Assembly: GCA_024742735.1 (NCBI GenBank) | Contig: JANSXV010000006.1 | Span: 11,213-75,212 of the forward strand | DNA from: Alphaproteobacteria bacterium | GTDB taxonomy: Bacteria > Pseudomonadota > Alphaproteobacteria > Caulobacterales > Maricaulaceae | Length of the DNA stretch: 64,000 nt | Direction: 5' to 3' | Shown: one piece after another, positions 1-64,000 of the stretch | How the letters are laid out: each line of letters opens with the position of its first letter | Position numbering within the stretch: the stretch's first letter is position 1 | The notes under the pieces: model-generated | What the model saw: the letters and a program-made list of their open reading frames with translations, nothing else | Told to the model about the DNA's origin: nothing | Databases searched by the model: none | Program-made: the position numbers and the translations under genes

Positions 1-779
1 AACCCGTCGTGTTCCGGACCCTCGACCTGGGCGGTGACAAGGTCACGCCCTACACCCCGTCCATGCGCGAGCCGAACCCGGCCATGGGCTGGCGGGCCCT
101 TCGCATGGGGCTCGACCGCCCGGGGCTGACGCGCTACCAGCTGCGCGCCCTGGTGCGGGCTGCGGCGGGCCGGGACCTCAAGGTTCTCTTCCCCATGGTC
201 GCCAAGCCTGCCGAATTCGCCGAGGCGCGCGCCATGCTGGACCAGGAAGTCGAGCACGCCCGCCGCCATGGTCATGAGCCTCCAAAGTCCGTGCGCGCCG
301 GCTTCATGCTGGAGACCCCGGCCATCGCTTTCCAGCCTGACGCCTGCCTGGCCATGGCCGACTTCGTTTCCCTCGGCGCGAATGACCTGATGCAATACTT
401 CTTCGCCGCCGACCGGGAGAACCCGAAGGTCGCCGACCGGTACGACGCCATCAGCCCCTCGGCGATCGCGCTCCTGACCTCGATCCGGGAGGCGTGCGAC
501 CGCCATGGCAAGCCGATCAACGTCTGCGGAGAGCTGGCCGGCCGGCCCCTCGAAGCCTGCGTGCTCGGGGCTCTGGGCTATCGAACGCTGTCCATGGCCG
601 CCGGATCCATAGGCCCGGTCAAGCGGGCCCTGGCGGGCTGCGATCTGGGCAAGCTGAAGGCCTGGCTGGATGAGGCGGTGACCGATTCAGGCTGCGATGA
701 TCTCCGCGCCCGTCTGATGGAAGCTGGTGACGCCGCCGGCCTTTCGCCCGAAAGTGTTGATACTTTCAAAAGCATTTGA
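1..779 (+). CDS. ptsP: PEP-protein phosphotransferase (EI-Ntr), C-terminal part; 5' truncated by window edge
   Basis: PEP-utiliser C-terminal motifs RTLDLGGDK, KVLFPMV, GFMLETPA, SLGANDLMQY, CGELAG; usual neighbour of rodZ-ispG in alphaproteobacteria. Confidence 0.88.
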   Translation, partial: PVVFRTLDLGGDKVTPYTPSMREPNPAMGWRALRMGLDRPGLTRYQLRALVRAAAGRDLKVLFPMVAKPAEFAEARAMLDQEVEHARRHGHEPPKSVRAGFMLETPAIAFQPDACLAMADFVSLGANDLMQYFFAADRENPKVADRYDAISPSAIALLTSIREACDRHGKPINVCGELAGRPLEACVLGALGYRTLSMAAGSIGPVKRALAGCDLGKLKAWLDEAVTDSGCDDLRARLMEAGDAAGLSPESVDTFKSI

Positions 780-845
780 TTGAATGTTGTTGCAGTGCGG
801 CAGGCGCGCCACACTGACGAGGGGGCGTCCAGAAGGACGCGTTTC

Positions 846-1724
846 ATGACCGGATCGACCATGGGCAAGCTGGAGACGACACAGCCGGACGGTGCTTATG
901 TGCCTGTGGATGCGGTGTTTTCTTCGCCGGCGCCAGAGGCGCCTGGAGGACTCGGTCTGGGAGAATACCTGCGCCGCGCCCGAAGCAAGGCCGGTTTGAC
1001 GCTTGATTCGGCCTCGGCGCGCACCCGCATCAAGCGCGATTATCTCGAGGCGCTCGAGGCCATGGATCCGCGAGGCCTGCCTTCGCGGGCTTACTGTGTC
1101 GGATATCTTCGCACCTACGCCCAGTTCCTTGGACTGGACGCTGCAGCCTGCGTGGATCAGTTCAAGGCCGAGCTGGAGGTGGACACAGGACGCGCCACGC
1201 CGACAGCGCCCCAGGAGCGCCGGGAGATCAAGCTGCCGCGCGGCATGGTCGGTGCGGTTCTGATCCTGGCTGGCGTCATCGCCGCCGGCGCCTGGTATGG
1301 CAATTACGTTTCGCGATCCGAAGCCGCAGCCGTGGTCAGCGCGCCCATGGACGCGCTGCTGTCCGACGAAGCCCCGCTGGTGGACACCGCCTCGCTGGAA
1401 ACGCCAAGCCCCCAGACGGTCTGGTCCGGTCTGCCTGACGCGCGCGGCGCCGGGGCGCTGACCTTTGAAGCAGCCGGGCCGGTCAGCCTTGAGGTGCGCG
1501 ACGCCTCGGGGCGGATTCTCGCGTCCCGCACGCTGGAAGCCGGCGATGTCTACCGCGCGCCGGACGAGCCGGGCCTGACGGTTTCGGCCACGGACGCCGG
1601 TGCTATCCTTGTGCGCGCGGCGGGCCGTCCGCTCGGGCCTCTCGGGGAGGCGGGCGCGGCGGTCGACAATATCTCCACCGCAGAATTCGTCATCGCCGCC
1701 ATGCGCGCAGACGGCGCAGGCTAG
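846..1724 (+). CDS. rodZ: RodZ-like HTH + TM + DUF4115-type protein
   Basis: N-terminal XRE HTH (GEYLRRAR...[12 protein letters not shown]...[13 protein letters not shown]), one TM helix, periplasmic C-terminal domain; directly upstream of ispG; start placed at ATG 846 behind AAGGA. Confidence 0.8.
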
Positions 1725-1806
1725 GGCTGGCCGCCGGGGTCGCGGAGCGGGCCGGTTCGGATTATATTCCCGCAGAATGCGCGCAACCCCCGGCATGAGG
1801 CCTGCC

Positions 1807-2952
1807 ATGTCCATTGAGGAACACACCAAGGTCCGCCCCTGGCGCATGATCGACCGGCGCACCAGCCGCAAGATCCGCGTGGGCTCGGTGGAGGTCGGCG
1901 GCGATGCGCCGATCAGCGTGCAGTCCATGACCAACACGCCGACGTCTGACGCCCGGGCCACGCTCAACCAGATCCGGGCGCTGGAGGATGTGGGCGCGGA
2001 CATCGTACGGGTGTCGTGTCCGGATACCGACTCCACGGCGGCCTTCAAGACCATCGCCCGAGAAGCGCGCGTCCCGCTCGTGGCGGACATCCATTTCCAT
2101 TACAAGCGCGGCATTGAAGCCGCTGAGGCCGGCGCGGCGTGCTTGCGGATCAATCCGGGCAATATCGGGTCCATGGACCGGGTCCGCGAGGTGGTCCAGG
2201 CCGCCAAGGACCATGGCTGCGCCATCCGCATCGGGGTGAACGCCGGCTCGCTCGAGCGTCACCTGCTGGAAAAGTATGGCGAGCCCTGCCCGGAGGCCAT
2301 GGTGGAGAGCGCGCTGGAGCATGCGCGCATCCTCGAAGACCTCGATTTCCACGAATACAAGATCTCGGTGAAGGCCTCCGACGTCTTCCTCACCGTCGCC
2401 GCTTATCAGGCGCTGGCCGAAGCCACGGACGCTCCGCTGCATCTGGGCGTCACTGAGGCCGGCGGGCTTCGCACCGGCGGCATCAAGAGCTCGATCGGGC
2501 TGGGCTCGCTGCTCTGGGCCGGGATCGGGGATACGATCCGGGTCTCGCTCTCCGCTGACCCGGTCGAGGAGATCAAGGTCGGCTACGACATCCTGAAATC
2601 CCTCGGCCTTAGAACCCGCGGCGTGAACATCATCGCCTGCCCCTCCTGCGCGCGGCAGGGCTTTGACGTGATCAAGACCGTGGAGGCCCTGGAAGAGCGC
2701 CTGGAGCACGTCTCAGAGCCGATCTCGCTTTCCATCATCGGCTGCGTCGTGAACGGGCCGGGGGAGGCGACGTACACCGATCTCGGCTTCACCGGCGGCG
2801 GCGCGGGGTCCGGCATGATGTATTTCGCCGGCAAGGCCACCGAAAAAGTCTCCAACGAGGAGATGATCGAACGCATCGTGGCAGCCGTCGAAGACAAGGC
2901 CGCCCGCATGAAGGCCGAACGCGAAGCCGCGGAAGCGAGCGCGGCGGAGTAG
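1807..2952 (+). CDS. ispG: 4-hydroxy-3-methylbut-2-en-1-yl diphosphate synthase
   Basis: [37 protein letters not shown] and GCVVNGPGE Fe-S motifs. Confidence 0.97.
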
Positions 2953-3080
2953 GGCGGCGCACTGCACGACCGATACGATTGTGTTCGTATCTAAGCTCAC
3001 CCCTTCAATTTGATCTCGGGCGACGGATATCAGGACGGCGGCGCGTAGAGTCGACGTCATATCCGACTTGGAGCCCAGAC

Positions 3081-4187
3081 ATGCGAACATCAGGTCTTGC
3101 CGCCGCAATCCTCTATGCCGGTATTGCGCTCAGCCCGCCTGCCGAGTCCCAGGTACCGGACGGCTGGATGGACCGTCGCCAGGCGCAGGAAGCGCGCGGA
3201 CCGGATCATACGCCGTCGCCGGCTTATCGCGCCGGTCAGGTTCGTCACAGCGTCGCGATCGACGAGGGCGTTTGGCATGATCAGTCTCGCGGCGGGCGGG
3301 CAGTCGCCTGGAGACTCTATTACCCGCAGGGCGCAGAACTCATGCCGGTCCTCATTTTCTCCCATGGCGGCGGCGGTTCACGCGAAGGCGGCGCGTATCT
3401 CGGCGCCTGGATGGCGAGCTTCGGCTACGCCTCCTTCCATATTCAGCACTCCGGGACAGACATAGAGCATGTGCGCGGGGCTGTACGGGATGCTCGGCGT
3501 GGACCAGAGCGCCGCGAAGCCGCCCGGCAAGCCTTTCAGGACATCCTGGCCGCCGTGAACGATCCCACCCTGGCAGAGGACAGATTTCGCGACATCAGCT
3601 TCACCGCTGCACATCTCGGCGCGTTGCCGGCGCAGGACGACGCTCCAGGCTGGAGCGGCGCGCTTGATCTGGCCCGGCTCGGTGTCTACGGGCACTCGTT
3701 CGGCGCTATCACGGCACTTGTTGCGGCCGGACAGTCAGTCGAGGGGTTCGGCCGTGAACTGGCCACGCCAGGCGTCGGCGCTGTAGCGGTTCTCAGCCCC
3801 TCGCCGCCGCGGCCGGGCTACGGGTCAGCTGAGACGGCGTTCTCGACCATGAATGCGCCGATCTTCCATGCGACCGGCTCCCGCGATGGAGCGCCGGATG
3901 GACGGATCACGCCGGAGGACCGCCTGACCCCGTTCGAGCTGATCGATTCAGTCGACCAGTATCTCCTCGTTCTGGATGGCGCAGATCACATGGCTCTGGG
4001 CGGACGCAGCCGAGGCGGCGGTCCCGTCTTCGAAGGCCATGTTGACGCGCTGCGTCAGGGTGTACTCGCCTTCTTCGACGCAGAGCTGCTGGACGACCTT
4101 GAGGCGCGAGCCTTTCTGGCTCCGGACGGGCCATACGCCCGATCGCTCGGGTTGGGCGACCGCTACACCGTCAAACCTGCACACTGA
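3081..4187 (+). CDS. Exported alpha/beta hydrolase
   Basis: Signal peptide, FSHGGGG oxyanion motif, GHSFG nucleophile elbow, C-terminal D...H (GSRDG / GADHM). Confidence 0.8.
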   Translation: MRTSGLAAAILYAGIALSPPAESQVPDGWMDRRQAQEARGPDHTPSPAYRAGQVRHSVAIDEGVWHDQSRGGRAVAWRLYYPQGAELMPVLIFSHGGGGSREGGAYLGAWMASFGYASFHIQHSGTDIEHVRGAVRDARRGPERREAARQAFQDILAAVNDPTLAEDRFRDISFTAAHLGALPAQDDAPGWSGALDLARLGVYGHSFGAITALVAAGQSVEGFGRELATPGVGAVAVLSPSPPRPGYGSAETAFSTMNAPIFHATGSRDGAPDGRITPEDRLTPFELIDSVDQYLLVLDGADHMALGGRSRGGGPVFEGHVDALRQGVLAFFDAELLDDLEARAFLAPDGPYARSLGLGDRYTVKPAH

Positions 4188-4229
4188 AGGCGACGAGCAA
4201 GCCGCTCGCCGAGCCTCCTAGTGCGGCGT

Positions 4230-4871
4230 TCACCCGACCGCCGGCCCGATCAGGCCTGATCCCCGTAGCCCCGTGATCACGAACTCGACCGCCAGGGCGG
4301 CGAGGATGATGCCCATGATGCGGATGGAGACGGTGCGGGCGGTCTGGCTGACCATGCGGTCCAGCAGCGGCGCGATCAGCAGAGCGGCGCACAACAGGCC
4401 CACGACCACCAGAACGACGGCGGCGAAGACGCTGGCCTTGGCGACGCTGTCCACCTGTTCGGAGAAGATGATCAGCGTGGCGATGGCGCCGGGGCCTACG
4501 GTCATGGGGATGGTGAAGGGGTAGATCGCCGGATTGTCCACGCGCTCCATCTGGCCGCGCTCGCGCTCGGTGCCGGAGTTGGAGGTGTGCCGGGCGCCGG
4601 AGATCATGGTCAGCGCGATGGAAAACAGCAGGATGCCGCCGGCGATGCGGAAGCTGTCGATGGCGATCCCGAACAGGTCCAGCACCTGACGGCCGACCAG
4701 CGCAATAGCGAAGCAGGCGACCAGCGCCGCAATGGTGGCGGTGATCGCCATGCTCCGGCGGCTGGCTTCGTCCTCGCCCTCCGTCAGCGACAGGAAGACC
4801 GGCATCGCCGCCAGCGGATTGAGCATGGCGAAGAAAGCGGCGAGGAAACGGGTGAAGAATTCGATGTCCAT
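4230..4871 (-). CDS. MarC family integral membrane protein
   Basis: FAMLNPLAAMPVF, FRIAGGILL, YPFTIPMTVGPGAIAT, RIMGIILAALAVEF; six hydrophobic segments. Confidence 0.92.
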   Translation of the reverse strand: MDIEFFTRFLAAFFAMLNPLAAMPVFLSLTEGEDEASRRSMAITATIAALVACFAIALVGRQVLDLFGIAIDSFRIAGGILLFSIALTMISGARHTSNSGTERERGQMERVDNPAIYPFTIPMTVGPGAIATLIIFSEQVDSVAKASVFAAVVLVVVGLLCAALLIAPLLDRMVSQTARTVSIRIMGIILAALAVEFVITGLRGSGLIGPAVG

Positions 4872-5062
4872 GTCGGGCCGGGGGCTTTCAAAAGCGCCGC
4901 TCCCATCAGCGGCGCAGCCCCGTAACGCGCAAGGGGCCGGGCGTGCAAGCGCTGTCCTCCCCCGGCCCGTGCAAGACCGTCGTGCGTAATCGCTGCAGCA
5001 GGACCGGTCGCAGAGTGAGCCGGCGGGTCGATTCAGGGTGAATACGCGGCTTACCACGTTTG

Positions 5063-5078
5063 TTACCAGTGACTTAAC
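5063..5078 (+). promoter_or_regulatory. CtrA-like box upstream of first tadG paralogue
   Basis: TTAC-N7-TTAAC, one mismatch to TTAA-N7-TTAAC. Confidence 0.5.
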
Positions 5079-5128
5079 GGGTCCGGCGCGACTCTCCAGC
5101 GGAAACCTCATCGCGCAGGAGCCGCGTC

Positions 5129-6409
5129 ATGTTCGACCGTTTCAAACGACTCGCCGCCAGCCGCGCCGGGAATGTCTCGGTGGCGTTCGCCCTGGCGCTC
5201 GCGCCGCTGACCGCCAGCGTTGGCGGGGCGGTGGACTATACCCGCACCTTCACGATCGGGTCCGAGATTCAGAACGCGCTGGACACCGGCGTTCTCGCCG
5301 CCGCGTCGCTCAGCCAGACCCGGCCTGCGGAAGAGGTCGTGCGCGCTTATGTGGAGGCGGCCATCGCGGAACATCGCGGCGTCATTGAAAGCCTGGTCGT
5401 GACGGTCACGCCGAACGTGGCGCTCAACGCCCGCACCGTGGCCGCCGAGGCGACGGTGACTGTCCCGACGGTCCTGCTTGGCGTCGCCGGGATCGAGCGC
5501 CTGGCCCTGAGCCGGGGGTCTGAGGCCACCGAACAGGTGCGCAATCTGGAGATTTCCCTGGTTCTGGACGTGTCCGGCTCCATGTCCGGGTCCAAGATCG
5601 AAGCGCTGCGCGAGGCGGCGGCGGAGTTCGTCCAGGTCGTCATGGCCGGGGAGGTCTCCGACATGACCTCCATTTCGATCATTCCCTACAATGGCGGGGT
5701 CCGCTTGCCCGACTATGTGAACGCTCAACTTGTCTCCGGCGGGACGTCCAATGCGCAGCGCTCGGGATGCCCGGAATATGGTGATGACCATCCGATCGTC
5801 CTGCAGCCGCCGGCCAACGGGCTGAACTGGCTGGAATGGCGGGGCCGGGCCCAGCATGGGTCGCGCAACTCCGCCTTCTGCCCTGAAAGCAACGAGGCCT
5901 CGGTGTTCCTGCGCAACAACCAGGCGAACCTGCTGGCGCTCATCGAGGACCTGGACGCGGGCGGCAATACCGGCCTCGACATCGCCACGGCCTGGGGCGC
6001 GCGGGCCCTGGATCCGGTCTGGCGTGGACGCCTTGGCGGGAACTTCGCCGACCGTCCGGTGGATTATGACGATCCCTCGACCATCAAGGCGCTTGTCGTC
6101 ATGACCGACGGCGCGGCCACGGCCCAGATCCGCAATTACTGGGATGAGGACGATGATCGCTGGCGGAACTACAACATGTATTCCGCCGCCCAGGCGCGCA
6201 CGAACATGGCCGCAGCCTGCGACGGGGCTGAGGCGCGGGGCGTGGACGTCTACACCATCGCCTTCCAGCTCTCCGGCTCGACAAACCGGGACCTGATGCG
6301 AAACTGCGCCAGCCGGCCGGAGAACTATTACGAGGTCGAGGACATGGACATCGCGGCGGCCTTCTCGGCGATCGCGGCTGACCTGAACACGCTGCGCCTC
6401 AGTCGTTAA
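5129..6409 (+). CDS. TadE/TadG-like pseudopilin with vWA domain (copy 1)
   Basis: Prepilin-like N-terminus (AG|NVSVAFAL), MIDAS DVSGS...T...MTDG, paired Cys, YTIAF. Confidence 0.88.
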   Translation: MFDRFKRLAASRAGNVSVAFALALAPLTASVGGAVDYTRTFTIGSEIQNALDTGVLAAASLSQTRPAEEVVRAYVEAAIAEHRGVIESLVVTVTPNVALNARTVAAEATVTVPTVLLGVAGIERLALSRGSEATEQVRNLEISLVLDVSGSMSGSKIEALREAAAEFVQVVMAGEVSDMTSISIIPYNGGVRLPDYVNAQLVSGGTSNAQRSGCPEYGDDHPIVLQPPANGLNWLEWRGRAQHGSRNSAFCPESNEASVFLRNNQANLLALIEDLDAGGNTGLDIATAWGARALDPVWRGRLGGNFADRPVDYDDPSTIKALVVMTDGAATAQIRNYWDEDDDRWRNYNMYSAAQARTNMAAACDGAEARGVDVYTIAFQLSGSTNRDLMRNCASRPENYYEVEDMDIAAAFSAIAADLNTLRLSR

Positions 6410-6440
6410 CGCGCCATAAACTATTGTTTTAACGTGATTT

Positions 6441-6456
6441 TGGCACATTCTGTGCA
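6441..6456 (+). promoter_or_regulatory. sigma54 -24/-12 promoter with upstream IHF-like site (6417-6429)
   Basis: TGGCAC-ATTCT-GTGCA (GG-N10-GC); minus-strand AAACAA-N4-TTA is one mismatch from WATCAA-N4-TTR. Confidence 0.6.
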
Positions 6457-6507
6457 GGCTCTTGAGCTGAGCGCCCCGACCAGGGACACACGCTTCAGGA
6501 GCCGGCC

Positions 6508-7872
6508 ATGCTTGGGTCAATCACGTCCCGTCTTTCCGCCTTCGCCCGCGACATGCGCGGCAATGTGGCGGTGTCCTTCGCGCTGAGCCTGACGTCCCTG
6601 GCCGGGGCGGTCGGCGGCGGGCTGGACTATTCACGCTCGTCCGGAATCGGGACCGAGCTCCAGGCGGCGCTGGACTCCGGCGTCCTTGCGGCGGCCTCGC
6701 TGACCCAGAATCGCTCCGCTGAAGAGGTCGTGCGCGCCTATGTGGAGGCGGCCATCGGCGATCATGCCGGGGTGATGCAGACGCTGAATCTTGAGGTGAC
6801 CTCCGACATATCGCTGAACTCCCGCCGCATCGGCGCCCGCGCCAGCGTTCAGTCGCCGACGACGCTGCTGGGCATTCTCGGCATCAACCAGATCACCGTC
6901 ATCCGCGAAACCGAAGCGGTCGAGCGGGCGCGAAACATCGAGGTCTCGCTGGTGCTGGACATCTCCTCGTCCATGAGCGGGAACAAGATCGACAGCCTGC
7001 GCCAGGCTGCTCTGGACTTTGTCGACACGGTGCTGGACGCGGATGTCTCCGGGACGACCTCCATCTCGGTCATACCCTATGGCGGCACGGTCCGCCTGCC
7101 TGACACCTTCTTCAGGTTCGTGACCCAGGGCGAGACATACTCCCCGCCGGGGTTTAACTGGCAGCTTCCCGTCCCGGACCGCGTCGAGGACTGGAATGGC
7201 TGTCTCGAACTGAGCCGCAATCAGGTCGATCGGGTCGCCCTGACGCCGGGCGGTCATGGCGTGCTGCCGGACTTCACGGTCTGGAACCGAAACAATAACT
7301 GGTGCCCTGAGGATGAGGGCGCCGAGGCGATCTTCATGACCAATGACCGGGCCGCCTTGCGCGGCGTGATCTCCCGGTTCGACAATCCGATCCTGTCGGA
7401 CGGCACGGGTACGGACGTGGCCACCAGCTGGGGCGTGCGCGCCCTGGATCCTGTCTGGCGCGGCGAGCTGGGCGGAGAGTCGGACTTCTCCGACAGGCCG
7501 GCGGACTATGAGGATGATGCAACCATGAAGGTCATGGTGGTCATGACCGATGGCGGCATCACCCAGCAGCGCCGTCCTGAGCGCGGCTGGGATCCGGAGA
7601 CCGGGCCGTCGCACGTGGGCACGCGGGGCACGGACGATCTCTACAACACCAACGAAGCCCGCCGGAATTTCGAGAGCCTGTGCGGCTATGCCAAGGAGAA
7701 TGGCGTCGTGGTCTACACCATCGCCTTCCAGGTCGGGGGTGGCCGCAATCGCCGGGACATGGAGGACTGCGCGACTTCGCCGGCGCAGTTCTATGATGTG
7801 CAGGATCTGAATATCGCTGCGGCGTTCTCGGCCATCGCAGCGGACCTCAATCAGCTGCGCCTCAGCCGTTAA
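6508..7872 (+). CDS. TadE/TadG-like pseudopilin with vWA domain (copy 2)
   Basis: RG|NVAVSFAL, MIDAS DISSS...T...MTDG, same C-terminus AFSAIAADLNQLRLSR. Confidence 0.88.
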   Translation: MLGSITSRLSAFARDMRGNVAVSFALSLTSLAGAVGGGLDYSRSSGIGTELQAALDSGVLAAASLTQNRSAEEVVRAYVEAAIGDHAGVMQTLNLEVTSDISLNSRRIGARASVQSPTTLLGILGINQITVIRETEAVERARNIEVSLVLDISSSMSGNKIDSLRQAALDFVDTVLDADVSGTTSISVIPYGGTVRLPDTFFRFVTQGETYSPPGFNWQLPVPDRVEDWNGCLELSRNQVDRVALTPGGHGVLPDFTVWNRNNNWCPEDEGAEAIFMTNDRAALRGVISRFDNPILSDGTGTDVATSWGVRALDPVWRGELGGESDFSDRPADYEDDATMKVMVVMTDGGITQQRRPERGWDPETGPSHVGTRGTDDLYNTNEARRNFESLCGYAKENGVVVYTIAFQVGGGRNRRDMEDCATSPAQFYDVQDLNIAAAFSAIAADLNQLRLSR

Positions 7873-7904
7873 CCTATCATAAACCATTGATTTAACGTGA
7901 TCTT

Positions 7905-7920
7905 TGGCATCGATCCTGCA
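7905..7920 (+). promoter_or_regulatory. sigma54 -24/-12 promoter with upstream IHF site (7880-7892)
   Basis: TGGCAT-CGATC-CTGCA (GG-N10-GC); minus-strand AATCAA-TGGT-TTA is an exact IHF consensus. Confidence 0.6.
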
Positions 7921-7969
7921 GGGTGTGCACCCAGGTGTTCCGTTTGAGGACGCTGAAGGGAGACACGCC

Positions 7970-9256
7970 ATGTTCGGTGCGTTGAAAGTCATGGTCGCCC
8001 GCTTCGCCGCCGATGCGCGCGGCAATGTCGCCCTGACGTTTGCGCTGAGCGGCACGGTCCTCGCCACGGCTGTGGGCGGCGGGCTGGATTACTCGCGCTC
8101 CACGAGCGTCGGGACCGAGCTTCAGGCGGCGCTGGACTCCGGCGTGCTGGCGGCGGCGTCCCTGACCCAAAGCCGATCGGCCGAAGACGTGGTGCGCGCC
8201 TATGTGGAGGCGGCGCTGAGCGATCATCAGGGCCTGCTTCAGTCCCTGGACCTCCAGGTTTCCAGCGATATCAGCTTCAACGCCCGCCAGGTGGAGGCGA
8301 GCGCGGCCGTCACCGTGCCGACGACCCTGCTGGGTGTGGCCGGGATCAATTCCCTGACCGTGCGCCGCGACGCCAGCGCGCTTCAGCAGATTCGCGACAT
8401 CGAGATCTCTCTGGTCCTCGACATCTCCGGCTCCATGGGCGGCTCGAAGATCCAGGCGTTGCGCGATGCGGCGGAGGAGTTCGTCGAAGTCGTGCTGGCC
8501 GATAACCCGGAGCGCACCAGCGTCTCGGTCATTCCCTATAATGGCGGCGTGCGCTTGCCGTCCGAGGTTCTGTCGACGGGTATCGTGGACTTGCCGCCGG
8601 GCCTGCTGCGCCAGTCAGCGTGTCTTGAATATGGTCATGACTATCCCATCGAGATCGACCTGACCGATGTGGAGCTGGAGGTTCTGCGCTGGGGCGAGCA
8701 GCCTATGTGGGCGGGCTCATCTTCAGCCTTCTGCCCGGAGCGCAACGAAGAGTCGGTCTTCCTGTCCAATGATGAGGCCGATCTGATTGACCGAATCCGC
8801 GATCTGGACGCCGGCGGCAATACCGGTCTCGATATCGCGACCGCCTGGGGCGCGCGGGCTCTGGACCCGGTCTGGCGCGGGCGCCTCGGCGGCGATTTCG
8901 GCGATCGTCCGGCCGCCTATGACGATGAGGATACGATCAAGGTGCTGGTGGTCATGACCGACGGCGCAGCCACGGCTCAGATCCGCCGTGAGATGCGGCG
9001 CGGACGCCCGCGCAATGTCCAGCTCTACAGTGCCCGTCAGGCTCGTGAGAACATGGCGGACGCCTGCGACGAGGCTGAAGGCAAGGGCGTGCAGATCTAC
9101 ACGATCGCTTTCCAGCTTTCCGGATCGACCAACCGCAATCTGATGCAGGGCTGCGCCAGCCGTCCGCAGAACTATTATCAGGTCGAAGACATGGACATCG
9201 CCTCGGCCTTCTCCGCTATCGCCGCGGACATCAGCCAGCTGCGCATCAGCCGCTAG
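7970..9256 (+). CDS. TadE/TadG-like pseudopilin with vWA domain (copy 3)
   Basis: RG|NVALTFAL, MIDAS DISGS...T...MTDG; ATG 7970 behind AAGGGAG. Confidence 0.88.
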   Translation: MFGALKVMVARFAADARGNVALTFALSGTVLATAVGGGLDYSRSTSVGTELQAALDSGVLAAASLTQSRSAEDVVRAYVEAALSDHQGLLQSLDLQVSSDISFNARQVEASAAVTVPTTLLGVAGINSLTVRRDASALQQIRDIEISLVLDISGSMGGSKIQALRDAAEEFVEVVLADNPERTSVSVIPYNGGVRLPSEVLSTGIVDLPPGLLRQSACLEYGHDYPIEIDLTDVELEVLRWGEQPMWAGSSSAFCPERNEESVFLSNDEADLIDRIRDLDAGGNTGLDIATAWGARALDPVWRGRLGGDFGDRPAAYDDEDTIKVLVVMTDGAATAQIRREMRRGRPRNVQLYSARQARENMADACDEAEGKGVQIYTIAFQLSGSTNRNLMQGCASRPQNYYQVEDMDIASAFSAIAADISQLRISR

Positions 9257-10245
9257 TCCGGCCAGGCGAAGCTCAGAAGAAGCGTGCGCTGGGCGTCGTT
9301 GAAATTGTCGTCGGACAGGATGAGGATGCGGCGATCGCCATTGATCTGAGCGAGCGCGACCGCTTCGAAATTGTCCACCGTCATGTCCGGCTCGAGCTGC
9401 GCGAGCGGTTCCGGCGCCAGGATGCGCTCCGGCTCGCTTAGCGCTTCGGCTGACAGGCGGCCCAGAACGATGCGGTTTCCCACATCGCGGGCCCAGAACC
9501 GTTCGACCACCAGAAGGCCGCCTTCGCCATCCGCCGTCAGCCCGGTCAGGCCGAAGCCCGGCGTCAGCGTCACCGCCGCGCTCCGGGGCGGGGTGTCCAG
9601 GCGGGAGAGGTCATAGCGCCACAGCGTGTTGGGCTGACCGTCCACGATCGGGTCCTCGATCCCGGCGAAGAGCTGATCGCCCAGGCGCGCCAACGCCTCG
9701 GCGCCGGCATTGGCGCGCAGCCGGTCGGCGCCGGGAAGGCCGGGGAAGGAAGACGGCGTCGCGGTTTCGACCTGCGACCAGTTTTCGCCGATTTCGTAGA
9801 CTGCGATGCGGTGGTCGCGCTCAAAACTGACCGCGTAGCGGCCGCCGCCAAGCGGCGCGAGGCCTTCCGCGTCGGCCCGCTCGCCCGAGAGCGGCGCGCC
9901 GTCCGTGTCCAGCATGGGCGTGATCACGATGTCTGCGAGGCCGGTCAGGTCGCCCGCCTCGTCATAGACGAGCCGCGCGGTCATCCACGCAGCACTGTCC
10001 GAAATCGCCAGAAGACGCGTTCCGTCTTCGCTCACTTCCATGGCCGACCAGCCGCCGAACAGGGGGCTGTCGCTGGCTAGGGCCAAGCCGCCCGCGTATC
10101 GCAGCGCGCCCACACCGCGCCGGCCGGTATCATCGGGAAACAGCGCGACCGGCTCGGCCCGAACCTGCGGCGCTTCAGGCGCGTCGGCCCCGCATCCGGC
10201 TGCACTCAGCACCATCAGGGCGGCGAGGGCGGGACGCAGGGCCAT
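9253..10245 (-). CDS. Esterase-like activity of phytase family lipoprotein
   Basis: Lipobox-like LSAAGC, FGGWSAM, AISD, DAEGL, DNFEAV, ILSDDNFN motifs. Confidence 0.85.
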   Translation of the reverse strand: MALRPALAALMVLSAAGCGADAPEAPQVRAEPVALFPDDTGRRGVGALRYAGGLALASDSPLFGGWSAMEVSEDGTRLLAISDSAAWMTARLVYDEAGDLTGLADIVITPMLDTDGAPLSGERADAEGLAPLGGGRYAVSFERDHRIAVYEIGENWSQVETATPSSFPGLPGADRLRANAGAEALARLGDQLFAGIEDPIVDGQPNTLWRYDLSRLDTPPRSAAVTLTPGFGLTGLTADGEGGLLVVERFWARDVGNRIVLGRLSAEALSEPERILAPEPLAQLEPDMTVDNFEAVALAQINGDRRILILSDDNFNDAQRTLLLSFAWPD

Positions 10246-10284
10246 GGCGGGTCTCCGGTCAGATCAAACGGTTGGGAGGTCTGG

Positions 10285-10602
10285 TCAGAATTTCTCCGGC
10301 CGCAGCACCTCGACATCATCAATATAGACGATGCCGGACTGCTTCTTCAGATACTTTTCTGCGACAGCTTCGGCGATGCGTTCGGCGGCGGCGCGGTCCT
10401 TCACGATCACCTCGATGCGCGACAGGGAGAAGCCCTGGATCACCGAGGGGCGCGAGCCGCCCGGATGCATGCCGTGGGCGCCTTTGCCGCTGCAGTCGAT
10501 GACGGTGTAGCCCTTCGCGCCTTCTTCTTCGACGACGGCGCAGACCTTGTCGCGCATGAGCTGCTCGACGACGAGGACGATTTTCGTGGCCTTGTGGAAC
10601 AT
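10285..10602 (-). CDS. sbtB: PII-like SbtB-type regulator
   Basis: 105 aa, GAKGYTVIDCSGKG, RIEVIV, GIVYIDDVEVLRPEKF; immediately downstream of an sbtA-like gene. Confidence 0.8.
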   Translation of the reverse strand: MFHKATKIVLVVEQLMRDKVCAVVEEEGAKGYTVIDCSGKGAHGMHPGGSRPSVIQGFSLSRIEVIVKDRAAAERIAEAVAEKYLKKQSGIVYIDDVEVLRPEKF

Positions 10603-10630
10603 GGTTGAAAGCTCCGGCTTGAGGTCAGTC

Positions 10631-11638
10631 TTACAGATTGAAGACGAGTTGGGCGAGGGCGACATAGAGCGGAATGCCCACGGCGATGGCGATGGGCGTG
10701 CCGACGGCCGTGGACGAGCCGACATAGGCGGAAGGGTTCGCGCCCGGGATCGCCGCCCGCAGGGTCGGCGGGCCCGAGATGTCCGAGCTGGATCCGGCCA
10801 TGACGGCCAGCAGCACCACCCCGCCCGGGCTGAAGCCCGTCATCACATGGGCGATATAGCCAAGGCCGAAGGCGGCCAGGCCATGCACGAGCGGGCTGAC
10901 GGCGGCGTAGACGGCGTACCAGTGGGCCACCTTGGCGAGCTCGGCCATGCGCGACCAGGCTTCCATGCCCAGGATCAGCATCAGGATGGAGAGCAGGCCG
11001 CGGAAGAGCGGATCGTAGAAGCTCTCAACAACGCTGTCCGGCTGGGTCAGAAGACCCAGCGCCAGGCCGAGCATGAGCGCGGACAGGGCCGAGCCCTTCA
11101 TGGAGTCCACGACGATGCCCTTGAAGTCGACCTTCTCGCCCGCCGCGCCTTCGGCGCGCTGCTTGGCGATGCCGGCCAGAACGATGGCGGCCAGCAGGGC
11201 TGGCAGGTCCATGAAGGGATAAAGGGCGGGCACCCAGGCTTCGAAGGGGATTTCCGCTTCATCCAGCACCACCATGGCGGCGGCGAGCGTGGAGGCGGAC
11301 ACCGCGCCGAACAGGCCGGCCGTGGCGTAGCCGTCCTCGGCCTGAAGCCTGGGCAGGCGGGTCAGCAGCCCTGCGCCGACCATGACGATGCCAACGCCCA
11401 GGACGACTGCGAACAAGGCCGGCAGCAGCATTTGTCCCAGATCGGCCTGGCGGATCTCCATGCCGGCCTCCATGCCGATGGTGATCAGCAACATGAAGAC
11501 GATGAAGCGGTAGATCGGATCGGGAATGGTCAGCTTGCTGCCGAGCGCGGCGATGAGCATGCCGCCGATAAGGAAGGCGAGCGTCGGCTTCTGAAACTGC
11601 GACACGAAGGTGGTCGCGAAATCGGTAATGACGTCCAT
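10631..11638 (-). CDS. sbtA: Sodium-dependent bicarbonate transporter family permease
   Basis: About ten TM helices, GLFGAVSAST, GSSSDISGPPTLRAAIPGANPSAYVGSSTAVGTP. Confidence 0.88.
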   Translation of the reverse strand: MDVITDFATTFVSQFQKPTLAFLIGGMLIAALGSKLTIPDPIYRFIVFMLLITIGMEAGMEIRQADLGQMLLPALFAVVLGVGIVMVGAGLLTRLPRLQAEDGYATAGLFGAVSASTLAAAMVVLDEAEIPFEAWVPALYPFMDLPALLAAIVLAGIAKQRAEGAAGEKVDFKGIVVDSMKGSALSALMLGLALGLLTQPDSVVESFYDPLFRGLLSILMLILGMEAWSRMAELAKVAHWYAVYAAVSPLVHGLAAFGLGYIAHVMTGFSPGGVVLLAVMAGSSSDISGPPTLRAAIPGANPSAYVGSSTAVGTPIAIAVGIPLYVALAQLVFNL

Positions 11639-11720
11639 GACGGCTCTCCGGACTGGATCAGTGTCAGCCGCGGAGATAGGCGATCAATTTAGTTATATAA
11701 AATACAATGATTGAATGATA

Positions 11721-11741
11721 TTGTTCTGCTTTAACGAACAA
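11721..11741. promoter_or_regulatory. LysR-type operator palindrome
   Basis: TTGTTC-N9-GAACAA containing T-N11-A, in the AT-rich divergent sbtA/lysR spacer. Confidence 0.65.
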
Positions 11742-11751
11742 AGACGATGCC

Positions 11752-12618
11752 ATGAACTACAAGCACCTGCGCTATTTCCGGGCTGTGGCCCATGAAGGCC
11801 GGCTTACCAAGGCGGCCGAAACGCTGAACCTGTCCCAGTCGGCCCTGTCCACCCAGATCCGCCAGCTTGAGGCTCAGCTGGGCCATGACCTGTTCGAGCG
11901 CCAGGGCCGCACGCTCGTCCTGACCGAGGCCGGGCGGGTCGCGCTGGATTATGCCGACATGATCTTCGCGGCCGGAGACGAGCTGGAAAGCACGCTGAAG
12001 GGCGGTGCTGGAGCTGGCCGCAGAGTGCTGAATGTCGGCGCCCTGGCCACGCTGTCACGGAATTTCCAGACCGACCTGCTCGCCCCGCTCGTGGCGTCCG
12101 GCGAAGCCGAAGTGCACCTGCGGTCAGGCTCCTTGCCGGAGCTGATGGATGCGCTCGAGGCCCATAATCTTGATCTGGTGCTGGCCAACCAGGCGCCGGT
12201 CCGCGACGCCGGCAGCGCCTGGACCGTTCACCGTCTGGCCGAGCAGAAGGTCAGCCTGATCGGCACGCCGCAACGGCTCGGCGAGGGGGGCGGCGTGCAG
12301 ACGCTGCTGTCGTCCCACCCATTGATCCTGCCATCCCGGCGCAGCGGCGTGAGGTCCGGCTTCGACGCCCTGGCCATGCGCTTGGGGCTGAGCCCCGTCA
12401 TCGCCGCAGAAGTGGACGACATGGCGATGCTGCGCCTGTTTGCGCGCAATGACGCCGGCCTCGCCGTCGCGCCGCCCATCGTCGTGCGCGACGAGCTGGC
12501 GAGCGGGCGCCTGGTGGAGGCCGCCGAGCTGCCGGAGATCGCGGAAACCTTCTATGCCATCACGCTGGAGCGGCGCTTTCCGAACCCGCTTGTGGCCCAG
12601 GTGCTTGCAAGCGCGTAA
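11752..12618 (+). CDS. LysR family regulator (NhaR-like), divergent from sbtAB
   Basis: MNYKHLRYFRAVAHEG..TKAAETLNLSQSALSTQIRQLE HTH; substrate-binding domain with EVDDMAMLRLFA. Confidence 0.93.
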   Translation: MNYKHLRYFRAVAHEGRLTKAAETLNLSQSALSTQIRQLEAQLGHDLFERQGRTLVLTEAGRVALDYADMIFAAGDELESTLKGGAGAGRRVLNVGALATLSRNFQTDLLAPLVASGEAEVHLRSGSLPELMDALEAHNLDLVLANQAPVRDAGSAWTVHRLAEQKVSLIGTPQRLGEGGGVQTLLSSHPLILPSRRSGVRSGFDALAMRLGLSPVIAAEVDDMAMLRLFARNDAGLAVAPPIVVRDELASGRLVEAAELPEIAETFYAITLERRFPNPLVAQVLASA

Positions 12619-12694
12619 GGCGCGGCCGATTGCGTCCGCTCCGGCATGAGCGCGGACTTGTGGCCGATCTGTCTGTCCATGACCTCCAGGCCGC

Positions 12695-12723
12695 TTGCGT
12701 GTCCGCATCGCCGTGCCCATAAT
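12695..12723 (+). promoter_or_regulatory. sigma70-type promoter for leader peptide-rsgA
   Basis: TTGCGT-N17-CATAAT. Confidence 0.6.
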
Positions 12724-12762
12724 GATCGAGTCGTCAACGCCTGCTGAAGGAGGGCGGTTTTC

Positions 12763-12819
12763 ATGGCCATTGTATTCGCCCTTCGGGCCGGCGTGACCGG
12801 TCTGCCCGTCCGCGCGTAA
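12763..12819 (+). CDS. Putative 18-aa leader peptide MAIVFALRAGVTGLPVRA
   Basis: AAGGAGG ribosome-binding site, ATG...TAA, lies between promoter and rsgA; too short for the ORF track. Confidence 0.6.
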   Translation: MAIVFALRAGVTGLPVRA

Positions 12820-12926
12820 GCGGCGGCAGGCCTTTCCGTCAGCCCTGATCGCTTCGCCGCACCGGTCAGCGCCGGCGTGGCCGTGATTTCGCCTGCATGT
12901 TCATGCGGGCCTGACGGACAAGACAA

Positions 12927-13970
12927 TTGACCCACTACACTCTCTCCGAGCTGGGCGTGCGCCCGGCCATGCTCGCCCATCTCGACCTTGAAACTGAAAC
13001 CCCCGATGATCTGGCCCGGGTATCCGCGGTTCATCGCGACGCGCTGGAGGTCCTGACCCAGAACGGACCCGCCCGCCTGCGCCACGCGCCTTTTGACGAT
13101 CCGGAGGACCGCCCTACCGTCGGCGATGTCGTTCTCATCGACCGCGCCCTGGAGCGGCCCGCACGGGTGCTGCCGCGCACCAGCGTGTTCAAGCGCAAGG
13201 CGGCGGGCGTGGAGGCGAAGATTCAGCTGATCGCGGCCAATATCGATACGGGCTTCATCGTCAGCTCCTGCAACGCTGATTTCAAACCAGCGCGCCTGGA
13301 ACGCTATCTCGCCATGGTGCGCGAAGCCGGCGCCGAGCCGGTCATCCTGCTGACCAAGGCCGATCTCGCAGATCCGGCGCCGTATCTCGAGGCCGCGCGG
13401 CGGATCGCCGGCGACGCGCTCGTCGAAGCGGTGAACGCTCTGGACGCCGGGGACCTCACGAAACTATCGCCGTGGACCAGAGCCGGTCAGACGGCCGCGC
13501 TGATCGGATCCTCGGGTGTCGGCAAGACAACCCTCGTCAATACGCTGACCGGCGTTGGAGCCGCCACCGGCGGGATCCGCGAGGATGACGCGAAGGGCCG
13601 CCATACGACGCGTGGGCGGACGTTGCACCGAATGGTGTCCGGCGGCTTTCTTGTCGACACGCCAGGCCTGCGCGAGCTCGCGCTGGCGGGGGTGGACGCG
13701 GGCCTGTCCGCGACGTTCGAAGACCTCGCCGAACTGGAGATGCGCTGCCGCTTCGCCGACTGCACCCATCACGGTGAACCGGGATGTGCGATCGAGGCGG
13801 CGCTTGCGGCCGGCGAGATCGATCCGGACCGATGGCGGCGTTTCGAAAAGCTCAAGCGCGAAGCGGCCCGCAACGACGCCACACTGAAAGAGCGCCGTGA
13901 CGCCAGCAAGGCGCAGGGCAAGCTCTACAGGCGCATTCAGGACGAGCACCGCAAGAGCAAGGGGCGATGA
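12927..13970 (+). CDS. rsgA: RsgA/YjeQ-family circularly permuted GTPase (long paralogue)
   Basis: TKAD (G4), GSSGVGKTT (G1), GRHTT, DTPG (G3), Zn site CRFADCTHHGEPGC; TTG start. Confidence 0.92.
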   Translation: MTHYTLSELGVRPAMLAHLDLETETPDDLARVSAVHRDALEVLTQNGPARLRHAPFDDPEDRPTVGDVVLIDRALERPARVLPRTSVFKRKAAGVEAKIQLIAANIDTGFIVSSCNADFKPARLERYLAMVREAGAEPVILLTKADLADPAPYLEAARRIAGDALVEAVNALDAGDLTKLSPWTRAGQTAALIGSSGVGKTTLVNTLTGVGAATGGIREDDAKGRHTTRGRTLHRMVSGGFLVDTPGLRELALAGVDAGLSATFEDLAELEMRCRFADCTHHGEPGCAIEAALAAGEIDPDRWRRFEKLKREAARNDATLKERRDASKAQGKLYRRIQDEHRKSKGR

Positions 13971-14020
13971 TCGTGTCCGCCGTACAGGCCACTCACCGGC
14001 CTCGCTCGGCGTGTCAGACC

Positions 14021-15946
14021 TTAACGCCTCACGGCGCCGGCCGTGGCCCGCTTCAGCGCTGACAGGCCCGGCCCGCCGCGATCCTTGCGGACAGTACCGT
14101 CCTTGTGGCGGCGCGGGGCCTTGCGCGGGGCTTCTTCGAAAAGCGCCGCGAGCTGATCGGTGATGGCGCCGGCGAGCTGTTCGACATCGACGATAGTGAC
14201 CGCCTTCTTGTAATAGCGGGTCACATCATGGCCGATGCCGATGGCCAGAAGCTCCACCTCGGACCGGTTTTCGATCTGGTCGATCACCTCGCGCAGGTGC
14301 TTTTCCAGATAGGCGGGAGAGTTCGCCGACTGGGTGCCGTCGTCTACCGGGGCGCCGTCGGATATCACCATCATGATCCTGCGCTGTTCAGGCCGGGCCA
14401 GCAGACGCTTGTGGGCCCAGAGCAAGGCCTCGCCGTCGATGTTCTCCTTCAACAGCCCGTCGCGCAGCATCAGGCCCAGATTGGGCCGGGCCCGCCGCCA
14501 GGGCGCGTCGGCGCTCTTGTAGATGATGTGGCGCAGATCGTTCAGGCGGCCCGGATTATGGGGCTTGCCCGCGCTCAGCCAGTCTTCCTTGGAGCGCCCG
14601 CCCTTCCAGGCCTTGGTGGTGAAGCCGAGGATCTCGGTTTTCACCCCGCACCGCTCTAGCGTGCGCGCCAGAATGTCCGCGCAGGCCGCCGCCACCAGGA
14701 TCGGCCGGCCGCGCATGGAGCCGGAATTGTCCAGCAGCAGGGTCACGACCGTATCGCGGAACTCCATGTCCTGTTCCTGCTTGAAGGACAGAGGCTGCAT
14801 CGGGTCGGTGACGACCCGGGTCAGGCGGGCCGGGTCGAGCACGCCTTCCTGAAGATCGAAGGACCAGGCGCGCTGCTGCTTCGCCATGAGCTTTCTCTGA
14901 AGCCGGTTGGCGAGGCGCCCCACAGCGGCCTCCAGGCCTTTGAGGTGCTGATCGAGATTGCGGCGCAGGCGGGAGAGTTCGTCGTCGTCGCACAGATCGC
15001 CGGCCTGGATGATCTCGTCATGGGCGGTGGTGAAGACCCGATAGGCGTCGGCATCCTCACCGGACGGGGCGACATGGTTCGGCCTGGCCGCCTCCATGCT
15101 TTCGCCGGGCTCTTCATCGGACTCCACACGCTGCTGGCTTTCGCCGGCATAGTGGATGTCGTCGCTGTCCGCGGCCGTGCCTTTCAGATCCTCGGGTTGC
15201 TCCTGCTCGCCTTCATCGCTCTGGGCTTCGCCGTCATCCTCACCGGCCTGAGGTTCCTGTTCGACGCCGGAGTCATCCTCGTTCTCTTCAGGGTCCTCTT
15301 CCTCATTGTCCTCGCCAAGCTCGTCGGAGAGGTCGAGATCGCGGATCACCTGACGCAGCGCATCGGCGAAGGCGGCCTGGTCATCCGCGGAGGTGCTCAG
15401 CTTGTTGAGCGCGTCGCCGGCGGCCGACTCCAGATCATCCCGCCAGACCTTCATGAGGCCCCTGGCGTCGTCGGGAACCTTGCGCCCGGTGATGCGCTCG
15501 CGCACCAGCATGGAAATGGCGGCCTCCAGCGGCGCGTCCTGGCGGTCCTCCGCGATGTTCCAGCCCTCGCGCCGGCACCGGTCGACCAGCGCGGCGTCCA
15601 GATTGTCGGACACCCCGCGCATGGATTTCGCACCGAGCGCCTCGCAGCGCGCCTGCTCGGCGGCGTCGAAAATCTTGCGCGCGGTCGAGCCAGGCGGCAG
15701 GGCCTGGGCATGCTTGGCGCTGTCATGGAGCGCGACCCGGAGCGCCAGCGCGTCAGCCTTGCCGCGCGCCATGGCGGCGTCGGACAGGTCGAGCCTGTCC
15801 GGCGGGTTGGGCAGGTGCAGCCGGCCCTGAGCGAGCGCGGCCTTTTCCCCGCCGAACTTCACCTCCAGCTCGCGGTTCCCTGACAGGGCGCGCGAGGTGG
15901 CGGCGAGGGCGCGTCGAAACTGCTCGGCGGGGGACTGATCGGTCAT
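14021..15946 (-). CDS. cobT: CobT (vWA partner of CobS)
   Basis: Acidic linker, [37 protein letters not shown]. Confidence 0.95.
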
Positions 15947-15958
15947 GGAATGTCGCGT

Positions 15959-16948
15959 TTAGGCCGCCGCGCCGGACTTCACCGCGCTTTCACGCAAGTT
16001 CTCGCCGAACACGCGCTGGTACATTTCCGCCACGATGGGGCGTTCCAGTTCGTCGCACTTGTTCAGGAAGGTCAGGCGGAAGGCCGTGCCTGCGTCGCCG
16101 AAGATCTGGGTGTTCTCCGCCCAGGTCAGCACGGTGCGCGGGCTCATGACCGTGGACATGTCCCCGGCGATAAAGGCCTCGCGGGTCATGTCGGCGACCT
16201 TGACCATGTCGGCGATGGCCTTCGCGCCGGCTTCGGACCGACCGTACTCGCCCAGCTTGGCCGCGACGATCTCACGCTCGGTCTCGAACGGCAGATAGTT
16301 CAGCGTGGACACGATGGACCAGCGGTCCATCTGGCCCTGGTTGATCTGCTGGGTGCCGTGGTAAAGGCCAGTCGTGTCGCCGAGGCCCACCGTGTTGGTG
16401 GTGGCGAACAGGCGGAAATTCGGGTTCGGACGGATCACGCGGTTCTGGTCCAGCAGCGTCAGGGAGCCCTGAGCTTCCAGCACGCGCTGGATGACGAACA
16501 TCACGTCAGGCCGGCCGGCGTCATACTCGTCGAACAGGAGCGCGACCGGGCGTTGCACGGCCCAGGGCAGGATGCCTTCCTGGAACTCGGTGATCTGCTT
16601 GCCGTCTTTCAGGACGATGGCGTCCTTGCCGACCATGTCGATGCGGCTGACATGGCTGTCCAGATTGACCCGGATCATGGGCCAGTTCAGCCGCGCGGCG
16701 ACCTGCTCGACATGGGTGGATTTGCCCGTGCCGTGATAGCCCTGGATCATGACCCGGCGATTGAAGGCGAAACCGGCCAGGATCGCGCGCGTCGTCGCGG
16801 CGTCGAAAACATAGGTCTCGTCAATGTCCGGCACGTGCTCGTCGCGCGTGGAGAAGGCGGGAACCTCAAAGCCGGGATCAAACCCGAACAGGGCCTGGCA
16901 GTCGGCCTTCGTGTCGGGCTTCAGGGCGGTCAGCGCGTCGTCGGTCAT
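15959..16948 (-). CDS. cobS: CobS AAA+ ATPase
   Basis: GYHGTGKST Walker [12 protein letters not shown] Walker B, QMDRW. Confidence 0.96.
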
Positions 16949-17033
16949 GGATCGGATACCCCGGGGTCAGTCAGAACAGCGTGTCCGCTTACCTAGCGCG
17001 CGAAGCCGCCCGGCGCCACCACGGCGCTGAGCG

Positions 17034-17666
17034 CTACGCCATCCCGGCGCCCTTGAGGATCTGATAACTCGCGACGACCTTCTGCAGCAGCTCTTCCATG
17101 GAGCGGTCGCCGCCATTGGAATCGGGGTGATAAGCGCGCACCAGCTCTGCGTAGCGCTTGCGCACCTCGGCCTTGGTCGCTTCGGGTTCGAGCGACAGCG
17201 TCTCCAGCGCGCGTTTCTGCAGCCGGCCCATGCCGGCATGCTTGTCTTCGGTTTCGCGCTGCTTGCGCTCCTGGCCCGGAGGCGGGCGGTCGCCGAACAG
17301 GGAAAAGGGGTCGACGAAACCGTCGGCGAAATCCTTGCTGGCGCGCTCGGCCCGGCGGCGTGAGGTGGCGCCGGAACCGAAGCCCCAGGTGGGCCGATGG
17401 CCGTAGAAGTCAGCCTCAACATGGGCGCGGGCGGCGTCCTCGCTCATGCTTTCAAAGAAATTCCACTGCTTGTTGTACTCGGCCGCATGGCTCTGGCAGA
17501 ACCAGTAGAACTCGTCGCGCTTGGCCGGGCTTTTCGGCGCGCGCGCGGTGGCCTTGGAGCGGCACTGGGGATGCTCGCACACCCGCTCCTCCGGCGAAGG
17601 CTCGTCCTTCGGCGGTTTGATGCGGATATCCTTGAACCGCGGGCGGTATTTGTAGGAACCGTCCAT
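17034..17666 (-). CDS. J-domain protein
   Basis: N-terminal Cys/His motif (CEHPQC...WFCQSH..EYN..WNFF), C-terminal J domain with HPD. Confidence 0.9.
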   Translation of the reverse strand: MDGSYKYRPRFKDIRIKPPKDEPSPEERVCEHPQCRSKATARAPKSPAKRDEFYWFCQSHAAEYNKQWNFFESMSEDAARAHVEADFYGHRPTWGFGSGATSRRRAERASKDFADGFVDPFSLFGDRPPPGQERKQRETEDKHAGMGRLQKRALETLSLEPEATKAEVRKRYAELVRAYHPDSNGGDRSMEELLQKVVASYQILKGAGMA

Positions 17667-17718
17667 GGTGTGAAGTATGGGTCGATGCGGGTTGTCCGGC
17701 AATGAACGGAGATGTGAC

Positions 17719-17988
17719 ATGGGTGAGGTGAAACAGCGGATCGAAGCGGCGCTGACTGCGGCGTTCCAGCCGGAAAGCCTTGAAATCACCGACGACAGCT
17801 CGCTGCACGCAGGCCATTCCGGCGCGCCGGACGGCGGGGAAAGTCATTTCACCGTGCACATCACAGCCAGCGCTTTCTCCGGCAAGAGCCGGGTGGAGCG
17901 CCACCGTATGGTCAATGCGGCGCTGAAAGAGGAGCTCGCCGGGCCGGTTCACGCCCTGGCGCTCAAGGCCAAGGCGCCGGGGGAGTAG
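17719..17988 (+). CDS. bolA: BolA family protein
   Basis: DDSSLHAGH, ESHF, SRVERHRMVN, VHALAL. Confidence 0.93.
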   Translation: MGEVKQRIEAALTAAFQPESLEITDDSSLHAGHSGAPDGGESHFTVHITASAFSGKSRVERHRMVNAALKEELAGPVHALALKAKAPGE

Positions 17989-17997
17989 GCGGGCGGC

Positions 17998-18645
17998 TTA
18001 TTCGCCGCTGCCTTGGGGCGCGTCCGCCGCTTGCGTGCCGCTGTTCTCCAGGCGATCATTCAGCGCCTCGGTCGCTGCGCTCACCTGGCCGCGATTGTTT
18101 CCGATGATGGACAGGATCTGCTCGCGCTGGGTCTGGGCCAGCCAGACACCGAACACCTGGGCGTCCAGCACCTGCAGCTCGCCATCGGATTCCAGCACAC
18201 GCCAGTTGACGTCATAGGTGCGCCCGTCGGGCCCGCCGGTCACTTCCGAACGCACCACATAGTCACCGGGCGAGCGGGTGACCGAGCCGGTCACCGACAG
18301 GGTCTGTCCGGCATAGTTGGTCAGCTCGGTCTCGTAGACGCTGATGGCGTACTCGCGAAAGGTCTCGCTGAACGCAGCCAGGTCCTCTTCGGACGCGGTT
18401 CGGCGATAGCGGCCAAGCACGAAATTGGTGATCCGCTCCACATCGGCCAGCCGGTCGATGCGGTCGCGAAATTCCGCGCGCACCTCGTCGAGATCGCGCT
18501 CGCCGGCCTGCAGGGCCTGCAGGGTTTCGATCACGCTCTGGGCGTTGGACTCAACGAAAGCCTCCGCCTCAGACGCGCTGGTGTCCTGCGCGGAGGCTGC
18601 GCCGGTGAGGATCAGCGCCGCAGCGGCGAGCACGGACTTGAACAT
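17998..18645 (-). CDS. mlaC: MlaC/Ttg2D phospholipid-binding periplasmic protein
   Basis: Signal peptide, FVLGRY, VNWRV, D..V.GVWLAQTQREQI; adjacent to mlaA. Confidence 0.85.
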   Translation of the reverse strand: MFKSVLAAAALILTGAASAQDTSASEAEAFVESNAQSVIETLQALQAGERDLDEVRAEFRDRIDRLADVERITNFVLGRYRRTASEEDLAAFSETFREYAISVYETELTNYAGQTLSVTGSVTRSPGDYVVRSEVTGGPDGRTYDVNWRVLESDGELQVLDAQVFGVWLAQTQREQILSIIGNNRGQVSAATEALNDRLENSGTQAADAPQGSGE

Positions 18646-18660
18646 GGGCAGCTCCACAGG

Positions 18661-19413
18661 TCAGTCGAAATCAGGCAGATCGTCGAACGCGGCGTCGTCA
18701 TCGCCGCTGCGATCGCGGATCTGTTCGGCGCGCAGCTGCCTGTAGGCGGAACGCATCTGGACGTAAGGGTCGATGGCGGTTCGATCGAGCGTCGCAAAGG
18801 CGTTTTCCGCATCGGCGCGGAATCGCAGCCCGTTCAGACCGCGTAGCGCCCAGGCCTCGCCGGACTGCGAGAAGTCTTCATTCCAGTTGAACGGATGGGG
18901 ATAGCGGTCAACGAAGCGTCCCGCCCCGTCCCGCAGGTTGGACGGCCCCAGCAAGGGCAGCATCAGATAGGGGCCATCACCCAGGCCCCAGACGGCCAGG
19001 GTCTGGCCGAAATCTTCGTTGTGTTGGGGAACGCCGTTGGCCTCGGCCAGCGCGAACAACCCGCCGATCCCGAATGTCGTATCGGTGATGAAGCTGAGCA
19101 GCACATCGCTGGAACGCTCAAAATCGCCCTGCAGAAGCGTATTCGCCAGCACGACCGGCCGGTTGAGATTGTTGAACACGTTGCGCACGCCGCGCTGGGC
19201 CGGCTGCGGCGTCACCTGGGCATAGGTGCGCGCAGCCGGACCCAGGATCGCGCGGTCGGCCGCATCATTGAACTGGAATACGGCCCGGTTCACCGGCTCG
19301 AACGGGTCGCCGGCCTCAAGAGCGTCCGGGCTGGTCGCGCAAGCGGTTGAAAGCGCAGCGAAACCGGCCACCAATAGAAAGCGAATCAAAATCATCCAAT
19401 GTCCTTGAGTCAC
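18661..19413 (-). CDS. mlaA: MlaA/VacJ lipoprotein
   Basis: Lipobox LSTAC, DPFEPVNR..F.FND, EDFGQTLAVWG, YLMLPLLGPSNLRD, DPYVQMRSAY. Confidence 0.93.
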   Translation of the reverse strand: MTQGHWMILIRFLLVAGFAALSTACATSPDALEAGDPFEPVNRAVFQFNDAADRAILGPAARTYAQVTPQPAQRGVRNVFNNLNRPVVLANTLLQGDFERSSDVLLSFITDTTFGIGGLFALAEANGVPQHNEDFGQTLAVWGLGDGPYLMLPLLGPSNLRDGAGRFVDRYPHPFNWNEDFSQSGEAWALRGLNGLRFRADAENAFATLDRTAIDPYVQMRSAYRQLRAEQIRDRSGDDDAAFDDLPDFD

Positions 19414-19550
19414 ACTTGAACGGTCGAAATTCCTGTCCGGCTAGATTGGCGGCTGGTCACGCTCCGTCAATGTGCAGCGCCTGACATCGAGCTGACATCT
19501 GAAAAATACGGGCGCCCGCTGTAACCGGATTGAAACGGGTTTGATAATCG

Positions 19551-19568
19551 TATAAAGATATCTTTATA
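19551..19568. promoter_or_regulatory. Perfect 18-bp palindrome, SahR/SamR-type operator upstream of metF
   Basis: TATAAAGATATCTTTATA, 65 bp before the metF start. Confidence 0.7.
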
Positions 19569-19632
19569 TCCGAGTGGCGGCTGCGGAGATTGGGTCCGCG
19601 CGCCGCTTATTCGTTCCAGACCGAGGCCGCTG

Positions 19633-20535
19633 ATGACGATCCTGTTTCGCAAGCCTGAGCCTGAAAAGCGGGACATCAAAGTCTCGTTCGAGTTCTTCCC
19701 GCCGAAGAATGCGGACATGGAAGAGCGGCTCTGGGAGTCCATCGGCCGGCTTGAGCCGCTCAACCCGCATTTCGTATCGGTGACCTATGGCGCGGGCGGG
19801 TCGACGCGAGACCGCACGCACCGCACCGTGCGCCGCATCGTCAAGGAGACCGGCATGAAGCCGGCCGCGCACTTGACCACGGTTTCGGCGACGCGTGACG
19901 AGATCGACTCCGTCATCCGTGACTACTGGGACGCCGGCGTTCGCCACATCGTGGCCCTGCGCGGCGATCCGCCCGAAGGCATCGGCGAGAAATACGTGCC
20001 CACCGAAGGCGGCTATGTGAACGCAGCCGACCTGGCCGCCGGCATCAAGCGCATCGGCGACTTCGAGATCTCCGTGGGCTGCTACCCGGAAAAGCACCCG
20101 GAAAGCCCGGATTTTGATTTCGACATCGACCTTCTCAAGAAGAAGATCGACAATGGCGCGACACGGGCCATCACCCAGTTCTTCTTCGAGGCGGACACTT
20201 ACTTCCGCTACCTGGAGAAGGTGCGCGCGGCCGGGATCGATATCCCCATCGTGCCCGGCATCATGCTTCAGCCCAATTTCAAGGGCCTGAAGCGCATGGC
20301 CGGCATGTGCGGCTCGCAGGTTCCGGCCTGGATGGACGAGCTCTACGAGGGTCTTGAGGACGACGCCAAGACTCGCGAGCTTGTCACCGCCCACGTGGCC
20401 GCCGAACTCGTCGGCAAGCTGGCCGACGGCGGGGCGGACCAGTTCCACCTGTACACGCTGAATCGCGCCGATCTGGCGCTGTCGACCTGCGCCCTGCTCG
20501 GGGTGAAACCCGAAACGGAGAAGGCCGCCGCGTAA
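19633..20535 (+). CDS. metF: 5,10-methylenetetrahydrofolate reductase
   Basis: SFEFFPPK, FVSVTYGAGGS, ALRGDPP, YPEKHPE, AITQFFF, HLYTLNR. Confidence 0.97.
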   Translation: MTILFRKPEPEKRDIKVSFEFFPPKNADMEERLWESIGRLEPLNPHFVSVTYGAGGSTRDRTHRTVRRIVKETGMKPAAHLTTVSATRDEIDSVIRDYWDAGVRHIVALRGDPPEGIGEKYVPTEGGYVNAADLAAGIKRIGDFEISVGCYPEKHPESPDFDFDIDLLKKKIDNGATRAITQFFFEADTYFRYLEKVRAAGIDIPIVPGIMLQPNFKGLKRMAGMCGSQVPAWMDELYEGLEDDAKTRELVTAHVAAELVGKLADGGADQFHLYTLNRADLALSTCALLGVKPETEKAAA

Positions 20536-20562
20536 GCGCGCCGCCCTCAACGAGGACGAAAC

Positions 20563-21624
20563 ATGACAAGAGCTGAGCGACTGGAAGCGCTCGAGGCCCT
20601 GTGCCGCGAGCGGGTGATCTGTATCGACGGGGCCATGGGCACCCAGATCCAGACCTACAAGCTGACCGAGGACGACTATCGCGGCGAGCGCTTCGCTGGC
20701 TGGGATTGCTCCATCCAGGGCAACAATGAGGTGCTGAACCTGTCCAAGCCCGAGTTGATCGAAGAAATCCACGCGCAGTTCTTCGAGGCGGGGTCCGACA
20801 TGATCGAGACCAACACCTTCTCGGCCACCCAGATCGCCCAGGCTGACTACAAGATGGAGGGTCTGGCCGCAGAGATCGCGGCGGAAGGCGCCCGGATCGC
20901 GCGCAAGGCCGCCGACGAGCGCGAGAAAGAGACCGGTGAACCGAAAGCCGTGCTGGGCGCCATCGGGCCGACCAACAAGACGCTGTCCCTGTCGCCGGAC
21001 GTGGAAGACCCCGGCTACCGCGCAGTGACCTTTGACGAGGTGCGCGACACCTACGCCGAACAGGCCAAGGCCATGGCGGAGTGCGTGGACTTCTTCCTGA
21101 TCGAGACGATCTTCGACACCCTGAACGCCAAGGCTGCGATCAAGGCGATCCTGGATCTACGCCGGGATGGCGAGATCGACGCCGGCATACCCATCATCCT
21201 GTCCGGCACGATTACCGACGCCTCGGGACGCACCCTGTCCGGCCAGACGACCGAGGCTTTCTATAACTCCATCCGACATGCGAAGCCGTGGGCGGTGGGC
21301 CTGAACTGCGCGCTCGGCGCCAAGGAGTTGCGCCCTTACGTGAAGGAGCTGAACCGGATCGCGGAGTGCAAGGTGCTGGCCTATCCCAACGCCGGCCTGC
21401 CCAACGCGTTCGGCGAATATGACGAGACGCCGGAGCAGACGGCTGGCTTCGTGGCCGAATGGCTGGAGGATGGCTGGCTGAACCTGGTGGGCGGATGCTG
21501 CGGCACGACACCCGACCATATCCGCGAAATCGCCAAGGCCGCGCGCAACGGCACGCCCCGAGATCCGATCACCCGCAAGCAGGCCATGCGCCTGTCGGGC
21601 CTGGAGCCGTTCGAACTGGCGTGA
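20563..21624 (+). CDS. metH: Methionine synthase MetH, N-terminal homocysteine-binding subunit (split gene)
   Basis: [42 protein letters not shown]. Confidence 0.95.
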
Positions 21625-21672
21625 GAATGCGGTTAGGCTGGATGGCTTCAGACCCCGGGACAGGAGTGCTCC

Positions 21673-21906
21673 ATGAAGTTCGCCATTCGCCTGATCATCG
21701 CCGTTCTGTTCGGCCTGTTCGCTTACGTTCTGCTCAGCCTCGTGCTGGGGGTCGTACTTGAAAATCAGTGGCTCAGCTCCGGTCTGTCGACCGTGTTGGC
21801 GATCGCGGCCTTCCTGATCGCCCTGTTCGGAAAGGGCTCCGCGGGTGGGCCTGACATCAACGGCCCTGGAGGCATGGGGCCCACAAACTTTGATCGAGAT
21901 ACGTAA
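21673..21906 (+). CDS. Small two-TM membrane protein between the metH halves
   Basis: CAGGAG RBS, two hydrophobic helices, Gly/Pro-rich tail; stop 3 nt before the metH C-half ATG. Confidence 0.7.
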
Positions 21907-21908
21907 CC

Positions 21909-24617
<2,709 letters not shown>

Positions 24618-24679
24618 GGCGCTCGACGCAACCGTCCTCGGCGCTCTAGCATTGAGGTGAAGCCTGACCGGAGACCGCC

Positions 24680-25951
24680 ATGCACGCCCTCGTTCTCGCC
24701 GCCGCGTTGCTTGTTCAGCAGGCTGAACCTGTTTCGGAAACTGGCGCGCCCGTTGACGAGCCCGCGCCGGTTTCCGCGATCGCCCTGGATCTCCTTGAAC
24801 GCCTGCCGCCATCCATCGAGGACTGGTCGCCGGAGGGGACGGAGGGGGCCGCAGCCATGCAGGCCTTCGCCATGGTGGGCCGCGAAGACCTGGTCGCCCG
24901 CTTCGACGCCGCCGCCTTCACCTATCAGCCCTGCCCGGTGCTGGAAGGCGATGCACTCGAGGCCGTCATTGAGGCGGCGCGCGCCGCCCAGATCGTCATC
25001 ATCAATGAGGCCCACGACCAGCCCTTTCATCGCCATGTCATCGCTCAGCTCGGTCTGGCGCTGAGCGATGACTTCGAGGTCTTCGCCGCGGAGACGTTCA
25101 ACTATGTCCGCCTCATGGAGCCGCGCGAGCCCGGCCCGCTGGGCTGGTATGACCGCGAACCGGTCTTCGCCCGCCAGATCGCGGCGCTGGATGAGGCCGG
25201 TTATCGCTTTGTCGCCTATGAAATCCGCGCCCCTCAACGTGATCCGGAGGCGGAGAGCCGTGAGGCGCGCATCGCCGTGCGCGAGGAGGCCCAGGCGGAC
25301 AATCTGATCGCCGAGGTGCTGGCCGACGATCCCGATGCGCGCATCCTCGTCCATGTGGGCTATTCCCACGTCCTGGAAGCGCCCCAGCCTCAGCCTGGCA
25401 TGGGCTCTGACGGCGAAGACGCTGAACCGCTCGTCTGGTTCGCCGCGCGCCTGAAGGCCAAGACCGGCATCGATCCGCTGACGATCTCGCAGACCCATTG
25501 CAGCCCTGCGGCGGCGGCTCCGCTTGGAGAGGGCGAAGGGGCTGATGGCGGTGTTGACGACACTCCCGAGGGTGAAGGGCCCGCCGATCCCGTTCCGGCC
25601 ATCGGGCCGGGCGAGCTGGTCTTGGCTGACGGATCAGGCGCTGCGCCGGCAGGGGCGGTGGACCTCTTTCTGGCCCATGGCCCCATCACCTTCACCGATC
25701 ACCGTCCTGACTGGCGGCGCGCCGCCGGTGATGGCGCCGTAGCGATTCCCGAGGCGCTCTTGCCGGAGAATGGACCCGTGATCGTTGAAGCCCGCGCGCC
25801 CGAGGCGACGCTGGAGCACCTGCCCATTGACCGGGTGCTGGTTTATCCCGGCGAAGCGCCGGTCCTGCTGCTGCCGCAAGGAGAGTGGGTGGTGACGGCG
25901 TGGAACGGCGGCGGTCAGGTCGGCGATGCGGTGACTGTCACGGCCGGGTAG
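24680..25951 (+). CDS. Exported protein, EreA/ChaN/Tiki-like fold suspected
   Basis: Signal peptide; IINEAHD..FH, AAETF and VGYSHV resemble the metal-site motifs of that superfamily. Confidence 0.5.
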   Translation: MHALVLAAALLVQQAEPVSETGAPVDEPAPVSAIALDLLERLPPSIEDWSPEGTEGAAAMQAFAMVGREDLVARFDAAAFTYQPCPVLEGDALEAVIEAARAAQIVIINEAHDQPFHRHVIAQLGLALSDDFEVFAAETFNYVRLMEPREPGPLGWYDREPVFARQIAALDEAGYRFVAYEIRAPQRDPEAESREARIAVREEAQADNLIAEVLADDPDARILVHVGYSHVLEAPQPQPGMGSDGEDAEPLVWFAARLKAKTGIDPLTISQTHCSPAAAAPLGEGEGADGGVDDTPEGEGPADPVPAIGPGELVLADGSGAAPAGAVDLFLAHGPITFTDHRPDWRRAAGDGAVAIPEALLPENGPVIVEARAPEATLEHLPIDRVLVYPGEAPVLLLPQGEWVVTAWNGGGQVGDAVTVTAG

Positions 25952-25957
25952 GCCGCT

Positions 25958-26788
25958 TCAGAACCGTCCCTGCTGATAGTCCAGCATGGCCTGGCGCACC
26001 TCGCCCTCGGTGGTCATCACGAACGGCCCGCCCCACACGATGGGCTCTCGGATGGGTTTGGCGGCGGCGAGCATCACGCGCGCGCCCTGCGGCCCGGCTT
26101 TCAGCCGTATGGTCTTGCCTGCGCCATAGACGCCCAGCATGGCTTCCGACAGCCTCATACCGCCGGTTTCAACTGAACCGGAGTGCACCGCCGCGAAGGC
26201 GGTTTTCTCATCGCTGATTGCCTCTTCGAAGACCGCGCCCGGCGCCATGCGCAGCTCGGCGTAGAAGGGCTCCACGGTCACACCGGTCACGGGGCCTTCG
26301 ACCCCGGCCGAGGTCCGCCCGGCGATGATCTTGGCGGTCACGCCCTCGCGCTCATCGGCCGGCACGCCGGCCTCGCCATATTCCTGATAGGCGGCAGGTT
26401 TCATCTTTTCCGCGGCCGGCAGGTTCACCCAGAGCTGGAAGCCGCTCATGAGCCCGTCTTCCTGTTCCGGCATTTCCGAATGGACGATGCCGCCCGCGGC
26501 CGTCATCCACTGAACGCCGCCCGGCTCGATCACGCCCTCATGACCCTTGTTGTCCTGATGGCGCATGCGGCCCTCGACCATATAGGTCACAGTCTCGAAG
26601 CCCCGGTGGGGGTGGGGCGGAAAGCCGGCCAGATAATCATCGGGATTATCGGAGTGGAACTTGTCCAGCATCAGGAAGGGATCCAGCACGCGCAGCTCGG
26701 GCGTGCCCAGAAGGCGCGTTAGTTTCACCCCGGCGCCGTCGCTGGCGGGCATGCCTTTGGTGGTCTTGATGATGGGACGTTCGGTCAT
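25958..26788 (-). CDS. Pirin family protein
   Basis: DPFLMLD, HPHRGFETVTY, QWMTAAGGIVHSE, GPFVMTT. Confidence 0.95.
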   Translation of the reverse strand: MTERPIIKTTKGMPASDGAGVKLTRLLGTPELRVLDPFLMLDKFHSDNPDDYLAGFPPHPHRGFETVTYMVEGRMRHQDNKGHEGVIEPGGVQWMTAAGGIVHSEMPEQEDGLMSGFQLWVNLPAAEKMKPAAYQEYGEAGVPADEREGVTAKIIAGRTSAGVEGPVTGVTVEPFYAELRMAPGAVFEEAISDEKTAFAAVHSGSVETGGMRLSEAMLGVYGAGKTIRLKAGPQGARVMLAAAKPIREPIVWGGPFVMTTEGEVRQAMLDYQQGRF

Positions 26789-26953
26789 GGCGGCCTCCCT
26801 TGATGCTCAGCGCCATAAATGGCGCGGCTGCGTCGATCCGCCAACCGGGGCGCCGGAAGCATGCCGTTTCCAGCTGTTCGATAATCCGAGCGCCCAAAAA
26901 CCGCCCCCTTCGCGATCATCCTTGAGCGCAGGTGAAACCGCACGGGGGCGGAT

Positions 26954-27667
26954 ATGCGGATTCTGGCGGGCGCGGTGATCATCTTGGCCGTGGTCGCGGC
27001 GATCTATGGCCTCGCCTTCTTTCATCCCGGCGCCGCGCCGAACGGCCAGGCCCTGGCTGAGGCGGTGCGCCCGGACCATCGCCTGTTCGTTGGGTTCGGG
27101 GCCGTGATTCTGCTGGCGCTGGGCGCGGGCGCCCGCCTGCGCGGCGTGAATGAGGCCAGCAGCTATCTTCTGACGTTAATTGTCCTGGTCCTGCTAGGCG
27201 CGGCTGCGATGGCCGGGATCGCCCATGCCCTGGCGTATGAAGACCTGCACCGGACCACGCACTGGGCCGGGCGGGCTTTGGGCAATCTGATGGACGTCGT
27301 GCCGGGAACGCTGGGCAGCCTGGTCGGGGCATCAAGTCTGGAAGACGGCGCGGTGCGGCTCGGGTCCGGCGCGGCCAAGGGCCTGGGGCGGACCCTGGTG
27401 GACATGGTGCGCCATCCTGGCTTCGAGACCATCGCCGACGGGCCGCTCACCCTGATCGTTTTCCTGCCCCTGCCTGCGGCTCTGACCGCTTATGTGGTCG
27501 GCGTCGGACCAAAGGTGGCGGCCCGGTTTCATGCCGGTCAGCCGCTCTGGCTGAGGCTGTCGGCGCAGATCACGCTCTTTGCAGGGCTTTATCTCGCGCT
27601 CAGTGCAGTTTACCTCAACATGCTCGTGCGTCAGTCGGCGAACCTGGCCGGCACGCTGTTCGGCTGA
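26954..27667 (+). CDS. Hypothetical multi-pass membrane protein
   Basis: Five or so hydrophobic segments, GC-rich codon usage, directly upstream of rimK. Confidence 0.65.
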
Positions 27668-27686
27668 AGCCGTATCGGAGCATTCG

Positions 27687-29111
27687 TTGAGCGATAATCC
27701 CTTCATTCTCGGCTGGGAAGAGTGGGCGGCGTTTCCCGGCCTTGGCCTGCCCGCCATCAAGGCCAAGGTCGACACCGGCGCGCGCACCAGCGCGCTGCAT
27801 GCGGTGGCCGTCGAGCCTTTCGGGCCGGAGAACGCGCCCCAGGTGCGCTTCATCATGCATCCGATCCCCGACCAGCCCGAGGTGGAGGTGATCTGCGCGG
27901 CGCCGGCGGTGGACCGGCGCGAAGTGACCAGCTCCAACGGGGACAGCGAGCTGCGCTGGGTGATCGAGGCGCGCGTGCGCATCGGTGGGCGCGAGTGGCC
28001 CATCGAGGTGTCGCTCACCAATCGGGAGACCATGCAATACCGCATGCTGCTGGGACGCTCGGCGATCAAGGATGACATGGTGGTCAATCCCACCCAGTCC
28101 TGCGTCCAGGGCGAGCTGAGCTTTGACCTCTACAAGGACTTTCCGCGCCGCACGCCGGTCAAACGCCCGCTCAGGATCGCGATCCTGACCCGGGAGCCGA
28201 ACAATTACTCCTCCCAGCGGCTGAAAGAAGCCGCAGAAGCGCGCGGGCACGTGGCGGAAATGGTCAACACGGCCCGGTGCACCATGGCGATCAACGCCAT
28301 GAACCCGGCGGTGTATTATGACGGCCGCAAGCTGCCGCGCTACGACGCGGTGATCCCACGCATCGGCGCCACCATGACCAATTACGGCATGGCCGTGCTG
28401 CGCCAGTTCCGTCTGACCGGGGCGTATATCCTCAACACCGCCGAAGCCATCGGCGCCAGCCGGGACAAGCTCTACGCCCACCAGGTGCTTGCCCGGGCCG
28501 GCATCGGGATGCCGACCACGGCGTTCGCGCACAGCCCGAAAGACACCAAGAACCTTATCGAGCATGTCGGCGGCGCGCCGCTGGTGGTGAAGCTTCTTGA
28601 AAGCACGCAGGGGCGCGGCGTGGTGCTGGCCGAGACCCGCAAGGCGGCGGAAAGCGTCATCGACGCCTTCAGAGGTCTGGATGCGAACTTCATCGTTCAG
28701 GAGTTCGTCAAGGAAGCCGCCGGCGTGGACATTCGCTGCTTCGTGGTGGGCGGGCGCGTGGTCGCCGCCATGAAGCGCGAGGCCGCCGCCGGCGAGTTCC
28801 GCTCCAACCTGCACCGGGGCGGGCAGGCGAGCCGCGTGCGCATCACCAAGGAAGAACGTCTCGCCGCCGTACGTGCGGCGCGCGCCATGGGGCTGTCGGT
28901 GGCAGGGGTGGACCTTCTGCGCTCGGACGCCGGGCCAAAGGTGCTGGAGGTGAACTCCTCCCCTGGTCTGGAGGGGATCGAAGCGAGTTCGGGCAAGGAT
29001 GTCGCCGGCCTCATCATCCAGCGTCTGGAGACCCATGTGCAGGCGGTCACCCGGCCCCCGTCCCGGCGCAAGGTGCGCAAGACCGCGGGCGGAGACAGTC
29101 CGGAGACCTGA
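27687..29111 (+). CDS. rimK: RimK alpha-L-glutamate ligase fused to N-terminal retropepsin-like (ATP-dependent Zn protease family) domain
   Basis: [26 protein letters not shown], then ATP-grasp [37 protein letters not shown]; TTG start behind GGAG. Confidence 0.9.
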
Positions 29112-29117
29112 CCCGAC

Positions 29118-29149
29118 AAAAAGCGCCCCGCACCAGAAATGCGGGGCGC
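29118..29149 (-). terminator. Intrinsic terminator between convergent rimK and fasciclin genes
   Basis: 10-bp stem GCGCCCCGCA/TGCGGGGCGC preceded by AAAAA (U-tract on minus strand). Confidence 0.7.
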
Positions 29150-29207
29150 CTGCATCAGAGCAACCGGCGCGGCCGGGGGATCCGCGCCGATTGCGTCGCG
29201 TCGGGGC

Positions 29208-29729
29208 TTACATGCCCGGCGTGATGACGCCGTCGATGACGTGGATCACGCCGTTGGAGGCGTCGATGTCGGCGGCGATGACCGTCGCGCCGTCCACGGT
29301 GACCGTGCCGTCTTCGCCGACGACGACGTTGACCGTGTCACCCTGCAGGGTTTCCAGATCATACGTGCCGGCCGGGGTCTCGGCGGCGAAATATTCGCCC
29401 GGCACCACGTGATAGGTCAGGATCGCGGTCAGCTGGTCACGATTTGCTTCCTCCAGCAGCGAAGCCAGAACGCCGTCGGGGAGCGCCGCGAACGCGTCAT
29501 TGGTCGGAGCAAAGACCGTGAACGGGCCTTCGCCGGACAGGGCGCCGGCCAGGTCCGCGGTGGTGACGGCCGTCACCAGGGTGGAGAAGGTCTCGTCGCC
29601 GGCGGCGATTTCGACGATGTTCTGCTGCTCGTCCATCTGCGAGCCGCCGTGATGGTCGGCGAGGGCGACCGGCGTTGCGGCGCCGAACGCCAGGGCGGAG
29701 GCGGTAAGAAGGGTGGAAAGGCGCATCAT
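29208..29729 (-). CDS. Secreted fasciclin (FAS1) domain protein
   Basis: Signal peptide, GPFTVFAPTNDAF, ILTYHVV, ASNGVIHVID. Confidence 0.95.
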   Translation of the reverse strand: MMRLSTLLTASALAFGAATPVALADHHGGSQMDEQQNIVEIAAGDETFSTLVTAVTTADLAGALSGEGPFTVFAPTNDAFAALPDGVLASLLEEANRDQLTAILTYHVVPGEYFAAETPAGTYDLETLQGDTVNVVVGEDGTVTVDGATVIAADIDASNGVIHVIDGVITPGM

Positions 29730-29869
29730 GTCAGCTCCTTAAGCTGCTGAAACCTGAAACCGCGCCAGCTCGAATACGCCAAGCGCGGGTGCTCTATCGT
29801 ATATAGAACATGCAATATTACGGCGCAGGGAGCAGCCTGGATCAGGTCAGGACCGATCATGACAGGAAT

Positions 29870-30280
29870 TTAAGAGTTCGGGTCAGGCTCGGACGGCAAT
29901 CCCTGGCTCACAAAAGCCTCGGCTCCGCCGGCGAACCGGCACAGCCAGCTCAGGCCAGGATGCGCCTCGATCCGGGCCAGGCTCTGATCGTCGACATCCA
30001 CGAATTCCAGGTCCCAGCCCTCGAAGTGGCGGTCGTCGGTCGGCTTCATCTCATGAAGGCGGAACTCGGAGTGCCGACGGTCGTCCCAGATCTGTTCTGT
30101 CGTTTCCCGCACCGCCTTGGGCGGCCCTTCCAACGCGGAAAGACAATCACGCCCCCGCATCAGCCAGGCGCCCGTTATCCCGTCGCGCTTGTTGCGCGCT
30201 TGCGCGCGCGCGACGATCGCCTCGATCTCTGCGCGACCGATGGCGGGATCGAGGCGCGAGGTATAGACGATCCGGAACAC
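29870..30280 (-). CDS. BLUF-like domain protein, degenerate
   Basis: IVYTSR, RN..GITG, LEGP..AV, DD.RH, F..W pattern; the conserved Gln and Met are replaced. Confidence 0.8.
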   Translation of the reverse strand: MFRIVYTSRLDPAIGRAEIEAIVARAQARNKRDGITGAWLMRGRDCLSALEGPPKAVRETTEQIWDDRRHSEFRLHEMKPTDDRHFEGWDLEFVDVDDQSLARIEAHPGLSWLCRFAGGAEAFVSQGLPSEPDPNS

Positions 30281-30468
30281 GTTTTCTCCTTACTGACCCC
30301 TTCCGTAATGGAGAATTGTCCGCACCTTACAACACGCGGCGCGCTTGCTGAATGCATTTAGTTATTATGCGCCTGAGGCTACTCAGCCGACTGCCGCGCC
30401 AACCGGCTAAAGGTCGCGTCGCGATCGTATTGAATGTTGCTGGATCGCGAAGTCGTCGGCTGGTGCGA

Positions 30469-33400
30469 TCAGTCTGGCGAAGCAGGGCCATATCCACCTC
30501 CGCCGGGCGTCTCGATCTCGATGATGTCGCCGGGTTCGACGGTGATCGCGAATTTCGCGGGCAGGGCCGTCACGGCGCCGTCCGGCCTGATCAGCCGCTG
30601 GGCGCCGGCCCGGCCCGGCTCACCGCCCGCCAGACCAGGCGGCAAGGTCGTGCGCCGGCCTGACAGCAGGGCGGCCTCCATCGGCTCCAGGAACTGCATG
30701 CGCCGCACGGCCCCATCCCCGCCGCGCGCCTGGCCGGCGCCGCCGGAGCCGCGCCGCACGCCGTGTGCGAGAACGCGGACCGGATAGCGCAGCTCCAGGA
30801 CCTCCGGGTCGGTCAGGCGCGAATTGGTCATGTGGGTGTGCACAGCGCTCGCCCCATCGAACGGCGCGCCGTCGGCGCCAAGCCCTGCGCCCGCCCCGCC
30901 GCACTGGGTCTCGTAATACTGCCGGGTCTGATCACCGAAGGTGAAGTTGTTCATGGTGCCTTGCGCAGCCGCCATGCGGCCGGTGGCGGCGAACAGGGCG
31001 TCGACCACGAGCTGGCTGGTCTCCACATTGCCCGCGACGACCGCACCTGGCTGTTCTGGTGACAGCAATGAGCGCTCCGGCACGATCAGGATGATCGGCT
31101 TCAGGCAGCCTTCATTGAGCGGGATGGCGTCATCGACAAGGCAGCGCAGCACATAAAGCACCGCAGCCCGCGCCACCGCGACGGGCGCGTTGAAATTATT
31201 GGCCAGCTGGGCGCTCGTACCGGTGAAGTCCACCTCGGCCGTGCGCGCGTCATGATCGACCCGGATGGCGACCTTGATGCGCGCGCCGCCGTCCAGCGCC
31301 ATCTCCGCCTCGCCGTCCTCAAGCGCGCCGATCACGCGGCGCACTGCGGCCTCGGCATTGTTCTGGACATGGCCCATATAGGCCTGAACCACGTCCAGGC
31401 CCTCCGCCTCGATCAGGCGCGACAGGCTCTCCGCACCCCGTGCGCAGGCTGCGAGCTGTGCTTTCAGGTCAGCGATATTGCGATCAGGACTGCGGGCTGG
31501 ATGATCGCCGGACGCGAGCGCGCCGCACACTGCTTCGCTTGCGAACTGTCCATTGTCCAGGATCTTCAGAGCGTCCAGGATGACGCCTTCCTCATCAATC
31601 GTCTTTGAGAAAGGCGGCATGGAACCCGGCGCGATTCCGCCGATATCGGCGTGGTGACCCCGCGCGGCGACGAAGAAGAGCCGCTCGCCGTCTTCAGAGA
31701 AGACCGGCCGGATGACCGTCACATCGGGCAGGTGCGTGCCGCCGTTATAGGGCGCATTCAGCGCCACCGCGTCGCCGGGCCCGAGGTCCGGGTGGGCCTG
31801 CAGGGCCGCGCGCACGCTCGGCGACATGGATCCCAGATGGACCGGCATGTGGGGCGCGTTGGCGACGAGGTCGCCCTGCGCGTCAAACACGGCGCAGGAA
31901 AAGTCCAGCCTTTCCTTTATGTTGACCGAGTGCGCGGTGCGCTCCAGCACCACGCCCATCTCTTCAGCCACCGCCATGAAACGCCGATTGAACAGCTCCA
32001 GCGTGATCGGATCCAGCTCGGTCGAGCCTGCAGAACGTGCAGCCCGGGCCTCATGGGTCAGCACCAGCATCCCGTCCGTCAGGCGTTCGGCGCGCCAGCC
32101 CGGATCGACGACGATGGTCTGGTTGGCGTCCATGATCAGCGCGGGCCCTGAGAGCATCGCCCCGGCGCCCAGATCCTCCAGCCTGAAGACCGGGCAGGTC
32201 CCGTCCGCGCCGCCGGCATGAAGGCGAGCCTCCCCGGCCGGTTCCGGCGCACCTGTCTGGCTGGCGAGCTCGATTTGAGCCCGCGATGCGCTGCGAGGCG
32301 CGGCTTCAGCCTCCACAGCGAGGCTCTCGATGATCAGGCCTGAGTCCGGCTCGAAGCCGAACAGGCGGCGGTGGGCGTCGATGAAGGCGGTGCGGACATC
32401 CTCAAGTTCGCCAAAGGCGACCGGAATGGCCGTGTCGGACCCGTCTGCGCGCAGGCGCAATTCCCGGCGCAGGCGGGTGTCGCCGCCGCCCTGGGCGGCG
32501 ACCGAGCGCTCCGCAGCCTGAGCCAGGTCATTCAGATCCGCTTCGCACCGCGAGATCGCCTCTTCGTCCAGCGGCGCCTCCACGCCGGCCTCGCGCGTCT
32601 CGCGGATCGGCGCCAGGCCGATGCCGTAGGCGGACAGAAGTCCGGCCTGGGGATGGATGAGAGCCGTGGTCATGCCCAGCGCCTCTGCGACCTTGCAGGC
32701 GTGCTGGCCGCCGGCGCCGCCAAACGCATTGAGCGCATAGCCTCGCGGGTCCACGCCCTGGCGCGTCGAAATCTGCCGGATGGCGTCGGCCATGGCCTCC
32801 ACGGCCACGGAGAGGAAGCCCTCCGCCGCGGCTTCAGCGCTCGGCAGGCCCATGGCCTTGGCCAGCTCGCCCAGTGCGGCGCGGGATGCTTCGCTATTCA
32901 GCGGCTGGTCCTGGTCCGCACCGAAGACGGACGGGAACCAGTCCGGCTGAATTCGGCCCAGAACGACATTGGCGTCGGTCACGGCCGGCGGTCCGCCGCG
33001 TCCATAGCAGGCCGGGCCAGGATCGGCGCCCGCACTGTGCGGGCCGACCCGGGCGCGTTCGCCGTCGAAGCTGAGGATCGATCCGCCGCCGGCGGCCACC
33101 GTATGTACGTCCAGCATCGGCGCGCGCAGCACGCGTCCGCCGATCGCGGCCTGGTCGGCGCGGGCGTAGGCTTGCCCATCATAGCGGGACACGTCCGTGG
33201 ACGTGCCGCCCATGTCGAACCCGATCACCTTGTCATAGCCGGCCGCCTTGGCCGTCATCGCCATGCCCACCACGCCGCCGGCCGGCCCTGACAATACGGC
33301 ATTGCGCGCCTTGAAAGACTTCGCATCCGAAAGACCACCGCCGGATTGCATGAAATAGAGCGGCGCACCCTCCAGACCAGCCTCGACCCGGCCCACATAA

Positions 33401-34065
33401 TCGCTCAGCACAGGCTGGAGATAGGCGTCGATCACAGCTGTTGAGGCGCGCGGCGTGAAGCGGATCAGCGGGCTTGCCTCGCTCGAGGCGGTGACATGGC
33501 CGAAACCGGCTTCGCGCGCGAGCTCGGAAAGGCGGACCTCGTGTTGATTGTTCGCATATGAATTAATAAGGGCGATGGCGACGGACTGAAATCCATCCAG
33601 CCGGGCCTGCTCAAGCGCGCTGCGCGCCGCATCCTCGTCGAGCGGTGCGACTTCCGTCCCGTCAGCGGCGATGCGCCCGGTGATCTCCACCGTGCGATGC
33701 GGCAGCGGGGCCGCACGGTCGATTTCCAGGGCGAAAATGTCCGGCCGCGTCTGGTCGCCGATGGTCAGGACATCGGCGAAGCCTTCGGAAACCAGAAACA
33801 GGGTCCGCGCGCCTTTCAGTTCCAGCATCGCATTGGTGGCGACCGTTGTTCCCATCTTCACAAGCGCGACCTCGCTTTCTGCCGCTTGCACGGCCAAGAT
33901 GCGGCGAACGCCCTCGGTGGCGGCGTCTTCGTAGGCGTCATTGTCGGACAGGATCTTGAGGGCGTGCAGGTCGCCCTCAGGGCTGCGCCCGATCACGTCG
34001 GTGAACGTGCCGCCCCGGTCGATCCAGAACTCCCAGGAATTGGCGGCGGGGGTGGTTTCGGTCAC
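30469..34065 (-). CDS. 5-oxoprolinase (ATP-hydrolysing), hydantoinase A+B fusion
   Basis: IDRGGTFTD, GTTVATN, DMGGTSTD, HTVAAGGGS, HMPVHLGSM, HHADIGG, HMTNSRLTDPE, TPGGGGYG; GTG start inferred at 34065. Confidence 0.92.
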   Translation of the reverse strand: MTETTPAANSWEFWIDRGGTFTDVIGRSPEGDLHALKILSDNDAYEDAATEGVRRILAVQAAESEVALVKMGTTVATNAMLELKGARTLFLVSEGFADVLTIGDQTRPDIFALEIDRAAPLPHRTVEITGRIAADGTEVAPLDEDAARSALEQARLDGFQSVAIALINSYANNQHEVRLSELAREAGFGHVTASSEASPLIRFTPRASTAVIDAYLQPVLSDYVGRVEAGLEGAPLYFMQSGGGLSDAKSFKARNAVLSGPAGGVVGMAMTAKAAGYDKVIGFDMGGTSTDVSRYDGQAYARADQAAIGGRVLRAPMLDVHTVAAGGGSILSFDGERARVGPHSAGADPGPACYGRGGPPAVTDANVVLGRIQPDWFPSVFGADQDQPLNSEASRAALGELAKAMGLPSAEAAAEGFLSVAVEAMADAIRQISTRQGVDPRGYALNAFGGAGGQHACKVAEALGMTTALIHPQAGLLSAYGIGLAPIRETREAGVEAPLDEEAISRCEADLNDLAQAAERSVAAQGGGDTRLRRELRLRADGSDTAIPVAFGELEDVRTAFIDAHRRLFGFEPDSGLIIESLAVEAEAAPRSASRAQIELASQTGAPEPAGEARLHAGGADGTCPVFRLEDLGAGAMLSGPALIMDANQTIVVDPGWRAERLTDGMLVLTHEARAARSAGSTELDPITLELFNRRFMAVAEEMGVVLERTAHSVNIKERLDFSCAVFDAQGDLVANAPHMPVHLGSMSPSVRAALQAHPDLGPGDAVALNAPYNGGTHLPDVTVIRPVFSEDGERLFFVAARGHHADIGGIAPGSMPPFSKTIDEEGVILDALKILDNGQFASEAVCGALASGDHPARSPDRNIADLKAQLAACARGAESLSRLIEAEGLDVVQAYMGHVQNNAEAAVRRVIGALEDGEAEMALDGGARIKVAIRVDHDARTAEVDFTGTSAQLANNFNAPVAVARAAVLYVLRCLVDDAIPLNEGCLKPIILIVPERSLLSPEQPGAVVAGNVETSQLVVDALFAATGRMAAAQGTMNNFTFGDQTRQYYETQCGGAGAGLGADGAPFDGASAVHTHMTNSRLTDPEVLELRYPVRVLAHGVRRGSGGAGQARGGDGAVRRMQFLEPMEAALLSGRRTTLPPGLAGGEPGRAGAQRLIRPDGAVTALPAKFAITVEPGDIIEIETPGGGGYGPASPD

Positions 34066-34252
34066 GGGCGGGGCGCTCCGGAAGCTTTGCGAGAAGCCGC
34101 CAACGTGCCTGCGGCGGGAGGGATGCTCAAGCGCTGCGGCGCCGGCGCGCCTTGACGATGCCTGTGCGCTGGGCGCTTTCTTGCGCTGTGATGAGCCTGC
34201 TCGCCGCCATACCGGTCTTTCCGCTGTCCGCGCTCGCCATGGAGCGGCGTTC

Positions 34253-34942
34253 ATGAGTCTGTGGCGGCGCATCGCGGAGTTGATCAAGGGACCGCGCGAC
34301 CCGTTCGACTGCGAAGGCGAGGATTGCCCGCCCGGCCACCGGGTCGACGACGCCGACTTCGCCATGGCCCTGATCGGGCTGGGCGCGAAGATGGCCAAGG
34401 CTGACGGACAGGTCACCCGCGACGAAGTCGCGGCCTTCGCCCAGGTCTTCCGCGCGCCGCCCGGCTTTGAAGAGCCGCTGCGGCGGGCGTTTGATCTGGC
34501 CAAGCAGACCACGCTCGGCTTTGACGGCTATGCGCGCCGGCTGGCCAAACGCTTCCGCCACCATCCCGATGTGCTGGAGAACGTGCTCGACGGTCTGTTC
34601 CACATCGCCAAGGCCGATGGCCGGGTGACGGCGGACGAGGAGGACTATCTCTCCCGGGTCGCCGACATCTTCGGATTCCAGTCACTGGAGTTTGAGCGCA
34701 TCAAGGTGGCTCACCTGGGTGCGCCGGAAGACGACCCCTGGGCGCTGCTGGGCGTGGAGCGCGGCGCGGATCTGGAGACGGTCAAGCGCGCCTGGCGCAA
34801 GGCCGCGTCCCAGAACCATCCCGACAAGTTGATCGCACGCGGCGCGCCGCCGGAGATGCAGCGTATCGCCGATGCGAAAATGTCCGCGATCAACGCCGCT
34901 TACCGTGAAATCGAGGCCCGACTTGCAGGCGTGGGCGCCTGA
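34253..34942 (+). CDS. djlA: TerB-like + J-domain co-chaperone (DjlA-like)
   Basis: AKMAKADGQV, FHIAKADG, C-terminal J domain NHPDK. Confidence 0.8.
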   Translation: MSLWRRIAELIKGPRDPFDCEGEDCPPGHRVDDADFAMALIGLGAKMAKADGQVTRDEVAAFAQVFRAPPGFEEPLRRAFDLAKQTTLGFDGYARRLAKRFRHHPDVLENVLDGLFHIAKADGRVTADEEDYLSRVADIFGFQSLEFERIKVAHLGAPEDDPWALLGVERGADLETVKRAWRKAASQNHPDKLIARGAPPEMQRIADAKMSAINAAYREIEARLAGVGA

Positions 34943-35041
34943 CCATCTTGCAGCTTCGTAACAATTCGCGTCCGCCGCGCCCATTGACCGGGCGCGGGCT
35001 TCACCCAAATGATAGGGGTGCGAAGCGCGAAGGAGGCCGCC

Positions 35042-35329
35042 ATGACCTATCAGCAATCGTTTTCCGGTCCCGGCCTCATGGGTCTGCTCCGCGCGGGCGC
35101 TGCGGCGCTCATCGCAGCGGCCTTCATCGCACTGGTCTTTGTCCTCGCCGCCTTTCTGACCATGGCCGCTCTGGTCGCGGCCGGTGTCGCGGCGCTCGGC
35201 GCTTCGGCCTGGTGGCTTTATCGCAAGGTGCGGGGCGGCAAGGATAAATCCGGCCCGACCATTCTGGTTGCGCGCCGCGGCCCTCATGGCTGGACGGTTG
35301 ATGGCGAGGATCAGGCGCGCGGCGCCTGA
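35042..35329 (+). CDS. Small membrane protein
   Basis: AAGGAGG RBS, long hydrophobic stretch, basic tail. Confidence 0.65.
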   Translation: MTYQQSFSGPGLMGLLRAGAAALIAAAFIALVFVLAAFLTMAALVAAGVAALGASAWWLYRKVRGGKDKSGPTILVARRGPHGWTVDGEDQARGA

Positions 35330-35382
35330 TCAAGCCTCACCCAACGCTTGAAGCCGCAACCCGGCTCCTCTAGAGCCGGATC

Positions 35383-36294
35383 ATGACTGCTCGCCATTTC
35401 GCCCTTCTGTTCGCGATCTGCTTCACCTGGGGCGTCAATTTTGTCGTCTCCAAGTGGGCGGTATCCGGTACGCCGGTAATCGTGGAAGGATTTGACGGCG
35501 CGCCGCCGCTCTTCTTCGCGTTCATGCGATTTGCCCTGCTCTACGCCGTGCTGGCCCCCTTCCTGCGCCCCATCCCCAAGGATATGGGCGCGGTCATCGG
35601 TGCGGGCCTGACCATGGGCGCGATCCAGTTCGCGCTCCTTTTTATCGGTCTGCGCTACGCCACGCCGTCTACGATCGCCATCGTCGTCCAGCTCTCGGTC
35701 CCGTTCACGACCATCCTGTCCATTGTGTTCCTGTCGGAGAAGGTGGGCTGGGTGCGCGGAAGCGGCATGGCCCTGGCCTTCCTGGGCGCCGGGCTGGTCG
35801 TGGCCAAGCCCGCGGAGATCAGCTTCACCGTCGGATTGCTGGCCGGGGTCGGGGCGGCGCTGTCGGCGGCGGCCGGTTCGATCTTCGTCAAGCGGACCAC
35901 CGCGCCGGCCCTGTCGCTGCAGGCCTGGATCGGGCTGATCTCCTGGCCGCCGCTGCTGATCGCCTCCATGCTGCTGGAAAGCGATCAGATCAACCAGACG
36001 CTGGCGGGCGGCTGGCCGTTCCTGACGGTTCTGATCTTCACCGTCGTGCTGGTGAACGTGTTCGGCCATGGCAGCTTCTACTTCCTGCTGCGCCGCTACG
36101 ACGCCTCCATGATCGCCCCGCTGACGCTGATGGCGCCGCTGATCGGGGTGATCGCTGGAGTGATCCTGCTGGGCGATCCGGTGACGTGGCAGCTTGTGCT
36201 GGGCGGGCTTCTGGCGCTGACTGGCGTGGGCGTGGTCGCCGCGCGCAGGTCGAAGACGCTGCCGGCGGAGACCGTTCTTCGAAAGCCCCGTTAG
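35383..36294 (+). CDS. DMT/EamA family transporter
   Basis: WGVNFVVSK, PLFFAFMRF, two EamA repeats, LLGDPVT. Confidence 0.9.
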   Translation: MTARHFALLFAICFTWGVNFVVSKWAVSGTPVIVEGFDGAPPLFFAFMRFALLYAVLAPFLRPIPKDMGAVIGAGLTMGAIQFALLFIGLRYATPSTIAIVVQLSVPFTTILSIVFLSEKVGWVRGSGMALAFLGAGLVVAKPAEISFTVGLLAGVGAALSAAAGSIFVKRTTAPALSLQAWIGLISWPPLLIASMLLESDQINQTLAGGWPFLTVLIFTVVLVNVFGHGSFYFLLRRYDASMIAPLTLMAPLIGVIAGVILLGDPVTWQLVLGGLLALTGVGVVAARRSKTLPAETVLRKPR

Positions 36295-36304
36295 GAGCGC
36301 CGCC

Positions 36305-37051
36305 ATGAGCCTGCAGATCGAGCGCAGGGACAGCCCCAACCACAACGCCCGCAAGCGGGACGTCTCGCTTCTGGTGCTGCACTATACCGGCATGGACACC
36401 GCTGAAGCCGCCATCGAACGGCTGTGCGATCCCGATGCCGCTGTCAGCGCCCACTATGTGGTGTGCGAGGACGGGCGGGTCGTTCAGCTGGTCGATGAAG
36501 ACCGCCGCGCCTGGCATGCGGGTCTCGGCGTGTGGGCGGGAGAGACCGACGTCAATTCGGCCTCCGTCGGGATCGAGATCGTCAATGGCGGGCATTGCTA
36601 TGGCCTGCCGGAGTTTCCCCGCGCCCAGATCACCGCCGTTATCGAGTTGTGCGAAGCGGTGATGGCGCGCTGGACGATCCATCCTGCCGGGGTCATCGGG
36701 CACTCCGACCTGGCGCCGGAGCGCAAGCTCGATCCCGGCGAGCGCTTCCCCTGGGCGCGGCTGGCCGACTACGGTGTCGGGGTCTGGCCCGATCCGGTCA
36801 CGGCCGGGCATGGTCTGAGGTTCGGACCTGGACATGGCGAGGGCGACACGCTCGCCGCCGTGCAGACCCACCTGGCGCGGATCGGCTACGGGGTGGATGC
36901 CGATGGACGGTACACCCCGCGCACGCGCGCAGTGGTCGCCGCCTTCCAGCGCCGCTTCCGCCCGGCCCATGCGGACGGCCTGGTCGATGCGGAGACCGAA
37001 GCGCTGATCGAGGCGGTGCGAGACCTGACCCGGCGCGACCGCATGGGCTGA
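36305..37051 (+). CDS. N-acetylmuramoyl-L-alanine amidase (Amidase_2 + PG-binding domain)
   Basis: LVLHYTG, VSAHY, RAWHAG, SVGIEIVN, GHSD..P.RK.DPG. Confidence 0.93.
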   Translation: MSLQIERRDSPNHNARKRDVSLLVLHYTGMDTAEAAIERLCDPDAAVSAHYVVCEDGRVVQLVDEDRRAWHAGLGVWAGETDVNSASVGIEIVNGGHCYGLPEFPRAQITAVIELCEAVMARWTIHPAGVIGHSDLAPERKLDPGERFPWARLADYGVGVWPDPVTAGHGLRFGPGHGEGDTLAAVQTHLARIGYGVDADGRYTPRTRAVVAAFQRRFRPAHADGLVDAETEALIEAVRDLTRRDRMG

Positions 37052-37092
37052 GCCCCTTGACCTGCAGGGTCAGGCAGCGCTTATGGGCTCCT

Positions 37093-37491
37093 GTCAGGCG
37101 GCCGGGCGGCCGCTCCTGCAAGCGGAGAAATCCCGCAGGAGAGGAAAGTCCGGGCTCCACGAAGGCAAGGCGCCGGGGAAATCCCGGCGGGCCGGTTTAT
37201 CCGGTTCAGGGACAGCGCCGCAGAAATCAGACCGCCGGGACTGCGCAAGCGCCCCGGCAAGGGTGAAACGGTGGGGTAAGAGCCCACCGCCCCGACCGCA
37301 AGGAAGGGGGCACGGCAAGCCCCGCCTGGAGCAAGGCCGAATAGGGATGCAACGTCCGTCCGCGGACAGGCGCGCCTTTGCGTTTCGCATCCGGGTAGGC
37401 CGCACGAGGCGGCGCGCAAGCGCCGTCCCAGATGAATGGTCGCCACGCCGCTTTGCGCGGCGGACAGAACCCGGCTTACAGGCCGCCTGAC
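37093..37491 (+). ncRNA. rnpB: RNase P RNA (type A)
   Basis: GAGGAAAGTCCGGGCTCC, GGGTGAAACGGTGGGGTAAGAGCCCACC, ACAGAACCCGGCTTACAG; terminal P1 pairing GTCAGGCGGCC / GGCCGCCTGAC. Confidence 0.97.
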
Positions 37492-37818
37492 GCTTTTCTC
37501 CGAAATGAGGACATGCGCCGCCGGGGGTGATGGCGCGAACCTGTGACTGCTTGCCCCGTTCTGACAAACGCGTCCGAGCTGGATCCGAGGGTCCGGGGCC
37601 CCTTCTGTCCTGAAGATGGCCGATGTCAGCAGGGCGATGGAGCCCATAGTGCTCGCCTTTCTGGCGCACGGATGATGCGTGAAGGCGGCCGCCGCGCCCC
37701 GTCGTTTACCAACTCTGTGCTGAGTTCTTTCTCTGTTCCATTCGTTAACGCGAGAAAGCCCCTGTCTTTACTTGGGCCGGCATGTTTTCGCGCGTAGAAG
37801 TGGGGTTTCGGCGTTGTT

Positions 37819-37844
37819 TCCCATGATTTCCCATGGTATCCCAT
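37819..37844. promoter_or_regulatory. MraZ operator (three TCCCAT repeats at 10-bp period)
   Basis: TCCCAT at 37819, 37829 and 37839 (TGGGA on the minus strand) upstream of mraZ. Confidence 0.7.
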
Positions 37845-37896
37845 AGTTAACAGCGCATGCGGGGTGTGCTGATGGTTTGGGGACCTGCCGGGACCG

Positions 37897-38364
37897 ATGT
37901 TCGTCTCAACGACCATTAACGGGATCGACGCGAAGGGGCGGGTGAGCGTGCCGGCCGACTTCCGCGCGACCGTGACAGGTCAGGGTTTCGCAGGCGTTTA
38001 TGTCTGGCGCTCCCCGTTCGGCGATTATCTGGAGGGCGGCGGGCTGCGCCTGCTGGAGGACCTCCACGACGCCATCGAGGACCTCGACCCGTTCGATCCG
38101 GCCCGCGCCGCCCATGAGCGCGTGATCTTCGGCGGCGCCAAGGCGCTGATGTTCGACTCCACCGGCCGGGTCACCCTGCCCAAGGACCTCATGGCCCATG
38201 CCGGGCTGGACAAGCAGGCCGTATTCATCGGCATGGGTCAGCGCTTTGAAATCTGGGATCCCAAGTCCCACGCCGAGACCGAAGAAGAAGCCCTGAGGCT
38301 GGCGCGCGAAAACCGCGGCGCCCTGAAGAGCCGGCGCCGCCGCGAGCGGGAGGCGCAGTCATGA
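37897..38364 (+). CDS. mraZ: Transcriptional regulator MraZ
   Basis: [13 protein letters not shown] and [10 protein letters not shown] repeats, FEIW. Confidence 0.95.
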
Positions 38365-39362
38365 GCGCGCCGCACCTGCCTGTCATGCTGGACGAAGTCC
38401 TTCACGGCCTGCAGCCGCGCGACGGCGGGCTGTATGTCGATGCGACCTTCGGGGCGGGCGGCTATACCCGCGCCATTCTCGATAGCGCCGATTGCCGTGT
38501 TCTGGGCGTCGACCGCGATCCCTCCGCGCGTGAAACCGCCGAGCGCGTCAAGGCGGCGTACCCCAAGCGCTTCGCCTTCGCCTCCGGCCCGTTCTCCCTG
38601 ATGGAGGACGTGCTGGACGAGGCCGAAAGCTCGGGCGCGGACGGGGTCGTGTTCGACCTTGGGGTCTCCTCCATGCAGATCGACCAGGCCGAGCGCGGCT
38701 TTTCCTTTCAGAAGGACGGTCCGCTGGACATGCGCATGTCCATCTCCGGGCCCAGCGCGGCGGACGCGGTGAATGGCCTGGAAATGCGCGAGCTCGCCGC
38801 GATCTTCCGGGTCTATGGCGAGGAGCGTCAGGCGCGCCGCGCCGCCCAGGCCATCGTGCGCGCCCGCGAAGAAGCGCCCATCAGCTCGACGCTGCAGCTG
38901 GCAGACATCGTCGCCAGGGCGGTCGGCGGCAAGCCGGGCCGTATCCATCCGGCCACCCGCGCCTTTCAGGGGCTGCGCATCTACGTCAATGACGAGCTGG
39001 GCGAGCTGATGCGCGGTCTGACCGCGGCGGAACACTCGCTCAAAGCCGCAGGCCGGCTGGTCGTCGTGACCTTCCATTCGCTGGAAGACCGCATCGTGAA
39101 GAATTTCCTGCGCGAGCGCGCCGGGCTGGTCGCAGGCGGCTCGCGCCACCAGCCGGAAGTCCAGGCGGGCCAGGCGCCGAGTTTCTCCCTGGTTTCGAAG
39201 AAGGCGCTGGCCGCCAGCGCCTCCGAAGCGGCGGAGAACCCGCGCGCCCGCTCCGCCAAGTTGCGTGCGGCGATCCGCACCGCCGCGCCTGCCTTTGATC
39301 GTCCCGAAAGCGCCTTTCCCGGCGCTCCGTCCTATGAACGCCTTCTGGAGGTCGCGTCATGA
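38361..39362 (+). CDS. rsmH: 16S rRNA m4C1402 methyltransferase
   Basis: [51 protein letters not shown]. Confidence 0.97.
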
Positions 39363-39712
39363 TCCGCATTGCTGAAGTCCTGGCCGCCCTGGTCGCCGCT
39401 TCGCTTCTGGCGGCGCTATATTTCGCCAAGTCCTCCACGGCCGCCGACCAGCAGGAGCTGGCCCGGCTGGAAGCCGAACTCGCCCGTGAGCGTGGCCGGA
39501 TCAGCGCTCTTGAGGCCGAGATCGCGCTTCAGGAGGATCCTGAGAATCTGCGCCGTCTGGCCCGCGCTCATCTGGGCTTCGAGCCGGTGCGCGGCGATCA
39601 GGAGATCGCCTTCTCCGACCTGCCGCGGATCAGCGCGGCTGGCGGCGGGTCTGTTCACAACGCCGGGCTTCAGGCCGCGCGCGCCTATCCTGAAGCCATC
39701 CGCACGCCATGA
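39359..39712 (+). CDS. ftsL: Cell division protein FtsL
   Basis: TM + coiled coil; located between rsmH and ftsI. Confidence 0.85.
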
Positions 39713-41541
39713 AGCTGATCCGCCGCCTTCTTGGCCGTGTGACGGTCTCCAGCGACGCCCGGCGCGCCCCGCCGGCGCCGAAGGAGGAGTCGCCGGCCCG
39801 CGCCACGCGCCGCGTCCATCTGGGCGCGCCGGCCGCCGGCGGACCGGAGCGGCTGCGCGGGCGGCTGTCGGTTATCGGGCTGGTGCTTGCGGGCGCTTTC
39901 GCCGTCACCGGTGCGCGCGCGGTGGAGGTCGCGGTGTTTGACGCCACGCCGCCCTCTACACGCATGGCGGCGTCAGATGCCGAGGCGCGCCGGGCGATGA
40001 TCCTGGACCGCGATGGGGAGATTCTCGCCTCCACACTGGATTTCCACACCGTCTATGCCGACCCCGCCTACATCTGGGATCCCGAGGAGGTCGCGGACCG
40101 GCTGGTCGGCGTGTTGCCCGATCTGGATCGCGATCGTCTGCTGGAGCGGCTGAGTTCCGACACGCGCTACGTCCTGATCGCCGACAGTGTCTCGCCGCGC
40201 ACACGTCAGGCGATCCACATGCTCGGCCTGGCCGGCGTCTTCTTCCGGTCCGAGCCGGGCCGGGTCTATCCCAAGCAGCGCGCGGCGGCCCATCTGGTGG
40301 GCTTCGCCGGACGCGGCGGGCGCGGCCTGACCGGCGCCGAGCTGGCGTTTGACGCCGAGCTCAGCGAGGGCGCGGGCCCGGTCTTCCTGTCCATCGATCT
40401 GACCGCCCAGCATCGGGTGGAGAGCGTGCTGCGCCGGCGCATGGCCGAGCATCAGGCCGCCGGCGCCTCGGCGATCCTCATGCGCGTCGGCACGGGCGAA
40501 GTGATCGCCATGACCTCGCTGCCGGACTTTGACCCGAACCATTATCTGTCGGTTCAGGCCCCGCCGGGCGGATCGGGCCGGATCGATCCACGTTTCAATC
40601 AGGCGACTTCGGGCGTTTACGAGCTGGGCTCGGTGTTCAAGCCGCTGGCGCTGGCTGCGGGGCTGGAATCCGGCCGGGTGCATCTGGACGATGTTTTCGA
40701 CGCCGGCGAGCCGGTGCGCATCGGCGGCCATGTGATCCGGGACTATCGCGGCGAGGACAGGCCCCTGACGGCGCGCGAAGTGATCCTGTCCTCGTCCAAT
40801 ATCGGCGCGGCGCGCATGGCCGATCAGATCGGTGCGGACGTCCTGACAGATTTTTATCGCGATCTTCGACTGTTCGAGCCGGCGCCGATCGAGTTGGCCG
40901 AAAGCGGCGCACCGCAGCTGCCCCGGCGCTGGGGCCGTATCCAGACCATGACGGCCTCCTACGGCCATGGTCTGGCGGTCAGTCCGCTGGCTTTGACGGC
41001 GGCCTACGCCGCGCTCGCCAATGGCGGGGTTTATGTCGCGCCCACCCTGCGTCCGGTCGCGCCGGGCGAGACGGTCGTCGGCGAGTCGGTGATGAGCCCC
41101 TCCGTCGCCGCCCAGGTGCTCGGCGTGCTGCGCGAGAATGTCGTGCGCTCCCAGACGGGCTCGGCCGATGTTCCCGGCCTCGCCGTCGCTGGCAAGACCG
41201 GCACCGCAGAGCGCGCTGTGGCGGGCGGGTATGCGGAAGACAGCCGGTTCAATACCTTTGTCGCCGTGTTCCCCTTTGACGATCCGCAATACGTCCTGAC
41301 CGTCAGCATGGATCGGCCTCGCCCGACTGAAGACACCCACGGCTTCGCCACCGCCGGATGGACCGCCATGCCCGCCGCCGGTGAGATCATGGCCCAGCTG
41401 GCCGGCGTGCTCGACCTGGAGCGCCGGGAGGCCGATCCGACGGCGCGCGCCTCCAATGTGGAGGCCTTGTTCGCGCCGCGCGGGCCTGTGCGCGCGCCCG
41501 TGGAAGAGCCTGTCGCGTTGCCGGGCGAGGCGGGACAGTGA
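39709..41541 (+). CDS. ftsI: Peptidoglycan transpeptidase FtsI/PBP3
   Basis: SVFK, SSN and KTG active-site motifs; PBP dimerisation domain. Confidence 0.93.
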   Translation: MKLIRRLLGRVTVSSDARRAPPAPKEESPARATRRVHLGAPAAGGPERLRGRLSVIGLVLAGAFAVTGARAVEVAVFDATPPSTRMAASDAEARRAMILDRDGEILASTLDFHTVYADPAYIWDPEEVADRLVGVLPDLDRDRLLERLSSDTRYVLIADSVSPRTRQAIHMLGLAGVFFRSEPGRVYPKQRAAAHLVGFAGRGGRGLTGAELAFDAELSEGAGPVFLSIDLTAQHRVESVLRRRMAEHQAAGASAILMRVGTGEVIAMTSLPDFDPNHYLSVQAPPGGSGRIDPRFNQATSGVYELGSVFKPLALAAGLESGRVHLDDVFDAGEPVRIGGHVIRDYRGEDRPLTAREVILSSSNIGAARMADQIGADVLTDFYRDLRLFEPAPIELAESGAPQLPRRWGRIQTMTASYGHGLAVSPLALTAAYAALANGGVYVAPTLRPVAPGETVVGESVMSPSVAAQVLGVLRENVVRSQTGSADVPGLAVAGKTGTAERAVAGGYAEDSRFNTFVAVFPFDDPQYVLTVSMDRPRPTEDTHGFATAGWTAMPAAGEIMAQLAGVLDLERREADPTARASNVEALFAPRGPVRAPVEEPVALPGEAGQ

Positions 41542-42986
41542 CCCGGACGCTCGCCTCCCTCCTGCCCCAGGGGCTGACTGCGCCCGCCGAGGCCGCGGCG
41601 CTGGAGATCACCGGTCTGGCGCTGGATAGCCGCAAGGTTCAACCCGGCGACCTGTTCGCCGCGCTTCCCGGCGTAAAGACCGACGGGCGCAAGTTCATCG
41701 CCATGGCGGTGGAGAACGGCGCAGTCGCCGTGCTGGCGCCGCGCGGGACGCAAGCCCCGGTTCCTGTGATTGAAGCCGACGACACGCCCGGCGCTCTGGC
41801 GGCGATGGCGGCGCGCTTCTATCCGCACCAGCCCGATGTGATTGCGGCGGTCACCGGCACCAACGGCAAGAGCTCGACCGTGGAATTCCTGCGCCAGATC
41901 TGGGCGGCGAGCGGTCATGAAGCGGCGTGTCTGGGCACGCTTGGCGTCACCCGCGCAACCGGGCGGACCGAAGTGGGCTACACGACGCCGGACGCCATCG
42001 CCCTGCATCGCTCGCTGGATGCGCTGGCCGATGATGGTGTCACCCATCTGGCCATGGAGGCCTCCTCCCATGGGCTGAAGCAGCGCCGCATGGACGGGGT
42101 TCGGGTCACGGCGGCGGCGTTCACCAATCTGACCCAGGATCACCTGGATTATCATCCGGACTTCGAGGATTACTTCACATCCAAAATGCGCCTGTTCAAC
42201 GCCCTGAGCGAGGCTGGTTCACCTGCGGTGATCTGGATGGACAATGACTGGGCGCCGCGTGTCGCCGAGGCGTGCCGGGCGGCCGGGCTTGAGGTGATCG
42301 AAGCAGGCTGGCGCGGCCGGGATCTGGCCGTCACCGAGATTCTACCCCACGCCGCCAGCCAGGAGGTGAGCTTCACCTGGCGCGGCGAAGAGCGCCGAGT
42401 CGACCTGCCGCTCATCGGGGAGTTCCAGACCTCCAACGCTCTTGTGGCCGCCGCGCTCGCCATCGCCACGGGCGTTGGGCCGGACGCGGCGTTCGCGGCG
42501 CTGGGCGGCCTGACCGGCGTCGCCGGACGCCTGCAGCAGGTCGGCGAAGCCGCCGTCGGCGCCCCGATCCTTCTGGACTTCGCCCATACGCCGGACGGGC
42601 TGGACCATCTGCTGCGCGCCGCCAGACCGCATACGCGCGGCCGCATCCATCTGGTGTTCGGCGCGGGCGGCGACCGCGATCCGTCCAAGCGCGAAAAGAT
42701 GGGGGCGGTCGCAGCAAGGCTCGCCGATCACATCATCGTCACAGACGATAACCCGCGCAGCGAAGAGCCGTCCGCAATCCGCGCGGCCATTCTGAAGGGC
42801 TGCCCGGACGCCAAGGAAATCGGAGATCGGGAAAGCGCCATTCGCGCCGGGATCAAAGGCCTTGAAGCGGGCGATGTCCTGCTGATCGCCGGCAAGGGTC
42901 ACGAGACCGGCCAGATTGTCGGCGACCGGGTCATCCCGTTTGATGAGCCGGCCATCGTTCGGCGCATTCTCGCGGAGGGCGCGTGA
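41538..42986 (+). CDS. murE: UDP-MurNAc-dipeptide:DAP ligase
   Basis: TGTNGKSS, EASSH, FTNLTQDHLDYH, DNPRSE, AGKGHE. Confidence 0.96.
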   Translation: MTRTLASLLPQGLTAPAEAAALEITGLALDSRKVQPGDLFAALPGVKTDGRKFIAMAVENGAVAVLAPRGTQAPVPVIEADDTPGALAAMAARFYPHQPDVIAAVTGTNGKSSTVEFLRQIWAASGHEAACLGTLGVTRATGRTEVGYTTPDAIALHRSLDALADDGVTHLAMEASSHGLKQRRMDGVRVTAAAFTNLTQDHLDYHPDFEDYFTSKMRLFNALSEAGSPAVIWMDNDWAPRVAEACRAAGLEVIEAGWRGRDLAVTEILPHAASQEVSFTWRGEERRVDLPLIGEFQTSNALVAAALAIATGVGPDAAFAALGGLTGVAGRLQQVGEAAVGAPILLDFAHTPDGLDHLLRAARPHTRGRIHLVFGAGGDRDPSKREKMGAVAARLADHIIVTDDNPRSEEPSAIRAAILKGCPDAKEIGDRESAIRAGIKGLEAGDVLLIAGKGHETGQIVGDRVIPFDEPAIVRRILAEGA

Positions 42987-44386
42987 TGGGTAACGGCCTG
43001 TGGACCGCGCGCGAGGCTGCGAATGCTGCTGGAGGGCGCCTGACTGACGGCGGCTGGACGGCGACCGGCGTGTCCATCGATACGCGCACGCTTCAGCCCG
43101 GCGATCTGTTCGTGGCGCTGACCGATCAGCGGGACGGCCATGACTTCGCGCAGGACGCGTTAAACAAGGGTGCGGCGGCCGTCATGGTGTCGCGCGCTGA
43201 GTGCGCCAGCGGGCCGCGCCTGGTCGTTGATGATGTTCTCAAAGGCCTGCGCGCCCTGGGTGAGGGCGCGCGCCAGCGCTGCGACGGCGTACGCGTCGGC
43301 GTGACCGGCTCGGTTGGCAAGACCGGTGTCAAGGAGGCGCTCGCCGCCATTTTCCGCGCTGCGGGCCGGGCCCACTGGAGCGAGAAGAGCTACAACAATC
43401 ACTGGGGCGTGCCGCTGACCCTGTCTCGCATGCCCGCCGACACCGAGCGCGCGGTGTTCGAGATGGGCATGAACCATGCCGGCGAGATCGAGGATCTGGT
43501 CTCCATGGTGCGTCCTCACGTCGGTCTTATTACGAAGATTGCGCCCGCCCACCTGGAAAATCTGGGCTCCATGGAGGCCATCGCCGACGCCAAGGCGGAG
43601 ATCTTCTCCGGCCTCGCCGATGACGCTGTGGCGGTTGTCCCGGCCGATGATGAATTCGCACCGCGCCTGATGGACGCCGTGGCGGTGTCGCGTGCCGCTT
43701 TCCTGATCGATTTCGGCTGGAATCCGAAAGCCGCTGTTCGGGTTCTGAGCTATGACGAAGGCCCCGAGGGCGGGATCGGCCAGATCGACCTGATGGGCCG
43801 GAAAATGGATCTGCGCCTGCGCCTGTCAGGCATGCACCAGGCCGTCAACGCGGCGGGATCGCTGGCGGCGGCGTTTGCAGCCGGCGTCGATCCGGAGCTC
43901 GCGCTCGACACGCTGTCACGGCTGGAGCCGGTCGCCGGCCGGGGCGCGCGCTTTGAGACGAGGCTGAGCGGCGAGCGCCGCGTCACCGTGATCGATGAGA
44001 GCTACAACGCCAATCCCGCCTCCATGGCGGCGGCCCTGACCGGCCTGAAGGCGCGCGCGCCGAAAGGCTCAGGCAAGCGCATCGCGGTTCTGGGCGAGAT
44101 GCTCGAGCTGGGTCCGGACTCACCGGCTCTGCACGCCAGCCTCGCCGGTCCGGTTCAGGATGCAGGCGCGGATCTTGTCATCGCCGTTGGAAAAGGCGCG
44201 AAAGCGCTGGCTGAGGCGCTGGAGGGCCGGGTCGAGACGGTCTGGGCCGCCGATGCGGCGCGAGCAGGAGAACTGCTGCTGAAGAAAGCCGGGGATGGCG
44301 ACGTGGTGTTAATCAAGGGGTCCAATGCTTCAGGCGTTCATAAAGTCGCCGCATCCTTGAAAAACGCTGACGCCTCCGCCGCCTAG
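42986..44386 (+). CDS. murF: UDP-MurNAc-tripeptide:D-Ala-D-Ala ligase
   Basis: [40 protein letters not shown]. Confidence 0.96.
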
Positions 44387-44399
44387 GCCTGAGAGATCC

Positions 44400-45500
44400 A
44401 TGTTCTACCTGTTCCTCGCCCCACTCGCTGACCAGTTCCAGCTGTTCAACGTTTTCAGTTACCTGACCTTCCGCACCGGCGGCGCTTTGATGACCGCCTT
44501 CGTCATCGCGCTGGTGATCGGCAAGCCCTTCATCGCCTGGCTTCGGACCAAGGGCTCCCAGCCGATTCGCGACGACGGTCCGGAAAGCCACATCGTCGCC
44601 AAGGCCGGGACGCCGACCATGGGCGGGTTCATCATCCTGGCCGCGATCATCGGATCGACGCTGCTGTGGGGCGATCTGACCAATCAGTATCTCTGGGTGG
44701 TCATGTTCGTGACGGCGGGCTTCGGCCTGATCGGTTTCATCGACGACTGGCGCAAGGTCACCCAGAAATCGCACAAGGGCCTGTCCGCGCGCGGCAAGCT
44801 GGTGCTGCAATTCACCGTCTCGCTGGTCGCTGTGATCTGGATGGTCCAGCTTCTGTCCAATGCGCCCGGCGCGCCTGAGGGCTTCGCCACGTCGGTCGCC
44901 GTGCCCTTCTTCAAGGACGTGTTCGTACCGCTCAGCTACGCCTTCTTCCTGTTCGGCATGGTCGTGATCGTGGGCGCCTCCAATGCGGTGAATCTGACCG
45001 ACGGCCTGGACGGGCTCGCCATCGTTCCCGTCATGATCGCCGCCGGGGCGTTCGCCTTCATCGCCTATTTCGTGGGCAACGCGGTCTATTCCGACTACCT
45101 GTTCCTGAACTTCACGCCGGGCACGGGCGAGCTGGCGCTGATCTGCGGGGCGATCATCGGCGCCGGGCTCGGCTTTCTCTGGTACAACGCGCCGCCGGCC
45201 ATGGTGTTCATGGGCGACACCGGCTCACTGTCGCTGGGCGGAGCCATCGGAACCATCGCCGTGGCGGTCAAGCACGAGATCGTGCTGGTCATCATTGGCG
45301 GGCTGTTCGTTCTGGAGGCGGTGTCGGTCTTCGTACAGGTCGCCAGCTTCAAGCTGACCGGCAAGCGCGTGTTCAAGATGGCGCCCATCCACCACCACTT
45401 TGAAAAACTCGGCTGGGCCGAACCGACCATCGTGATCCGCTTCTGGATCATCGCGGTCGTGCTCGCCCTTATCGGACTGTCGACCCTGAAGCTGCGCTAG
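44400..45500 (+). CDS. mraY: Phospho-MurNAc-pentapeptide transferase
   Basis: [39 protein letters not shown]. Confidence 0.97.
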
Positions 45501-45513
45501 GAGGCCAGGCTCC

Positions 45514-46812
45514 ATGATCCCGCTGCGCGCCCATGCCGGCCGCCGCGTCAGTGTCCTCTCCCTCGGCGGAGCAGGTCTGACGGCGGCGCGCGCGCTGCAC
45601 GCGGGCGGGGCCGAAGTCACGGTCTGGGACAGCGGAGAAGCCCGGCGGTGCGAGGCTGAAGCTCTCGGGCTGACGGTCGAGGATCTGACGACGCGGGACT
45701 GGTCGGACCTCTCCGCCCTGGTGGTCGGAGACGCCGGCTTGCTGGAGGAAGACCCGGCCCCGCGTCTGATCGACATGGCGCGCGCTCTGGATGCGCCGCT
45801 GATCACAGCCGAACACCTGCTGTGCGAGAACTATGCGGCGTCCGGCGCCTGTTTCACCGCCGGGCTCGGCCGTCAGGCGCTGGCGGCGCTGCATTTCTCC
45901 GCGCACCTGCTGCGTGAGACAGGCCAGCCCGTCATCGGACCTGAACCGCCTCAGCTGTTTCGAGACCCAAATCCCGCGGCTGTTCTGATGGCGCAGTGCG
46001 AGCGTGCGCCGACCGCGACTCCGAAGGCGGCATGTCTTCTCGACGGCGCCGGCGTAGCGACCGATCTGCGCAACTTGTCTCAGGCGGTCACCGGACCGCT
46101 CGTGCTCAGCGCCGATGATCCAGCCGTGCGCCGCCTGTCGGTGTCGGGGATCAAGCGTGCGAGTCTGGTCTCCGGCCGGTCCGCGCTGGCTCGCGGCGTC
46201 TTTGTCGCGGCCGGGCGCCTTTTCGATGCGCTCGACGGGCGCGCGCAGCGCGTGGCGGACCTCGCCGATGCGCCGGGTTGCGCCCAGGGTCACCCTCTGG
46301 CGCTGGCGGCCGGCTATGCGCTGGCGCGCGGGTTGGGCCTGTCGTTTGACGATGCCCGCGACGGCGTTGCGAGCTATCGCGGATGTCCCGGTCATGGCGC
46401 GCCGCTGGGCCAGATCGGACCGCTCGTGCTCGCGGACTGGTCGAAGGCGTCCGACGCCCGCTCGCTCGTCGACGCGCTCAAGCGCGGCCAGCCCTCGGTC
46501 TGGCTGGCGGGCCCGTCGGTCGATCCGAAACTGCCCGCCCTGCTGGAGGCGAGCGGCGCCGCGCCGAGTGCGGTCATCCTGACCGGCGATCGCCGCCGCG
46601 CCCGGCGCAAGCTCGCCCGGCTCTGCCCGGTCCACGTGGAGCGGGACGTCACCGGCGCCATGGCCCTGGCGGTGCACGCCGCGCTGCGCGCCGGGCCGGG
46701 CGCCGCCATCATTTTCGCCCCGGGCGGGCCGTGCGAGCCCGGGCTCGGCGATGATCTGGCCCAGGCGATGAACAGCCTCATGGCCCGTGCAACACAGGGA
46801 GACGCCGCATGA
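45514..46812 (+). CDS. MurD-derived protein lacking catalytic motifs (pseudoenzyme)
   Basis: At the murD position; N-terminus aligns with MurD (GLTAARAL..GG.EV.VWD..DW); P-loop, ExSS, NxxxDHLDRH, HRxE, DSKATN and SPAxASFDQ are all altered; ORF intact. Confidence 0.8.
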   Translation: MIPLRAHAGRRVSVLSLGGAGLTAARALHAGGAEVTVWDSGEARRCEAEALGLTVEDLTTRDWSDLSALVVGDAGLLEEDPAPRLIDMARALDAPLITAEHLLCENYAASGACFTAGLGRQALAALHFSAHLLRETGQPVIGPEPPQLFRDPNPAAVLMAQCERAPTATPKAACLLDGAGVATDLRNLSQAVTGPLVLSADDPAVRRLSVSGIKRASLVSGRSALARGVFVAAGRLFDALDGRAQRVADLADAPGCAQGHPLALAAGYALARGLGLSFDDARDGVASYRGCPGHGAPLGQIGPLVLADWSKASDARSLVDALKRGQPSVWLAGPSVDPKLPALLEASGAAPSAVILTGDRRRARRKLARLCPVHVERDVTGAMALAVHAALRAGPGAAIIFAPGGPCEPGLGDDLAQAMNSLMARATQGDAA

Positions 46813-47936
46813 GCGCGCGCAGACGTGAGCCCAGCCTGTGGGCCGGACTGGATCAGCCGATCCTGGCCATCGTGATCTTCCTGATGGTGATCGGGATCGT
46901 CCTGTCCTTCGCAGCGAGCCCGGCGGTGTCGACGGCGGCCGACCCCTGGTACTTCCTGAAGCGCCAGCTCTTGTTCGCAGGTGTCGGTGTTGCGATCCTG
47001 TCGGTTGCAGCCGCGTTGTCGATCACGGGTGTGAGGCGCATGGCGGGCCTGGCCCTATTGTTCAGCCTCGTGCTTCTGGTGCTCACGCCCTTCATCGGCG
47101 TCGAATTGAACGGCGCATCGCGCTGGATCCATGTCGCCGGCTTTTCAATTCAGGCCAGTGAGATCCTCAAGCCGTCCTTCATCGTCTTCACCGCATGGCT
47201 GTTCGCCGAGGAAGACCGGGGCGCGCCTGTGCCGGGCAGGCTCGCCGCATTCATCCTGTACGGGCTTTGCGTCGCGCTCCTGATGATCCAGCCCGATTTC
47301 GGGCAGACGGTCCTGATCACGCTGGTGTTCGGCGCGCTCTTGTGGGCGTCGGGTCTCGCCTGGAAGCATACCGCCATGCTTGCCGGCGCGGCGGTCGCCG
47401 GAGCGGCCGGAGCCTACGCGGCGCTGCCGCACATCCGCGCTCGCATCGCCGACTTCCTGAGTCCGGCCTCCGACATCGCGGCGCGCACCCAGACCGACAT
47501 CGCCATGGACGCCATCGCCCGAGGCGGCGTCTGGGGGGCCGGGCCCGGGGAGGGTGAGATCAAACATGTCCTGCCCATGGCCAACACCGACTTCGTGTTC
47601 GCCGTAGCCGCTGAAGAGTTCGGGCTGATCGCCTCGCTCGCCATCATCGGGCTGTTCGCCCTGCTGTTCCTGCGCGCCTGGACGCTGGCGCTGCGCATGA
47701 CCGATCCCTTCGCCCAGCTGGCCACCGCCGGTCTCGCGCTCCTTTTCGGCCTGCAGGCGCTGGTGAACATCGCGGTCAATCTTGATATCGCTCCGCCCAC
47801 GGGCATGACGCTGCCCTTCATCTCCTACGGAGGCTCCTCCATGGCGGCGCTGTGCTTTTCCGCCGGTCTGATGTTGGCCCTGACCCGCAAGCGGCCGGGC
47901 GCCTACGCCCCGCGCGAGCGCCGGGCGGTCGCATGA
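46809..47936 (+). CDS. ftsW: Septal PG glycosyltransferase FtsW
   Basis: GASRWI, QASEILKP, QPDFG, NTDFVFAVAAEEFG, TGMTLPFISYGGSS. Confidence 0.96.
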   Translation: MSARRREPSLWAGLDQPILAIVIFLMVIGIVLSFAASPAVSTAADPWYFLKRQLLFAGVGVAILSVAAALSITGVRRMAGLALLFSLVLLVLTPFIGVELNGASRWIHVAGFSIQASEILKPSFIVFTAWLFAEEDRGAPVPGRLAAFILYGLCVALLMIQPDFGQTVLITLVFGALLWASGLAWKHTAMLAGAAVAGAAGAYAALPHIRARIADFLSPASDIAARTQTDIAMDAIARGGVWGAGPGEGEIKHVLPMANTDFVFAVAAEEFGLIASLAIIGLFALLFLRAWTLALRMTDPFAQLATAGLALLFGLQALVNIAVNLDIAPPTGMTLPFISYGGSSMAALCFSAGLMLALTRKRPGAYAPRERRAVA

Positions 47937-49024
47937 CGGGCAAGGCGCTGTTCGCCGCCGGCGGCACCGGAGGGCACATGTTCCCGGCCCGCGCCGCCGC
48001 CGATGCTCTGATCGCGCGCGGCTGGGAGGTGCGACTGGTCACCGATGCGCGCGGCGCCAAGCATGCTCGCGACTTTCCCGGCGGCGATCCCGTCGTGATC
48101 GAGGCCCAAAGCCCGTTCCAGAAGAACCCGGTCAGGCTGGTGGGCGCACTGGCCAGTCTGGCCAAAGGCTACCGCCAGACCTCGCGGCTCATGGCGGACT
48201 TTCAGCCCGATGTGGTCGCCGGCTTCGGCGGCTATCCGGCCTTTCCGGTGCTGGCGGCGGCGCGGTCAAGGAAAGTTCCCTTCGTCATCCACGAACAGAA
48301 TGCGGTGCTGGGCCGGGTGAACCGGTTGTTCTCCGGCTCGGCGGTGTGCGTCGCGTCCGGCTTTGAGCGCCTGGACCGGGCGAGCGTGAAGGTTGATCAC
48401 AAAGTCGTCGGCAATCCCGTACGCGCCGCCGTTCTGAAAGCGGCTGAAACCCCCTACGCCGCGCCGCCGCCGGAGGGCGAGTTCCGCCTGCTTGTGATCG
48501 GCGGCAGCCTGGGCGCACGGCTTCTGTCGGTGACAGTCCCGCGCGCCGTGGCGGTGTTGCCCGAGGCCCTGCGCCAACGTCTGAAAGTGGTCCAGCAGAC
48601 CCGGGAGGAGACCCTGGACGAAGCCCGGCAGCTCTATTCTGAAGCCGGGGTCGAGGCCGAGTTGGCGCCGTTCTTCCAGGACATGGGCAAGCTCTACGCG
48701 GACGCCCATCTGGTGATCAGCCGGGCCGGCGCCAGCTCGGTCAGCGAAATCGCCGCCATCGGCCGGCCGGCGATCTTCGTTCCGTTGGCCGTCGCCATGG
48801 ATGATCACCAGACTGCGAACGCTGAAAGCCTTGTCGAAGCTGGCGCCGCCGAAGCGATCAGTGAGGCCGAATTGACCGTCCAGCGCCTGCGCGAGAGCCT
48901 TGAAACGGCCATGACCGGCGGCGAAGCTCTCTCCAAGCAGGCCGAAGCGGCCCGCGCGCTCGGAAAGCCCTCGGCCCACGAGCACCTCGCCGATCTCATC
49001 GAAGCTGCCGCAGAAGCCTCCTGA
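47933..49024 (+). CDS. murG: Lipid II GlcNAc transferase
   Basis: AGGTGGHMFPA, GFGGY, HEQN, GGSLGA, RAGASS, HQTANA. Confidence 0.96.
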   Translation: MTGKALFAAGGTGGHMFPARAAADALIARGWEVRLVTDARGAKHARDFPGGDPVVIEAQSPFQKNPVRLVGALASLAKGYRQTSRLMADFQPDVVAGFGGYPAFPVLAAARSRKVPFVIHEQNAVLGRVNRLFSGSAVCVASGFERLDRASVKVDHKVVGNPVRAAVLKAAETPYAAPPPEGEFRLLVIGGSLGARLLSVTVPRAVAVLPEALRQRLKVVQQTREETLDEARQLYSEAGVEAELAPFFQDMGKLYADAHLVISRAGASSVSEIAAIGRPAIFVPLAVAMDDHQTANAESLVEAGAAEAISEAELTVQRLRESLETAMTGGEALSKQAEAARALGKPSAHEHLADLIEAAAEAS

Positions 49025-49027
49025 CCC

Positions 49028-50437
49028 ATGCCGCCCATTGATCTGCCCGCCTCCGTCGCGCCTGTTCACTTCGTCGGCATCGGCGGCATCGGGATGAGCG
49101 GCATCGCCGAAGTCATGCTCAATCTGGGCTATGCGGTCACCGGCTCGGACATCAAGGAGAGCGCCAACACCGAGCGGCTGAAGGCGAAGGGCGCGACTAT
49201 CCATATCGGCCATGACGCCGCCAATGTGGCGGGCGCCGGCGCGCTGGTGGTTTCAAGCGCGGTGAAGCGCGACAATCCCGAACTCGCTGCGGCGCGAGCC
49301 AGGCGCGTCCCTGTCGTGCGCCGTGCAGAGATGCTGGCCGAGCTGATGCGTCTGAAGCATGCGGTTGCGGTCGCCGGCACCCATGGCAAGACCACCACGA
49401 CCAGCCTGGTCGCCACGCTGATGGATGCGGCAGGCTTTGATCCCACGGTCATCAATGGCGGGATCATCTCCGCCTACGGCTCGAACGCCAAGATGGGCGA
49501 GGGCGACTGGATGGTGGTGGAGGCCGACGAGAGCGACGGGTCCTTCCTGAAGCTGCGCGGCTCGGTGGGGATCATCACCAATATCGATCCCGAACACATG
49601 GAGCACTATGGCGGCTTCGACGCCCTGCGCGCCGCGTTCGGGCAGTTTGTCGAGAACCTGCCCTTTTACGGCTTCGCAGTGCTGTGTATCGACCACCCGG
49701 AAGTCCAGGCGCTGGCTGCGCGGATCGAGGACCGTCGGGTCATCACCTATGGCGTCTCGCCCCAGGCCGATGTGCGCATCACCAATCTCGCCATGGATCC
49801 GGCCGGCGCCCATTTCGATCTGACCTTCCAGCCGCGCGGGTCCGAGCCGGTGAGCTGGACCGGGCTGTCCCTGCCCATGATGGGCGAGCACAACGTGCTG
49901 AACGCCGCCGGCGCCATCGCCGTGGTTCAGGCCCTGGGCGGTGAGGAAGCCGAAGTGCGCGCCGGCCTTGCCGGATTCTCCGGCGTGAAGCGGCGCTTCA
50001 CCGTGGTGGGCGAGACCGGCGGCGTCACCATCGTGGATGATTACGGCCATCACCCCGTAGAAATCGCCGCAGTGCTCAAAGCCGCCCGCCAGCGTGCCGG
50101 CGAAGGGCGTGTCCATGCCGTCGTCCAGCCTCACCGCTATACCCGGCTCCATGACCTGTTCGAGGATTTCTGCACCTGCTTCAACGACGCCGACAGCGTG
50201 CTGGTGACTCCGGTCTATACCGCCGGCGAAGACCCGATCGAGGGCGCCGATCAGGACAGTCTCGTCGCTGGCCTGGGCCGTCACGGCCACCGCGACGCCG
50301 CCGCGACGACGCGGCCGCAACTGCCCGCCGACCTGAAGGCGCGGGTCAAGCCGGGCGACCTTGTCGTCTGCCTCGGCGCCGGAGACATCACGGCCTGGGC
50401 GGCTGAATTGCCGGAGCGTCTGGAGGGCGCCCGGTGA
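49028..50437 (+). CDS. murC: UDP-MurNAc:L-Ala ligase
   Basis: [40 protein letters not shown]. Confidence 0.97.
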
Positions 50438-50454
50438 GCCGCGTTCCGCCGCTT

Positions 50455-50849
50455 CCCCCCATTCCGACCCTCCCCCGCGGGGGGAGGGGGCGCTGTGTCG
50501 GCTTTTCCGCCCTGAGCTTCGAGCGTCCTGCAGCCGGCTGGGAACGAGTCCAGGACGCCGCCGTCTTCTCCCTCCCCTTGAGGGGAGGGCCGGGGTGGGG
50601 TGCGACGGCAAGGCGGCTCAGGCGCTGCGAACATCACCGCTCGGGCCGCGGAGCTGCCGGACCGTGTGGAGCCCGATCAGTAAGCGGCGTGCCGCCGCTC
50701 GCCCCCACCCCGACCCTCCCCCGTGGGGGGAGGGGGCGCTGTGTCGGCCCACATCCATTCATGAGCACGCGACGCCGTGGCGTCTCCAATGGATCACCAG
50801 CGAGCGCCGCCGTCTTCTCCCTCCCCTTGAGGGAAGGGCCAGGGTGGGG
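50455..50849. repeat. Two tandem units of inverted REP-like palindrome pairs (BIME/RIME-like)
   Basis: Left arm CCCCA(C/T)(C/T)CCGACCCTCCCCCG-N-GGGGGGAGGG at about 50456 and 50702; right arm is its inverted copy (CCCTCCCCTTGAGGG(G/A)AGGGCC..GGTGGGG) ending at 50600 and 50849. Confidence 0.85.
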
Positions 50850-50894
50850 TGTGACCGCGCGTGAGCGCGGTCCATCACCGGGACGGAGCGCCCC

Positions 50895-51815
50895 ATGACC
50901 CTCCTCTCCCGCCTCCCGTCGGTTCGCGGCAAGTTGATCGAGAACGCGCCGCTGGCCGACATCACCTGGCTGCGTGTCGGCGGTCCGGCGGAAGTGCTGT
51001 TCATTCCCGCCGACGAGGCCGACCTCGCCCGCTTCATGGGCGAGACGCCGCTAGACATCCCCGTCCATGTGCTGGGCGCGGGCTCGAACACCCTGGTGCG
51101 CGATGGAGGGCTGAAGGGGGTGACGATCAAGCTCGGTCCCGCCTTCGGCAAGGTGAGCGCTGAAGACGGCGCGAAACTGCGCGCGGGTGCGGCGGCGCTG
51201 GACAAATCGGTCGCGAAGACCGCGGCGAAGGCCGGGATCGCCGGGCTGGAGTTTTTTGTCGGCGTGCCGGGCGCCGTCGGCGGCGCGCTGCGCATGAACG
51301 CCGGGTGCTACGGGACCGAGACCAAGGACGTTCTGGTCGAGGCGGTCGCCATTGATCGCAAGGGACGGCGCATCGTCGCTCCGGTTCAGGAGCTGGGCTA
51401 CGCCTATCGCCACAGCGCGGCGCCCGCTGACTGGATCTTCGTCGAGGCCCTGTTCCAGGGGCGGCCCGACACGCCGGAAGCCGTCACCGAGCGGATGGAC
51501 GCGATCACCGCGAAGCGTGAAAGCACCCAGCCGATCCGGGAGAAGACCTCCGGTTCCACCTTCAAGAATCCCGATCCGGAGACCAGCGGCGGAAAGTCGG
51601 CCTGGCAGCTGGTCGACGCGGCGGGTTGGCGCGGGCGACCGATCGGCGGGGCGCGCTTTTCAGAGCAGCACTGCAATTTCCTGATTAATGACGGCAGGGC
51701 CACGGCCGCCGATCTGGAGACGCTGGGCGAGACCGTGCGCGCCGAGGTGAGACAGAAATTCGGCGTTGATCTCCACTGGGAGGTCAGGCGTGTAGGAGAG
51801 CGGGTGGATGGGTAG
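50895..51815 (+). CDS. murB: UDP-N-acetylenolpyruvoylglucosamine reductase
   Basis: [34 protein letters not shown]. Confidence 0.97.
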
Positions 51816-52722
51816 AAAGATCGCCGTTCTCGCTGGGGGGCTGAGCCCGGAGCATGATGTGTCTCGGGTCTCCGGCGCCAAGGTCGCCGACGCGCTGAAG
51901 CGCAAAGGCCATGAGGTGATCATGATTGACCCGGCCGAGCCCTTCTGGCCCGAAGCGATCAAGGCGGCCGAGCCTGATCTGGCGTTCAACGCCCTGCATG
52001 GCGAGTGGGGGGAAGACGGGCTGATCCAGGGCGTGCTGGAATACATGCGCCTGCCCTATACGCATTCGGGCGTGATGGCGTCCGCCCTGGCCATGGACAA
52101 GCAGCGCGCCAAGGCCGTGCTGCGCGCTGCGGGGATCGCCTGTCCGGACGGGCTGATCGCGAACCGGTTCGAGGCGGCGAAAGCCCATCTCATGGACCCG
52201 CCCTATGTGGCGAAACCCAACGCGCAAGGCTCCTCAGTGGGCGTGCTGATCGTGCGCGAGGGCGAGGCGGCTCCGCCGGCGGCGCTGGGCTCAGACGACT
52301 GGCCCTACGGCGACGAGGTCCTGGTCGAGCGCTTCATTCCCGGCCGGGAGCTGACCACGGCGGTCATGGGCGACCGCGCGCTCGCCGTCACCGAGATCAC
52401 GCCGAAGACGGCGTTTTATGATTACGAGGCCAAGTACGCCGACGGCGGCTCGGTTCATCAGATCCCCGCCGACATCCCTGAGGACATTGAGCGCTATTGC
52501 CTTGAGGCGGCGCTGAAGGCCCATCAGGTGATCGGCTGCCGGGGGCTGACACGGTCGGATTTCCGCTACGATCCTGAAACTTCGGCCGTATGGTTACTCG
52601 AAATTAATACCCAACCGGGCATGACTCCGACATCCCTCGCCCCTGAACAGGCGGCGCATTGCGGGATCGCGTTTGACGATCTCGTGGACTGGATGGCGGA
52701 GGACGCGTCTTGCCGAAGATAG
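51808..52722 (+). CDS. ddl: D-Ala-D-Ala ligase
   Basis: [38 protein letters not shown]. Confidence 0.97.
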
Positions 52723-53627
52723 GACGCGCCGGCCCTGGCGACTCCTCCCAAGGCGGCCGCAAGGGTGAGCGGCGCAAAGCAAAACCCCCGGCCCGCAAAG
52801 GCTCCAATCGCGCCGCGAACTGGTTTGCAGCCCAGGTGCGAGCGGCTCGTCTGCGTATGGCCTACGCCGCCCGCCTGGTGATGATCGCCGCCGCCGTCGT
52901 GGCCGCCGGCATACTCGCCGTCTACGCCGCGGTCGGACGCCTGGACGAGGCGGGCGGGGCGCTCATGGCCAGCTTTGAGAACCGGCTGACCCGGTCCGGC
53001 TACGTCGTTCAGTGGGTGGACGTGACCGGGGCTGATCGCCTGAGCGCTGAAGAGGTCGCTCAGATCATCGGCATCGCGCCCGGCGCCGGCATGGCCGAGC
53101 TGGATCTCGCCGACGCCCGCGCCGCGCTGGAGGCCGAGCCCTGGGTGGGCCAGGCCGAGATCATCCGTCTCTGGCCGGACCGGATCGTGGTGCGCGTTCT
53201 GGAGCGCGAACCCTTCGCCCTGTGGCAGCGGGACGGAGAGCATAGGGTCATCGACCGGACCGGCGTGGTGATCGAAGCCGCCGATCCCGTAGACTTCGCC
53301 GATCTGCCGCGCGTCACCGGCGTGGGCGCGGACCGTGAAGCCTCGATCATCGTGACGCTGCTGGACGCCTATCCCGAGATTCAGGCGCGCACGACCCATG
53401 CGCTTTATGTGGGTGAGCGGCGCTGGTCGTTGCGCCTTCAGAGCGGTGGCGAGGTGCTGTTGCCGGCGGACAATCCCGGCGGGGCGCTGGCGATGCTGTC
53501 CGCCATGCATCAGGCCCGCGGCGTGCTGGACTATGACGCGCAGATCCTGGACCTGCGCAATGACGGCGAAATGGTGATGCGGCCCTGGCCCGACCGGGTT
53601 GCGGAAGCCGCCGGGCGGGGAGCATAG
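52710..53627 (+). CDS. ftsQ: Cell division protein FtsQ
   Basis: Basic N-tail, TM, POTRA domain, EREPFA.W, RRWSL, DLR. Confidence 0.9.
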
Positions 53628-53637
53628 GGCTGTGGGC

Positions 53638-54948
53638 ATGCTGAGTTTCCTGAAACCGCGCAGCGATGCGCCGGCCGTCCGCAAGCCCGGCGTGTTCGCC
53701 GGTCTCGATATCGGCGCGTCGAAAACCACCTGCTTCATCGCAAAGACCGAGCAGACCCTCGCCGGGCTGCGCCCGCGCGTGATCGGTGTCGGACACGTGT
53801 CCACCAAAGGCGTGCGCGCCGGCGCCGTGGTCGACATGGACGCTGCGGCGGCCAGCGTGCGCGGCGCGGTGGAGAACGCAGAGGCCATGGCCGGCCAGAC
53901 AGTGACGGACATCACGGTCTCTGCCGCCGCAGGATCACCGTCGAGCACGCGCATCGCCGTGGACATGGATCTGGCCAGCCGCGAGGTGACCGATCGCGAT
54001 CTGCGCCGGGCGCTGGGTGAGGCGCTGCGCCGCCATCACGAGCCGGGCCGGGTCATGCTTCACGCCTTGCCCCTGTCCTGGCGCGTGGACGGCCATCGCG
54101 GCGTGAAGGATCCGCGCGGCATGTTCGGCGAGACCCTGGGCGTGGACGTCCACATCGTCTCGACCGGAGCTGATCCTGTGCAGAATCTGGTCGCATGCGT
54201 GGAGCGCTGCCAGCTCAATGTCGCCGGCGTCGTCGCCGCGCCCTATGCGGCCGGCCTGTCCGCCCTGTCCGCTGATGAGATGGAGCTTGGCGTGCTGGTC
54301 ATCGACATGGGCGCTCACGTGACCAGTGCGGCGATTTTCAACGAAGGCGCGCTCCAGCACCTGGACTGCGTGCCGGCCGGCGGCGCCCATGTGACCAATG
54401 ACATCGCGCGCGGCCTGTCCACGCCCGTCAGCGCGGCTGAACGCATCAAGGCGCTGCACGGCTGCGCCCTCGACAGTCCAGACGATGACCGTGTGATGAT
54501 CGAGGCGCCGCCGGTCGCCGGCTCTGGCGAGGCCGGCATGGCCCAGCACCCGCGCGCGCTTTTGAACGCCATCATCCGCCCGCGTCTTGAAGAAATCTTC
54601 GAGCTGATCCGCGACCGGCTCGACGCCGCCGGCGCGCGTGAAGCGGGCGGCCGTCAGATGGTGCTGACGGGTGGCGCGGCCCAGCTGCCCGGAACCGCTG
54701 AACTGGCCGGCCGCGTCCTGGGCAAGCAGGCGCGCATCGGCCGCCCGGCGAGCCTGGCCGGTCTGGGCGATGCGGTGTCCGGCCCGGCGTTCTCGGCCTG
54801 CGCAGGCGTCATGCACCGCCATGTCACCGGCCCGGTCGAAGCCATCGCCGGTCCGCCGCGCTTTGAAGCGCGCACGACCATACGCCGGTTTGAAGCCGCC
54901 GATCGCGGCCCGGCGGCCATCTGGCGCTGGTTTGCGGAAAGCTTTTAG
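53638..54948 (+). CDS. ftsA: Cell division protein FtsA
   Basis: LDIGASK, IDMGAHVT, AERIK, LTGGAAQL. Confidence 0.95.
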   Translation: MLSFLKPRSDAPAVRKPGVFAGLDIGASKTTCFIAKTEQTLAGLRPRVIGVGHVSTKGVRAGAVVDMDAAAASVRGAVENAEAMAGQTVTDITVSAAAGSPSSTRIAVDMDLASREVTDRDLRRALGEALRRHHEPGRVMLHALPLSWRVDGHRGVKDPRGMFGETLGVDVHIVSTGADPVQNLVACVERCQLNVAGVVAAPYAAGLSALSADEMELGVLVIDMGAHVTSAAIFNEGALQHLDCVPAGGAHVTNDIARGLSTPVSAAERIKALHGCALDSPDDDRVMIEAPPVAGSGEAGMAQHPRALLNAIIRPRLEEIFELIRDRLDAAGAREAGGRQMVLTGGAAQLPGTAELAGRVLGKQARIGRPASLAGLGDAVSGPAFSACAGVMHRHVTGPVEAIAGPPRFEARTTIRRFEAADRGPAAIWRWFAESF

Positions 54949-55028
54949 CCGCCGGTCCCTTGCAAGCTCTCATTAATACTTCGTTCCCGTAGCGTTCCTG
55001 AAAAAGGCTTTGCGCTGAGGGGGTTGGC

Positions 55029-55082
55029 TTAACGCGTGATTAAGCAGACGGGTTCAGTCTGGCGGGATAACCGCCCCTTAAC
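55029..55082 (+). promoter_or_regulatory. Two CtrA boxes upstream of ftsZ
   Basis: TTAA-N7-TTAA at 55029-55043 (perfect); ATAA-N7-TTAAC at 55067-55082. Confidence 0.75.
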
Positions 55083-55105
55083 CACGCCGCCTACGGAGCC
55101 CTGTC

Positions 55106-56719
55106 ATGCCGCTCAACCTGTCCGCCCCGGAAACCACGGAGCTCAAGCCCCGTATCCTCGTGTTCGGCGTCGGCGGCGCCGGGGGCAATGCGGTCAACAA
55201 CATGATCGAGGCCGAGCTGGAAGGCGTGGATTTCGCGGTGGCCAACACCGACGCCCAGGCGCTGCAGCGTTCAGGCAGCGAGCACCGCATCCAGATGGGG
55301 GCTGCGATCACCGAGGGTCTGGGCGCTGGGGCGCGCCCGGAAGTCGGCGAGCAGGCCGCCGAGGACTCCCTGTCGGAAATCTGTGAGCACCTGCAGGGCG
55401 CGCACATGGTGTTCATCACCGCCGGCATGGGCGGCGGCACCGGTACGGGCGCGGCGCCGGTCATCGCGCGCGCCGCGCGCGAGCAGAACATCCTGACCGT
55501 GGGCGTGGTGACCAAGCCCTTCCACTTTGAAGGCACGCGCCGCATGCGCATTGCCGAAGAGGGCATTGAACGCCTTCAGGAGCATGTGGACACGCTGATC
55601 ATCATCCCCAACCAGAACCTGTTCCGGATCGCGACGGAGAAGACGACCTTCGCCGAGGCCTTCTCCATGGCTGACCAGGTCCTGCATTCCGGCGTGCGCG
55701 GCATCACCGATCTCATGGTCATGCCCGGCCTGATCAATCTGGACTTCGCCGATGTGCGCACCGTGATGAACGAGATGGGCAAGGCGATGATGGGCACCGG
55801 CGAAGCCTCGGGCGACAAGCGCGCCATCGAGGCGGCCCACAACGCCATCAACAATCCGCTGCTCGACGATGTGTCCATGAAGGGCGCCAAGGGCGTGCTG
55901 ATCAACATCACCGGCGGCATGGACATGACGCTGTACGAAGTCGACGAGGCGGCCAACGAGATCCGCAACGAGGTCGATCCCGACGCCAACATCATCGTGG
56001 GATCCACTTTCGACGAGGCCTTGGAGGGCACGGTGCGCGTGTCGGTCGTGGCCACCGGCATCGACGCCGAGGAAGTCGCTCAGAGCCCGTCCCATCGCCG
56101 CAGCGCGGACAATGTCACGCCGGTCTGGCGCGCCCGCGAAGCCCGGCCCCAGCGCCAGGCCGAGCCGGTCGTGCGCCGCAACGCTGATGCGGTGGCGGTG
56201 AACGAAACGCCGCGCCCGGCCGCTCAGTCCTCCGGTCAGCCCGCAGCGCGCAGTGAAGCGCCCGAGCCGACTCCCGCCCAGAAGCTTCAGGCCCGCGCCG
56301 CCGAGTATGCCCAGGGCCTGAACGTCCAGAGCGCGCCCCCGGTTCAAGCGTCTGCCGAAGTGAAGGCCGAGGCCCCGGTTCAGCCTGAACGGCCCGCCGT
56401 GGTGGAGACCCGTGAGCGTCTGGAGCGTGAGCTGGGCGCCGAGCCGCAGCGCGACGCGGCGCCGGAACCCGCCCCGCGTGAAAGCTCCAACCCGATCAAG
56501 CGCGGCCTGTCCCTGTTCGGGCGCAAGGCGAAGGCGCCTGAACGCGTTGAACCGCGCCGCGACCCGCTGAGCTCGCGTCTGCAGTCGGCTCCGGAACCGG
56601 CCCGGTCTTCGCAGCCTGCGCCGCGCCCGGCGCCCCAGCCGAGCGGCGATCTGTTCGGCGATGCCGGCGATGAGGGCGATCTGGAAATCCCCGCCTTCCT
56701 GCGCCGCCAGGCTAACTAA
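55106..56719 (+). CDS. ftsZ: Cell division protein FtsZ with long C-terminal linker
   Basis: [38 protein letters not shown]. Confidence 0.98.
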
Positions 56720-56740
56720 CAGAATTTGAACGCAAAACAT

Positions 56741-56776
56741 GCGCCGCGCCTGGCCTCCAGGCGCGGCGCTTCATTT
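56741..56776 (+). terminator. Terminator-like hairpin after ftsZ
   Basis: 12-bp stem GCGCCGCGCCTG/CAGGCGCGGCGC followed by TTCATTT. Confidence 0.65.
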
Positions 56777-56952
56777 GGTAACACGGTGCAACATTCCTTT
56801 AATTGCTGCAGCCGCTCAGACCGGTAGGGTGAAGTGGAATGAGGGGTCGCCCGCCTGTCTCGCCTGCACTTCGCCGCACCGTCTTGAGGGGAAGACGCCG
56901 GCCGGAGCCAGGGGCTGGGACCAGGGCGGGTGAGAAGACAGGATCAGCGCTT

Positions 56953-57852
56953 ATGAGCGAACGTACAACACTGGCTTCCGCGGCCGTCTGCGCCGGCGTC
57001 GGGCTTCACACCGGCGCCCGGGTGCGCATGGCGCTGAAACCGGCCCCGGTCGGGTCCGGCATCGTGTTCGAGCGCGCTGATCTGGATGTTGACGACCGCC
57101 GCGTGCCTGCGCGCCGCGAGTACGTCCGCTCCACTGATCTTGGCACCACCCTGGTCAACGAAGCCGGCGCTTCTGCGGCCACGGTCGAACATCTCATGGC
57201 GGCGCTGGCGGGTCTGGGCGTTGATGATCTCATCGTCGAGCTGGACGGCCCGGAAGTTCCGGCCATGGACGGTTCGTCCGCGCCCTTCGTCGATTTGATG
57301 CTGCGCGCAGGCCTCAAGACCGCGCCCGCCCCGCGCAAGGCCATCAAGGTGCTCAAGCCCATCGAGGTGGAGGAGGGTGCGCGGCGCGCCGTGTTCCTGC
57401 CGTCCCTGAAGCCGGCCATCGATGTGGAGATCGACTTCGAGGACGAGACGATCGGCCGTCAGCACTTCCATTTCGAAGTCACCCGTGAAGCGTTCGCCGA
57501 TCTGGTCGCGCCGGCGCGCACCTTCGGTTTCCGCCGCGATCTCAATGCGCTGCTGAAGGCGGGTCTGGCGCGCGGCGGCTCTATGGAGAACGCCGTCGTG
57601 CTCGACGAGGGCGGCGTCGCCAATCCCGAAGGCCTGCGATTCGCCGACGAGTTCGTGCGTCACAAGGCCCTCGATGCGCTCGGCGATCTGTACCTGGCCG
57701 GCGCCCCGATCCTTGGGCTCTACCGTGCGACCCGGCCCGGCCACGGCCTGAACGCCAAGGCGCTCGGCGCGCTGCTGGCTGACGAAACCGCCTGGTGCTG
57801 GGAAACTCTGCGCAGCCCGGCGGTCTCGCTGGACCGGCTGGTGCGCAGCTAG
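56953..57852 (+). CDS. lpxC: UDP-3-O-acyl-GlcNAc deacetylase
   Basis: GVGLHTG, TVEHLMAAL, ARTFGF, RHKALDALGDL, GHGLN. Confidence 0.96.
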   Translation: MSERTTLASAAVCAGVGLHTGARVRMALKPAPVGSGIVFERADLDVDDRRVPARREYVRSTDLGTTLVNEAGASAATVEHLMAALAGLGVDDLIVELDGPEVPAMDGSSAPFVDLMLRAGLKTAPAPRKAIKVLKPIEVEEGARRAVFLPSLKPAIDVEIDFEDETIGRQHFHFEVTREAFADLVAPARTFGFRRDLNALLKAGLARGGSMENAVVLDEGGVANPEGLRFADEFVRHKALDALGDLYLAGAPILGLYRATRPGHGLNAKALGALLADETAWCWETLRSPAVSLDRLVRS

Positions 57853-57963
57853 GCTGGATCGCGCTGCATCCTGACACGGTGCTTTTGCCGCGCGCCGGGA
57901 TCGGCTAAACCTCTGACCAGTTCAGTCGGCCTGACCGCCGCCGACCCATGAAGAGGCCTATCT

Positions 57964-58797
57964 ATGACGCTCGTCCTTCGCGCCGCCGCCGCTCTCATCA
58001 TCGCCAGCGTCCTGGCGGCCTGCGGCGCGAACGATAGAGAGCAGCTCGCCTATGTCGAGACGCCGGTGGAGCGCCTTTACAATCTAGGCTTCGACGCGCT
58101 TGAGCGCCGCCGTTTCGATGAAGCGGCGGCCTACTTTGACGAGGTTGAGCGCCAGCACCCGTTCTCTGAGTGGGCGCGCCGGTCCATGCTGATGGCGGCG
58201 TACGCCAACTATGAGGCGCAGCTTTATTCCGAGGCGATTTCCGACGCCGAGCGCTTTATTGCGCTGCACCCCGGCAGCTCAAGCGCGCCCTACGCCTACT
58301 ATCTGATCGCGATCAGCCACTACGAACAGATCTATGATGTGGGCCGGGACCAGTCGACCACGCGCAATGCGCTGCAGGCGCTGGAGCAGGTGGTCAACCG
58401 CTTCCCCGAGACGCCCTACGCCCAGGATGCGCGCCTGAAGATGGACATGACGCGCGACCACCTGGCCGGCAAGGAGATGAGCGTCGGGCGCTGGTATCTG
58501 CGCAACGGGTATTATCTGGCGTCCATCAACCGGTTCCAGAACGTGATCCGTGATTACCAGACGACAAGCCACACGCCCGAGGCCCTGCATCGGATGGTGG
58601 AGGCCTATGTGGCGCTGGGCGTGGACGAGGAAGCCCGTCAGATCGCCTCGGTGCTGGGGTATAACTTCCCCGGGTCGCAGTGGTACTCCGACACCTATGA
58701 CCTTATGACCGAACGCGGCGTGGCCCTGCCGGGCGCTGAGGATATGGAGCGTGACCCCACCCTCCTGCGCCGGGCGCTCGACCGCATCTTCGGTTAA
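57964..58797 (+). CDS. bamD: Outer-membrane assembly lipoprotein BamD
   Basis: Lipobox LAAC, TPR repeats (HPFSEWA, RDQSTT, A.NRF, EAL.RMVEAY). Confidence 0.94.
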   Translation: MTLVLRAAAALIIASVLAACGANDREQLAYVETPVERLYNLGFDALERRRFDEAAAYFDEVERQHPFSEWARRSMLMAAYANYEAQLYSEAISDAERFIALHPGSSSAPYAYYLIAISHYEQIYDVGRDQSTTRNALQALEQVVNRFPETPYAQDARLKMDMTRDHLAGKEMSVGRWYLRNGYYLASINRFQNVIRDYQTTSHTPEALHRMVEAYVALGVDEEARQIASVLGYNFPGSQWYSDTYDLMTERGVALPGAEDMERDPTLLRRALDRIFG

Positions 58798-58815
58798 GGC
58801 GAGCGGAGCGCCGCG

Positions 58816-60522
58816 GTGCTCGCCTCCCTCACCATCAAGGACATTGTCCTCATCGACCGCGAGGAGCTGGTCTTCTCCGGCGGTCTGTCGGCGCTGACCG
58901 GCGAGACCGGGGCGGGCAAGTCGATCCTGCTGGGCGCGCTAGGCCTGGCGTGCGGTGACCGGGGCGGCAAGGGGCTTGTGCGCCAGGGCGCCGATCAGGC
59001 CATGGCCGTCGCCGTGTTCGAGCCCGCGCCGGACCATCCCGCCTACGCCATCCTTGAAGAGGCCGGCCTTGCAGCGGAGCCGGGCGAGCCGATCATTCTT
59101 CGCCGCACCCTGTCCGCTGACGGCCGCTCACGCGCCCATGTGAACGACCAGCCCGCCAGCGTGGGACTTCTAGCCCAGCTCGGCGATGTGCTGGTGGAGA
59201 TCCACGGCCAGCATGACGGGCGCGGCCTGCTTGACCCCAAGACCCATCGCAGCCTGCTGGACGCTTTTGCCGGCGCCTCGAAGGAGCGCGCCGCCGTCGC
59301 CAGCGCCTGGGAGGCGCTAAGCACGGCGCGCAAGCGGATGGATGAGCTGGCGAAGTCCCGCGACAAGGCGGCGAGCGAGGAAGCCTATCTACGCGGTGCG
59401 GTCGAAGCGCTGGGTGCACTCGATCCAAAGCCGGACGAGGAAGCAGCGCTCGCAGAAGAACGCAAATTCCTCCAGCAGGCCGAAGCCGCGCTGACCGAGC
59501 TGCAGACCGCCATGTCCGCCGTCGCGGGCGGAGAGGGGCTGTCGACTCGCCTGAACACCGCCCTCAGGGGCCTGGAGCGTGTGCGTGGAGCGCTCGGCGC
59601 CGGCGAGGCGGGCGAAGACGCCGGTGACGCCGCCGCGGCCCGGGCGAGCGTAGAGCGCGCCGCCGGGGCGCTCGACCGCGCCCTCATCGAGTTCAACGAG
59701 GCTGAAGACGCGCTGGCCGAAGCCGCCCAGCGTTTCGAGGTCGAGCCGGGGCGGCTCGACAGGGTTGAAGAGCGCCTGTTCGCCCTGCGCGGCGAGGCGC
59801 GAAAGCATTCTGTGGAGGTCGACGCCCTCCCGGCCCTGCGCGAGGATCTGGCGGGCCGGCTCGATCTGATCGAGCACGCCGATGACCGCCTGAAGGAGGC
59901 CGAAAGCGCGCTGAAAGCCGCCGAAACCGACTATGCGCGCGCCGCCGAGGCGCTGACCAAAGCCCGCAGAAGCGCTGCCGAAAAGCTCGCCGCCGCGGTC
60001 ATCGCGGAGCTTGAGCCGCTGAAAATGGACAAGGCCCGCTTCCGCGTCGCCGTAGACCCCGATGAGACCCGTCCCGGCGCCAAGGGTTGGGACCGCGTGG
60101 CCTTCGAAGTCGCGACCAATCCCGGCGCGCCGTTCGGGGCGCTGGACAAGATCGCTTCGGGCGGTGAGCTGTCGCGCTTCGCGCTGGCGCTGAAGGTCTG
60201 CCTGGTGGGCGGAGGCGGAAAGGTCATGGTGTTCGACGAGGTCGACCAGGGCGTGGGCGGCGCGGTCGCCGACGCGGTGGGCCAGCGCCTGGCGAAGCTG
60301 GCCGAGACCGGTCAGGCCCTGGTCGTCACGCACTCGCCCCAGGTCGCCGCCCGCGCCGCGCTGCACTTCCGCATCGAGAAGGCGTCCGACGGCGAGGGCG
60401 TGCGCACCGCGGTGCGCGAGCTGGGCCCCATGGAGCGCCGCGAAGAGATCGCGCGAATGCTCTCCGGAGCGGAAGTGACGGATGCGGCGCGCGCGGCGGC
60501 CGATCAGCTGATGGCGAGCTGA
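58816..60522 (+). CDS. recN: DNA repair protein RecN
   Basis: TGETGAGKS, ASGGELSRFALA, FDEVDQG, VTHSPQVA, EIARML. Confidence 0.96.
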   Translation: MLASLTIKDIVLIDREELVFSGGLSALTGETGAGKSILLGALGLACGDRGGKGLVRQGADQAMAVAVFEPAPDHPAYAILEEAGLAAEPGEPIILRRTLSADGRSRAHVNDQPASVGLLAQLGDVLVEIHGQHDGRGLLDPKTHRSLLDAFAGASKERAAVASAWEALSTARKRMDELAKSRDKAASEEAYLRGAVEALGALDPKPDEEAALAEERKFLQQAEAALTELQTAMSAVAGGEGLSTRLNTALRGLERVRGALGAGEAGEDAGDAAAARASVERAAGALDRALIEFNEAEDALAEAAQRFEVEPGRLDRVEERLFALRGEARKHSVEVDALPALREDLAGRLDLIEHADDRLKEAESALKAAETDYARAAEALTKARRSAAEKLAAAVIAELEPLKMDKARFRVAVDPDETRPGAKGWDRVAFEVATNPGAPFGALDKIASGGELSRFALALKVCLVGGGGKVMVFDEVDQGVGGAVADAVGQRLAKLAETGQALVVTHSPQVAARAALHFRIEKASDGEGVRTAVRELGPMERREEIARMLSGAEVTDAARAAADQLMAS

Positions 60523-60563
60523 AGATCTTTTGGATTGGAAATCTTGCTTTCTATCTGAAAGCT

Positions 60564-61439
60564 TTAGCCTTTTAGAATCAGCAGTAGTGCTTTAGGAAAC
60601 TGGTTGTCCACATGTGTCCGATAGGACTGGTCGCTCTGCTCCGCGCTTCCGAAAAATATTTCTTCATAGTATTCAAGTTTGAAACCACACTGTATAACAA
60701 GGTCAAACACACTACCTAGCGGTAGATGGTGATACGGAATTGAAAAATCGCCTCGCGAAAATTCATATCTTCCTTGCTCCGAACTTTTGTATGTCTCGAT
60801 GTTCTCGAACTTTCTTGAATTGGTTCGGCTAAGATAGAAGTCAGACAAATCCTTTATAACTAGAAATGGATGCGTTATTATCAACGCTAGACGACTTTTT
60901 TCAGACTCTTTGATGCGCGTTGATTTTGAGCCGCGCCTGCAGAGGGTTTTTATACCCGACAGGTAGGACCTTTGGTTTTTCAATTCGTTAAGTACAAATA
61001 TTGACAGCCCGAGATCGAATGTACTTGTCAAGCTACGCTCCCAGCCTGCCTGATCGAAGTTCTTTCGAATAAAGCTAGTCGAATTATCAGCGTAAGCTGA
61101 CTCAGCTGCTTCTAAAAAGTATTGGTTTACATCGAACCCAACATACTTCGCTGCCCCTAAACCGCGACAGAACGGTACAGCGTTCCCCACTCCGCAGCCA
61201 AAATCGTAAATAACGCCGCCCCGTGCATATGGAGCTAACCTATCTTGAATGACAGGAAATATGCTTTCGTTACGGATCTTATCAGGAGAAACTCCATACT
61301 CTGCTAGCCAATACTCCGCATAGGCTTTATCGCGTTCGTCATCAATTTGGCTGCGCTGCATACGGGTCGTTCCGCTGACCTCTTCAATGTCACGCTGAGA
61401 ACTTATTAAATAAGGGCGATTTTTCCGATCAGATACCAT
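60564..61439 (-). CDS. Class I SAM-dependent methyltransferase
   Basis: Motif I IYDFGCGVG, acidic beta2 GFDVN, FDLGLSIFVLNE, THPF, YHHLPL...GFKLEYYEE. Confidence 0.88.
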   Translation of the reverse strand: MVSDRKNRPYLISSQRDIEEVSGTTRMQRSQIDDERDKAYAEYWLAEYGVSPDKIRNESIFPVIQDRLAPYARGGVIYDFGCGVGNAVPFCRGLGAAKYVGFDVNQYFLEAAESAYADNSTSFIRKNFDQAGWERSLTSTFDLGLSIFVLNELKNQRSYLSGIKTLCRRGSKSTRIKESEKSRLALIITHPFLVIKDLSDFYLSRTNSRKFENIETYKSSEQGRYEFSRGDFSIPYHHLPLGSVFDLVIQCGFKLEYYEEIFFGSAEQSDQSYRTHVDNQFPKALLLILKG

Positions 61440-61440
61440 C

Positions 61441-62145
61441 TTATTTTGATATTTCCCGATGTGCTACCCAAGCCAAGTATAGCTTCCACTTTGACAGACT
61501 TGCAAAGAACTTTTTGTCGGCGATAGCTCTTTTTACCCAATCCCATCGAGTGATCCGTTGCAATTGTAGGGTGTCTTTCTTGATCTCCGAATGGACGGCT
61601 CCGTTGCCATCAAGCACGCCTACAAACCAGCCGGTCGCGGCCGTCTTTGCCATGTTAGGAAATACATACTTCGCCAAGCCCGTTCTATTTTCAGAGCGGT
61701 TAGTAAAGGATGAGCTATAGTTAAATGTTAAAATTACTTCATGATTCTCGTCGAAATGGAGAGAGTCTGATTTGAAAGTCGCATAGACAGAGGGCGCTGC
61801 AAAAGTGCCATCTGGAAATTCAATGGTTTCCCCGCTTATAAAATATGAGTTAGTGAGGAATCGACGCCTTATATCAATCATTGTGACGTAGCTCTTGTCG
61901 TCTCGCTGTATTTTCTCAATCCAAGTGCCTTCAGATTGAGCGGCCTTTGTATAGATGCACCTTAGAATGCGAACTCGCTTGAAAGCTTCGAAAGTGACCG
62001 TTGGGACAAACGCTAAGATGACAGCTCCGATCGCCAGTTGCTCACGCTGGGTCAGATTGTCGGGGTCAAACCCAAGCAGTGCACCGACTACGCGTGTCGC
62101 TGCGTCTAGTAGGCCCCAAAGCAGGTCAATCAAATTTGAAATCAT
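61441..62145 (-). CDS. TM + beta-strand-rich protein, Cap15/S-2TMbeta-like
   Basis: N-terminal hydrophobic helices, GTW motif at the first strand, about eight alternating-pattern strands, TGWF and LQLQR at the barrel end; stop is 1 nt from the MTase start. Confidence 0.6.
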   Translation of the reverse strand: MISNLIDLLWGLLDAATRVVGALLGFDPDNLTQREQLAIGAVILAFVPTVTFEAFKRVRILRCIYTKAAQSEGTWIEKIQRDDKSYVTMIDIRRRFLTNSYFISGETIEFPDGTFAAPSVYATFKSDSLHFDENHEVILTFNYSSSFTNRSENRTGLAKYVFPNMAKTAATGWFVGVLDGNGAVHSEIKKDTLQLQRITRWDWVKRAIADKKFFASLSKWKLYLAWVAHREISK

Positions 62146-62320
62146 GTATTCTTCGTATGCCCTATAACTGCCATCCTAAGCTTAGACTTGTCGGGTAAGA
62201 GCGCAAGGAGGGAAACGGGCCTCGTGCGATGCCGCCGGGCGGAAGCATTTAAGGGCGAAATCCGGCACTTGATCTCGGTCCGTGCCGAACGAACCGGAAA
62301 GATGTTTGTTTCAGTTCTAA

Positions 62321-64000
<1,680 letters not shown>

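What the first reader, a model, noticed from the sequence alone, without database searches (positions are those of the whole stretch)
12695..12929. Promoter + 18-aa leader peptide + mutually exclusive RNA helices controlling an RsgA paralogue
Seen, in order: TTGCGT-N17-CATAAT, AAGGAGG, a uORF MAIVFALRAGVTGLPVRA (12763-12819), then a weak TTG start for rsgA. Helix A pairs uORF codons 12787-12801 with 12861-12876 (15 bp, one bulge). Helix B pairs 12835-12845 with 12907-12918 and covers the GGA upstream of the TTG. A and B cross, and hairpin C (12891-12910) competes with B. Established: leader-peptide attenuators make ribosome-rescue genes (hflXr, ABC-F, PA5471) respond to ribosome stalling. Inference: this RsgA paralogue is induced or repressed by ribosome stalling, for example by antibiotics, and may be a 30S repair or resistance factor. 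I cannot determine the direction of the switch by eye.
Basis: partly seen in the sequence, partly recalled or inferred. Interest (0 to 1): 0.65.

Follow-up and report, generated by a model that had tools for sequence, protein, structure and literature searches.

The report
Conserved uORF switch before rsgA
The 200 bases in front of this marine bacterium's only gene for the ribosome-assembly GTPase RsgA are one copy of a widespread, apparently undescribed RNA switch, in which a ribosome sitting at the start of a tiny 18-codon reading frame most likely opens the rsgA ribosome-binding site, so RsgA output would follow how quickly ribosomes get going.

Summary

- **Conservation in the genus.** Promoter, uORF frame and rsgA start are kept in all six other Oceanicaulis-type orthologues. 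Starts are ATG or GTG, all three stop codons occur, and one copy has an in-frame 6-nt deletion.
- **Conservation beyond the genus.** A related uORF precedes RsgA homologues across alpha-, gamma- and delta-proteobacteria. I found 71 distinct copies with consensus M-(x)-I-V-x3-R-A9-G10.
- **Corrections.** This is the genome's only rsgA, not a paralogue. It is accessory in the genus: 21 of 27 species lack it. Helix A costs 8.5-15 kcal/mol and is unlikely to operate. The real competitor of helix B is uORF codons 8-12 (12785-12796), pairing with B's 5' arm (12835-12845).
- **Direction of the switch.** Ribosome-position folding over 71 leaders (p about 5e-10, replicated on a second set of loci) predicts the rsgA start site is open only when a ribosome sits on uORF codons 1-3. 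In this window the opening cost falls from 11.7 to about 3-4 kcal/mol.

All of this is computed. There are no expression data, and the signal (antibiotic, immature 30S, starvation) is unknown.

The parts
12695..12723 (+). Promoter: -35 TTGCGT (12695-12700), 17-nt spacer, -10 CATAAT (12718-12723). The transcript start is inferred near 12729-12730.
   Evidence: Read. CTTGC and CAT(A/G)nT are invariant at the same spacing in 7 of 7 Oceanicaulis-type leaders. It falls below the threshold of the consensus scan. The start site is inferred, not mapped.
12747..12753 (+). Shine-Dalgarno sequence AAGGAGG of the uORF, 9 nt before the ATG. This is segment 0 of the switch.
   Evidence: A strong SD at 5-12 nt is present in the 71 family members, partly by the way they were selected.
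12749..12784 (+). Hairpin H1: GGAGGGCGG (12749-12757) pairs with UCGCCCUUC (12776-12784, uORF codons 5-8). The uORF start codon and AUUGU lie in the loop, so the uORF's own SD is sequestered.
   Evidence: Minimum-energy fold and RNAalifold consensus. The SD:anti-SD tendency is family-wide: mean z = -0.90, t = -6.3, with covarying variants such as CUGGUUAGG:CCUAACCGG.
12763..12819 (+). Leader ORF (uORF), 18 codons, MAIVFALRAGVTGLPVRA, stop TAA.
   Evidence: Kept in frame in 7 of 7 close orthologues: ATG or GTG starts, TAA/TAG/TGA stops, one in-frame 6-nt deletion. 71 distinct family members.
12769..12773 (+). Invariant AUUGU (Ile3-Val4). It is complementary to ACAAU at 12923-12927, which overlaps the rsgA start.
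   Evidence: ATTGT occurs in 54 of 71 uORFs, always 3, 6 or 9 nt after the A of ATG. The Ile codon is ATT 54 times and ATC once. Direct uORF:start-region duplexes include 9 bp UUGUCAUUG:CAAUGACAA in L061; for the window z = -2.55.
12785..12796 (+). Segment 1 (anti-sequestor): GGGCCGGCGUGA, uORF codons 8-12. It pairs with 12835-12845 and resembles segment 3 (GGGCCUGACGG).
   Evidence: It appears in the best fold when a ribosome is placed on codons 2-5. 95% of cells are paired in 6 orthologues, against 33-60% in slid controls. Kept in L104, L014 and L015 despite changes.
12799..12832 (+). Hairpin H2 (12799-12813 with 12820-12832). The uORF stop codon 12817-12819 lies in the apical loop. Segments 1 and 2 flank it, so 1:2 is its basal extension.
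   Evidence: It folds in 7 of 7 orthologues with different arm sequences, and the stop codon is always in the loop.
12835..12845 (+).
   Evidence: Family-wide shared-partner test: mean z = -0.97, t = -6.6.
12847..12888 (+). Inner hairpin H3a of the three-way junction (12847-12852:12883-12888 and 12856-12866:12871-12881).
   Evidence: Helix A is conserved as sequence but energetically disfavoured.
12891..12910 (+). Hairpin C (H3b), 8 bp. It overlaps helix B at 12907-12910.
   Evidence: Its arms differ between orthologues while the pairing is kept; 3 of its pairs show changes on both sides.
12907..12918 (+). Segment 3: GGGCCUGACGGA, the 3' arm of helix B. It includes the weak SD-like GGA (12916-12918), 8 nt before the TTG.
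   Evidence: GCCTGACGGA is invariant in 7 of 7 orthologues. 90.9% of cells are paired.
12927..13970 (+). rsgA, 347 aa, TTG start: a small-subunit biogenesis GTPase.
   Evidence: TIGR00157 scores 126.6 bits (cut-off 100) and PF03193 scores 143 bits. The start column holds TTG/TTG/GTG/ATG/ATG/GTG. It is the only copy in the genome.

Best explanation
This is a leader-peptide (uORF) translational switch that controls rsgA. The transcript starts near 12730 and carries four interacting segments:
- Segment 0: the uORF Shine-Dalgarno sequence.
- Segment 1: uORF codons 5-12.
- Segment 2: 12835-12845.
- Segment 3: 12907-12918, next to the rsgA start.

Off state. On naked RNA, 0:1 (hairpin H1) hides the uORF's own SD, and 2:3 (helix B) closes a three-way junction on the rsgA ribosome-binding region. 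AUUGU in the H1 loop can also pair with ACAAU at the rsgA start.

On state. A ribosome on the uORF SD and start codon, or on the first three codons, holds segment 0 and leaves segment 1 free just beyond its 3' edge. Segment 1 then zips onto segment 2 as the basal extension of hairpin H2. Segment 3 and the TTG start are left open, and rsgA can be translated.

Reset. Once the ribosome moves past about codon 4 it covers segment 1, segment 2 returns to segment 3, and the site closes again.

Consequence. RsgA synthesis would scale with the time ribosomes dwell at the start or the first codons of the uORF.

Shown computationally: conservation of the parts, the competing pairings, and the dependence on ribosome position.

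Inferred: that the uORF is translated in vivo, the kinetics, and the physiological signal that lengthens the dwell. Candidates are immature or defective 30S subunits, initiation- or early-elongation-blocking antibiotics, and Ile/Val-tRNA shortage.
For: 1. The uORF is real.
- It is kept in frame with ATG/GTG starts, all three stop codons and an in-frame 6-nt deletion in 7 of 7 Oceanicaulis-type orthologues, although the upstream genes differ.
- There are 71 distinct homologous uORFs upstream of RsgA homologues of 43-86% identity from alpha-, gamma- and delta-proteobacteria.
- ATTGT lies only 3, 6 or 9 nt after the ATG. Ala is at codon 9 in 48 of 71, using all four Ala codons.

2. The pairings.
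- H1, H2, helix B and its inner hairpins are in the minimum-energy fold and the alifold consensus.
- H2 covaries, with the stop codon always in its loop.
- The 1:2 helix is 95% paired and helix B 91% paired in orthologues, against 29-60% in slid controls.
- Family-wide statistics support SD:anti-SD pairing (t = -6.3) and a segment complementary to both the uORF and the rsgA start region (t = -6.6).

3. Direction. The measure is the cost of opening the rsgA site from -13 to +5.
- 48 leaders: 9.1 kcal/mol free; 7.1, 7.1 and 6.8 with the P-site on codons 1-3; 9.1-9.7 from codon 9 on (p = 2e-6).
- Shuffling the uORF region abolishes the effect: +2.04 against -0.2 kcal/mol, p = 2.4e-5.
- 23 further leaders from metagenomes, distinct in sequence from the first set: 10.8 free, 6.5-7.0 on codons 1-3, 10.2 on codon 10 (p = 1.5e-4).
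- Folding only the RNA 3' of the ribosome, 71 leaders: 9.7 free, 6.4-6.7 on codons 1-3, 8.6-8.7 later (p about 5e-10).
- This window under that model: 11.7 free; 4.2, 3.6 and 3.0 on codons 1-3; 7.0 on codon 4; 11.3 on codon 7; 10.8 on the last codon.
Against: - There are no transcript, ribosome-footprint or reporter data.
- The result rests on nearest-neighbour thermodynamics and an assumed ribosome footprint.
- L011 and L015 show little change.
- Within Oceanicaulis the key helices B and 1:2 show no double-sided compensatory change.
- The leaders are phylogenetically related, so the p-values overstate independence.
- The uORF's own SD is locked in a -16 kcal/mol duplex, so loading must be co-transcriptional or by breathing. 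This is assumed.
- Ala9-Gly10 at a fixed codon number, with all four Ala codons, could mean a nascent-peptide effect that this model ignores.
Confidence: 0.6

Rival explanations
1. An erm-type attenuator. A drug- or peptide-dependent stall with the conserved R8-A9-G10 in the peptidyl-transferase centre (P-site codon 9-10) rearranges the leader and opens the rsgA site. The nascent peptide, not the RNA alone, is the sensor.
For: - Ala9 (48 of 71) and Gly10 (36 of 71) sit at a fixed codon number from the ATG, while the Ile-Val motif floats between codons 2 and 4.
- All four Ala codons are used.
- uORF lengths of 11-18 codons and a critical position at 9-10 recall ErmCL and ErmBL (my own knowledge).
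- An RsgA paralogue is antibiotic-induced in S. coelicolor (PMC7157823).
Against: - A ribosome placed on codon 9, 10 or 12 does not lower the opening cost of the rsgA site relative to free RNA in any model or set (free against codon 10 is not significant).
- The codon 8-10 nucleotides (CGG GCN GG) are themselves the strand that pairs with segment 2, which explains the fixed distance without invoking a peptide.
- The SecM-like RAG is not followed by Pro.
Confidence: 0.13
2. An RNA-only element. The conserved nucleotides form a protein- or ligand-binding structured leader, for example autoregulation by RsgA or by a ribosomal protein through rRNA mimicry. The open frame is incidental or only weakly translated.
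For: - Conservation at nucleotide level: the Ile codon is ATT 54 times and ATC once in GC-rich genomes, and the Arg codon is CGG in 27 of 31.
- The SD is buried in H1.
- A stable three-way junction is conserved in Oceanicaulis.
Against: - Start and stop codons and the frame are maintained across 71 copies. ATTGT offsets are only multiples of 3. There is an in-frame indel. All three stop codons are used evenly.
- The region between the uORF and rsgA varies from about 60 to 180 nt with no conserved core.
- No Rfam family matches.
Confidence: 0.1
3. uORF translation acts through transcription (Rho-dependent or intrinsic termination inside the leader) or mRNA stability, rather than through access to the rsgA start.
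For: - Many bacterial uORF leaders work this way (tnaC, toiL/topAI in PMC12121999, vmlR in PMC9226507).
- The leader is long, and the uORF stop sits 15-19 nt before segment 2 in several subfamilies.
Against: - There is no terminator-like hairpin with a U-tract between the uORF and rsgA. The single terminator-like hit, 12741-12757, lies upstream of the ATG, against 0.4 expected by chance.
- The conserved pairings end on the rsgA SD and start region.
- The leader is highly structured and G+C-rich, which makes it a poor Rho loading site (inference).
Confidence: 0.06

Closest known systems
ermC / ermB / ermA leader-peptide translational attenuators
   Same: A short SD-preceded uORF, followed by mutually exclusive helices, one of which hides the SD and start of the regulated gene. 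The position of a ribosome on the uORF decides which helix forms. uORF length is similar.
   Different: - There the effective stall is drug-dependent at codon 8-10 and acts by covering segment 1. Here covering segment 1 is predicted to keep the gene off, and the on state needs a ribosome at the start or codons 1-3.
- The uORF's own SD is sequestered here.
- The regulated gene is a ribosome-assembly GTPase, not an rRNA methyltransferase.
- No drug dependence is shown.
Long-range translational coupling by unfolding (MS2 coat-replicase 'Min Jou' interaction)
   Same: Translation of an upstream frame melts a long-range pairing between that frame and the start region of a downstream cistron. In many family members uORF codons 2-8 pair directly with the rsgA SD and start.
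   Different: Here the upstream frame is a dedicated 11-18-codon uORF, about 100 nt or more from the gene. A second sequestor (segment 2) closes the site again once the ribosome moves on.
Antibiotic-sensing uORF leaders of ribosome-rescue or protection genes: toiL-topAI (PMC12121999), vmlR (PMC9226507), hflXr, whiB7/wblC (PMC7157823)
   Same: A uORF that reports trouble at the ribosome and controls a gene acting on translation. The WblC regulon of S. coelicolor contains a tetracycline-induced RsgA paralogue.
   Different: Those act mainly on transcription termination (intrinsic or Rho-dependent). None is described upstream of rsgA. There is no sequence similarity. Antibiotic responsiveness is untested here.
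Autogenous sensors of translation-factor activity (infC AUU start, prfB frameshift)
   Same: The logic is similar: expression of a factor of the translation apparatus is set by a cis element that measures the performance of the step in which the factor takes part.
   Different: The mechanism differs (start-codon discrimination, frameshifting). For rsgA the link between 30S quality and uORF dwell time is only a hypothesis.

Membership tests
Leader-peptide (uORF) translational attenuator | A short translated ORF with its own ribosome-binding site in the 5' leader of the regulated gene | tested here: met
   SD, start, stop and frame are conserved in 7 of 7 close orthologues and in 71 distinct family members. 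Translation itself is inferred from conservation and was not observed.
Leader-peptide (uORF) translational attenuator | Mutually exclusive RNA pairings, one of which sequesters the SD or start of the downstream gene and one of which involves the uORF | tested here: met
   Helix B (12835-12845:12907-12918) and 12785-12796:12835-12845 share one strand. Family-wide shared-partner test: t = -6.6.
Leader-peptide (uORF) translational attenuator | The position of the ribosome on the uORF changes the accessibility of the downstream start | tested here: met
   In silico only. The opening cost falls by 2-4 kcal/mol on average, and by about 8 in this window, with the P-site on codons 1-3. The effect is abolished by shuffling and was replicated.
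Leader-peptide (uORF) translational attenuator | A regulated ribosome stall in response to a defined signal (drug, amino acid, factor) | not testable with these tools
erm-type (stall at codon 8-10 opens the gene) | A ribosome covering segment 1 at codons 8-10 releases the downstream SD | tested here: not met
   The opening cost with the P-site on codon 9, 10 or 12 is not lower than for free RNA.
RsgA (YjeQ/EngC) small-subunit biogenesis GTPase | Match to the curated family model above its cut-off | tested here: met
   TIGR00157 scores 126.6 bits (cut-off 100) and PF03193 scores 143.2 bits (cut-off 30). It is below the cut-offs of the two PRK equivalogs, so this is a divergent clade.
RsgA (YjeQ/EngC) small-subunit biogenesis GTPase | Circularly permuted GTPase motif order (G4 before G1 and G3) and a C-terminal Cys/His zinc-finger motif | tested here: met
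   Invariant in alignment A2: T143-x-x-D146 (TKAD), G194SSGVGK200, D244TPG247, and C274, C279, H281, C287.
Known structured RNA family (Rfam 15) | Covariance-model match at or near the gathering score | tested here: not met
   In the window the best hits have E = 5 and E = 9.6, far below gathering. In 18 homologous loci the only match is SRP RNA upstream of the leader.
Intrinsic-terminator transcription attenuator | A G+C-rich hairpin followed by a U-tract between the uORF and the gene | tested here: not met
   None lies downstream of the uORF. The one terminator-like site, 12741-12757, is upstream of the ATG.
SecM-type RAGP arrest peptide | R-A-G followed by Pro at the arrest point | tested here: not met
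   The residue after R8-A9-G10 varies (V, E, A, R, G, C, Y and others) and is not a conserved Pro.

The most novel reading that the evidence does not exclude
The leader acts as a dwell-time sensor for the step from initiation to elongation. Ribosomes that bind the very strong uORF SD but leave the start codon slowly, for example 70S complexes built on immature or damaged 30S subunits, keep segment 1 free, so the rsgA site stays open and more RsgA is made. This would give a 30S-maturation GTPase direct homeostatic feedback from the quality of the 30S pool. The same circuit would be reused in gamma-proteobacteria to switch on a second, stress-specific RsgA.
Probability: 0.27. Interest if true: 0.85.

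Novelty: new variant of a known kind. Interest (0 to 1): 0.68.

Why it matters
RsgA is a late checkpoint GTPase of 30S assembly, and little is known about how its level is set. A conserved cis-acting switch in front of rsgA in many marine alpha-, gamma- and delta-proteobacteria, apparently absent from Rfam and from the literature I could search, would be a first handle on that question.

It would also be an unusual attenuator design:
- The uORF's own SD takes part in the switch.
- The informative ribosome position is the start codon and first codons rather than a mid-ORF arrest site.

If the signal turns out to be defective initiation complexes or initiation-blocking antibiotics, the element would be a natural reporter for that state. 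It would also support the idea that this RsgA clade is a conditional 30S repair factor. The clade is accessory in Oceanicaulis and a second copy in gamma-proteobacteria.

Tried and rejected
- **Rfam.** The E-value search on the window and the gathering search on 18 homologous loci found no family for the leader.
- **Consensus promoter scan.** It does not call the promoter, so its support is conservation only.
It is conserved as sequence, but forcing it costs 8.5-15 kcal/mol in every state. It arises from CCGG/GCCGGC palindromes. Rejected as the operative helix.
- **Interval-overlap test.** A crude test that the best uORF partner and the best start-region partner coincide gave 28 of 47 against 25.3 expected, not significant. 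I replaced it with a windowed shared-partner test.
- **First ribosome-mask model.** It allows pairs spanning the ribosome and gave only a weak effect for this window. The more physical model, which folds only the RNA 3' of the ribosome, gave a clear one.
- **Conserved gene neighbours of rsgA.** None beyond local synteny.
- **Pattern scan over 401 alpha-proteobacterial genomes.** It gave 5 genomes with chance-looking hits and was uninformative.
- **Exact leader pattern in metagenome contigs.** No hits.
- **Literature searches.** No paper describes an rsgA leader or uORF.
Full report
**1. Observation**

- TTGCGT 12695-12700, a 17-nt spacer, CATAAT 12718-12723.
- AAGGAGG 12747-12753, nine bases before ATG 12763.
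- An 18-codon frame, MAIVFALRAGVTGLPVRA, ending at TAA 12817-12819.
- rsgA starting at TTG 12927, the first start codon after an in-frame TGA at 12912.

Helix A (12787-12801 with 12861-12876) has 15 bp and one bulge, at -29.9 kcal/mol. Helix B (12835-12845 with 12907-12918) has 11 bp and one bulge, at -18.5 kcal/mol. Hairpin C (12891-12910) has 8 bp, at -11.5 kcal/mol, and overlaps B. The 216-nt leader folds to -104.2 kcal/mol, z = -4.0 against dinucleotide shuffles. The consensus promoter scan does not call the promoter, because the -35 hexamer matches only 3 of 6.

**2. The gene and its setting**

The protein is a bona fide RsgA.
- TIGR00157 scores 126.6 bits (cut-off 100) and PF03193 scores 143 bits.
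- The permuted order TKAD, then GSSGVGK, then DTPG, and the Cys/His zinc motif, are invariant in the alignment.

It is not a paralogue in this genome. A 100%-complete assembly holds one RsgA-domain gene.

The organism belongs to the genus Oceanicaulis (record titles). Only 6 of 27 species genomes of the genus carry the gene. Thirteen complete genomes checked with the Pfam model have no RsgA domain at all. So rsgA is an accessory gene here.

The clade is the sole RsgA in most alpha-proteobacteria tested. It is a second copy beside a canonical, higher-scoring RsgA in Shewanella, Reinekea, Saccharospirillum and Lamprobacter. No gene neighbour is conserved. In the window rsgA is monocistronic, between a LysR regulator and cobT on the other strand.

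**3. Conservation among close orthologues**

Five Oceanicaulis orthologues of 67-86% protein identity, plus a metagenomic one of 74% (L104), have different upstream genes but keep the same module.
- CTTGC and CAT(A/G)nT at the same spacing, and the SD.
- A uORF of 18 codons, or 16 in L015 through an in-frame 6-nt deletion.
- uORF starts ATG or GTG, and stops TAA, TAG or TGA.
- GCCTGACGGA, and the rsgA start column (TTG, TTG, GTG, ATG, ATG, GTG).

Hairpin H2 (12799-12832) folds in all seven with unrelated arm sequences. It always has the uORF stop codon in its apical loop. Helices A, B and 1:2 are kept (86%, 91% and 95% of cells paired, against 20-60% for slid controls) but show no double-sided changes at this divergence.

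**4. A family far beyond the genus**

I took 160 loci encoding RsgA homologues of 43-86% identity from genome and metagenome contigs. They yielded 71 distinct SD-preceded uORFs of 11-18 codons, 100-250 nt upstream of rsgA. The hosts include Maricaulaceae, Paracoccaceae/Rhodobacteraceae, Hyphomicrobiales, Thalassospiraceae, several gamma-proteobacterial groups and Desulfuromonas.

Examples are MIVAISLRATRG, MIVVVPQLAGEARLAA, MQAIVIHRAGART, MIVFDLNRAGVST and MEIVSLSGAKRGCVA.

Features of the family:
- ATTGT is present in 54 and lies only 3, 6 or 9 nt after the A of ATG.
- The Ile codon is ATT 54 times and ATC once, although the genomes are G+C-rich.
- Ala is at codon 9 in 48 of 71 (GCC 17, GCT 14, GCA 9, GCG 8). 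Gly is at codon 10 in 36. Arg is at codon 8 in 31 (CGG 27).
- The three stop codons are used about equally.

Loci without a uORF also lack ATTGT in the leader. The frame is therefore maintained, which argues for translation. Part of the conservation is at the RNA level.

**5. Architecture**

*Segments 0 and 1.* The uORF SD (segment 0) pairs with uORF codons 5-8: GGAGGGCGG with UCGCCCUUC in the window, hairpin H1. This tendency is family-wide (mean z = -0.90, t = -6.3). SD flanks covary, for example CUGGUUAGG with CCUAACCGG.

*Segments 2 and 3.* The rsgA SD and start region (segment 3) pairs with a segment 2 that lies 15-19 nt after the uORF stop in several subfamilies. The pairs are CCGUCAG:CUGACGG in Oceanicaulis, CAAGCC:GGCUUG or CUGCC:GGCAG in Rhodobacteraceae, and CACCAGC:GCUGGUG in another group.

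*Segment 1 against segment 3.* uORF codons 7-12 (segment 1) resemble segment 3 and can pair with the same segment 2.
- In the window, GGGCCGGCGUGA (12785-12796) pairs with UCCGUCAGCCC (12835-12845), 10 bp. This forms the basal extension of H2.
- In L014 a synonymous GCC-to-GCU change closes an internal loop of this helix.
- In L015 and L104, changes in segment 2 keep it paired.
- A windowed test shows that segment 1 is specifically complementary to a stretch that also pairs with the start region (mean z = -0.97, t = -6.6; 12 of 47 at p of 0.05 or less).

*Direct uORF-to-start pairing.* In many leaders the 5' part of the uORF pairs directly with the rsgA start. In L061 this is 9 bp, UUGUCAUUG with CAAUGACAA. 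In the window it is AUUGU 12769-73 with ACAAU 12923-27 (z = -2.55). The mean z is -0.89 over 48 leaders. This accounts for the invariant AUUGU and for the conserved 'CA AUG ACA' context of rsgA.

Forcing it costs 8.5-15 kcal/mol in every state.

**6. Direction of the switch**

I placed a ribosome footprint on successive uORF codons and computed the ensemble cost of opening rsgA positions -13 to +5.

| Model and set | Free RNA | P-site on codons 1-3 | Intermediate codons | Later codons | Test |
|---|---|---|---|---|---|
| Mask model, 48 leaders | 9.1 | 7.1, 7.1, 6.8 | 7.6 (codon 5) | 8.8-9.7 (codon 7 on) | free vs codon 1 p = 1.9e-6; codon 2 vs 10 p = 5e-7; free vs codon 10 not significant |
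| Mask model, 23 further metagenomic leaders | 10.8 | 7.0, 6.9, 6.5 | 7.9 (codon 5) | 10.2 (codon 10), 11.2 (last) | p = 1.5e-4 |
| Only RNA 3' of the ribosome folded, 71 leaders | 9.7 | 6.7, 6.4, 6.5 | 7.5, 8.0 (codons 4, 5) | 8.6-8.7 | p about 5e-10 |
| This window, same model | 11.7 | 4.2, 3.6, 3.0 | 7.0, 6.6 (codons 4, 5) | 11.3, 9.4, 10.8 | - |

All values are kcal/mol.
- Shuffling the uORF region removes the effect: +2.04 against about -0.2 kcal/mol, p = 2.4e-5.
- The third model is physically more cautious, because pairs cannot span a ribosome.
- Two close orthologues (L011, L015) respond little.

**7. Mechanism proposed**

*Off.* H1 (0:1) and helix B (2:3) are formed, and the H1 loop can touch the rsgA start.

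*On.* A ribosome holds the uORF SD and start codon or codons 1-3. Segment 1 starts about 16-22 nt after the ATG, just outside that footprint. It zips onto segment 2 next to H2, and the TTG region is free.

*Reset.* The ribosome moves on and covers segment 1, and segment 2 returns to segment 3.

RsgA synthesis would thus follow ribosome dwell time at the uORF start.

*Shown, computationally:* the parts, their conservation, the competition between pairings and the position dependence.

*Inferred:* translation in vivo, co-transcriptional loading onto an SD that otherwise sits in a -16 kcal/mol duplex, and the physiological signal.

**8. Rivals**

- *An erm-like stall at R8-A9-G10.* It is attractive because of the fixed codon number and the use of all four Ala codons. 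But a ribosome there does not open the site in any model.
- *An RNA-only protein or ligand site.* It is contradicted by frame maintenance and by the variable middle region.
- *Transcriptional attenuation.* There is no terminator between the uORF and rsgA.

**9. Comparison with what is known**

The kind is the leader-peptide translational attenuator (erm, cat) combined with long-range unfolding as in MS2.

The differences are the sequestered uORF SD, the start-proximal effective ribosome position, and the target gene.

Rfam 15 has no matching family. Full-text searches found no description of an rsgA leader. The nearest biological hint is a tetracycline/WblC-induced RsgA paralogue in S. coelicolor (PMC7157823).

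Earlier notes of this scan report similar rsgA leaders in other genomes. They agree with my reading, but they are not independent evidence.

**10. Limits**

- The thermodynamic models ignore kinetics and pseudoknots.
- The leaders are related, so the p-values are optimistic.
- uORFs were selected with a peptide pattern, which inflates the apparent uniformity of the N-terminus.

Noticed in passing
L026:2736-2832, L037:1485-1581, L048:2733-2829, L056:2740-2836, L091:2731-2827: In five Rhodobacteraceae/Paracoccaceae loci the SRP RNA gene (ffs, RF00169, 54-60 bits) ends only about 10-20 nt before the rsgA leader. There the uORF-rsgA unit sits directly downstream of 4.5S RNA and might be co-transcribed with it.
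   Followed up: no
window 10285-12618: Divergent from the LysR regulator (11752-12618, +) lie a Na+-dependent bicarbonate-transporter-family gene (PF05982, 10631-11638, -) and a P-II-family gene (PF00543, 10285-10725, -). The layout resembles SbtA/SbtB with a CbbR/CmpR-like regulator.
   Followed up: partly
genus level (G001-G042): 21 of 27 Oceanicaulis species genomes lack rsgA. Thirteen complete ones have no RsgA domain at all. The genus therefore mostly lives without this 30S assembly GTPase, and the gene with its leader sits at different chromosomal sites in the six carriers.
   Followed up: partly
L104:~420-480 and 588-600: The closest metagenomic relative has AGU instead of the otherwise invariant AUU (uORF MASVFALRAG...), and its rsgA begins AUG ACA CCU. 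GUGU:ACAC pairing with the rsgA start is possible, which would be a compensatory change for the uORF-to-start contact.
   Followed up: partly
window 12694-12723 and orthologues: The conserved promoter reads CTTGC-N17-(C/G/T)CAT(A/G)nT, with CCCATAAT in the window. This also resembles sigma-32-type heat-shock promoters (CTTG ... CCCCATNT). Sigma-factor assignment is open.
   Followed up: no
71 uORFs: The last residue of the leader peptide is Ala in 30 of 71, often as ..AA-stop or ..RA-stop. In Oceanicaulis the stop codon always sits in the loop of hairpin H2. I have no explanation for this.
   Followed up: no
window 12741-12757: The only terminator-like site in the region (a 5-bp stem followed by UUUUC) overlaps the uORF SD and lies before the ATG. 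It is probably just part of H1, but it could pause RNA polymerase at the point where the uORF start emerges.
   Followed up: no

What the first reader, a model, noticed from the sequence alone, without database searches (positions are those of the whole stretch)
45514..46812. The dcw murD is a full-length pseudoenzyme
Seen: the 432-aa ORF between mraY and ftsW is intact and its stop overlaps the ftsW start (ATGA). It follows MurD along its length, but the catalytic motifs of alphaproteobacterial MurD are replaced: SPG by GDAG, TGTNGKSTT by AGLGRQALA, ELSSYQ by AQCER, NISPDHLDRH deleted, HRME by HGAP, NDSKATN by DWSKASD, AGG..K by AGPSVD, SPACASFDQF by APGGPCEPG. Neighbouring murC/E/F are canonical. 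Established: D-Glu addition to the stem peptide is essential, and Xanthomonas-type bacteria do it with MurD2 (L-Glu ligase) plus MurL epimerase encoded outside dcw. Inference: the activity has moved elsewhere in the genome, perhaps to MurD2/MurL. The ancestral MurD is kept in frame, possibly as a non-catalytic scaffold for the Mur/MraY/MurG/FtsW complex or to preserve operon coupling.
Basis: partly seen in the sequence, partly recalled or inferred. Interest (0 to 1): 0.8.

Follow-up and report, generated by a model that had tools for sequence, protein, structure and literature searches.

The report
Dead MurD kept in division operon
In the marine genus Oceanicaulis, the cell-wall gene murD has lost every catalytic motif because a second enzyme pair (MurD2 plus MurL) very probably took over its job, yet it is still kept as a full-length, well-folding protein under purifying selection.

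Summary
The ORF at window 45514-46812 (432 aa) lies between mraY and ftsW, and its stop overlaps the ftsW start (ATGA). It scores 29.9 bits on the MurD model (cut-off 212), and every catalytic motif is lost. It is still predicted to fold as a three-domain Mur ligase (pLDDT 90.5).

The genome has no murI. On another contig, a MurD2-type ligase (K319→L, K348→R, A414→P) sits convergent to a MurL-like epimerase. All 25 Oceanicaulis genomes sampled show this MurL-present, MurI-absent pattern; the sister families f2-f4 keep canonical dcw MurD plus MurI.

The relic is not a decaying pseudogene:
- It is intact in all 18 complete mraY-ftsW intervals that carry it, at 31-46% identity.
- ML omega is 0.13; unsaturated pairs give 0.14-0.45. 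Shifted frames give omega above 1.
- Fifteen conserved positions are specific to the relic.

It is not essential either. One subclade deleted it cleanly, and in 29 of the 33 other MurL-positive genomes examined mraY abuts ftsW.

Why it is retained is unresolved. It may have a non-catalytic protein role, or it may only carry ftsW's ribosome-binding site and translational coupling. I found no published description. Two partly degenerate dcw MurDs in other lineages suggest this recurs.

The parts
44400..45500 (+). mraY, canonical
   Evidence: TIGR00445 396 bits. It is 80-89% identical across the genus.
45499..45504 (+). Shine-Dalgarno AGGAGG for the relic ORF, overlapping the mraY stop codon
   Evidence: Sequence read. 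A GGAG-like SD lies upstream of most relic starts (clearly in about 15 of 18; G011 and G016 are weak).
45514..46812 (+). Catalytically dead MurD relic, 432 aa, with a three-domain Mur-ligase fold
   Evidence: ML omega 0.127.
45514..45798 (+). N-terminal Rossmann-like domain (residues 1-95). It is the best-preserved part and holds the relic-specific conserved residues R5, R11, E56, R61 and D65.
   Evidence: It is 40-52% identical to the N-domain of canonical dcw MurD in sister families. Conservation profile; gained positions. Domain omega 0.134.
45859..45885 (+). Former P-loop position (residues 116-124, AGLGRQALA in place of TGTNGKSTT). Only G119 survives.
   Evidence: Alignments. K115 (E. coli numbering) is Ala in the 12 relics tabulated, and no relic in the 34-sequence set or the 12 cluster representatives has a P-loop.
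45799..46398 (+). Central (former ATPase) domain remnant, residues 96-295. GGNIG, E157, the D182/H183 segment, K198 and the HN motif are lost or deleted.
   Evidence: It is the least conserved region.
46399..46809 (+). C-terminal domain remnant, residues 296-432. R302, the NDSKATN motif, K348 and the SPACASxDQF motif are replaced.
   Evidence: Domain omega 0.148.
46797..46801 (+). Shine-Dalgarno GGGAG for ftsW, encoded inside the relic's conserved C-terminal codons (…Q-G-D-A-A)
   Evidence: A GGAG element sits at the same place in the five relatives printed, and the G-D/E codons that encode it are present in most of the 18 genomes.
46809..46812 (+). ATGA overlap: the ftsW start ATG and the relic stop TGA
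   Evidence: The overlap is conserved in all 18 genomes with a complete relic.
46809..47936 (+). ftsW
   Evidence: PF01098 256 bits. TIGR02614 323 bits, just under the 337.5 cut-off.

Best explanation
Shown, at about 0.9 confidence: the ORF is the vertically inherited dcw MurD of Oceanicaulis. On the stem of the genus a MurD2-type ligase plus the ATP-dependent epimerase MurL were gained and murI was lost. [quoted passage not shown] The old MurD then lost every ATP-, Mg-, substrate- and D-Glu-binding motif. It was not left to decay. It is still translated from its own Shine-Dalgarno, it is predicted to keep the three-domain Mur-ligase fold, and its amino-acid sequence is under purifying selection in every subclade. 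Its last codons encode ftsW's Shine-Dalgarno, and its stop overlaps the ftsW start.

Inferred: the reason for retention is most likely twofold. First, a non-essential, non-catalytic protein role, probably occupying the MurD position in the cytoplasmic Mur/MraY/MurG precursor machinery or binding a partner through the N-domain, where new invariant charged residues cluster. Second, a cis role in delivering ribosomes to ftsW. The benefit is conditional, because one subclade deleted the gene and evolved a 40-53-nt spacer with its own SD.
For: Loss of catalysis:
- TIGR01087 scores 29.9 bits against a cut-off of 212, and no Pfam Mur domains are found.
- 75 positions that are at least 90% conserved in canonical alphaproteobacterial MurD are lost.
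- K115, D182/H183, K198, R302, K319 and K348 are replaced or deleted in all relic clades.

Descent from dcw MurD:
- The gene keeps its position between mraY and ftsW.
- Relics and canonical MurDs form one clade at 93% support, separate from the MurD2 clade at 99%.
- The N-domain is 40-52% identical to that of canonical MurD.

Replacement pathway:
- A MurD-type ligase over the cut-off lies on contig C23, convergent to a MurL-like gene.
- MurL is present in 25 of 25 Oceanicaulis genomes and MurI in 0 of 25. Sister families f2-f4 have a canonical dcw MurD of 332-408 bits plus a MurI hit, and no MurL.
- All 16 MurL-associated ligases keep the catalytic residues but have K319→L/I and K348→R; 15 of 16 have A414→P. 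These match the X. oryzae MurD2 residues (PMC8788868).

Selection:
- The ORF is intact in all 18 complete relic-bearing intervals (425-453 aa), and the ATGA overlap is conserved.
- ML omega is 0.127, against murF 0.079, murG 0.077, ftsW 0.043 and mraY 0.018.
- Other subclades give 0.096 and 0.209.
- Six unsaturated pairs give 0.14-0.45, with upper 95% bounds below 0.6.
- Shifted frames give omega 1.5 and 5.4.
- All 33 distinct gap runs in the 34-sequence alignment are in frame.

Fold:
- AF2 gives pLDDT 90.5 and pTM 0.90 for the window protein. It gives pLDDT 83.8 and pTM 0.84 for a clade-C relic at 32% identity.
- Foldseek top hits for both are MurD and MurC over the full length, TM 0.6-0.7.

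New constraints: 15 positions are at least 90% conserved in relics but not in canonical MurD. They include R5, R11, E56, R61, D65 and R222.

Plausibility of a structural role: MurD binds MurG and MreB in Thermotoga maritima, as cited in PMC6420597.
Against: - The relic was deleted cleanly in a monophyletic Oceanicaulis subclade (G013, G014, G015, G023, G024; 100% support).
- mraY abuts ftsW in G028, in 18 MurL-positive alphaproteobacterial genomes of other families, and in 11 MurL-positive genomes elsewhere in the phylum, including the Xanthomonadales-type ones. A dead MurD is therefore dispensable.
- Omega is 1.6-7 times that of the flanking genes by ML, and up to about 13 times in single pairs. 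The protein evolves 2-4 times faster than the working MurD2.
- Most invariant residues are ancestral Gly, Ala, Trp or Pro fold residues.
- Conservation of the C-terminal 'GDAA' is explained by the ftsW SD and start at the nucleotide level.
- G000's MurD2 has Asp where X. oryzae MurD2 has Glu197 (E. coli D182), so its strict L-Glu specificity is inferred, not certain.
Confidence: 0.55

Rival explanations
1. Translated spacer only. The polypeptide has no function of its own. Selection keeps the frame open because ribosomes translating it deliver initiation at ftsW, through the SD inside its last codons and the ATGA overlap. It also keeps the product foldable and harmless, which alone pushes dN/dS below 1.
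For: The SD for ftsW lies inside the ORF, and the ATGA overlap is conserved in all 18 complete relics. It is already present in canonical outgroups. The deletion clade had to acquire a separate AGGAA SD in a new spacer. The relic is dispensable in one subclade and absent from dcw in most other MurL-positive lineages. Omega is raised relative to the neighbours. Most invariants are structural residues.
Against: Coupling needs only a short ORF, yet length (425-453 aa) and all three domains are kept across the genus, with no shrinking in-frame deletions. Omega of 0.13-0.17 in unsaturated comparisons is close to that of murF and murG. Strictly conserved, relic-specific charged residues are hard to explain by foldability alone. 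A clean deletion is mutationally easy and happened repeatedly in other lineages, yet only once in this genus.
Confidence: 0.3
2. Cryptic activity. The protein still binds a ligand, for example UDP-MurNAc-L-Ala through the preserved N-domain. It would act as a sensor or regulator, or catalyse a different reaction with new residues.
For: The N-domain is the best-conserved part and keeps the Asp (D39) that aligns with the uridine-ribose-binding Asp35 of E. coli MurD (the residue's role is from my own knowledge of MurD structures). New invariant charged residues cluster there. The fold is predicted with high confidence.
Against: The SPG motif and every central-domain and C-domain ligand-binding residue are gone, and the H183/N138-equivalent contacts to the substrate are deleted. 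No alternative nucleotide-binding motif was detected by Pfam or NCBIfam. The central domain differs between subclades.
Confidence: 0.1
3. Neutral or young pseudogene that happens to be open because the genome is 73% G+C in this region and stop codons are rare.
For: Only 1.9% of single-base changes in the ORF create a stop. Long spurious ORFs are common in this window. G276 shows what a true decaying dcw murD looks like.
Against: All complete relics are open in the same frame, from 90% down to 31% identity, and every indel is in frame. Omega is 0.13-0.45 with upper bounds below 0.6, against above 1 in shifted frames. The relic is present in both deep branches of the genus, so it is old.
Confidence: 0.02

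Closest known systems
[quoted passage not shown]
   Same: Same gene position (mraY-murD-ftsW, with the stop overlapping the ftsW start). Same three-domain fold by prediction. Same ancestry by phylogeny. The N-domain is still 40-52% identical to that of alphaproteobacterial MurD.
   Different: Every catalytic and substrate-binding motif is lost. The HMM score is 29.9 against a cut-off of 212. It evolves 2-4 times faster than the working ligase. It cannot be filed as a MurD enzyme.
MurD2/MurL alternative D-Glu pathway of Xanthomonas oryzae (XOO_1320 / XOO_1319; Feng et al. 2017, reviewed in PMC8788868)
   Same: Oceanicaulis has a MurL homologue and a MurD-type ligase with Arg at the K348 position, Pro at the A414 position and a non-Lys residue at the K319 position. 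It has no murI.
   Different: The published list of genera (Xanthomonadales, Devosia, Pelagibacterium, Parvularcula, some actinomycetes) does not include Oceanicaulis. The two genes are convergent or unlinked here, rather than tandem as in 10 of 10 other Alphaproteobacteria examined. G000's ligase has Asp, not Glu, at the E197 position. In the Xanthomonadales-type genomes sampled here, dcw has no murD at all, whereas Oceanicaulis keeps a dead full-length copy.
Ordinary loss of dcw murD after MurD2/MurL takeover (the deletion state, and the decaying pseudogene in G276)
   Same: The same evolutionary trigger and the same locus.
   Different: In 29 of the 33 other MurL-positive genomes examined, mraY abuts ftsW. 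The four exceptions are G276, G574, G659 and G498. G276 has a truncated, motif-damaged fragment. The Oceanicaulis gene is instead full-length, coupled to ftsW and under purifying selection.
Bacteroidales dcw MurD reduced to a stand-alone C-terminal domain after MurL/MurD2 replacement
   Same: A non-catalytic remnant of dcw MurD retained after the same pathway replacement.
   Different: Only the C-terminal domain is said to remain there, whereas all three domains are kept here. I did not test those notes, so they are a lead, not evidence.

Membership tests
MurD enzyme (TIGR01087 equivalog) | Whole-protein HMM score over the curated cut-off (211.95 bits) | tested here: not met
   29.9 bits, residues 196-405 only. 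No Pfam Mur_ligase_M or Mur_ligase_C.
MurD enzyme (TIGR01087 equivalog) | ATP-binding P-loop GxxGK(S/T)T with Lys115 (E. coli numbering) | tested here: not met
   AGLGRQALA. K115 is Ala in the 12 relics tabulated, and no relic in the larger sets has a P-loop.
MurD enzyme (TIGR01087 equivalog) | Catalytic and substrate residues D182/H183, carbamylated K198, R302, D317/K319/T321, K348, and the SPAxxSxDQF motif | tested here: not met
   The 182/183 segment is deleted and the other residues are replaced. They are invariant in 13 of 13 canonical MurDs.
MurD enzyme (TIGR01087 equivalog) | Three-domain Mur-ligase fold | tested here: met
   AF2 pLDDT 90.5 and 83.8. Foldseek top hits are MurD and MurC, TM 0.6-0.7, over the full length.
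MurD enzyme (TIGR01087 equivalog) | dcw position between mraY and ftsW, and descent from the canonical clade | tested here: met
   Relics and canonical MurDs form a clade at 93%.
MurD enzyme (TIGR01087 equivalog) | ATP-dependent D-Glu ligase activity | not testable with these tools
   Needs an enzyme assay. The sequence predicts no activity.
Pseudoenzyme (catalytically dead homologue retained by selection) | Homologous to an enzyme, catalytic residues lost, fold kept | tested here: met
Pseudoenzyme (catalytically dead homologue retained by selection) | Purifying selection on the protein sequence after loss of catalysis | tested here: met
   Omega 0.127 by ML. Pairs give 0.14-0.45 with upper bounds below 0.6. 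Shifted frames give above 1.
Pseudoenzyme (catalytically dead homologue retained by selection) | A demonstrated non-catalytic function | not testable with these tools
   There are only indirect hints: relic-specific conserved residues. Dispensability in one subclade argues for an accessory role at most.
MurD2 (L-Glu ligase), for the partner gene G000:C23:74272-75585 | Intact Mur-ligase catalytic residues | tested here: met
   K115, H183, K198, R302, D317 and T321 are all present. TIGR01087 scores 275.5 bits.
MurD2 (L-Glu ligase), for the partner gene G000:C23:74272-75585 | Stereospecificity residues of X. oryzae MurD2: E197, R358, P433, F435 (E. coli D182, K348, A414, L416), and a non-Lys residue at K319 | tested here: inconclusive
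   R, P and L are present at K348, A414 and K319. At D182 the residue is Asp in G000, and Glu in G001, G016 and 9 of 10 other MurL-linked ligases. At L416 it is Gly (PMC8788868).
MurD2 (L-Glu ligase), for the partner gene G000:C23:74272-75585 | Genomic association with murL and absence of murI and a D-amino-acid aminotransferase | tested here: met
   Convergent, 10 nt from the MurL-like gene. No TIGR00067 hit. No TIGR01121 hit over the cut-off. It clusters with MurL-linked ligases at 99%.
[quoted passage not shown] | HMM score over the curated cut-off (700 bits; the model was built on Xanthomonadales) | tested here: inconclusive
   283.5 bits, E 2e-84, model positions 13-444 of 447. It is a homologue, below the equivalog cut-off, as are all alphaproteobacterial hits.
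[quoted passage not shown] | ATP-dependent L-to-D epimerase activity | not testable with these tools
   Needs an assay, or complementation of a D-Glu auxotroph.

The most novel reading that the evidence does not exclude
MurD has a conserved non-catalytic role in assembling or positioning the cytoplasmic peptidoglycan-precursor machinery (Mur ligases, MraY, MurG, FtsW). That role would be strong enough for a dead MurD to be kept under purifying selection through the whole radiation of a genus. It would also recur: full-length but motif-damaged dcw MurDs occur in at least two other alphaproteobacterial lineages (P0046, P0039), and a domain remnant is reported in Bacteroidales. The Oceanicaulis relic would then be a natural separation-of-function allele of an essential enzyme.
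Probability: 0.3. Interest if true: 0.8.

Novelty: new variant of a known kind. Interest (0 to 1): 0.62.

Why it matters
Whether the Mur ligases work as free enzymes or as a structured complex at the membrane is still debated, and it bears on antibiotic design. In model bacteria MurD's catalytic and structural contributions cannot be separated, because the gene is essential. Oceanicaulis appears to have done that experiment naturally. Catalysis has moved to MurD2/MurL, yet the old protein is still made, is still predicted to fold, and is still selected. Sister species lack it altogether, so matched comparisons are possible.

The result also adds Oceanicaulis to the short published list of MurD2/MurL users. 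It shows the order of events in an essential-enzyme replacement: gain of the bypass, death of the old enzyme, then either retention or deletion.

It also flags an annotation error. At least JGI's pipeline labels several of these relics as UDP-N-acetylmuramoylalanine--D-glutamate ligase.

Tried and rejected
- Pfam on the relic gave only sub-threshold Rossmann-type noise.
- A profile search of PDB sequences found only one weak MurD hit (3lk7, E 1.4e-5), so fold comparison was needed.
- ML omega for the central domain (0.082, tree length 15.5) and for clade B (0.039, tree length 17.6) is saturated. I do not rely on either and used unsaturated pairs with bootstrap instead.
- The TIGR01121 search returned only sub-cut-off class IV aminotransferase hits, as it does in most control genomes. 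It shows no clear Dat but cannot exclude an unusual D-Glu source.
- G498's contig after mraY is uninformative. G659 has a 490-nt mraY-ftsW spacer with no recognisable MurD remnant. G574 has a MurL-like gene together with a canonical dcw MurD, so it is not a relic.
- A wrong-frame reference caused one failed call.
Transcription would not discriminate in any case, since the ORF lies inside the operon.
- The idea that the conserved C-terminal GDAA is a protein motif was rejected in favour of the ftsW SD and start.
Full report
**1. The observation**

The ORF at window 45514-46812 (+) is intact and encodes 432 aa. It starts 13 nt after the mraY stop, behind an AGGAGG Shine-Dalgarno at 45499-45504. 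Its TGA overlaps the ftsW ATG as ATGA at 46809-46812.

- Pfam finds no Mur-ligase domain.
- The NCBIfam MurD model scores 29.9 bits against a cut-off of 211.95, over residues 196-405 only.
- The flanking murE, murF, mraY, ftsW, murG and murC match their family models strongly.

The SPG motif, the P-loop, GGNIG, ELSSYQ, the PDH segment (deleted), HRME, NDSKATN, GGxxK and SPACASxDQF are all affected.

**2. Where the activity went**

The window's genome (3.23 Mb, 34 contigs, 100% complete) holds one MurD-type gene over the model's cut-off. It lies on another contig at C23:74272-75585 and scores 275.5 bits. It is downstream of aroC. It is convergent to, and 10 nt from, a gene that matches the MurL epimerase model over nearly its full length (283.5 bits, E 2e-84). 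That score is below the 700-bit cut-off of a model built on Xanthomonadales. The genome has no glutamate racemase hit and no D-amino-acid aminotransferase over the cut-off.

Record titles of related loci name the genus as Oceanicaulis. The pattern across 41 related genomes is as follows:

| Group | MurL | MurI | MurD over cut-off |
|---|---|---|---|
| Oceanicaulis (25 genomes) | 25 of 25 | 0 of 25 | one copy, 251-297 bits, outside dcw (24 of 25; none in the 1.7-Mb G007) |
| Sister families f2, f3, f4 | none | hit present (over the cut-off in f2 and f4) | canonical dcw copy, 332-408 bits |
| G028 (family f5) | adjacent to a MurD2-type gene | none | MurD2-type only; no murD in dcw |

G280, a sister genus in the same family, lacks MurL and has a canonical dcw MurD.

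**3. The working ligase is of the MurD2 type**

In a tree with MurC as outgroup, the Oceanicaulis non-dcw ligases group at 99% with ligases that lie next to murL in ten other Alphaproteobacteria and in G028. The relics group at 93% with canonical dcw MurDs, on a long stem of 1.07 substitutions per site.

| E. coli position | Canonical MurD (13) | MurL-linked ligases (16) |
|---|---|---|
| K115, H183, K198, R302, D317, T321 | all conserved | all conserved |
| K319 | K, 13 of 13 | L or I, 16 of 16 |
| K348 | K, 13 of 13 | R, 16 of 16 |
| A414 | A, 13 of 13 | P, 15 of 16 |
| D182 | D, 13 of 13 | E, 11 of 16 |

The review PMC8788868 names E197, R358, P433 and F435 of X. oryzae MurD2 (E. coli D182, K348, A414, L416) as the L-Glu recognition residues. 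It reports that K319T lets E. coli MurD accept L-Glu. G000's ligase has R, P and L at the K348, A414 and K319 positions but keeps Asp at position 182. L-Glu specificity is therefore very likely but remains inferred. The review's list of genera with the pathway does not include Oceanicaulis.

**4. The relic is not a decaying pseudogene**

A protein search found 17 full-length homologues at 90% down to 37% identity, none with Mur domains. Of the 25 Oceanicaulis genomes (G000 plus 24 species representatives), 23 have a complete mraY-ftsW interval. Eighteen of these hold an intact ORF of 425-453 aa. Each starts 8-14 nt after the mraY stop, most behind a clear GGAG-type SD, and each ends in the ATGA overlap with ftsW. 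Every indel among the 34 sequences is in frame.

For eight close relatives with DNA in hand, the ML codon model gave these omega values:

| Gene | Omega |
|---|---|
| relic | 0.127 |
| murF | 0.079 |
| murG | 0.077 |
| ftsW | 0.043 |
| mraY | 0.018 |

The same alignment read in the two shifted frames gives omega 1.5 and 5.4, so the constraint is on this reading frame. Other subclades give 0.096 and 0.209. Six unsaturated pairs from four subclades (dS 0.39-0.73) give 0.14-0.45, with bootstrap upper bounds below 0.6. Omega by domain is 0.134 for the N-domain and 0.148 for the C-domain. The central-domain estimate is saturated.

AlphaFold2 predicts a confident three-domain protein for the window's relic (pLDDT 90.5, pTM 0.90). 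It also does so for a relic from the most distant subclade at 32% identity (pLDDT 83.8, pTM 0.84). Foldseek's best PDB matches for both are MurD and MurC over the full length, at TM 0.6-0.7.

**5. What is conserved**

Compared with 13 canonical MurDs:
- 75 positions that are at least 90% conserved in the enzymes are lost in the relics.
- 31 ancestral positions are retained, mostly Gly, Ala, Trp or Pro fold residues.
- 15 positions are at least 90% conserved only in the relics: R5, R11, E56, R61, D65, L66, L208, G221, R222, P327, L343, A384, G394, G429 and A432.

Five of the charged residues cluster in the N-terminal domain, which is also the best-preserved part. The conserved C-terminal G-D-A-A is explained at the nucleotide level. 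GGAGAC-GCC-GC-ATGA holds ftsW's Shine-Dalgarno and start codon.

**6. The relic is not essential**

A tree of MraY plus FtsW places the five genomes without a relic (G013, G014, G015, G023, G024) in one clade with 100% support, nested inside the genus. Relics occur in both deep branches. The enzyme therefore died once, on the stem of the genus, and was deleted once later. That deletion left a 40-53-nt spacer with its own AGGAA SD.

Outside the genus, deletion is the rule:
- mraY abuts ftsW in 18 MurL-positive alphaproteobacterial genomes of other families.
- The same holds in 11 MurL-positive genomes elsewhere in the phylum, including the six whose MurL passes the Xanthomonadales cut-off.
- G276 has a truncated murD fragment with the P-loop Lys and K198 already lost, followed by an unrelated HTH/ImmA-type gene. 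That is how a plain pseudogene looks, though the contig is short.

The relic evolves 2-4 times faster than the working MurD2 in the same genome pairs.

**7. Extent of the family**

A profile search of 1.84 billion cluster representatives found 12 clusters (E ≤ 1e-57, 424-455 aa), none of which has a P-loop, HRxE or NDSKAT motif. After a score gap come ordinary MurDs. Three of the next hits look degenerate too:
- **P0046** lies between mraY and ftsW with an overlapping stop and start. It has lost the P-loop Lys, DH, K198, K319 and K348 but keeps HRME. Its MraY is 62% identical to the window's, so it is a separate lineage.
- **P0039** lies in dcw and keeps the P-loop but has lost DH, K198, K319 and K348.
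- **P0045** is a degenerate MurD-like gene outside dcw in a Rhodospirillales MAG.

Dead or dying full-length dcw MurDs are therefore not unique to Oceanicaulis. I could not check whether those lineages carry murL.

**8. Mechanism**

Shown:
- descent from dcw MurD and loss of all catalytic motifs;
- presence of a MurD2-type ligase plus MurL, and absence of MurI;
- purifying selection on the reading frame, and clean deletion in one subclade;
- conserved translation signals for both the relic and ftsW.

Predicted: the preserved three-domain fold (AlphaFold2).

Inferred: the protein does something. I consider an accessory, non-catalytic protein role the most likely reason for retention, together with the cis role in ftsW translation (0.55). 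The literature reports that MurD binds MurG and MreB in Thermotoga, and that MurG is proposed as a scaffold for the Mur ligases (PMC6420597). The main rival (0.3) is that only translation through the ORF matters, and that selection merely keeps the product foldable and harmless. A residual ligand-binding or new catalytic role (0.1) and neutral decay (0.02) are less likely.

**9. Novelty**

Full-text searches for MurD with 'pseudoenzyme', and for MurL with murD, dcw and glutamate racemase, found no description of such a relic. Earlier notes of this scan report a C-terminal-domain remnant of dcw MurD in MurL/MurD2-using Bacteroidales. I did not test them. The pathway and the pseudoenzyme concept are both known. 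A full-length dead Mur ligase kept under selection inside the dcw operon is, as far as I could find, a new variant.

Noticed in passing
L119:8001-9446 (protein P0046): A 481-aa ORF between mraY and ftsW, with overlapping stop and start, in a JGI metagenome contig of a different alphaproteobacterial lineage (MraY 62% identical to the window's). It is a MurD with the P-loop Lys, DH, K198, K319 and K348 lost but HRME kept, so it looks like an earlier stage of the same degeneration.
   Followed up: partly
L120:8001-9425 (protein P0039): A 474-aa dcw MurD that keeps its P-loop (GARGKST) but has lost DH (now SH), K198, K319 (NDSMASD) and K348. It is probably also inactive. A 305-nt gap separates it from ftsW.
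   Followed up: partly
L118:8001-9350 (protein P0045, HJN26078.1): A degenerate MurD-like gene of 449 aa with no catalytic motifs, in a Rhodospirillales MAG. It is not in dcw and lies directly downstream of formate-dehydrogenase-like molybdopterin, FeS and cytochrome b genes. The same sequence was seen on at least 22 contigs.
   Followed up: no
L070:1103-3300 (G276): In a MurL-positive alphaproteobacterial MAG, the dcw murD is truncated at about 350 aa (GKST changed to GASAT, K198 to M) and is followed by an HTH_3/Peptidase_M78 (ImmA/IrrE-type) gene instead of ftsW. This is either an insertion or a chimeric 4.9-kb contig.
   Followed up: partly
G029, G033, G037 (family f6 of the same order): These genomes have a canonical dcw MurD but no hit to the glutamate racemase model TIGR00067 and no MurL hit. 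Their source of D-Glu is unexplained.
   Followed up: no
G020:C2:25644-26969 and G020:C2:223393-224718: One Oceanicaulis genome carries two MurL-like genes with nearly equal scores (272 bits each).
   Followed up: no
G574 (L111): A genome of another class has a MurL-like gene (267 bits) together with a canonical, motif-complete dcw MurD. It may be an early or mixed state of the pathway replacement.
   Followed up: no
window 47852-49024: The mechanical ORF for murG starts at GTG 47852 (390 aa). Gene calls in close relatives start at the ATG equivalent to 47933, which overlaps the ftsW stop, giving 363 aa. The shorter, coupled start is more likely.
   Followed up: partly
L008:9597-11162 (-) = G000:C23:75596-77161: The MurL-like ORF is 521 aa, but the model match begins at residue 88. 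The true start codon is probably downstream of the first one.
   Followed up: no
L104:1078-1568 (G659): A MurL-positive alphaproteobacterium of another family has a 490-nt mraY-ftsW spacer with no recognisable MurD remnant. It may be the last trace of a deleted murD.
   Followed up: no

Follow-up and report, generated by a model that had tools for sequence, protein, structure and literature searches.

An AT-rich two-gene cassette that pairs a predicted membrane-anchored β-barrel protein with a SAM methyltransferase: a candidate conflict module

We describe a pair of genes from an alphaproteobacterium of the family Maricaulaceae (assembly GCA_024742735.1, contig JANSXV010000006.1). They lie in an islet at 60523..62200 of the window, which is the whole stretch of 64,000 nucleotides that was analysed, and this islet is a horizontally acquired two-gene unit. 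The first gene (gene 1) encodes a predicted membrane-anchored β-barrel protein, which appears from its sequence to form a new protein family that lies outside every described family and has no database entry. The second (gene 2) encodes a class I SAM methyltransferase, and gene 1 is directly followed by the same methyltransferase family in all nine of its known members. Our preferred reading, which we hold tentatively, is that the cassette is a self-contained mobile conflict module, with a membrane effector that is under the control of the methyltransferase. If so, abortive-infection phage defence or element addiction would be the most likely type.

Results

An AT-rich islet between recN and ligA

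The list of open reading frames and the GC profile place an AT-rich islet with two genes in one operon, on the minus strand, in the interval between recN and ligA:

58816-60522, plus strand: recN, the left flank
60523..60563, no strand: spacer at the left edge of the islet, 41 nt and AT-rich, between the convergent stops of recN and the methyltransferase gene
60564..61439, minus strand: gene 2, open reading frame of 291 amino acids, class I SAM methyltransferase
61441..62145, minus strand: gene 1, open reading frame of 234 amino acids
62146..62200, minus strand: AT-rich leader upstream of gene 1, presumed from the sequence to be the promoter and ribosome-binding region
62426: ATG of ligA, the right flank, with the start placed by alignment with relatives

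An initial annotation of this DNA had described a low-GC insert with exactly two minus-strand genes, 1 nt apart, and this description is correct. The islet has about 45% GC, as against 65-68% for the host genome. Locally, the GC content is 0.42-0.48 over 60600-62200 and 0.62-0.73 in the flanks (0.45 for the gene pair itself, with 0.68 and 0.65 on its two sides). From directly after the stop of recN (60522), the low-GC stretch runs to near 62200. The end of recN has a terminator-like hairpin at 60504-60522. The open reading frames agree with the junction, which reads TAA-G-ATG on the coding strand, so that gene 2 starts 1 nt past the stop of gene 1. There is no further credible open reading frame in the islet: plus-strand frames of 68 and 70 amino acids are antisense shadows of gene 1.

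None of 60 relatives, including 26 from the same genus, carries gene 1. The adjacency of recN and ligA is kept in five of the six relatives that we fetched, and in those five there is nothing in the gap but 50-640 bp, a GNAT gene or REP-like sequence. In the sixth (G020), further genes come after the GNAT gene.

We looked for direct or inverted repeats at the ends of the islet and found none, and the ends are not conserved across eight loci that carry the pair. No integrase or transposase adjoins the pair, which is outside any integron array. A scan for promoters and terminators gave no more sites than in shuffled sequence and no consensus promoter. We rejected SOS control of the pair because there is no SOS box (GAAC-N7-GAAC) near it, and the two boxes elsewhere in the window match the chance expectation.

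Gene 1 encodes a predicted two-helix β-barrel protein

Gene 1 did not match any family in Pfam, NCBIfam, PHROG or PADLOC. When 1.84 billion (1.84e9) representative proteins were searched exhaustively, only seven real relatives came up. Another match, P0016 (1163 amino acids), is spurious: its sequence is repetitive and apparently of eukaryotic type. As analysed here, the family has nine members, and a profile search with these nine found no additional ones. Both frames stay open in relatives at 24-60% identity, so the genes are real.

AlphaFold2 (AF2) predicts two hydrophobic N-terminal helices (residues 2-23 and 33-65), an eight-strand up-and-down barrel (strands 69-81, 84-95, 101-109, 119-126 with 130-132, 136-145, 154-163, 169-178 and 184-198) and two C-terminal helices (200-209 and 220-233), with a pLDDT of 73.4 for the model. 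The initial annotation had proposed hydrophobic helices and eight strands. All eight of its strand segments are matched by AF2 strands, and the architecture stands, except that the two C-terminal helices were missing from it. The domains are:

62068..62124, minus strand: hydrophobic helix 1, residues 8-26 by hydropathy (AF2 helix 2-23)
61981..62037, minus strand: hydrophobic helix 2, residues 37-55, hydropathy 1.1-2.7
61552..61941, minus strand: β-barrel domain, residues 69-198, an up-and-down meander of eight long strands in the AF2 model
61447..61548, minus strand: C-terminal helical pair, residues 200-233, from AF2 and alignments

Two hydrophobic windows of 19 residues, with Kyte-Doolittle means of 1.1-2.7, are present in all nine members. 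The hydrophobicity of helix 1 is only marginal (means of 1.4-2.0 across the nine members), and this helix carries 1-3 acidic residues in every member. By charge counts, the loop between the two helices is net acidic. After helix 2 comes a strongly basic segment (KRVRILR in gene 1), with 3-6 K/R versus 0-2 D/E in each of the nine proteins. The entire layout, with two hydrophobic helices, an acidic loop, a basic segment and an eight-strand barrel, is found in 9/9 members. The protein is predicted to form an in-in hairpin that leaves the barrel in the cytoplasm.

The barrel is modelled as eight long strands plus a short one, with moderate confidence (pLDDT of 52-62 at residues 131-160 and 57-61 at residues 171-190). 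All nine members keep an invariant G73-x-W75 in strand 1 and R/K197 in the final strand. Among the six closest members, the polar residues E72, E77, R94, N99, E106, N142 and N153 are also invariant on the barrel strands. The C-terminal helical pair, with its invariant W203 and W220, is the most confident part of the model (pLDDT 85-94).

Gene 2 resembles small-molecule and RNA methyltransferases

As the initial annotation had proposed, gene 2 encodes a class I SAM methyltransferase, and its catalytic motifs are intact. It passes the gathering thresholds of five Pfam families: Methyltransf_11 (34.5 bits, with a cut-off of 21.2), Methyltransf_12 (34.8 bits, with a cut-off of 30), Methyltransf_25, Methyltransf_31 and Methyltransf_23. 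Two regions stand out:

61224..61355, minus strand: N-terminal lid helices, residues 29-72, conserved and a signature of the family
61182..61205, minus strand: motif I (DFGCGVGN), the SAM-binding loop, residues 79-86, invariant in the family

In the family alignment, D79, G81, G83, G85, D103 and N151-E152-L153 are invariant. The acidic residue after strand 2 is present, and a Rossmann-like fold is predicted. The lid has the signature motif ERDKxYAEYWLxEYGxxPDxIR, in which R29, D37, Y40, A41, Y43, W44, E47, Y48, G49, P52, D53 and R56 are invariant. In the AF2 model (pTM 0.75), its helices span residues 31-48 and 54-72; residues 1-28 are predicted to be disordered (pLDDT 34 for 1-26).

The best Foldseek match of gene 2 is 3bkw (E 2e-13). 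Other best matches are 3e8s, ToxA, a cap guanine-N7 methyltransferase, XrdM, CypM, CmoM and METTL6, and MitM is also among the nearest folds of small-molecule enzymes. Methyltransferases of small molecules, peptides, RNA caps and tRNA make up the top 50 fold neighbours. The predicted fold is thus closest to small-molecule and RNA methyltransferases, and not to DNA methyltransferases. No DNA-methyltransferase family in Pfam or NCBIfam matched gene 2, and its only PADLOC match was mad2 (E 0.019), over the generic SAM-binding part. On family and fold, we rejected a DNA methyltransferase of a restriction-modification, BREX or MADS system.

The closest known enzymes are of the Methyltransf_11/12/25 type (3bkw from M. 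loti, 3e8s from P. putida, ToxA 5je1 and the cap guanine-N7 methyltransferase 1ri1). Gene 2 shares with them the Rossmann-like fold, motif I (DFGCGxGN), the acidic residue after strand 2 and an aromatic-rich helical lid at the N terminus. It differs from them in sequence (11-19% identity), in having its own lid motif, and in an insertion at residues 205-240.

The two genes stay together at varied sites

The initial annotation had listed a lack of co-conservation as a possible refutation; instead, the same methyltransferase family lies downstream of gene 1 in 9/9 members, down to 24-31% identity. The two genes overlap or are separated by 1-16 nt, and their pairwise identities are correlated (r = 0.76, 28 pairs), which indicates co-divergence. 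About ten members of the methyltransferase family are known, of which nine are coupled to gene 1. In the remaining relative (P0009), a CPT/zeta-like P-loop kinase takes the place of gene 1. This is a true kinase of the chloramphenicol-phosphotransferase family (Pfam CPT, E 5e-30), and its island also has transposases, a trypsin-nuclease protein and an HD protein. This swap of partners resembles the swapping of effectors in defence systems.

At 8/8 loci checked, the pair has a GC content of 0.39-0.52 inside a host of 0.58-0.69. In other words, each of these pairs forms a two-gene islet that is AT-rich while its host is GC-rich, and AT-rich hosts yielded no copy. This suggests that the reservoir of the pair is as yet unsampled, or that low GC is under selection.

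The insertion sites vary: between recN and ligA, downstream of uvrB, after secY-adk, beside a UvrD-like helicase gene, and between DUF29 and Uma2 genes. One pair is cargo of a Trb-type conjugative element, in the order AbiEi-AbiEii-[pair]-TraG. Five loci, which represent 4 of about 6 distinct contexts, have useful flanks. The initial annotation's anti-phage function gets no direct support: a known defence gene (AbiE) adjoins the pair at only one of the five, and at the other four the neighbours are housekeeping genes and not defence islands. No biosynthetic genes, transporter or regulator lie alongside the pair at the loci examined.

Some of the neighbours are repair genes (recN and ligA, uvrB three times, and the UvrD-like gene). 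The three uvrB cases come from related hosts, which leaves too few independent ones. We also rejected the idea that a kinase is a third component: the P-loop gene upstream of the pair at loci L036 and L037 is the housekeeping adenylate kinase gene, after secY.

The family is rare. With nine members, and with 2 of about 186,000 species genomes, it is too small for enrichment statistics. A search of GTDB species genomes matched only Henriciella algicola. There was no match in JGI metagenome contigs or in IMG/VR, and neither protein matched anything among PLSDB plasmids or INPHARED phages.

Comparison with Cap15 and other S-2TMbeta effectors

We compared gene 1 to Cap15, OptE and PanE, which are the S-2TMbeta effectors of CBASS, Panoptes and PanDA (PF18153; 7N34). 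The initial annotation had called gene 1 Cap15-like, and in domain layout the two are alike. Like Cap15 and S-2TMbeta proteins, gene 1 has two N-terminal membrane helices (by prediction), and as in Cap15, where the barrel is of about 125 amino acids, an eight-strand barrel follows right after the second helix in the model (~130 amino acids, predicted to be cytoplasmic). Gene 1 also shares a tight two-gene operon with the gene of a cytoplasmic enzyme, as those effectors do, and the pair is similarly mobile and sporadic. Among the viral models in BFVD, the top match of gene 1 is annotated as an S-2TMbeta effector; the match is weak (E 1.2e-3, TM 0.4, probability 1.0, full length).

Homology to Cap15, in contrast, did not hold up, and these effectors have no sequence or profile similarity to gene 1. 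Neither Cap15_CD_rec (PF18153) in Pfam nor any model of PADLOC, a check that the initial annotation had suggested, matched one of the nine members, even at E ≤ 10. With hhalign, gene 1 versus alignments of seven Cap15-family proteins gave a probability of 0.3% and a score of 16. Null comparisons scored 17 (reversed) and 9-20 (shuffled), so there is no profile support for Cap15 homology. As a control, the Cap15 profile finds 7N34 at E 1e-15. The structure of Cap15 (7N34) is present in the PDB library and was outside the top 50 Foldseek matches of gene 1, all of them barrels of a lipocalin-like kind. With no signal from Pfam, PADLOC or hhalign, we rejected Cap15 homology, and a relationship of gene 1 to Cap15 is not demonstrable. 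Parallels between motifs (GTW at strand 1; Y-x-Y-x-N versus TFNY) are without statistical support.

There are other differences as well. Gene 1 has an extra conserved helical pair at the C terminus, unlike the Cap15-family proteins that we aligned (193-232 amino acids). The two genes stand in the opposite order, since here the effector-like gene comes first. Where those effectors have a nucleotide cyclase as their partner (CD-NTase, mCpol or mDAC), the gene 1 family has a class I SAM methyltransferase at 9/9 loci. The initial annotation was right that a cyclase is absent: neither SMODS (PF18144) nor Cap15_CD_rec is found in the whole genome.

Discussion

A candidate conflict module

The case for a conflict module comes from the strict pairing and co-divergence of the two genes, their AT-rich composition, the varied sites and sporadic presence, the two-helix and barrel architecture, the S-2TMbeta fold match and the swap of partners. 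There is also a precedent: in Panoptes and PanDA, the products of enzymes hold 2TM-beta effectors off (PMC12657218, PMC12657230, bioRxiv 10.64898/2026.08.10.743972). Against it, gene 1 has no PADLOC match, 4/5 loci are among housekeeping genes, helix 1 is marginally hydrophobic and carries acidic residues, and the family is too small to be tested for enrichment. A toxin-and-regulator or phage-defence module is plausible but unproven.

If the conflict module is real, then the gene 1 protein would enter the inner membrane as a two-helix hairpin, with a calycin-type, ligand-binding eight-strand barrel and the C-terminal helical pair in the cytoplasm. Translational coupling would supply the gene 2 product in fixed proportion, and this product would be active as a SAM methyltransferase of the type that acts on small molecules or RNA. 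The barrel might read a methylated ligand that the methyltransferase makes or removes; alternatively, the barrel protein itself might be the substrate of methylation. The methylation state would decide whether the hairpins oligomerise and breach the membrane, much as cyclic nucleotides act on Cap15, OptE and PanE. Toxicity at the membrane, the existence of a ligand, which way the control runs and a role against phage are all inferred.

Alternative explanations

In the main rival reading, which is somewhat less likely than the conflict module, gene 1 is a membrane-tethered, calycin-type (lipocalin-like) binder that takes up a hydrophobic or aromatic compound at the inner face of the membrane and hands it to the methyltransferase. 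The outcome would be detoxification, resistance or the tailoring of a lipid or metabolite, with no role as a toxin or in immunity. The best PDB fold matches of gene 1 are lipocalin-like proteins (4gzv, 4i95 and 4iab from Bacteroides, and 8t0b) and VtrC (5kew), the bile-salt-binding barrel of the VtrA/VtrC bile-salt sensor. Foldseek's scores for these lipocalin-like barrels are E 2e-3 to 2e-2 and TM 0.41-0.53 on the target. Gene 1 shares the predicted eight-strand up-and-down barrel with this group, and VtrC is likewise a barrel anchored in the membrane that acts together with a partner. Calycins have a structural signature that consists of G-x-W in strand 1 and a basic residue in the final strand. 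The G73-x-W75 and R/K197 that are invariant in all nine members may correspond to this signature, with fold matches of only E ~2e-3. On the methyltransferase side, the folds of ToxA, XrdM, MitM and the peptide N-methyltransferase CypM are nearby, and the only relative without gene 1 is coupled to a CPT kinase. The lipocalin-like matches and the folds of small-molecule tailoring enzymes fit a metabolic role equally well.

Other evidence counts against this rival. The lipocalin-like proteins are only 7-14% identical to gene 1, and no sequence-profile match of gene 1 to any solved structure was found. The group consists of secreted proteins, lipoproteins and periplasmic proteins that have at most one membrane helix, and none of them is paired with a methyltransferase. 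In contrast, gene 1 has a predicted two-helix hairpin and a cytoplasmic SAM enzyme as its partner, which implies a cytoplasmic barrel. That is the layout of S-2TMbeta effectors, and we know of no bacterial lipocalin with a cytoplasmic barrel on a two-helix hairpin. Also, known resistance or tailoring methyltransferases need no obligatory membrane partner, whereas the pairing here is 9/9. Finally, no locus has the biosynthetic genes, transporter or regulator of a metabolic cassette, and the family is extremely rare and absent from the plasmid and phage collections.

Another alternative, which we consider improbable, is that gene 2 is a dedicated protein methyltransferase whose sole substrate is the gene 1 protein, in some membrane role other than conflict (such as signalling or envelope adaptation). 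Translational coupling, the strict 1:1 co-occurrence and co-divergence would fit, as would CypM among the structural neighbours and the many invariant polar residues on the barrel strands of the six closest members. Housekeeping functions at the membrane do not usually reside in mobile, AT-rich and sporadic islets of two genes, though, and the structural neighbours are not specifically protein methyltransferases.

As a long shot, the cassette could guard the SAM pool. The methyltransferase would steadily use SAM on the barrel protein or its ligand, which would keep the hairpin monomeric. A phage SAM lyase or SAMase, which would serve to escape restriction or BREX, would stop methylation, and this would release the effector and abort the infection. 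This would be inverse signalling, as in the enzyme-made "antitoxin" systems Panoptes (mCpol and 2TMbeta) and Hailong, and the likeness is in concept only: there, the product of a constitutively active enzyme silences a membrane effector, and the loss of the product triggers it (PMC12657230). Unlike in those systems, the chemistry would be methyl transfer and not nucleotide polymerisation. The new effector family would have converged on Cap15, or diverged from it beyond recognition.

It is very improbable that gene 1 is an extremely diverged but true S-2TMbeta/Cap15 receptor whose cyclic-nucleotide ligand is produced elsewhere in the cell, with the methyltransferase as a mere neighbour: the top BFVD match and the order and sizes of the domains agree with this, but SMODS and Cap15_CD_rec are missing from the genome, a methyltransferase at 9/9 loci is not there by accident, the profile-profile score falls within the null range, and 7N34 is not among the top 50 PDB folds.

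What the cassette may mean

The cassette is small (1.6 kb) and self-contained. If it is a conflict module, a methyltransferase would join the enzymes that control two-helix β-barrel membrane effectors, which so far are nucleotide cyclases only (CD-NTase, mCpol and mDAC), and ligand-gated membrane suicide would extend past nucleotide second messengers. If the metabolic explanation is true, an obligatory, membrane-tethered calycin-type partner of a small-molecule methyltransferase would be an undescribed arrangement.

The recN-ligA insert

The initial annotation described a low-GC insert of two minus-strand genes between recN and ligA, and it was right in every detail that could be checked (ORFs, spacer, GC content, and flanks):

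58816-60522, + strand: recN, the left flank (41 nt between its end and the stop of gene 2)
60564-61439, - strand: gene 2, ORF of 291 aa (SAM methyltransferase)
61441-62145, - strand: gene 1, ORF of 234 aa (helix/beta-barrel protein)
62426: start ATG of ligA, the right flank, set by alignment with relatives

A single base lies between the stop of gene 1 and the start of gene 2 (TAA-G-ATG on the coding strand). The GC content is 0.42-0.48 across roughly 60600-62200 versus 0.62-0.73 on either side; the pair itself is at 0.45, and its flanks are at 0.68 and 0.65. The ORF list placed the ligA start at ATG 62321, which we rejected because of the relatives' alignment. Two ORFs upstream of or overlapping the ligA start (62142-62660, - strand, and 62188-62370, + strand) are unsupported GC-rich shadow frames. 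The setting is one of housekeeping genes, as the remainder of the window consists of the division and cell-wall (dcw) cluster and then lpxC and bamD.

Judging from genome comparisons, the cassette is an acquisition specific to this strain and occupies a slot of variable content: gene 1 is missing from relatives, and the recN-ligA gap changes among them. Gene 1 has one copy in its genome and was not found in 60 relatives, 26 of which belong to the same genus. We compared the gap in same-genus genomes (L021 270-737, L022 252-710, L023, L024, L025, and L026), and recN is still beside ligA in 5 of the 6 relatives fetched. The gap is about 50 bp in L026, about 300 bp with GC-rich REP-like palindromes in L024, and a GC-rich gene for a GNAT acetyltransferase of about 155 aa in L021, L023, and L025. 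This GNAT gene (Pfam Acetyltransf_7, E = 2e-8) is present in four same-genus genomes. In the sixth relative (G020), it is followed by unrelated genes (ORFs of 282 and 413 aa) instead of ligA. The window's genome has the cassette in this slot and lacks the GNAT gene. We found no terminal repeats or recombinase at the ends of the cassette.

Conservation and distribution of the pair

The pairing is the strongest result of our analysis. An exhaustive phmmer search with gene 1 against 1.84 billion representative proteins gave 8 matches: 7 real relatives (31-47% identity) and one spurious match to a repetitive sequence. Searching again with a profile of nine members brought no additional relatives. 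Every relative with fetched DNA has a methyltransferase of the same family directly after gene 1, and 9 of the 10 known members of that family follow gene 1; the initial annotation's refuting condition, a lack of co-conservation, thus did not hold. Across eight loci, the pairwise identities of the two proteins are correlated (r = 0.76). Gene 1 evolves faster (mean identity of 37% versus 45% for gene 2).

Other loci with the pair:
Henriciella algicola: L001
Metagenome-assembled genome: L002 (and short contigs L003, L004)
Seven further metagenome contigs: L005, L008, L009, L033, L034/L035, L036/L037

Insertion sites:
Between recN and ligA: the window
Directly downstream of uvrB, same orientation: L001 7627-8001, L008 522-579, L009 255-535
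After secY-adk
Beside a UvrD-like helicase gene, convergent with the pair: L005 2802-5233
Between DUF29 and Uma2 genes
Trb-type conjugative element of an alphaproteobacterial metagenome-assembled genome: L002 1-12810

The three hosts with the uvrB site are related α-Proteobacteria (their UvrB C-termini are 61-72% identical). At just 42-48% identity, the gene 1 proteins of these hosts resemble each other no more than they do the window's copy. DNA-repair genes adjoin the pair in 5 of 8 loci (uvrB three times, recN/ligA, and the UvrD-like helicase), which may be coincidental or may reflect either a preferred target or some functional link. The L005 helicase is split between ORFs of 574 and 229 aa on a long-read contig with 3.5x coverage, probably due to an assembly frameshift. 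It matches PADLOC's models for GajB and for a DRT-associated helicase, as would any UvrD. In L002, the gene order is ArdC-like, a ParB_N protein (565 aa), AbiEi/AbiEii, a 59-aa ORF, the pair, TraG, and TrbB/C/VirB3/VirB4; only traG-trbB had distant matches (about 71-74% identity), in plasmids of Bradyrhizobium, Paracoccus, and Rhodopseudomonas.

In all 8 loci considered (the window, L001, L002, L005, L008, L009, L034, and L036), the GC content of the pair is 0.39-0.52, versus 0.58-0.69 for the hosts. Since all of these copies are AT-rich, are just 24-50% identical to each other, and none of the known copies is in an AT-rich host, we suggest that there is an unsampled low-GC reservoir or that selection has kept the cassette AT-rich over a long period of divergence. 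The pair is very rare: it is present in 2 of about 186,000 species genomes, and it was not found among 72,556 plasmids or 50,697 phage records, or by a pattern scan of JGI metagenome contigs and IMG/VR contigs.

The sole methyltransferase relative without gene 1 (P0009, 311 aa, 43% identity) is followed after 31 nt by a P-loop kinase of the chloramphenicol phosphotransferase family (L006 6001-7470; Pfam CPT, E = 5e-30) with weak similarity to Zeta_toxin. The methyltransferase and kinase genes of L006 may be another two-gene module, distinct from the first, that is based on this methyltransferase family. This island also encodes IS256-type and IS91-type transposases, an integrase, an HD_3 protein, and two trypsin-like proteins, one of which is fused to an NS-type endonuclease and matches PADLOC's "nacht" model.

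Gene 1 resembles Cap15 in architecture only

Gene 1 matches no model in Pfam, NCBIfam, PHROGs, or PADLOC. Its AlphaFold2 model, of moderate confidence (pLDDT 73.4, pTM 0.59), has N-terminal helices at residues 2-23 and 33-65, eight long strands and a short one joined by short hairpins (residues 69-198), and two confident C-terminal helices (200-209 and 220-233). Both N-terminal helices are hydrophobic in 9 of 9 members. The loop between them is net acidic, and the 16-19 residues after helix 2 include 3-6 Lys/Arg, so by the positive-inside rule the barrel is predicted to be cytoplasmic. This agrees with the cytoplasm being the sole compartment where a SAM-dependent partner could act. Helix 1 has one to three acidic residues in each member, which is not typical of a simple membrane anchor. 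Along the barrel strands, the conserved positions alternate, and G73-x-W75 (strand 1) and R/K197 (last strand) are invariant; G-x-W with a basic residue in the last strand is the calycin signature.

Gene 1 had been called Cap15-like. It does share the layout of S-2TMbeta effectors, and its barrel is, like theirs, broadly calycin-like, but when tested it failed to match the family's profile, which is a defining feature. We collected seven bona fide Cap15-family proteins with Pfam PF18153, and a profile from five of them recovers 7N34, the crystal structure of Cap15, with E = 1e-15. Comparing the two families with hhalign gave a probability of 0.3% and a score of 16, which is within the range of reversed or column-shuffled controls (9-20), so there is no sequence signal linking them. 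When we searched PDB with the gene 1 model (Foldseek), lipocalin-like folds came first (4gzv, 4i95, 4iab, 8t0b, and VtrC; E = 2e-3 to 2e-2, TM 0.41-0.53 on the target), and Cap15 was not among the best 50 matches listed. Among viral structure models (BFVD), the best match is an S-2TMbeta protein (E = 1.2e-3, probability 1.0, 237 columns), with a TM of only 0.39-0.41. The link to Cap15 is architectural only, and membership in its family is not supported. As the initial annotation had it, there is no cyclase: genome-wide, we found neither a SMODS cyclase nor a Cap15_CD_rec domain. The known partners of S-2TMbeta effectors are nucleotide cyclases in all cases (PMC12657218, PMC12657230, bioRxiv 10.64898/2026.08.10.743972).

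Gene 2 is probably an active methyltransferase

Gene 2 clears the Pfam thresholds for Methyltransf_11, _12, _25, _31, and _23. Its SAM-binding motif I (DFGCGxGN), the acidic D103, and N151-E152-L153 are invariant in an alignment of seven relatives, which suggests that the enzyme is probably active. The closest solved folds to its AlphaFold2 model (pLDDT 74, pTM 0.75) are two structural-genomics methyltransferases (3bkw and 3e8s), followed by the toxoflavin N-methyltransferase ToxA and mRNA-cap guanine-N7 methyltransferases, and then XrdM, CypM, MitM, and the tRNA enzymes CmoM and METTL6. No DNA methyltransferase was among the matches, either by family (Pfam, NCBIfam) or by fold. The N-terminal extension noticed earlier is present in the model as two parts: residues 1-28 are disordered, and residues 29-72 form two lid helices, which bear the invariant family motif ERDKxYAEYWLxEYGxxPDxIR. 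Small-molecule methyltransferases normally have such an N-terminal lid.

Possible functions of the pair

The pair is tightly coupled, co-diverging, mobile, and AT-rich, and combines a membrane-hairpin protein that has a predicted cytoplasmic ligand-type barrel with a small-molecule-type methyltransferase. Our best reading, which we hold tentatively, is a conflict module in which the barrel protein's state depends on the methyltransferase. We infer each functional step: the enzyme would act via a methylated ligand or by methylating the gene 1 protein, the state of the barrel protein would control hairpin oligomerization and membrane damage, and abortive infection or element addiction would result. 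Published systems are known in which 2TM-beta effectors are silenced by an enzyme's product (PMC12657218, PMC12657230, bioRxiv 10.64898/2026.08.10.743972). A conflict module fits the layout, the mobility, the position as cargo next to AbiE in the conjugative element of L002, and L006, where the partner was apparently swapped. On the other hand, the pair's neighborhoods are mostly housekeeping, and nine instances are too few for enrichment statistics.

Somewhat less probably, gene 1 encodes a tethered binder of the calycin type, which supplies the methyltransferase with a hydrophobic or aromatic compound, as suggested by gene 1's lipocalin-like matches, the small-molecule enzymes among gene 2's fold neighbors, and the CPT kinase paired with P0009. 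It is unlikely that the methyltransferase acts on the gene 1 protein only, in a non-conflict role. That gene 1 is a hidden true Cap15, reading a nucleotide made elsewhere, is very improbable given its invariable methyltransferase partner and a genome without any SMODS cyclase.

The two-gene unit is real, compact, easy to test, and, as proposed, undescribed: the pairing and the family of gene 1 are both absent from Pfam, NCBIfam, PHROGs, and PADLOC 2.0, and the pair was not described in any of the literature that full-text searches on related systems turned up. If our best reading is correct, it would be an enzyme-controlled two-helix barrel membrane module.
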